The position numbers and the translations under genes were made by a program. 15,596 nucleotides of DNA from positions 1-15,596 of the forward strand of contig JBBRSB010000049.1 in NCBI GenBank assembly GCA_038245785.1, written 5' to 3'. The notes under the pieces were generated by a model. The model ran no database searches and was not told the DNA's origin. It worked only from the letters and a program-made list of their open reading frames with translations. Every line of letters starts with the position of its first letter. The first letter of the stretch is position 1. The stretch comes from Gloeobacterales cyanobacterium (lineage in GTDB: Bacteria; Cyanobacteriota; Cyanobacteriia; Gloeobacterales; PMM-0068). Positions 1-15,596 of this stretch are shown here, piece after piece.

Positions 1-273
1 ATCTACTTGTCGCATGCCACTAGATTCAAGGATATGTTGTAAGATTTCGTGAGGTTTGGACTGTGTGATTGGGTAGTGCTCTGATTCATATTGCTCGATC
101 AACATTACCAGCAGCCGATACAAAGCCTGTTGCTCTGTTGTGAGATTTTCTATGAAATGCAAGCGCTCTGCCAGAGCAAGAAAACCTTCATACTCCTCCT
201 TAGTCTCAATGACTTTGGGCGAGGTTTCGACAAGCAAGTTGTTATAGATTGTTGAGTCAAAAGTGAGGGTCAT
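1..273 (-). CDS. higA: HigA-family antitoxin / HTH regulator, 3' end runs off the window
   Basis: Not in the ORF track. Read by hand from ATG at 273-271: MTLTFDSTIYNNLLVETSPKVIETKEEYEGFLALAERL...LYRLLVMLIEQYESEHYPITQSKPHEILQHILESSGMRQVD, open to position 1. The P-x-VIETxEEY and L-x-x-LIE-x-YE motifs are typical of HigA. It overlaps the end of higB by 17 nt. Confidence 0.9.
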   Translation of the reverse strand, partial: MTLTFDSTIYNNLLVETSPKVIETKEEYEGFLALAERLHFIENLTTEQQALYRLLVMLIEQYESEHYPITQSKPHEILQHILESSGMRQVD

Positions 274-556
274 TTTTCCACCTGTCCTTGTCATACTCAG
301 CATGGGTTAAGAAGTACTTATAGTAGACTGTTCTAGTTGTGTATTTTATGCTGACAATCAATCGATAAGTATTTCCCTTAATGTTAAAGACTGTAAAATT
401 TCCAACCGCCTCAGCATCACGATAAATCCGGCGAACATCTTCCAAATTTTGCCAATCCGCTCCTCTAACGGTCGAGTACCAATCCTCAATCTGCTTAGTG
501 ACATCTGGGTACAAGTCAGCATCATGACGGAGCCTACTAATAGCAATTAAGTGCAT
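257..556 (-). CDS. higB: HigB-family (RelE-fold) mRNA interferase toxin
   Basis: 99 aa with AEAVGNFTVFNIKGNTYRLI and FLTHAEYDKDRWK, characteristic HigB motifs. The toxin-before-antitoxin order matches higBA. Confidence 0.93.
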   Translation of the reverse strand: MHLIAISRLRHDADLYPDVTKQIEDWYSTVRGADWQNLEDVRRIYRDAEAVGNFTVFNIKGNTYRLIVSIKYTTRTVYYKYFLTHAEYDKDRWKNDPHF

Positions 557-633
557 GTATGGGCTCTCTCAGGTAATGACTTCACAATTTTGCAAAGCTC
601 TTTGAGCAGGTGTAGAATGTGCACTCTCCTATG

Positions 634-648
634 CTCTCATTCTGAGAG
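634..648. promoter_or_regulatory. Palindrome, possible HigA operator
   Basis: CTCTCA-TTC-TGAGAG about 80 bp upstream of the higB start, overlapping the resolvase stop codon. The operator role is inferred from position only. Confidence 0.3.
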
Positions 649-1221
649 TATTTTGTCAAATACATCAATTTGTTCCTCGTCTACATACTTATAGAGCGTT
701 GGTTTGGAAATGCTCATCATTTCGCAGATTTCATCAATTGAGTGGTAACGGTCGTTATATAACTTGACGGCCAATTGTCGTTTGTTGGGGTCTAAGGCTT
801 TGGGTCTTCCACCTTTGCGTCCTCTGGCTCTAGCGGCTGTGAGTCCCGCTTGAGTACGCTCACGAATTAGATTGCGCTCAAACTCAGCGAGTGCCCCAAA
901 TAGGTGAAATACTAGTTGACCGCTGCTTGATGTGGTGTTGATGGCTTCTTGTAGGCTATGCAGTCCAATCGATTGCTGTTTTAAGGTTTCGGTCAGTTGG
1001 ATCAGGTCTTTGAGGGACCTGCCTAAGCGGTCTAACCGCCACACCACCAGCGTATCCCCTGCTCTAGCTATTTCCAGGGCAGAACTGAGCCCTGGACGAG
1101 AAGCTTTTGCTCCGCTCAGGTAATCTTCAAAGATTTTTTCGCACCCAGCTTTACGCAAAGCATCCTTTTGGAGATGTAACTTTTGATCGTCTGTGGACAC
1201 GCGAGCATAGCCAATTAGCAT
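637..1221 (-). CDS. Serine recombinase (resolvase/invertase family) with C-terminal HTH
   Basis: MLIGYARVST (catalytic Ser), GDTLVVWRLDRLGRS, AEFERNLIRERT, GRKGGRP and a C-terminal HTH (ISKPTLYKY). Confidence 0.96.
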   Translation of the reverse strand: MLIGYARVSTDDQKLHLQKDALRKAGCEKIFEDYLSGAKASRPGLSSALEIARAGDTLVVWRLDRLGRSLKDLIQLTETLKQQSIGLHSLQEAINTTSSSGQLVFHLFGALAEFERNLIRERTQAGLTAARARGRKGGRPKALDPNKRQLAVKLYNDRYHSIDEICEMMSISKPTLYKYVDEEQIDVFDKILSE

Positions 1222-1224
1222 TTA

Positions 1225-1360
1225 AGTCAATAAACTCATTGCGACTTAGTGTATCTTGCTTTTGATAGAATTACTGAGTTTATTGACTCGTGCGATGGCG
1301 GCTTCTCATTTTGTGGAAGCTTGTGTAGTGGGAGTAAGGAAAAGGGTCCTTTCCTTTACT
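1225..1360. other. res-like recombination site upstream of the resolvase
   Basis: Perfect 14-bp inverted repeat AGTCAATAAACTCA (1225-1238) / TGAGTTTATTGACT (1275-1288). A 28-bp imperfect palindrome AGTAAGGAAAAGG-GT-CCTTTCCTTTACT (1333-1360; 11 of 13 positions complementary around a 2-bp centre) has the geometry of a crossover site I. Confidence 0.7.
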
Positions 1361-1386
1361 TCCATTCTGCAGGAGAGGCATTACCT

Positions 1387-1564
1387 GGGATTGAGCCGAG
1401 ATAGGATACTGTTGGCGAATTGTTTCTTCATGTCTGGACCCCCGATTCTAGCGGTGTCTAATTTACAAAACTCAATCAGTTTCGATAAGGGGATAACGAA
1501 GCTTCAAGGCTTTCAGAATGTTAAGGAATGTTTCGCCAACAGTATCGTATCTCGGCTCAATCCC
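1387..1564. repeat. 33-bp inverted repeat pair (1 mismatch) flanking a 112-bp core
   Basis: 1387-1419 GGGATTGAGCCGAGATAGGATACTGTTGGCGAA versus 1532-1564 TTCGCCAACAGTATCGTATCTCGGCTCAATCCC. Confidence 0.92.
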
Positions 1565-1778
1565 TATCTAGTTCGCGCGCCATAATGGCACTTATTAAAA
1601 CTGATTTCCCACTGCGGGGTTGTGAAAACATTCCAGTTCCCGTTAATGCTTTATTATTGACCTTTCGTTCTTCCCCTTGTTGCCACTCGCTGCATGCCGC
1701 TATTTCTGCCCACCCTGGATTTACTGCACATCTTAGATGCCCGTTCCCTGAAAAATATTTACAATTTGAACATTTCAT
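1557..1778 (-). CDS. Small Cys-rich protein (DUF6464-like CAVNP motif), possibly truncated
   Basis: CSNCKYFSGNGHLRCAVNP...CSEW. The start overlaps the relaxase stop (ATGA, 1775-1778), suggesting coupling. The stop codon lies inside the 33-bp repeat. Confidence 0.65.
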   Translation of the reverse strand: MKCSNCKYFSGNGHLRCAVNPGWAEIAACSEWQQGEERKVNNKALTGTGMFSQPRSGKSVLISAIMARELDRD

Positions 1779-4700
1779 CGGCTTAGACCTCTGCCTTGGT
1801 TTGGTTCTTGTTTTTGCTGTTGCGCTGGGGGCTTTTCTTCTATCGATACCTTTGCTTGCAAGTGCTCGTTCCAGTCCTTCTGACGCGGCGGCATCGCACG
1901 AGATAGTAAAGGCTGTCCTTCCTTCCTTCCCTTCTTCACTACCAAGACCTCGCCACCTTCTTCCATGACCTTCCGTACATAGGGGGTGAGGACTTTATCT
2001 ACAACCCTATCTGCCGCTTGTCTAGAAGCTTTTTTCGATGACTCTGAGCCTATTTCTGTTGAGTCATACGCCACCACCAGTCTTGCTCCCTGGTCCATAG
2101 CTTCTCTAATCTGCTCCGAAGGAATGTCCCCAGAGCCATCTGTTGGTAGGTACACTCGAACGCCTTCTCGGTCTTTATCGAGCATTGCAACTGATGCAGC
2201 ATCTATGGGAGCCTCCGTCAGTACAATTTTCTTTATGACACCCTCTCCCAAAGCAAACCAGTGCCAGCCATCTGCCTTTGCTGACCCTTCTGCTAACCCT
2301 TTAAAGGTGCTTGCGTTAAAGGTCCCACGCAGATTTGCTCCTGTCACCTCACCTCTGACAAACTTACCCTCTTCAAACGTTAGTTTGTGCCTAAGCCAGA
2401 CGGCGTTCTGCTTGCTATCGGCGTACAGTAGCCCTTGGTTGTGTAGCCCATCCACCAGAATTGGTGAGAGCATCCGTTCATTTACCAGATAATCCCTAAC
2501 GGCTGGCCACTTTGAATCATTCTGGATCGGAGCGACAAATGGGGGCTTGGGCTCGGCTTTCCTAGGCTCTTCAGTGCGGCTGATCGCTGGACTCTCTACG
2601 ATTCCCTCACTTGTGCTAAACCGCTCCTTGAGCCAATCTACGGCCTCTGGATATCCAATCTCTTTGAAGTCCATCACAAAATCAATGGCACCCCCCGCCC
2701 CCTTCTGCGTGGTGTGGTTATAGAATTTCTCGCCTGTAAATGAGTACACCTGCCCATCACCACGCCATTTCTTCTTATCGAGCTTATCCCTCTCCATTCC
2801 AAGAATCTGAGCTACCTCTTCAAGCGGCTGCTCGCGTAGCTCTGCTGCCAGCCTCTTGGCCTCCTCTATTTTCTGACGCTGGTTTTCGGTCGCTCTATCA
2901 GGACGGCTCGGGGTGTTTGGGATGTTGACCACGCTATCCAGCTTGTTAGAAGCAGGTTCACTGCCAGCAGTCCCCCCAGAACCCAGGCTATCCAAGGTTT
3001 CATCCCTTGATCTCCTGAGCTGTACGATTTCCTCTTTAGGTCCGTCTGCATTGAGTCCAACTGCCTTTGCAACTGCTCGACTTGACTCTTCGAGGGGCTG
3101 TTGGTCTGCCAACTGTTGATGCTCTTGGCCCATTCCAAAATTGTCTTCTTCTCCTCGGAGGACTGCTTCTCCTGTTCTGCTTGCTTCTTGGTCATCGCCT
3201 CCAAAATTTCCTTTAGCGGTTCCAGGTCTGATTTCTGGATTACCTTGGCTAGGCTCGTTTCTGCTCCCTCCAACTGTGCTGCCTGAGTCTGTGCCAAGTT
3301 TTCCAAGCTCTCTATTTTCGCTATCGGGGCCTCCCACTTCTTGAGGGTTTCTAGCACTAATTCCATCACGGACTTCGACCCGACTATCTTCCCCAGCATC
3401 GCCGGGACTTCCGGTAATGCGCTCAACCTTTCCATCACCAAGTTCGGCGTCTTTTGCAAGGTTTTCTCCAGCGCCTGAACCTGCTTGTACACTGGGTCCA
3501 TCGCGTTCAACATGTGCTCGTATTGGCTCTGACTGCTGTTCTCGTTCAGGAACGCTAGATTGGTTCTCAGAGCTTTCAGGTCTTCCATAACGGAACCCAT
3601 TTGCTCTAATGATTTCTCGGTAGTAGTCTGATTCCCAAAGGCTTTCTCTAGCCTGCTCAACTCTTCCTGAATCGCTTTCAGACTGGCTTCCGATGTCTGG
3701 TTTTCCACTTTCTGGTTGAGGATTTTCAGGTCTGTCTTTATCGGTTTCAGGGCTATTTCCAAAGCGTTCAGCAGCTCGTCGTCCGAGGTCCCTACTAAAT
3801 CTCCATGTTCTTCGGGCTTGCTTCCGTTCATTCCGTTGGTCATGGGTTTCTTCCTTATGTATTTTTTCTTCTACGCCCACTGCCACAGGGCTTTCTACTT
3901 TCGCATCAAGCAACTCCAAAGCATTTTCATTCACACGAGAAACTTTTATTTGCACCCCTAGGGCTTGGGGTTCAGAGGCATAGATGAGAACTTCTTCTTT
4001 ACCCCGACTGACTGCTACATAGTAGGCTTCCTTTCCAATCGATAAAGCCCTGCTACTATCAGCGTCATACATCACATACTTGGCCGTTTTCCCCTGGGAA
4101 CTATATACCGTACTCACATAGTTATGGTCCGAGTGATGTAGATCTTCAGCTCTATAAACCTTGTCCCTTCCCTTAGTCGTCACTAGAAAGGAACCATCCT
4201 CTCTTAGCTCCTTGATGATAAATTCTTGACCATTCAAGACATTGAGGCGGCGGTCATTCTTTGTGAATTTACCTCTATCACCAACGGCCAGTTCAAGCCC
4301 TTCTTTCTGAAATACTTCCCGCTCCAAATGTTTTTTGACTGAGGACTGATGGTTATCACCATTTGAGTCCTGGAGCGTCAACATTCCGAGTCTACGGTCC
4401 ATCTCAGTGACTGTGTAGGACTCACTCTTTTTAAACTCAGCATAGTCTCGATTGAACTGGACTACATCCCCAACTTCGTAGTAAGCAACCTGCTTCTTTT
4501 CCCAGGAGTCAAGGTTTTTAGTTCTCAAGACTTCAATCGTTTTAGTCTCATCTCCTAGACTGCCTTCAGCTTTCAGACCCTTGCGAACCTCCTCTGTAAC
4601 TAGCTTCCGTTCAGTGTTGGTGCCAGCTAACATCAATGTCTGTTTTCTAACCTCTGGACTCCTATGCAGGTATTCATTAGCAAAGGCTGTAGTTCTCTCG

Positions 4701-6466
4701 TCCTGGTCTCTTATCTCAACGACCTTTCCATTATTTTGAAGCAGAGTATAAGAGTCCTCAATTTTTCCCTTAGCTATGAGGCTGACAACTTCTTTCAGAG
4801 ATGGGTCTTTTTGCCTCATAGACTCATCTATTATCGCTACCTTAACCTCACTCTTATTTTGCAGCAGCAGGAAGGGAGAACCCGCCTGTACTCCTGATAA
4901 CTGTTTTCCATCTCCAGTTAAAATTACTCTGCTATCTGTAGCTTCAGCTCTCTTTAAAAGTTCATCTAAATGTCGAGCGCTAGCCTGACCTGCTTCATCT
5001 AACACCAGGATTTCCCCTCTAGTAAGCTGCTCAATACTCGCCATCAGATAAGAATCTAGAGTTTGCGATGGGATACCAGACTCAGACTCTAGAATCTCAG
5101 CACTTTGGGCGCTCGGAGCGAGTCCTCTAATCTTCAGCTCTTTGGCCTCAGCTAGCTCCCTAGCTCCTGCCAGCGTATAACTCTTACCAACTCCGGCATC
5201 ACCCTGGATGATGATGATTCGGTCTTCTGTGGTGCCGATTAAGTCTAGTCCTCTTAACTGGCCCTGATTGAAAGTCTTTTCTAAAGCTATGGCTTGTACT
5301 TCAGCTCTGCTACCTATGGGATTTTGAGTACCCTTACCAGCGTTTACAACTCTTATAATTCTCTGCTCTCTGGAAACGGCCTCTTCCGTTGTCAAGCGTC
5401 CGTCAGGAGTGGAGAGAATTTGGCCTTCTGCCTTTTCTCTGGAAATCTCTTGTTCGAGCCCCTCAAGCGTATAGCTGCCCTGTGATTGCCGCAGCGATTC
5501 TTTCAGCAACTCTCTTTCATTGAAGGCCACTTCCTTATCGCCCAGTACCTCTTTTGCTCCGCCCACAATACTAGACCGTTGTCGGACTTCCTCTGCTCTT
5601 TCTAGATTTGGTCGAGGGTGGATTATTCCATTATCATCAGCTAGTTTTTTCCAATAATGATGCAGCTCTGTCCTATCAACTCGATTTACCTTCGCTTTGC
5701 GTGTCTTCTTTGCTGCAATATCCCTTCGTGCCGCACTAGCATCAGCACCAACTTCAGCGATTATGTCCTCCCTTCTAGAGCTAAACGCCTCTATTTGTTC
5801 ACGGGTATATCCAACTACTTCAAAGGTCCCATCCTTATTCCATACGGTCTGGTATCCAGTCTCATGCAGCCGCTTCGCTAGCTCATTGTGGTAAACCGCT
5901 CCTATCAACATGCTATTGCGGTAAATCTCTGTGTTGTCGATAGTCCGCCACTTCCCGGTCCTATCTATCGTCTGGTTCATCAGGATGGCATGCGTGTGCA
6001 ACTGGGGGTCTAAGTTCCTCGAAGTATCGTGTTGCCAAAGTGCTAGCTGTCCGTTTCCCGTCTTCTCAATATGGGAAACTCCATTCTCCATAATTCGAGT
6101 CTGGATGAATTCGCGCTCCATCATCCCAAGCGCTACTTTTACCGCTTCATGATGAGCTGCTATAGCCTGGACATCTCCATTCACTAAACCGATTATCGAA
6201 ACGCTCTTTGGGGCAGAAAACGTCAAGTCAACCCCTGGCCGCCTGTTTCCTTGAGCCCTAACTAAAAGCTCTCCGTCTTTCCCCTTTCCCTCTAAAGCAT
6301 TCTCGAACTGCCCCGCCTTCACTTGCCCCGTGAGCCCTTGGGTTCTTGCTCCAATTCCTACCCACTCTGAGTTTTTATACCCCTCTTCTTGGGTATAGTA
6401 GTTTTCTTCCTCATAGTATTCTTTAGCTTGAGCTGAGGACTTAAGGTTTGCTAGGTCTACTGTAAT
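1775..6466 (-). CDS. MobF (TrwC/TraI-type) relaxase-helicase with a disordered linker and C-terminal DUF3991/TOPRIM primase-like region
   Basis: DLTFSAPKSVS and HDTSRNLDPQLHTH (MobF HUH motifs); QGDAGVGKS, LDEAGQ, GDGKQL and STVYSSQGKT (SF1 helicase); GGAIDFVM, VRDYLVNERML, IVLTEAPIDAAS and VVAYD (DUF3991/TOPRIM-like). The frame stays open upstream of the track start at 6322 and encodes the catalytic tyrosines (AKEYYEEENYY). I propose the start is ATT at 6466, giving 1563 aa. The family call is firm; the exact start is inferred. Confidence 0.93.
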   Translation of the reverse strand: MTVDLANLKSSAQAKEYYEEENYYTQEEGYKNSEWVGIGARTQGLTGQVKAGQFENALEGKGKDGELLVRAQGNRRPGVDLTFSAPKSVSIIGLVNGDVQAIAAHHEAVKVALGMMEREFIQTRIMENGVSHIEKTGNGQLALWQHDTSRNLDPQLHTHAILMNQTIDRTGKWRTIDNTEIYRNSMLIGAVYHNELAKRLHETGYQTVWNKDGTFEVVGYTREQIEAFSSRREDIIAEVGADASAARRDIAAKKTRKAKVNRVDRTELHHYWKKLADDNGIIHPRPNLERAEEVRQRSSIVGGAKEVLGDKEVAFNERELLKESLRQSQGSYTLEGLEQEISREKAEGQILSTPDGRLTTEEAVSREQRIIRVVNAGKGTQNPIGSRAEVQAIALEKTFNQGQLRGLDLIGTTEDRIIIIQGDAGVGKSYTLAGARELAEAKELKIRGLAPSAQSAEILESESGIPSQTLDSYLMASIEQLTRGEILVLDEAGQASARHLDELLKRAEATDSRVILTGDGKQLSGVQAGSPFLLLQNKSEVKVAIIDESMRQKDPSLKEVVSLIAKGKIEDSYTLLQNNGKVVEIRDQDERTTAFANEYLHRSPEVRKQTLMLAGTNTERKLVTEEVRKGLKAEGSLGDETKTIEVLRTKNLDSWEKKQVAYYEVGDVVQFNRDYAEFKKSESYTVTEMDRRLGMLTLQDSNGDNHQSSVKKHLEREVFQKEGLELAVGDRGKFTKNDRRLNVLNGQEFIIKELREDGSFLVTTKGRDKVYRAEDLHHSDHNYVSTVYSSQGKTAKYVMYDADSSRALSIGKEAYYVAVSRGKEEVLIYASEPQALGVQIKVSRVNENALELLDAKVESPVAVGVEEKIHKEETHDQRNERKQARRTWRFSRDLGRRAAERFGNSPETDKDRPENPQPESGKPDIGSQSESDSGRVEQARESLWESDYYREIIRANGFRYGRPESSENQSSVPEREQQSEPIRAHVERDGPSVQAGSGAGENLAKDAELGDGKVERITGSPGDAGEDSRVEVRDGISARNPQEVGGPDSENRELGKLGTDSGSTVGGSRNEPSQGNPEIRPGTAKGNFGGDDQEASRTGEAVLRGEEDNFGMGQEHQQLADQQPLEESSRAVAKAVGLNADGPKEEIVQLRRSRDETLDSLGSGGTAGSEPASNKLDSVVNIPNTPSRPDRATENQRQKIEEAKRLAAELREQPLEEVAQILGMERDKLDKKKWRGDGQVYSFTGEKFYNHTTQKGAGGAIDFVMDFKEIGYPEAVDWLKERFSTSEGIVESPAISRTEEPRKAEPKPPFVAPIQNDSKWPAVRDYLVNERMLSPILVDGLHNQGLLYADSKQNAVWLRHKLTFEEGKFVRGEVTGANLRGTFNASTFKGLAEGSAKADGWHWFALGEGVIKKIVLTEAPIDAASVAMLDKDREGVRVYLPTDGSGDIPSEQIREAMDQGARLVVAYDSTEIGSESSKKASRQAADRVVDKVLTPYVRKVMEEGGEVLVVKKGRKEGQPLLSRAMPPRQKDWNEHLQAKVSIEEKPPAQQQKQEPNQGRGLSR
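2866..3843 (-). CDS. Nested +1-frame gene inside the relaxase: coiled-coil protein with a C-terminal membrane anchor (MobB/MbeB-like role proposed)
   Basis: 325 stop-free codons. AAGGA lies 8 nt before the ATG. The sequence is L/E/K/Q-rich and helical throughout and has one hydrophobic segment, WIAWVLGGLLAVNLLLTSWIAW. It coincides with the low-complexity linker of the host frame. Confidence 0.82.
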   Translation of the reverse strand: MTNGMNGSKPEEHGDLVGTSDDELLNALEIALKPIKTDLKILNQKVENQTSEASLKAIQEELSRLEKAFGNQTTTEKSLEQMGSVMEDLKALRTNLAFLNENSSQSQYEHMLNAMDPVYKQVQALEKTLQKTPNLVMERLSALPEVPAMLGKIVGSKSVMELVLETLKKWEAPIAKIESLENLAQTQAAQLEGAETSLAKVIQKSDLEPLKEILEAMTKKQAEQEKQSSEEKKTILEWAKSINSWQTNSPSKSQVEQLQRQLDSMQTDLKRKSYSSGDQGMKPWIAWVLGGLLAVNLLLTSWIAWSTSQTPRAVLIERPKTSVRK

Positions 6467-6541
6467 GCCTGTAACCCTTATGGTGGCTTGTACACGGTTT
6501 AAGAATAACGTTCAAAACCCGCTCTTGGGCTAAGCATATAC

Positions 6542-6570
6542 CAAAACAGAGTTTTGCGTACGGTGTCGCC
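6542..6570 (+). other. oriT: oriT nic site (MobF type), predicted nick between 6566 and 6567
   Basis: CAAAAC-AGA-GTTTTG hairpin followed by CGTACGGTGT^CG, paralleling the F-plasmid site GCAAAAAC-TT-GTTTTTGC-GTGGGGTGT^GG. It lies about 100 bp upstream of the proposed relaxase start. Confidence 0.8.
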
Positions 6571-6577
6571 TAAATAT

Positions 6578-6692
6578 TCAGTCTTCCAACCGCACAATTA
6601 GAGGGTATATCGCTGACAAGCGATGGCGTCCCATAAAACCCCCGCCAGGGGGTTCTTCCCTGGGTTCCTGGGGCGTGTGGTTGGAAGAGTGA
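6578..6692. other. Multi-branched stem-loop immediately 3' of the predicted nic
   Basis: Outer stem TCTTCCAACCGCAC (6582-6595) / GTGTGGTTGGAAGA (6675-6688). It encloses ATCGCT-GACA-AGCGAT (6609-6624) and AACCCCC-GCCA-GGGGGTT (6637-6654). Confidence 0.6.
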
Positions 6693-6728
6693 CATACTTG
6701 TTTTCCTTAGGGCTTGTGGTTGTGTAGT

Positions 6729-6760
6729 GTGTCCGGCAGGCGATAGCCGAGAGAGGCTAT
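6729..6760 (+). repeat. Dispersed motif, copy 1
   Basis: GTGTCCGGCAGGCG followed by the hairpin ATAGCC-GAGAGA-GGCTAT. Confidence 0.75.
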
Positions 6761-6821
6761 GAGCGCAATGGTCTGCCTATTTTGTTTGGCATGATGTAAA
6801 AATAGAAATGATGAGCAGAGG

Positions 6822-8021
6822 CTAGGTGCTTCCATATTGCTTTATGAGGAGCTGTAGACCACCTATCGAAATGCCGGACTTTTCGCAGGCTTCATTTAAG
6901 TTTTTAGACTCCACCAGTGAATTGATGAGAACTCCCAGTTTTTCCCGCGTTCTCCCCTTGTCCAGTTTGTAGACATTTGTATTAAGACTAAGGAGTTTAG
7001 TAGCAGGAATAGAGGTTCCATCCTCTAGAGGAATCTGAATAGTTTTCAAGATTTTCTCCGGCGAGGGTTGGGCTGAAATAGCTGCTTCAGGTGCAGGTAT
7101 ATTGCTTTGCAGTGTGGGGTCAACTCCCTGGCCCTGGGGGTTCCCCTGGGATGATTTTAAAGAATCTATTTGGGCTATGAGCTTATCTGCTTCTTCGTCT
7201 TTAGCTATATTCTGCCCCTCGGTACTAAGGGGCACTGCTAGCCTTTGGGTTGCGGCCTGGACGTTGGTATTTGGTGATTGGTCTCTTTGCTCTGTTCTCG
7301 CCGCCAAGGACCCTGATTTCTGTGTTGGTGCTGGTAGGGTAGGTACTTGCTCTGGTTGAAGATTTCTGGAGAGTTTTTGCGGGTAAGTACCCGTCGCCGA
7401 TGGAGGTAAAGGCAAAATTCCTAGAGGTTGGACAGGCTTAGAAAACGTAGGCATACCCTTCTCTGCTAGAGTGCTATTCGGATTACTCCCCTGTGGTGTC
7501 AAGATTTTTTGAGAGGGGATTGATGAGTTTGTCTCGACAGTAACTTTTTGTGCAGAATTCTCAGTCTTTTTCTGACTGCTAGATTGTGGCTGTTGCACCG
7601 CCTGTTGAGTTGTTGAAGGTGCTGGAGCTGGTGTAGAATTCTGCGCAACTCGCTCTCTAACAATTTCTCTGACTATGGTTTGCCTTGGCTGGAGATTATA
7701 TCCAATCAAACCACCTACTAAACCCATAGCAGAAACTCCGAGCACAAATCCGATGGGTACCTGCTTTTTAAACATTTTCTCTAAAATAGGTTCAGGCTTA
7801 ATAGTTGTTCTCTTTTGCCCAGGTTCGTAAATCGTGATGCTGCTCTTCGCTTTTGATATCTTTATGTAGGCATCCCCTATGTCCAAAAAATTCTCTAGAT
7901 CATTCTCTTCTTCAAAGTGTTTGCTGCATAATCTTATATATGATTGTTTGACTTCATCCATGCTGGTATCAGAGTCAACACCCAAGATTTCATACGGGTC
8001 TTTACTAGGCATTATCATCAT
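6822..8021 (-). CDS. Membrane protein with a degenerate N-terminal J (DnaJ-like) domain
   Basis: KDPYEILGV...DEVKQSYIRL...F..I..AY..I matches a J domain but has HFE where HPD is expected. One TM segment (IGFVLGVSAMGLVGGLIGY), a long P/Q/S/T linker and a small C-terminal domain follow. A GAGGAG Shine-Dalgarno precedes the clustered ATGs, and the true start may be the second or third Met. Confidence 0.75.
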   Translation of the reverse strand: MMIMPSKDPYEILGVDSDTSMDEVKQSYIRLCSKHFEEENDLENFLDIGDAYIKISKAKSSITIYEPGQKRTTIKPEPILEKMFKKQVPIGFVLGVSAMGLVGGLIGYNLQPRQTIVREIVRERVAQNSTPAPAPSTTQQAVQQPQSSSQKKTENSAQKVTVETNSSIPSQKILTPQGSNPNSTLAEKGMPTFSKPVQPLGILPLPPSATGTYPQKLSRNLQPEQVPTLPAPTQKSGSLAARTEQRDQSPNTNVQAATQRLAVPLSTEGQNIAKDEEADKLIAQIDSLKSSQGNPQGQGVDPTLQSNIPAPEAAISAQPSPEKILKTIQIPLEDGTSIPATKLLSLNTNVYKLDKGRTREKLGVLINSLVESKNLNEACEKSGISIGGLQLLIKQYGST

Positions 8022-8205
8022 CTCCTCAAAGGTTTTTTAGTGAATTAGTCTGCGTTTATGTGGATACACTTTTTTATATCACTGGTTGAAAATATTCATT
8101 TGCACCTCCTCTTCTTGTCTCTATTTCTTTGGTCTTCCTGCTTTGGGCGTGCTGCTGATCATCAAGGCTGAGATGGCTTAGATTTTCTCTGTCACAATTG
8201 GCAGG

Positions 8206-8796
8206 TTATCTGTCAATGTTGAGAGGCTGGATACCTAGGGCTTCTAGCCAGGTGATATCTAAGGCCCATTGATGTTCACTCCTTTCTTGCCAGAGATTGA
8301 AACAGTTGAGGATGTAATCGTTAGTTTTTTGAACTGACCAATGATTAATAATGGCAAGGTGTTGCATGGCGATTTCACCCCGGCCTTGGGTATTGGCAAA
8401 ACCCATGTGTTTTACTTCATGACATGAGGGGCAGAGAGCGATTAATCCTTGGAGTTTTTGGATGTGGAGTTGGTCATCATAAGACCAGATTTCATGACAC
8501 TCTACGGGCCAATTGGTGCCCTTTCCACAGCAGACCTCGCATGTATACCCAGCTTTATGGAACGTTCTTTTCTTGAGAGTTTCCCAGATATCAGGGAGAA
8601 CATTGGAGCGTACATTGGAATACCAACAGGTTTTGGGAACCAGTTCAATCGAGAGGAAAGGGATCCATTTTGAGAAAAGTGTTCTATCTACATGGTCTGG
8701 AATATACCAACGTTTTCGTACAGGGTCCTGTCGTGCTCCGAGGACTCTTACTTCCTGCTCATTTTCTTTTGAAATATTGAGGTATTTGTTTCTCAT
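8206..8796 (-). CDS. DUF5710-like domain fused to a Zn-binding HNH endonuclease
   Basis: N-terminal YLNI...LGARQDPVRKRWYIP...FSKW, then LSIELVP...SNVRS, CEVC, ECHE.W and LCPSCHEVKH. Confidence 0.85.
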   Translation of the reverse strand: MRNKYLNISKENEQEVRVLGARQDPVRKRWYIPDHVDRTLFSKWIPFLSIELVPKTCWYSNVRSNVLPDIWETLKKRTFHKAGYTCEVCCGKGTNWPVECHEIWSYDDQLHIQKLQGLIALCPSCHEVKHMGFANTQGRGEIAMQHLAIINHWSVQKTNDYILNCFNLWQERSEHQWALDITWLEALGIQPLNIDR

Positions 8797-8850
8797 GTGA
8801 CTGTCTCAAGCGTGAATAATTCTTAACTAATTATTCCTCTGTATTCCTGC

Positions 8851-9054
8851 CTAGAGAATTCTTGGTGCCCATACACCTTCCACAAATTCTTCTCCAGTGC
8901 TATCTATTTTCCCTCCTAAATAAATGTGTCTATTTTCTCTTCTTTCCGAGCGGAGGTATTTTATGAATTTCCTTTTTTCAATTAACCAACGATATGTGTT
9001 TGGGATAAATAAGTTTAGTGGAAACCAGTACTGCCTAGGCTGTATATAAATCAC
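8851..9054 (-). CDS. Hypothetical protein
   Basis: 67-aa ORF whose GTG start overlaps the stop of the upstream small ORF (GTGA). No family recognised. Confidence 0.4.
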   Translation of the reverse strand: MIYIQPRQYWFPLNLFIPNTYRWLIEKRKFIKYLRSERRENRHIYLGGKIDSTGEEFVEGVWAPRIL

Positions 9055-9182
9055 CGAGTTCTTTCCTCTGTTCCAGGTTCCTCTGATTTCGCACGCTCCA
9101 GAAAAATATCTTGTGCTTTTCTGATTGCTCCTTGAAACGCTTCAGCATTCTCCGCTCTAACCGTAATACATTCTGTTTTCAT
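9051..9182 (-). CDS. Small hypothetical protein (43 aa)
   Basis: Read by hand: MKTECITVRAENAEAFQGAIRKAQDIFLERAKSEEPGTEERTR, with AAGGA upstream of the start. Confidence 0.4.
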   Translation of the reverse strand: MKTECITVRAENAEAFQGAIRKAQDIFLERAKSEEPGTEERTR

Positions 9183-9244
9183 CACTTTATTCCTTTTATT
9201 TCTTGGTGCAAGTTTATGTATCGACGAAGCAATTGAGAAGCAAC

Positions 9245-9412
9245 TCAGATTTCAGTCTTTGCTTTCCGAAATCCGAGCACCCAAAGAACCTTGTTTACTC
9301 TCCAGCCATTCTGCATGAAGAAGTCCTCCTTCGAAACCCAAAGTCCACTCTCCGCCACTACATCCTCCTCTGGCATATCAATCAGGGCTTCTTGATAAAC
9401 ATAAGCAGACAT
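9245..9412 (-). CDS. Small hypothetical protein or gene remnant (55 aa)
   Basis: Read by hand: MSAYVYQEALIDMPEEDVVAESGLWVSKEDFFMQNGWRVNKVLWVLGFRKAKTEI. No clear RBS. Confidence 0.3.
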   Translation of the reverse strand: MSAYVYQEALIDMPEEDVVAESGLWVSKEDFFMQNGWRVNKVLWVLGFRKAKTEI

Positions 9413-9531
9413 CTCAAACAGTCCGATCTGATGGAGGACGCAGCGAAGGCCTCGGCGCTGGGGGATAACCCTTGGACACTATTGCGCTACAGTCGCTAGG
9501 ATCATCAAAAGACATCAGAAAAGAACAGAGC

Positions 9532-9732
9532 ATGAACGACCACACCCAGAACGTCACCATTGAGGTGGAGTTTACCGACGCGCAAGCGAGGCACTTGGCG
9601 CAATTCCTCAAGCGCGTCGGTTTCTCGGAGTTCCTTAAGCACGCCCAGTCAGAGGACGAAGCTTATGCCATGTCCGATGCTGTCAGGCAGGTGCGGGCGG
9701 CGCTGGCAGCATCGGGCTACGCGGTTCGATGA
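9532..9732 (+). CDS. Conserved small helical hypothetical protein of mobile elements
   Basis: 66 aa from ATG 9532. The pattern TDAQA.HLAQFLKRVGFSE...DEAY.M..A..QVR.ALA..GYA.R is one I recall from small plasmid/ICE proteins. The segment is visibly more GC-rich than its neighbours. Confidence 0.7.
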   Translation: MNDHTQNVTIEVEFTDAQARHLAQFLKRVGFSEFLKHAQSEDEAYAMSDAVRQVRAALAASGYAVR

Positions 9733-9983
9733 AATATGGCTACGCCCGCGTCTGGTTTATCTACCATGGTTTGAGGAGTCTGGGGGGCACAGGTATTCGA
9801 TTGATTCCCATGATTCTCAGATTTCTAAGGGCAAGCCTTGAAATCTCAAAGCTCCTTATCCGATGAATTTGAAATACGGCAGAACATAGCAGAGCCTTCG
9901 AGAAGCTTTGTTTCTAGAACGGTTGTTTAGGAACGCCAATGGGTTATAACCAGCGCTGACAGTTGAATAGATTTTTTTGCTCT

Positions 9984-10169
9984 ATGGGTAAAGCAGGAAA
10001 AAGTATCCGGGCAATGGCCTGGGACTATAGATGGCAAGGTGCTGGCTCCTTGGCGCTGGCGGCTGGCTGTGTAGGCGCAACAGTCGGCTTACCAGTGCTG
10101 CTGAAATTCTCCCTTGCCGTTCCTCTTTATTTGTTTGGTCTGGGGGTAGGGTTAGGGCATGTAGTTTGA
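9984..10169 (+). pseudogene. Probable 5' fragment of a membrane-anchored (NERD-type?) protein gene
   Basis: MGKAGKSIRAMAWDYRWQ followed by two hydrophobic stretches resembles the N-terminus of cyanobacterial NERD-domain proteins (from recollection). It runs into the antisense of the ThiF tail and stops. Confidence 0.4.
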
Positions 10170-11129
10170 CTCTGCTTCACTTGATCTTTAGGGACACCTA
10201 CAGAATCAACATAACCACAGCTTTTACAAGTAAACTTTGATATGAAATCGAAAGGAAGTTCCAGCTTCCAATCTTTACTTAATCCTAATTTCTCTGCCAC
10301 TTGGTTTGGCGTATGCTCTAAAGTGAACTTAGGAAGTTCTGAATCTTGACAATCTGGAATTGAGTAGTGATCGGGGCATTCGCTATCCAAGCTATACTCT
10401 ACTCTACTGTGCGAAATCCAACTGGTTGGTTTACTGGCAGAACTAATTGTGTTCCCGGCTTAGCATTACTATTGTCTAGCAAAATCTGAACAAGTATTTC
10501 ACTTTGATAAGCAGCAACAATAGCAGCTGTCATAATTGTTGTCGCTAGTTTTGGTTCCTCATAGTTATCTTTCAGAAGTCCGCATGAATAACTTTCATTG
10601 AATCGCTCCCATGCTGATGTGTCCATCTTGCATCGATAGCAAGCGGTGTCAGGAACTCTGGGATCAAAGAGAGCCACATTCCCTGAATAGTGATTGATAC
10701 CACCGTCTATCCAAGGAACGCCAACGGAGTAGCATATCTTATTAAGAAGTCGCCTTGCTCTCACACTATCTAGGCAGCCTAGAACTACATCCATTTCACT
10801 GAGTAAACCACGACCAAAATCTGTTTCTAATTTCCCAATCACTGGGTGTATATGAATATCTGGGTTGAGTTCTTTGAGGCGTTGAGTAGCAACCTCAGCC
10901 TTAGATCTACCAATGTCAGATTCTCTAAATAGTACAGACCGCGTCAGATTATGAATTTCAATGGTGTCGTAGTCAACGACCCAGATATTCCCAATTCCAA
11001 GCAGTGCAAGATTTTGAGCACCTCATTTCCTAGTGCTCCGCACCCCACAACAGCGACTCTCGCTTCCGCTAGTCTTTCCTGTTTCCAGTTTGGGATGAGG
11101 CTATGTCGGGCATAACGTTCTTGAGACAT
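10127..11129 (-). pseudogene. ThiF/MoeB/E1-like adenylyltransferase, two frameshifts and probably 3'-truncated
   Basis: Three track ORFs join into one frame after adding one A in the run at 11012-11015 and removing a 5-bp tandem duplication at 10395-10404. The result reads VVGCGALGNEVLKNLALLGIG..VVDYDTIEIHNLTRSVLF..GCLDS..ACYRC..YSCGLL..CPDH..CKSC..TCP (332 aa). Confidence 0.9.
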
Positions 11130-11242
11130 GATACGACTTTGTGATTTTGCATTTTATTAGTACTCCCCAAAAACTTACATGTATAACTTACCTAAGCAAT
11201 TTAGCGAGGATCTTACTAAGCTGTCCCCACCGAGGACTTGCG

Positions 11243-11328
11243 GTATAACGGTTCGCTTGAGCGGCTGCGAGTATCTTACGCAATGCACAAGGATTTTTCA
11301 ACAGTTCACTCCAAGCGAATTGTTAGAC
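11243..11328 (-). other. attC: attC-like integron recombination site (86 bp)
   Basis: On the minus strand, R'' GTCTAAC begins 14 nt after the stop of the 219-aa gene and R' is GTTATAC. The inner stem is TTCGCTTG/CAAGCGAA, extended with two extrahelical bases on the bottom (+) strand. Confidence 0.85.
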
Positions 11329-12195
11329 GGCTTTTTACTCGTCTATCGTACTCTAATATCTCTTGAATCGCATTCTATAATGTCTATTGGAAGTTTACTA
11401 AGACCAATATATTTACTTGTTTCATCTTGTACCCACCAGTAATAATCACACAATATTTTTCCTGAGTCACCCACTACAGCAACAATAATCTTTGAATTTT
11501 TAGAATGAGTTTTTCCCACAAGGGCTATTCCATTCCAAGTTTTTTTGTCATTAGAAATGACTACTTGGCGCTGAGGGAAGTATAGAATTTTACTTCCATA
11601 GTACACATGAAATAGCCAGATAGATTTGTCCGAGGGAATCTCTACTTCAATCACACCGCTAACTCTTATTTCAGCAGCATTGAAACCTTCCCCAAGAGTC
11701 ATTTTGAAAGAAGTTAACTCAAAATTATCACCAACTATTTTAACTCCGTATATTAATTTATCACTACCCTTTGCATTTGCTTTCCTAGTTGGAAGAAGAT
11801 CCAGAAATGAAAGAATCAGAAGAATCCCAATACCAGCTAACTCTAATCTTCCAAATGGATCGTTTAAGTTAAAACTAAAAGACTGAATATCGAGCTTGTC
11901 TACTGCGGATACAACGATGAGTAGAACCCCTAAAAGTAGTGTCAGTAGTTGATGGTTTTTGACAATATTAGAAATTAGGTTAAATATTTGTTCTTTCATC
12001 ATTAATTGTCTTTAAGGTGTCATTTGATGATTAAGTAGGTGCAATCAGGATCAGAATAATCCCTGATGGCACAAGAATTTTGAACTATGCCATTTCATAT
12101 TGAATCTCATCTGTTCATCTAATTGATCTTGATGTGAAGATCCCGCAATTCTCCTAAAACTCACGTTGTTTTTAACAATATGCCAAGCCGTCTAA
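11249..12195 (-). mobile_element. Integron-type gene cassette (about 947 bp), no integrase in the window
   Basis: It begins at G^TTAGACGGCTT (12196-12185), the exact complement of its own attC inverse core AAGCCGTCTAAC (14-bp perfect IR, 11320-11333 / 12185-12198). It carries a single AT-rich ORF. Confidence 0.82.
11343..12002 (-). CDS. Cassette-borne protein: two TM helices plus a beta-rich soluble domain, function unknown
   Basis: 219 aa with LLTLLLGVLLIVVSAV and LAGIGILLILSFL hydrophobic helices. The C-terminal part has alternating beta-strand patterns. The DNA is strongly AT-rich. Confidence 0.85.
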   Translation of the reverse strand: MMKEQIFNLISNIVKNHQLLTLLLGVLLIVVSAVDKLDIQSFSFNLNDPFGRLELAGIGILLILSFLDLLPTRKANAKGSDKLIYGVKIVGDNFELTSFKMTLGEGFNAAEIRVSGVIEVEIPSDKSIWLFHVYYGSKILYFPQRQVVISNDKKTWNGIALVGKTHSKNSKIIVAVVGDSGKILCDYYWWVQDETSKYIGLSKLPIDIIECDSRDIRVR

Positions 12196-12246
12196 CAACA
12201 GTGTTGAGCTGCGAACGCTGTCGTCGGCTCTAATGCAGAGTTATGT
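12190..12246 (-). other. attC: Second attC-like site (57 bp)
   Basis: Minus strand ACATAAC ... GTTAGAC. The + strand folds 12201-12214 with 12221-12236 (three G-T pairs), leaving T12224 and T12231 extrahelical. Confidence 0.72.
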
Positions 12247-12306
12247 CGCCTGCCTGCAGGATACCCAAGCACTTTCTATATATAACAGGCCGATATAACT
12301 ACTATT

Positions 12307-12448
12307 TAGACTGAATTTTTCTACATATCCCCCCTATTTGGCTGATTAGGTAGAAATTCGTCCGCCTAATCAGCTCCTGGGAAGACTAGGTGGAAATAAT
12401 TCTGTCTATTCTGCTTATTTGGCTGATTAGGTGGATATTATCTGCCTA
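12307..12448. repeat. Four imperfect palindromes at 40-41 bp periodicity
   Basis: TAGACTGA-N5-TCTACATA (12307), TAGGTAGA-N6-TCCGCCTA (12347), TAGGTGGA-N6-TCTGTCTA (12387) and TAGGTGGA-N5-TCTGCCTA (12428). A 17-bp exact direct repeat TATTTGGCTGATTAGGT occurs at 12335 and 12416. Confidence 0.8.
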
Positions 12449-12449
12449 T

Positions 12450-12486
12450 CGCAGCCCTTGTCGGCTGCGCCTACCGGACACGACAG
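12450..12486 (-). repeat. Dispersed motif, copy 2 (inverted)
   Basis: Minus strand CTGTC-GTGTCCGGTAGGCG-CAGCC-GACAAG-GGCTGCG. Confidence 0.75.
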
Positions 12487-13250
12487 GCACGTGAGGCTTC
12501 GACGGTGAGCACGAGAGCTGCGCTTACAGCCGAACCGCTTACAGGAACCACAAGCTGCGGGGCATGCGCAGTCATTTTTAGATCAACCAACATCTTTCCA
12601 AAATGTAATAAAGAACCCCCCTTAAGGAGATAAGTTGCTACATGCCAAAATGGTAAGAATCACCAAGTATCTGGCTTAATACGCAGATATTTGAGGACAA
12701 ACATACTCAGCAAACATAGAAAGTCAATTGAAAGATCTTTCGGTAGAGTTTGTCAGGTTTTTATTAATTTTGACCTCCTCAAAATCTTATTTGTCATCCC
12801 TTAAAAATTCAAAATCCTAGTAAATTCAAGCGTTCCAGCCGAAAAAGACCGATAGAAAAATTGCAAGAAAATGCTCAAGCCCTTGTAAAATTTGGTGAAA
12901 ACGGTAGTTTACATGGAGCCTCAAACGCCAGTTTTCCAGTAATGCACAGCTTCAATATGTCCACACTTGACCGCTGAAACCCTTCTGTCATGTTGTTAAT
13001 ATCTAGGCACCCTAAAAATAAGGGGATTTTAGAGGGGCTGTAGCTGCGCAAGTGGCAGAGGACTATAGCCTGTGATTTTTTGTCCGCACCCAGATAGTCG
13101 CCGGGACGAGAGTTCGGAGGGAACCTCATGAAATTGAACGTTCTTTAGTTCTTCTCTTTCGATCTTGGCCAGATGAACTTTCTAGCGGATAAAGAATTCA
13201 GAGAATCTATGTTTCATCCGCTGATGACACGAGGGCACACCTGTATGCAG

Positions 13251-14042
13251 TTAGCAAATGCTCAGCTGAACTATGACGGCTGAGGTATCAACATCCTGTG
13301 GGTATTTGACCATTGCGTGGCAGTATTTTCGGCATCCGCATGAAGAGCAATGCTCTCCGGGGGTTGCCTGAAATTCTTGGTCTGTTGTTAGTCTTAGGGC
13401 TAGTTCTTCTATTTTCTTTTTCGCAATCTCTCTTTGCTCAGCCCTCGTCTCGAAAGTGAGGCTTTCTCCCTTTTTGAGGTAGATATGACTGACCTTCATC
13501 AGTCTTTGCTGGTAATTTTGGTCTAGAGCGATTTGCATCAGCCCCAATTGAAGATCCAATTCTAGTTGCTTCGGCGTGAGCATCGTCTTGCCAAGTTTGT
13601 AGTCGATGAGGTGCAGAGCAGCCCGATTGTCTCCTGTAGGTAAGCTGTCGAGGCGGTCAAAACGGCCTCCAATCTTAAATCCAATGCCACCCATATAGAG
13701 GTTGCCTTCTATTTTTCCCTCACACGCAAGGGGAAGCCTCCAAGGCAGATCTTTAACGAATTTTTCATAATATCCTTTCAGATAATCCAACCCGCGCACT
13801 CCATCCTCTCTTGGTAATCCTTCCCTCAAGGAGCAGGTTTGCCAAATATTTTCTAAATCCTTTAGCGAGGGTTTTTCCCTCCATTCAGGCCATTGATGAA
13901 ATTCTGCTAAAGCCGCATGCAAAGCTTTTCCCAAAGCCGCTGCCCCCATTCCACCTGAGCCCACTCGTTTGTGGTAACGAAGGAAATACTGGTTCGGGCA
14001 TCGGCTATAGCTGGTAAGTTTAGTCGCTGATAGAGAAAGCAT
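13251..14042 (-). CDS. RecB/AddB/Cas4-like PD-(D/E)XK nuclease with a four-Cys cluster
   Basis: LSATKLTSYSRCP, LGKALHAAL, GRFDRLD, LIDYK and QLGLM (QxxxY variant), with C-terminal HCSSCGCRKYC. Confidence 0.9.
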   Translation of the reverse strand: MLSLSATKLTSYSRCPNQYFLRYHKRVGSGGMGAAALGKALHAALAEFHQWPEWREKPSLKDLENIWQTCSLREGLPREDGVRGLDYLKGYYEKFVKDLPWRLPLACEGKIEGNLYMGGIGFKIGGRFDRLDSLPTGDNRAALHLIDYKLGKTMLTPKQLELDLQLGLMQIALDQNYQQRLMKVSHIYLKKGESLTFETRAEQREIAKKKIEELALRLTTDQEFQATPGEHCSSCGCRKYCHAMVKYPQDVDTSAVIVQLSIC

Positions 14043-14086
14043 GGTTTCTGGTCTAGGGTATATATCCTTTGCACCTGCCGGACATG

Positions 14087-15001
14087 CTAGTTGCGACTGC
14101 CAAAGCGCTCTAGCAACTCCTCACGCGATAGATTCGTCAGTTGGAGCATCAACCCCGCAAGCTCTGCATCCGAAAGCTGGGCCATCGTGGGAATAAGACT
14201 AGCCATTTCTGCGTCTACAGTCCCAAACCGATTTAATAGGAATGCCTCCACCAGTTTTCGACTCCGTTCCTGTTCTCCTTGCTGAATTCCTTTTAGTAAA
14301 GTCTCTTCCTTCCATCGCTCATAGACAGGTGACAAACTCATAATTAACCCCCTTTCATCCTTGTTTAAATTTTGACGTGCCTGCAACGATACGCGCAAGT
14401 TTGCTAACTGCTCTAAGGTATGGCGTCTGAACGGGTGCTCAGCAGGGAGGGCTACCAGTTCTGTCACTGCCTGACTCTGGACCGTTCCCCGACCCAATAA
14501 CCTTAACCATAGTGTATCCGCGCTGACAGGAAGCTGGTGAATACAGACCAACGCACACCCCAGATGAGCAGCAAGAAAATACATGCCCTTCGGCCAGTCC
14601 TCTTTCTCTACGGCTCCCAAACCTTGCCATACCCTCTTTGAAACGGTGGGGGTCAAAATCCACAATCTGGGTACATCTGCTTCTGCCAATTGGCTTTTCT
14701 GGCGCTTTGCTTGCCGGAGCAGTTCTATCTCCACATCAAACAGCTTTCCCATACAACCGCGCACATCTACTGCTTGGACTGGATTGCGAAAAGGTTCTAT
14801 CAAACAGGGACCTTGAACCATCCGGCCCAAAAGACCTAAAACCTGTCGTGCTTCTGCTGTACTGGCTGGATTGGGTTCAAACCAAACATCTACTTGACGG
14901 ACTTCGCTGGTAATCTCTCGACTGACCAGAGGTTTCCCAAAAGGTTCTAGAAACCCTGACATACATTGCTTTGCAAACTGGTCATGCGGTGTGCGTGTCA
15001 T
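14087..15001 (-). CDS. Rpn/YhgA-like PD-(D/E)XK-fold protein of the cyanobacterial 'HDQFAK' type
   Basis: MTRTPHDQFAKQ, EVRQVDVWFEP, LIEPFRN, HQLP...TLWLRLLGRG, and a C-terminal KGIQQGEQ...LLNRFG tail. Confidence 0.8.
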   Translation of the reverse strand: MTRTPHDQFAKQCMSGFLEPFGKPLVSREITSEVRQVDVWFEPNPASTAEARQVLGLLGRMVQGPCLIEPFRNPVQAVDVRGCMGKLFDVEIELLRQAKRQKSQLAEADVPRLWILTPTVSKRVWQGLGAVEKEDWPKGMYFLAAHLGCALVCIHQLPVSADTLWLRLLGRGTVQSQAVTELVALPAEHPFRRHTLEQLANLRVSLQARQNLNKDERGLIMSLSPVYERWKEETLLKGIQQGEQERSRKLVEAFLLNRFGTVDAEMASLIPTMAQLSDAELAGLMLQLTNLSREELLERFGSRN

Positions 15002-15073
15002 CTCATTCCTGCTCCCCAGTGATTTTACCCGGCCTAGATCCAGCGCTGTCTTCTCCCTGTTGGTTGTGTCAGA

Positions 15074-15596
15074 CTACTGCACGACTTCTTTGAAGAGCAC
15101 TGCAGCCAAGCTACAAATGGACTCTTCCCTTTCGACTAGACCACTAGCAGCAAACTTTTGGACCGTTTCAAGACAGTACTTCAGTAATCCTGCTTGCTGC
15201 TCTACCTTCGCTGCCAGCTCCTTCTTCTCTACATCTGTCCAGGGCCTCCATGTTTCCTGCGGCCCCTGTTGCCCTAAAGGGTCCCCGCGCAGCGTCTTGC
15301 CCGCTCTGTCGTGTCTGGCAGGCGTGGTCCCTGAGTTTAGCCTGAGCTCTGCCGTGTCCGGCAGGCGAAGCCGAGAAGGGCTCTGCCGAAGGGCTGCCGT
15401 CAAGGGCTGCCGGGGGCTATTACCCAGCCCTAGGGGCTTCGAAGCAGGTGAGGGGGAATCCAGAATTGAGTAGCCCTTACCGCTGGGGTTTTCAATAAGC
15501 TGAACCGGATTGCCTTTCCTCAGAGGAGTTAGCACCGCATCCCCTGGGTCGCCCCACAGTTTGATATCTTCCCCGTCCGGCATCGTAATCACCACA
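15074..15596 (-). CDS. Hypothetical protein, 5' end outside the window, with a repeat-rich central linker
   Basis: The frame is open to the window edge. Globular-looking N-terminal (IKLWGDPGD..L..LRKG..VQL) and helical C-terminal parts are separated by about 55 low-complexity residues. Confidence 0.7.
   Translation of the reverse strand, partial: VVITMPDGEDIKLWGDPGDAVLTPLRKGNPVQLIENPSGKGYSILDSPSPASKPLGLGNSPRQPLTAALRQSPSRLRLPDTAELRLNSGTTPARHDRAGKTLRGDPLGQQGPQETWRPWTDVEKKELAAKVEQQAGLLKYCLETVQKFAASGLVEREESICSLAAVLFKEVVQ
15303..15408 (+). repeat. Dispersed motif, tandem copies 4 and 5, plus a 13-bp-period AAGGGCT repeat
   Basis: GCTCTGTCGTGTCTGGCAGGCG (15303-15324) and GCTCTGCCGTGTCCGGCAGGCG-AAGCC-GAGAAG-GGCT (15346-15382). 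AAGGGCT occurs at 15376, 15389 and 15402. Confidence 0.78.

Follow-up and report, generated by a model that had tools for sequence, protein, structure and literature searches.

A gene of 325 codons, inner gene P0002 (2866..3843, minus strand), appears to lie wholly within the relaxase gene of a Gloeobacterales cyanobacterium, overprinted on the linker of a MobF-type relaxase-helicase-primase fusion; we put the probability that it is a real overprinted gene at about 0.8. The window, meaning the whole stretch of DNA analysed here, covers positions 1 to 15,596 of contig JBBRSB010000049.1 in assembly GCA_038245785.1. The inner gene starts with an ATG 2479 nt into the outer ORF, and is therefore in the +1 frame relative to it. 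In our judgement an inner gene of 325-419 codons, the range seen here and in relatives, is long for a same-strand bacterial overlap.

The outer ORF, P0001 (1775..6322, minus strand), runs from a GTG to a stop and encodes 1515 aa, a relaxase-helicase-linker-primase fusion with Pfam matches to TrwC, AAA_30, DUF3991 and Toprim_2. The outer protein belongs to the MobF family by its score against NCBIfam NF041492, 229 bits for a cut-off of 100. The TrwC-type relaxase domain (PF08751, 5636..6433, minus strand) scores 228 bits on the ORF itself, rising to 267 bits (266.8; cut-off 25) when an in-frame 5' extension (6323..6511, minus strand) is included, and the profile is then matched from position 2 (positions 2-284). 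The extension encodes the relaxase N-terminus with its YY...YY tyrosines and is devoid of ATG, GTG and TTG; both YY-x4-YY and HD...HTH, candidates for the catalytic tyrosine pairs and histidine triad of MobF relaxases, are found in the outer frame. The first ATG, GTG or TTG comes after these tyrosines, so the relaxase would include them only with an odd start codon, for which the candidates are ATT at 6466-6464, with AAGGG 8 nt ahead of it, and ATA at 6481-6479. A relaxase that lacks a canonical start codon leaves some room for a decaying gene.

The relaxase is followed by a C-terminal SF1 helicase region (outer residues 351-790; 3953..5272, minus strand) in which AAA_30, at residues 351-537, scores 144 bits and exceeds its cut-off; TraI_2B (601-677) and UvrD_C_2 (735-780) fall below their own Pfam cut-offs, and TIGR02760 TraI reaches 420 bits, less than its full-length cut-off. 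The primase module consists of DUF3991 (residues 1278-1349; 2276..2491, minus strand; PF13154, 43.1 bits versus a cut-off of 24.5) and Toprim_2 (residues 1367-1442; 1997..2224, minus strand; PF13155, 24.3 bits versus 22.1). Between helicase and primase lies a fast-evolving linker with many indels (residues 827-1153; 2864..3844, minus strand). The first-pass annotation had called this span G/R/E/S/P-rich, and its composition is indeed rich in E/G/R/S/D/P (11.9, 11.9, 10.7, 10.4, 7.3 and 6.4% respectively), with a low hydropathy whose highest 19-residue Kyte-Doolittle mean is 0.13.

That two frames on the same strand are both open for 978 bp, as originally noticed, holds true and goes beyond chance. 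Within the overlap there are 0 stops in the outer frame and none in the inner frame besides its own terminal one; the third sense frame has 38 and the antisense frames 7, 7 and 16. The longest open +1 run is 335 codons in the overlap versus 51 elsewhere in the outer gene. Chance was assessed by resampling codons with one of the two proteins held fixed, with 20000 resamples per frame. With the outer protein fixed, 6.6 stops were expected in the inner frame and 0 observed, and 5/20000 resamples were stop-free; holding the inner protein fixed instead gave an expectation of 21.0 stops in the outer frame, where 0 are observed, and 0/20000 stop-free resamples. In the overlap, the GC content at the three codon positions is 0.51/0.36/0.65 when read in the inner frame and 0.65/0.51/0.36 when read in the outer, against 0.59/0.39/0.46 in the rest of the gene.

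These tests bear upon two simpler readings, each of which we regard as highly improbable. The first is that the inner frame is a by-product of the G/R/E/S-rich linker, stop-poor in +1 by accident and never translated; an expectation of merely 6.6 stops is in its favour, but the scarcity of stop-free resamples speaks against it. The second is that the fusion is not real and that there are three genes, for relaxase-helicase, coiled-coil protein and primase, the open outer middle being an error or unselected. The outer linker does resemble an off-frame translation, stand-alone DUF3991-Toprim proteins do exist (P0015, of 871 aa, and many open frames of ~600 aa), and P0017 is a relaxase-helicase without a primase. 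However, the absence of any outer stop where 21 were expected is hard to reconcile with three genes, and the outer frame lacks an ATG, GTG or TTG for ~23 codons past the inner stop; moreover the first methionine beyond it (residue 1176) is a leucine in 3/3 relatives. A sequencing error had also been raised as a concern. A second assembly (a Logan contig) is identical across 1700-6600 at a word depth of 61.5, which likewise argues against an artificial fusion; the run behind it, the only one listed as containing the sequence (no RNA run was among the listings), is probably the source of the assembly, so that the reads are not independent.

The start of the inner gene is much as first described: an AAGGA Shine-Dalgarno-like motif (3852..3856, minus strand; 3856-3852 in reading order) is followed by 8 nt and the ATG at 3843-3841. 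This ATG straddles the outer codons CAT GAC, and so the change of CAT to CAC is silent in the outer frame, as had been proposed; a clean experiment is thereby possible, because this outer-silent change abolishes the inner start. A scan for promoters and terminators gave 4 and 5 sites, versus 4.8 and 5.7 expected, with none near the inner start. The gene had been placed just after the last helicase motif and just before the DUF3991/TOPRIM region. Its start, at outer residue 827, does follow the last helicase Pfam match, which ends at 780, and its end, at about residue 1153, is where the conserved C-terminal module begins; that end is nevertheless ~125 residues short of the Pfam DUF3991 domain.

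The same strand and the +1 offset would also suit a programmed +1 ribosomal frameshift out of the relaxase frame, whose product would be a relaxase-helicase isoform ending in a coiled coil and a membrane anchor, and since coiled-coil sequence is found in frame with the primase in L006 and P0015, helical extensions can belong to these enzymes. Set against this, the inner frame opens just 9 codons upstream of its ATG (334 versus 325 aa), the Shine-Dalgarno motif is well spaced from that ATG, and an M-T N-terminus is common to P0002, P0003 and P0004, which are all 3 members of the inner family that reach the N-terminus. We consider frameshifting to be the least probable of the explanations weighed here.

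The inner protein is rich in L/E/K/S/A/Q and has a single hydrophobic segment, residues 285-303 (2935..2991, minus strand; 19-residue Kyte-Doolittle mean 1.91), flanked by basic residues on both sides. This is the C-terminal transmembrane helix of the first-pass annotation, and it remains a prediction. An AlphaFold2 model from a 5-row alignment is all-helical, at very low confidence (mean pLDDT 38), a value that is in keeping with an untranslated by-product. The protein matched no family in Pfam or NCBIfam and gave only weak coiled-coil-type matches in the PDB and PHROGs. DUF7902 is a weak match to 3/5 members of the inner family (best E 1.5e-4). In the ESM Atlas the best score was 0.86, to unnamed clusters, which is below the mark for recognition.

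Four relatives of the inner protein were found (P0003-P0006; E 6e-42 to 2e-112), of 225-419 aa and with 50-64% identity to P0002 over aligned columns. Each is a gene call of its own on a short contig (1.5-3.2 kb). Where the sequences are complete, the segments MLGKI(I/V)GSKSVME and WQTNSPSK, the hydrophobic helix and a PKTS-x-R-(K/R) end are present in 5/5 members of the family, P0002 included, and the 19-residue Kyte-Doolittle peak is 1.87-2.19 in all five. This conservation of start, motifs, hydrophobic helix and stop position again counts against an accidental open frame, as does the choice of the inner frame by gene callers on 4/4 of the short contigs. The outer protein has three full-length relatives (P0009, P0010 and P0011; 1495-1570 aa) that cover the whole linker, with identities to P0001 of 63-79% across the domains and of 42-53% across the linker, where there are 44-108 gap columns. 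Since these proteins span the linker, the fused frame is open in 4/4 full-length family members despite the low identity and many indels, contrary to what three separate genes would lead one to expect.

The inner and outer relatives are on different contigs, and their comparison is therefore indirect. It was asked whether a +1 reading of the outer relatives' genes could yield the inner relatives, counting residues in feasible runs of at least 10. The feasible residues were 199/290 for P0011/P0005, 206/414 for P0009/P0003 and 180/419 for P0010/P0004, against 0 to 11 for reversed sequences in all nine pairs tested and 325/325 for P0001/P0002 themselves. At the level of predicted proteins this points, indirectly, to co-occurrence of inner and outer frames in the relatives. 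Of the features expected of homologs, an open inner frame and the predicted transmembrane segment are seen in the four inner relatives, and a +1 placement of that frame is made probable by the feasibility counts.

When only the outer protein was constrained in simulation, with synonymous sites saturated, the +1 translation of the relatives was 21-24% identical to P0002, with a maximum of 32% in 2000 runs, and 9-10 stops were expected in their +1 frame. The actual relatives, open for their 225-419 aa at 50-64% identity, are far from this expectation, which argues for selection on the inner frame, as judged from protein sequences, and against a by-product. A protein-level codon-position proxy was not significant and is a point on the side of the by-product: first-position-compatible changes made up 0.39-0.52 of the outer substitutions in the linker, and the domains gave 0.40-0.52 (Fisher p from 0.26 to 1). 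A further protein, P0012, has 72% identity over relaxase and helicase and lacks the linker, and with it the inner gene; going by P0012, the nested module is dispensable for the enzyme core.

Gene prediction picks up the inner gene only where contigs are short and cut the long outer frame, in line with the expectation that standard annotation would miss it. The inner-family search of genome, metagenome and viral contigs gave no related loci, the primase-module search of metagenome contigs gave no DNA of a close relative, and tblastn of P0002 against plasmids gave none. When 61 relatives and 401 genomes from the same phylum were searched in six frames, P0002 was matched only in its own genome; weak hits (E 3e-5 to 6e-4) comprised two with internal stops and two short parts in other long open frames, and were treated as noise. 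A profile search of 1.84 billion protein representatives returned the known inner-family members and one weak hit of 130 aa; since nothing else was added, there is no fused or longer inner form on record there.

Taken together, these results favour a model in which one mRNA would carry a large MobF-type relaxase-helicase-primase frame with a low-complexity linker of ~330 codons between helicase and primase, and a separate +1 gene, overprinted on that linker, would be started internally by its own AAGGA-N8-ATG. The end of the inner gene would coincide with the beginning of the conserved primase module. Its product, 325 aa long, would be largely helical and coiled-coil-like, with a single hydrophobic helix close to the C-terminus that would insert in the membrane. 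In the overlap most of the amino-acid constraint would be borne by the inner frame; stops would be kept out of the outer frame, which leaves helicase and primase in one chain, and the linker sequence would drift and gain indels.

Accessory genes nested in relaxase genes are textbook knowledge for RSF1010 and RP4, both of them small proteobacterial cases. Parker and Meyer reportedly found in 2007 that the MobB protein of RSF1010 is membrane-associated and required for relaxase transport signals. The RSF1010 precedent invoked at the outset is sound: in the passages of two papers that deal with RSF1010/R1162, mobB lies inside mobA/repB, in another frame, between the relaxase and primase parts (PMC2200642, PMC5572225). 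As with the inner gene, an accessory gene is wholly contained in the gene for a relaxase-primase fusion and shares its strand but not its frame. The enzymes differ, with a MobQ relaxase and RepB' primase in RSF1010 and a MobF relaxase with SF1 helicase and DUF3991/Toprim primase here; the inner protein (325-419 aa) is more than twice the length of MobB; and, unlike in RSF1010, no separately started primase is evident in the outer gene.

In RP4, the relevant passage of one paper describes an acidic protein, TraH, whose gene lies inside traI in another frame and which stabilises the TraJ-TraI complex at oriT, again a small accessory protein in a different frame inside a relaxase gene (PMC7314908). 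RP4 has a MobP relaxase, and its TraI is fused to neither helicase nor primase, whereas the outer protein here is fused to both. That passage on the acidic TraH mentions no membrane anchor (PMC7314908), whereas the inner protein has a predicted hydrophobic helix. The ColE1-type genes differ from the inner gene in relaxase family, in the much smaller size of their proteins and in belonging to plasmids of enterobacteria. In ColE1, mbeB and mbeD lie within mbeA. For ColE1-type plasmids, MbeB is described as part of the relaxosome and MbeD as a putative entry-exclusion protein in the part of the source that concerns them (PMC5935869).

Mobilisable plasmids of cyanobacteria, for example pGLO7428.03, have a DUF6753 protein of 278 aa, helical and with a hydrophobic helix near its C-terminus, whose gene is beside mobD and a MobV relaxase-primase with the same DUF3991/Toprim module; this gene is stand-alone and the inner gene nested. 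DUF6753 came up as a language-model look-alike of P0002 at 0.84, a weak lead. Homology of the inner protein with DUF6753 (PF20538) was rejected, with an hhalign probability of 0.1% against the pGLO7428.03 member and PF20538 matched by 0/5 family members at E up to 10.

By analogy with MobB in mobA/repB of RSF1010 and TraH in traI of RP4, it is possible, and we suggest it only tentatively, that the inner product is a relaxosome accessory that would hold the relaxase at the membrane or at a coupling protein. Of the known nested genes, traH and mbeB, the latter as part of the relaxosome, act on the relaxosome according to the sections of the papers that treat them (PMC7314908, PMC5935869); the inner gene is, by position, co-transcribed with the relaxase; and one gene for a coupling protein lies in another part of the assembly (G000:C12, 4806-6005; PF02534, 88 bits). 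These points weigh against an overprinted gene that is real but has a role unlike that of MobB or TraH, whether in entry exclusion, in partition or replication with the primase, or as an anchor unrelated to transfer; we hold this reading to be only slightly less probable than the relaxosome role. It would fit the failure to find homology to any accessory protein in searches of family profiles, the PDB and PHROGs. It would also fit the position of the inner gene, which adjoins the primase module and not the relaxase domain, the retention of relaxase and helicase without the inner gene in P0012, and the content of the window, in which nucleases, a resolvase and a gene for a HigB toxin were seen and a transfer apparatus was not. 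MbeD, as a putative entry-exclusion protein in the corresponding section on ColE1-type plasmids, is a precedent for one such role (PMC5935869).

Other cyanobacterial loci have the same layout. The distant TrwC-DUF3854-DUF3991 fusions L006, L009 and L010 have nested +1 genes that are non-homologous to P0002 (homology was rejected at an hhalign probability of 0.5%). Like P0002, these are on the same strand, in +1, in the low-complexity linker of a cyanobacterial relaxase-primase fusion, and coiled-coil-like; their ATG is within an outer His codon pair (CAT GAx), and the nested ORF of L009 (6360-7004) ends at the start of the primase module. They differ in that their products are shorter (149-214 aa), have no hydrophobic stretch by eye and come after an extra DUF3854 domain. 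All three nested ORFs pass the codon-resampling test. Between L006 and L010, which have 84% nucleotide identity, the differences by outer codon position are 21/12/10 in the nested region versus 115/80/304 in the domains (chi-square p = 8e-6), so that substitutions track the wobble position of the nested frame; the substitution rate is 0.096 in the nested ORF versus 0.161 in the domains, and synonymous and non-synonymous differences number 20 and 23 when read in the nested frame, but 9 and 34 when read in the outer one. Both cases that allow the test at the DNA level, which are sister families, showed selection acting on the nested frame, and this too speaks against a by-product.

In all, four non-homologous nested +1 genes were found: the P0002 family; the family of L006/L010/L009, to which three more members belong; one more ORF in L009; and a gene of 156-240 aa nested in strawberry-notch-type helicase-primase proteins (1987-2588 aa) in nine genomes. 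Thirteen further loci were left out as relaxase comparators; the three that were scanned (L043, L051 and L053) have strawberry-notch-type heads and no TrwC. The system had been proposed to be convergently built or module-swapped. Since relatives hold non-homologous nested genes, the first description fits, and module swapping is without support. Overprinting on disordered linkers may be a repeated way in which cyanobacterial plasmids and conjugative elements add genes inside giant multi-domain transfer and replication proteins, an idea that we hold at somewhat less than even odds; if it is true, MobF-type elements of cyanobacteria would have in P0002 their first membrane-anchored relaxosome partner.

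A literature search gave no report of a gene nested in a relaxase gene for MobF or for cyanobacteria, in agreement with the initial statement that no MobF equivalent had been described. Here the nested-gene layout is seen in the MobF family, with a helicase and a DUF3991/Toprim primase, and in another phylum. The presence of non-homologous nested genes in related elements suggests that the layout evolved more than once, and a repeated origin would make it worthwhile to seek unannotated genes in the low-complexity linkers that large plasmid proteins contain. To our knowledge little is known of cyanobacterial plasmid transfer; a membrane-anchored relaxase partner, if that is what the inner gene encodes, would be a useful handle on it.

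The outer gene is a 1515-codon open reading frame on the minus strand (1775-6322) whose product contains a TrwC-type relaxase (Pfam PF08751; NCBIfam MobF with 229 bits, the cut-off being 100), an SF1 helicase (AAA_30 match) and, after a linker, a primase-like DUF3991/Toprim_2 module. Wholly within it, in the +1 frame of the same strand and coextensive with the linker, lies an inner ORF of 325 codons (2866-3843). The first-pass annotation described both frames as open over this span, with AAGGA-N8-ATG before the inner ORF; both statements are correct. The inner frame becomes open just 9 codons 5' of its ATG, the longest +1 open run elsewhere in the outer gene is 51 codons, and over the overlap there are 38 stops in the third sense frame and 7 to 16 in the antisense frames. 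Chance was assessed by synonymous codon resampling with the genome codon usage (20000 resamples, one protein fixed at a time). With the inner protein fixed, the outer frame is expected to contain 21.0 stops and was stop-free in 0/20000 resamples; with the outer protein fixed, the inner frame is expected to contain 6.6 stops and was stop-free in 5/20000. Each frame therefore stays open against the coding needs of the other. The Logan assembly of the only run holding the sequence is identical to the window over 1700-6600; as that run is probably the source of the window, the identity checks the assembler, not the reads. We consider the inner ORF to be a real, selected, overprinted gene, with a probability of roughly 0.8.

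The inner protein, P0002, is rich in L, E, K, S, A and Q. A single hydrophobic segment at residues 285-303 (Kyte-Doolittle mean 1.91) precedes its basic tail; its AlphaFold2 model is all-helical, but the mean pLDDT is 38. A search of 5.8 billion clusters gave four relatives of 225-419 aa, all called as genes of their own on contigs of 1.5-3.2 kb and 50-64% identical to P0002 over aligned columns; one weak match was all that a profile search of 1.84 billion representatives contributed beyond these. Common to the five sequences are MLGKI(I/V)GSKSVME, WQTNSPSK and a PKTS-x-R-(K/R) end. The hydrophobic helix is present in 5/5 (mean 1.87-2.19), and an M-T start in all three that reach the N-terminus. 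Two of the relatives, P0003 and P0004, carry a 56-residue tandem duplication (the ALKPI...QKVENQTS...LKAIQEE unit), and an insert of 63 residues sits at the corresponding point in the linker of an outer relative, P0010; both frames thus tolerate the duplication.

Three full-length relatives of the outer protein (P0009-P0011, 1495-1570 aa) span the linker. Their identity to the window protein is 72-79% over relaxase and helicase and 63-66% in the primase part, and 42-53%, with 44-108 gap columns, over the overlap, where the outer linker is rich in E, G, R, S, D and P and has no hydrophobic stretch. In all 4/4 full-length members, then, the fused frame stays open even as the linker sequence drifts. 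Could one DNA encode an outer and an inner relative at a +1 offset? This was examined from protein sequences only, the two sets lying on different contigs. The inner residues that fell in feasible runs of at least 10 numbered 325/325 for the window's own pair (control), 199/290 for P0011/P0005, 206/414 for P0009/P0003 and 180/419 for P0010/P0004; reversed-sequence controls for all nine tested pairs gave 0 to 11 residues. Along the linker, then, the fused-relaxase genes have the potential to encode the inner family. When selection on the outer frame alone was modelled with synonymous sites assumed saturated (2000 runs), the +1 translation of the outer relatives was 21-24% identical to P0002 (maximum 32%) with 9-10 stops, far under the identity of the actual inner relatives; a cruder proxy for codon-position bias, computed from the proteins of this family, was not significant. 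A further outer relative, P0012, shows 72% identity across relaxase and helicase and reaches the DUF3991 region within about 50 residues, without the linker and hence without the inner gene. The module is accessory to the enzyme and lies outside its core.

The YY...YY tyrosines and the relaxase N-terminus are encoded in frame at 6323-6511 (minus strand), 5' of the first ATG/GTG/TTG; with this 5' extension the TrwC profile match begins at position 2 and scores 267 bits instead of 228. Translation might begin at ATT, 6466-6464 (AAGGG and 8 nt before it), or at ATA, 6481-6479. Since P0009-P0011 are likewise called with late starts, the outer relaxases as a family may use an unusual start codon.

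When species genomes were scanned by pattern, three Chroococcidiopsidaceae MAGs (loci L006, L009 and L010) proved to carry more distant fusions of the type TrwC-helicase-DUF3854-DUF3991. Each has +1 ORFs on the same strand where the linker sequence is of low complexity. The nested ORF of L006 (1929-2378) and its L010 counterpart are 86% identical; one in L009 (3960-4553) aligns with them at 22-23% identity and belongs to their family by shared motifs only, and another (L009 6360-7004) terminates exactly at the start of the primase module. All three sister ORFs tested pass the resampling: the outer frame was stop-free in 0/5000, and the proportion of resamples with a stop-free inner frame was 0.0002 to 0.0034. 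The DNA of L006 and L010 is 84% identical; sorted by outer codon position, they differ at 21/12/10 sites in the nested ORF against 115/80/304 in the domains (p = 8e-6). The substitution rate is 0.161 in the domains and 0.096 in the nested ORF, where synonymous/non-synonymous changes number 20/23 when read in the nested frame and 9/34 when read in the outer one. Three more members of this nested family are called on short contigs. Homology with P0002 was rejected, so the overprinted layout recurs with differing inner proteins. Relative to L006, the relaxase-primase frame of L010 (JAUJND010000069.1) has indels of 4, 4, 2, 5 and 1 nt that leave three separate open frames, which reflects decay of this copy or else errors in the MAG assembly; the nested ORF of L010 is intact.

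Giant helicase-DUF3991/Toprim frames of 1987-2588 aa (L041-L048 and L050; genomes G510, G602, G550, G447, G680, G637, G021, G461 and G589) each contain a conserved +1 nested ATG-ORF of 156-240 aa at a nucleotide offset of about 750-1500, with common motifs including YPxIWxP and LEEWL. L043, the one scanned with Pfam, has a strawberry-notch-type head; its frame appears to be P0016 (2406 aa), entered in its source as a single protein. Between L045 and L046 the nested region, where outer identity drops to 0.70, shows 41/19/14 differences by outer codon position, against 259/146/836 downstream (p = 1.7e-16). This is a second, unrelated overprinted gene.

The window, an entire 15.6-kb contig (C49) within a 5.0-Mb assembly (G000), also encodes a resolvase and a HigB toxin, a DnaJ-domain membrane protein, DUF5710 and DUF7706 proteins, ThiF fragments and a PD-(D/E)XK nuclease, a content that points to a plasmid-like element without transfer apparatus of its own. 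The outer gene is the sole TrwC relaxase in the assembly, whose one coupling-protein gene lies on a different contig. The ThiF-profile matches fall in two adjoining minus-strand ORFs at 10399-11129, of 147 aa (positions 106-208) and 61 aa (8-43), which suggests an E1-like gene that is split or decayed.

On sequenced cyanobacterial plasmids the same DUF3991/Toprim module is fused to MobV relaxases. The module is often C-terminal in genes with short linkers whose annotation is a MobV relaxase of about 585-600 aa (plasmid loci L054, on pGLO7428.03, NC_019759.1, L055 and L056, and 79 other plasmid records). Fusion of relaxase and primase is thus common on these plasmids, with various relaxase heads. 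The adjoining operon of pGLO7428.03 specifies MobD together with a DUF6753 protein. The latter is helical, with its hydrophobic helix at the C-terminus, a build shared with P0002 that makes it a lead; no homology between the two was detected.

Profile, PHROGs, PDB and language-model searches gave no family match that would assign a function to P0002. MobB is a membrane-associated protein. In agreement with the RSF1010 precedent named in the first-pass annotation, mobB sits in a different frame within mobA/repB of that plasmid (PMC2200642; PMC5572225). RP4 traI likewise encodes, in a different frame, TraH, which stabilises TraJ-TraI at oriT (PMC7314908), and MbeB of ColE1 is part of the relaxosome, with MbeD a putative exclusion protein (PMC5935869). 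Nested accessory genes in relaxase genes are already known; one in a MobF relaxase or a cyanobacterial relaxase-primase gene is not reported in the full-text literature searched, outside which most subscription journals lie, and within that scope the claim of no described MobF equivalent holds. P0002 may have a role in exclusion, in partition or linked to the primase. The reading favoured, by analogy with the mobB, TraH and MbeB/MbeD cases and at less than even odds, is that P0002 is a relaxosome accessory which would localise the relaxase at the membrane or at the coupling protein.

Follow-up and report, generated by a model that had tools for sequence, protein, structure and literature searches.

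Arrays of integron cassettes that lack a nearby integrase gene are frequent, and integrons have been recorded in cyanobacteria before, so that the core of what we describe here is ordinary. As far as the excerpted sources go, such arrays are classed as CALINs, i.e., clusters in which two or more attC sites occur with no intI near, and are set apart from complete integrons (Cury et al. 2016, PMC4889954; Neron et al. 2022, PMC9024848; PMC9668308); about half of the CALINs (1362 of 2961) have two attC sites, and service by an integrase in trans has already been proposed (PMC4889954, PMC9024848). Conjugative delivery of attC bottom strands is described as a driver of recombination (10.1101/2022.09.11.507474), and gene-less cassettes of Treponema have been discussed for first-position effects (PMC8876359). 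In the literature, as far as available, neither the attI sites of cyanobacteria nor a mini-cassette that locks an array has been the subject of a study, and the supplements of PMC4889954 and PMC11014356 may list some. What is new at the present locus is a gene-less 103-bp cassette in first position, closed by the upper of two attC sites.

The window, i.e., the whole stretch of DNA analysed, is the complete 15,596-nt contig C49 of a 5.0-Mb assembly in 255 contigs. We consider it probable that this relaxase-carrying contig holds an integron platform devoid of intI and made up of an attI and two cassettes, that the platform was likely filled by IntI through attI x attC recombination, and that the last-inserted, 103-bp cassette is of a kind predicted to damp shuffling. 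The features are as follows.

12592–12795, minus strand: dispersed 200-bp repeat with a sigma-70-like promoter (12727–12700) facing the array, where intI would be.
12296–12450, minus strand: attI, also delimited more narrowly as 12296–12370, with L box at 12305–12311, 5-bp spacer, crossover at 12298/12299 and further TTAGG/CCTAA-type repeats.
12196–12298, minus strand: gene-less mini-cassette of 103 bp in first position, supported by the homologs L066, L067, L093, L096 and L097 and by folding.
12190–12246, bottom strand is the plus strand: upper attC of 57 nt, closing the mini-cassette, crossover at 12195/12196, 6/5 spacers (model R1).
11249–12195, minus strand: gene cassette of 947 bp in second position, its ends taken from homology with L006 and the attC crossover.
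11343–12002, minus strand: 219-aa protein with two hydrophobic helices, a linker and a predicted Ig-like beta-sandwich.
11243–11328, bottom strand is the plus strand: lower attC of 86 nt, closing the gene cassette, crossover at 11248/11249 (model R1).
10127–11129, minus strand: broken ThiF/E1 gene (frameshift, internal stop, cut short) downstream of the array, from three-frame translation.
6542–6566, plus strand: MOBF-type nic-like site, a 6-bp hairpin and then a stretch ending in GCGTACGGTGT, predicted nick at 6566/6567.
1775–6480, minus strand: MOBF relaxase-helicase (TrwC, AAA_30, DUF3991 and Toprim; Pfam TrwC, E 4e-67).

Both attC sites are real. A preliminary description of this DNA had placed two such sites here, and its outer limits, the start of the lower site at 11243 and the end of the upper site at 12246, are exact. 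The sites score 15.5 (lower) and 15.25 (upper) in a rule scan in which 16 genome sites, versus none in a 2.5-Mb Markov null, reach at least 15, both strands counted. The covariance-model check that had been proposed was made with R1, a purpose-built model and not that of IntegronFinder, whose 25 training sites were chosen by the same author's rule scan and left out both window sites; public plasmids contributed 11 of them, other contigs of the assembly 13 and L006 one. It supports both, with 47.8 bits (E 5e-11) on the plus strand versus 5.5 on the minus strand for the lower attC and 29.9 bits (E 3e-6) versus 6.8 for the upper, the next best match in the window being at 8.7 bits. The R1 alignment has two-sided changes in 14 of its 21 pairs, partly by selection. 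Each site has R boxes of the form RYYYAAC...GTTRRRY, off consensus at one or two degenerate positions, paired L boxes and a central spacer of 5–6 nt. The two extrahelical bases on one strand of each hairpin were also correctly described; they lie on the R'' arms and are C and T in the lower and T and T in the upper attC, the first such base usually being G according to PMC5027507. The computed probability of the recombinogenic fold of the lower attC is 0.18 alone and 0.16 with flanks; for the upper attC the lowest-energy form is not the attC hairpin (z = +0.2). With 150 of 641 candidates scored, no fewer than 37 attC sites, spread over 18 contigs, are present in the genome. In the arrays of two short contigs with 50% GC (L010 on C81 and L011 on C213), the attC sites form one homogeneous family of 90 nt, with arms like those of aadA-type class 1 sites; they are probably fragments of one bigger array.

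On sequence grounds, the array is headed by an attI, which makes it more than a mere cluster of attC sites: it is an integron platform that lacks intI in cis. The attI starts 50 bp beyond the upper attC and reads, on the minus strand, L box, 5 bp and a crossover between G and TT. Positions 12296–12397 are 94% identical over 102 nt to DNA upstream of an intI stub on C52, the identity ending at TAAC, and the loose ends of three contigs fall exactly at 12296. An HMM built without the window finds the site with E 5.8e-16, and the site can be aligned with two other attI, that of L006 and that of the complete integron carried by Kovacikia plasmid pB; L box, 5-bp spacer, crossover, homology end and, in relatives, the position upstream of intI are all those of an attI. 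[quoted passage not shown] Neither tblastn nor the HMM gave an intI match on C49, in line with the absence of an integrase stated before, and the locus is outside the definition of a complete integron.

The preliminary description had also advised a search for intI elsewhere, and one intact IntI is present in the same assembly, at 301–1266 of contig C2. It scores 480 bits against the TIGR02249 cut-off of 265, as the single one of 16 matches above that cut-off, and its 321 residues share 70.6% identity with the integrase of Kovacikia plasmid pB, which is the closest integrase in the plasmid collection; the relatives of the contig are cyanobacterial. The assembly also has at least eight intI stubs or pseudogenes. 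A transposase end, which we take to be that of an IS110 element, lies just upstream of the intact intI and makes its expression uncertain; the same end stands at contig breaks, both there (L001:1-150) and on C53 (L020). The assembly looks like a metagenome bin, being best represented in a sediment metagenome that may be its own source, with no RNA data set among the holders listed, and we infer that C49 and the intact intI share one cell.

Genome-wide, an attI HMM with seven genome sites in its training set returned 28 attI-like rows (E<=0.3) on about 18 contigs. A correctly oriented attC lies within 1.6 kb of seven of these and is missing from the other 21. In five of the six such rows besides the window, the first seven bases past the crossover equal the inverse core of the attC, a match that is weak because GTTAGGC occurs more often than any other core (10 of 33); in two of these rows it extends to 10 and 11 bases. 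Most attI-like sites break off abruptly at the crossover, and no attC follows them. Recombination with genome sites does not explain how platforms spread without intI, since attI1 is described as hardly recombining with these (10.1101/2022.09.11.507474).

The gene cassette is, judging from its homologs, a real mobile cassette. It begins, directly after the G of the crossover, with TTAGACGG, and its own inverse core is the exact 9-nt complement of this start, as had been pointed out. Its GC content is 35.7%, and the 34% GC of 11343–12002 versus 46% for the contig bears out the description of its ORF as AT-rich. Five homologs were found (64–89%); two of three metagenome-contig loci hold the cassette and the third (L008) is a chance match. 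A search for the same cassette in other contexts, advised at the outset, led to L006 and L007, which are one sequence type in two assemblies; there a truncated intI and an attI come first, then another cassette and then the one of the window. Identity between the window and L006 starts at the crossover between G and TTAGA and stops at the attC crossover, so the ends are exact; the gene in L006/L007 is frameshifted and its attC damaged. Homologs never followed by attC had been named as a finding that would speak against a cassette, and the L006/L007 homolog is followed by the same attC, though damaged. The cassette was not found in 400 other genomes of the phylum; a match on a GTDB contig covered 23 residues only and was taken as chance.

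The encoded 219-aa protein belongs to an unnamed family with 155 representatives at E<=0.001. Its structure model has a pLDDT of 90 when built from 102 sequences and of 39 from five sequences, and the best structural match is a generic one to Ig folds (Z 7.7). Foldseek matches to Kir channels (TM 0.2–0.25, rmsd 13–15) were rejected. No Pfam family matched the protein, PADLOC gave no match at E<=0.1, no NCBIfam or Pfam family occurs in more than three of 102 aligned family members, and an Atlas search returned unnamed clusters alone. From its form and from the titles of papers on defence cassettes, it might tentatively be regarded as a membrane-anchored binding or anti-phage protein, an assignment we hold to be doubtful.

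The mini-cassette in first position has only 46 bp between the core site at attI and the upper attC, and its ends are complementary over 13–14 nt. In three overlapping search sets of 401, 48 and 300 genomes, it occurs as six copies in four cyanobacterial genomes: the window, G700, G645 and, with three copies, G720. All four copies with visible upstream DNA (window, L067, L066 and L093) directly follow an attI, and that of L067, in G700, sits in a complete integron; the L096 copy begins one base before the crossover, and the L097 copy is cut by a contig end. With the query left out, three of three copies would all be first by chance with a probability of 0.007 at the base rate of this genome (7/37) and of 0.125 at a rate of one half, two of the three being from one genus. 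The sequence behind each of the six copies differs. Since the bodies are 61–86% identical, their platforms 47–56%, and the window platform is 91% identical to that of C52, which has another first cassette, several separate insertions are suggested. The genome G544 has the 5' half of the mini-cassette alone, without recognisable attI or attC.

A motif derived from the mini-cassette matched, with at most one mismatch, 12 of 401 genomes versus nine control matches; the three exact matches are the copies used to make the motif, and of the nine one-mismatch matches eight are unrelated and the ninth is the partial copy in G544. Eight viral motif matches, as well as the loci L094 and L095, were likewise unrelated to the mini-cassette. 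It has no match in the plasmid collection, and Rfam gave nothing at E<=1 within 11000–13300. In the G700 integron, 137-bp inverted repeats (L067:54-190 and 1628-1764) surround the attI, whose spacer is 4 bp long, and the first cassettes.

In all four full copies the ends of the mini-cassette pair on the bottom strand, and the computed probability of the recombinogenic fold drops 29- to 4000-fold, from 0.026 for the site alone to 9e-6 in context in the window and from 0.29 to 0.01, 0.0017 to 6e-5 and 0.54 to 1e-4 in the others; the circle forms of the four fold at 0.17, 0.11, 0.016 and 0.75. The drop in the window is the largest of 26 computable sites (seven of 33 were not computable), the next being 0.032, a control that is partly built in because only a tiny cassette has its own start within 60 nt. 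The ends of the mini-cassette are thus predicted to hide the upper attC and to damp excision of the neighbouring cassette. IntI binding can stabilise poorly folding sites, and further cassettes could still enter at attI even with the attC hidden, unless something else prevents it. A site folding at 1e-5 gave lower excision in E. coli (Loot et al. 2017, PMC5371416).

The course of events that we favor would be as follows. A host-type attI platform came to stand upstream of the remnant of an E1 operon, and the membrane-protein cassette would have been inserted first and the mini-cassette last, both via attI x attC. The intI may have been lost before or after cassette entry, a promoter-bearing repeat now being in its place, and IntI would be supplied in trans from the intact intI elsewhere in the assembly. 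In single-stranded DNA, the start of the mini-cassette would pair with the inverse core of the same cassette, some 35 nt distant, and strip the R'' arm from the upper attC, so that the gene cassette would seldom be excised by attC x attC recombination. The lower attC is predicted to fold well and could serve as a substrate for a recipient IntI on the entering plus strand, which would yield a cointegrate at attI and not a clean cassette swap.

Several alternatives bear on the mini-cassette. The one that fares best, possible though on balance improbable, regards it as a neutral deletion remnant, found first only since tiny cassettes vanish faster from inner positions, with the hairpin as a by-product of size. 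Complementary ends are indeed common to every cassette, upstream DNA is visible in just three copies besides the query, two of them from one genus, and neither a longer parent nor a function was found; however, two families and several platforms share a conserved body, and the predicted hairpin would lower, not raise, loss from inner positions.

An unlikely alternative is that the mini-cassette is kept in first position for expression, be it as a promoter, in sense or antisense towards intI, or as an ORF-11-like leader. ORF-less promoter cassettes are known (PMC11014356, PMC8876359). The G645 copy has TTGACC-18-TAAAGT, the copies in G700 and G720 have a frame led by ATG (ATG AAA GTG CTT GGG TAY CCT) that runs into the attC, and a conserved 18-nt core, placed in the loop, is not needed by the folding lock alone. 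The window copy, however, lacks the ATG and 5–7 nt of the spacer, the frames of the copies diverge after seven codons, and a promoter scan has no site in the mini-cassette of the window.

A promoter may be supplied by the 200-bp repeat, although the promoter scan alone is at chance level (6 versus 5.2). The repeat has copies on at least eight other contigs (including C38, C65, C39, C3, C47, C1, C8 and C13), with -35 and -10 hexamers conserved among copies that lie upstream of unrelated accessory genes, and on C38 it stands between attI and a C-terminal intI stub. It has no Rfam match, and is a candidate substitute for Pc and possibly a portable promoter. Nearby, a 34-bp inverted repeat (12453–12486 and 15349–15382, 2.9 kb apart) surrounds PD-(D/E)XK and Rpn-like genes and has copies on C43, C64, C72 and other contigs. 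On the other side of the array, the ThiF/E1 remnant was considered as a third cassette and rejected, as no attC follows it and none of 13 homolog loci has one; it may have had an attC that has since been lost. In another cyanobacterium (L050), a homolog of this E1 heads an intact ubiquitin-like operon of E1, small protein, E2 and JAB.

The broken state of the neighboring E1 gene and of a backbone gene, together with the intI stubs and pseudogenes noted above and the frameshifted gene and damaged attC of the L006/L007 cassette, could mean that the whole locus is a dead relic out of the reach of IntI. We judge this to be unlikely, as neither the ORF of the cassette nor the two attC sites nor the boxes of the attI are damaged, and the assembly has an intact intI.

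A wider reading, which we put forward as speculative and quite unlikely, sees the mini-cassette as a plug, i.e., a gene-less cyanobacterial unit of 100–170 bp that recombines well as a circle, hides its own attC once in attI, gives the attI an off-consensus R box, closes the array to new cassettes and keeps the neighboring gene in its place, with one integrase serving dozens of attI scattered over chromosome and plasmids. The R boxes left in attI by the copies are GTTATAT, GTTAATT, GTTAGTT and GTTATTT. If true, this would be an integron off-switch written in DNA structure.

With respect to transfer, the contig has a predicted relaxase and oriT, the combination that defines a mobilizable MOBF element. 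The relaxase is the only one of its type in the assembly, and its region has one short match in PLSDB; its YY motif lies in frame upstream of the called start, with no ATG, GTG or TTG in the frame before the catalytic tyrosines. The nic pattern has two matches in the genome, of which only 6542–6566 has a hairpin; compared with the description in PMC4176350, G17, T18, T23 and GTGT are kept and the purine at position 26 is absent. With this hairpin and GTGT site upstream of the MOBF relaxase, the plus strand is likely the transferred strand, as previously proposed, and the array would enter 4.7–5.7 kb after the nick. C49 also encodes a resolvase and HigB; a 42-nt inverted repeat (1387–1428 and 1523–1564, 88%) upstream of the resolvase gene is possibly a res site or a transposon end. 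The contig, earlier called a plasmid and better termed a putative one, is linear, with no terminal overlap and both ends in repeats, no replication family was found among the 17 ORFs scanned, and no coupling protein gene is present on it, the one TrwB-type match of the assembly being on C12.

The further suggestion that cassettes are exchanged during transfer holds up in part. It agrees with the plus strand as the likely transferred strand; against it, excision depends on the upper attC, for which sequestration is predicted (1e-5), the contig has no coupling protein gene, and the start of the relaxase is uncertain. Among contigs of two sequencing runs, in which rare variants are dropped, no joint skips a cassette; a 2,509-nt contig of run X1, possibly the assembly's own source, spans 9864–12372 without differences. 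Another X1 contig, at a depth of 9.9, skips 1004 bases (8819–9824) between TT ends and is a minor variant or a related element. A plain CALIN that arose by insertion at a secondary (attG) site and exchanges cassettes freely in conjugation is very improbable, for although no intI lies on the contig, the attC bottom strands are on the likely transferred strand and the junction past the last attC has GTT and, at +6 to +9, matches the CRGM motif of attG in three of its four bases (10.1101/2022.09.11.507474), it is contradicted by the attI heading the array, the predicted sequestration of the upper attC and the lack of a coupling protein gene.

Standard tools would call the locus a CALIN and miss the capture site; according to the descriptions available, IntegronFinder would not report the attI of the window because it matches attI of classes 1–3 only. 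An integrase acting in trans may therefore still find live targets in loci of this sort, which could be spread by a mobilizable element. The recurrent mini-cassette in first position offers a cheap test of integron locking, has a bearing on the stability of arrays and would make a useful component of synthetic integrons. In its available part, PMC12901181 relates array stability to unusual sites and not to such a mini-cassette.

Compared with known systems, the window resembles the CALINs described in its two attC sites with no intI nearby, but differs from them in keeping an intact attI and a candidate promoter, so that capture would still be possible in principle. Plasmid pB of Kovacikia minuta (NZ_CP083584.1) is a cyanobacterial plasmid with a related attI, a divergent layout and the related integrase; in contrast to the window it has its own intI, its record is typed as non-mobilizable and it has no match to the mini-cassette. 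An inverted-integrase layout is seen on Gemmatirosa plasmid 1 (L030), where 27 attC sites were found downstream of intI in the same direction. The ORF-less cassettes described from Vibrio (PMC11014356) and from Treponema and Xanthomonas (PMC8876359) share with the mini-cassette an attC and the lack of a gene, whereas the latter is set apart by its core-to-attC length of 46 bp, the predicted sequestration of its attC and its recurrent first position. Finally, the attG/SALIN arrays described by Loot et al. (10.1101/2022.09.11.507474) also have cassettes far from intI, however, the upstream site in the window is an attI homolog and not a genomic secondary site.
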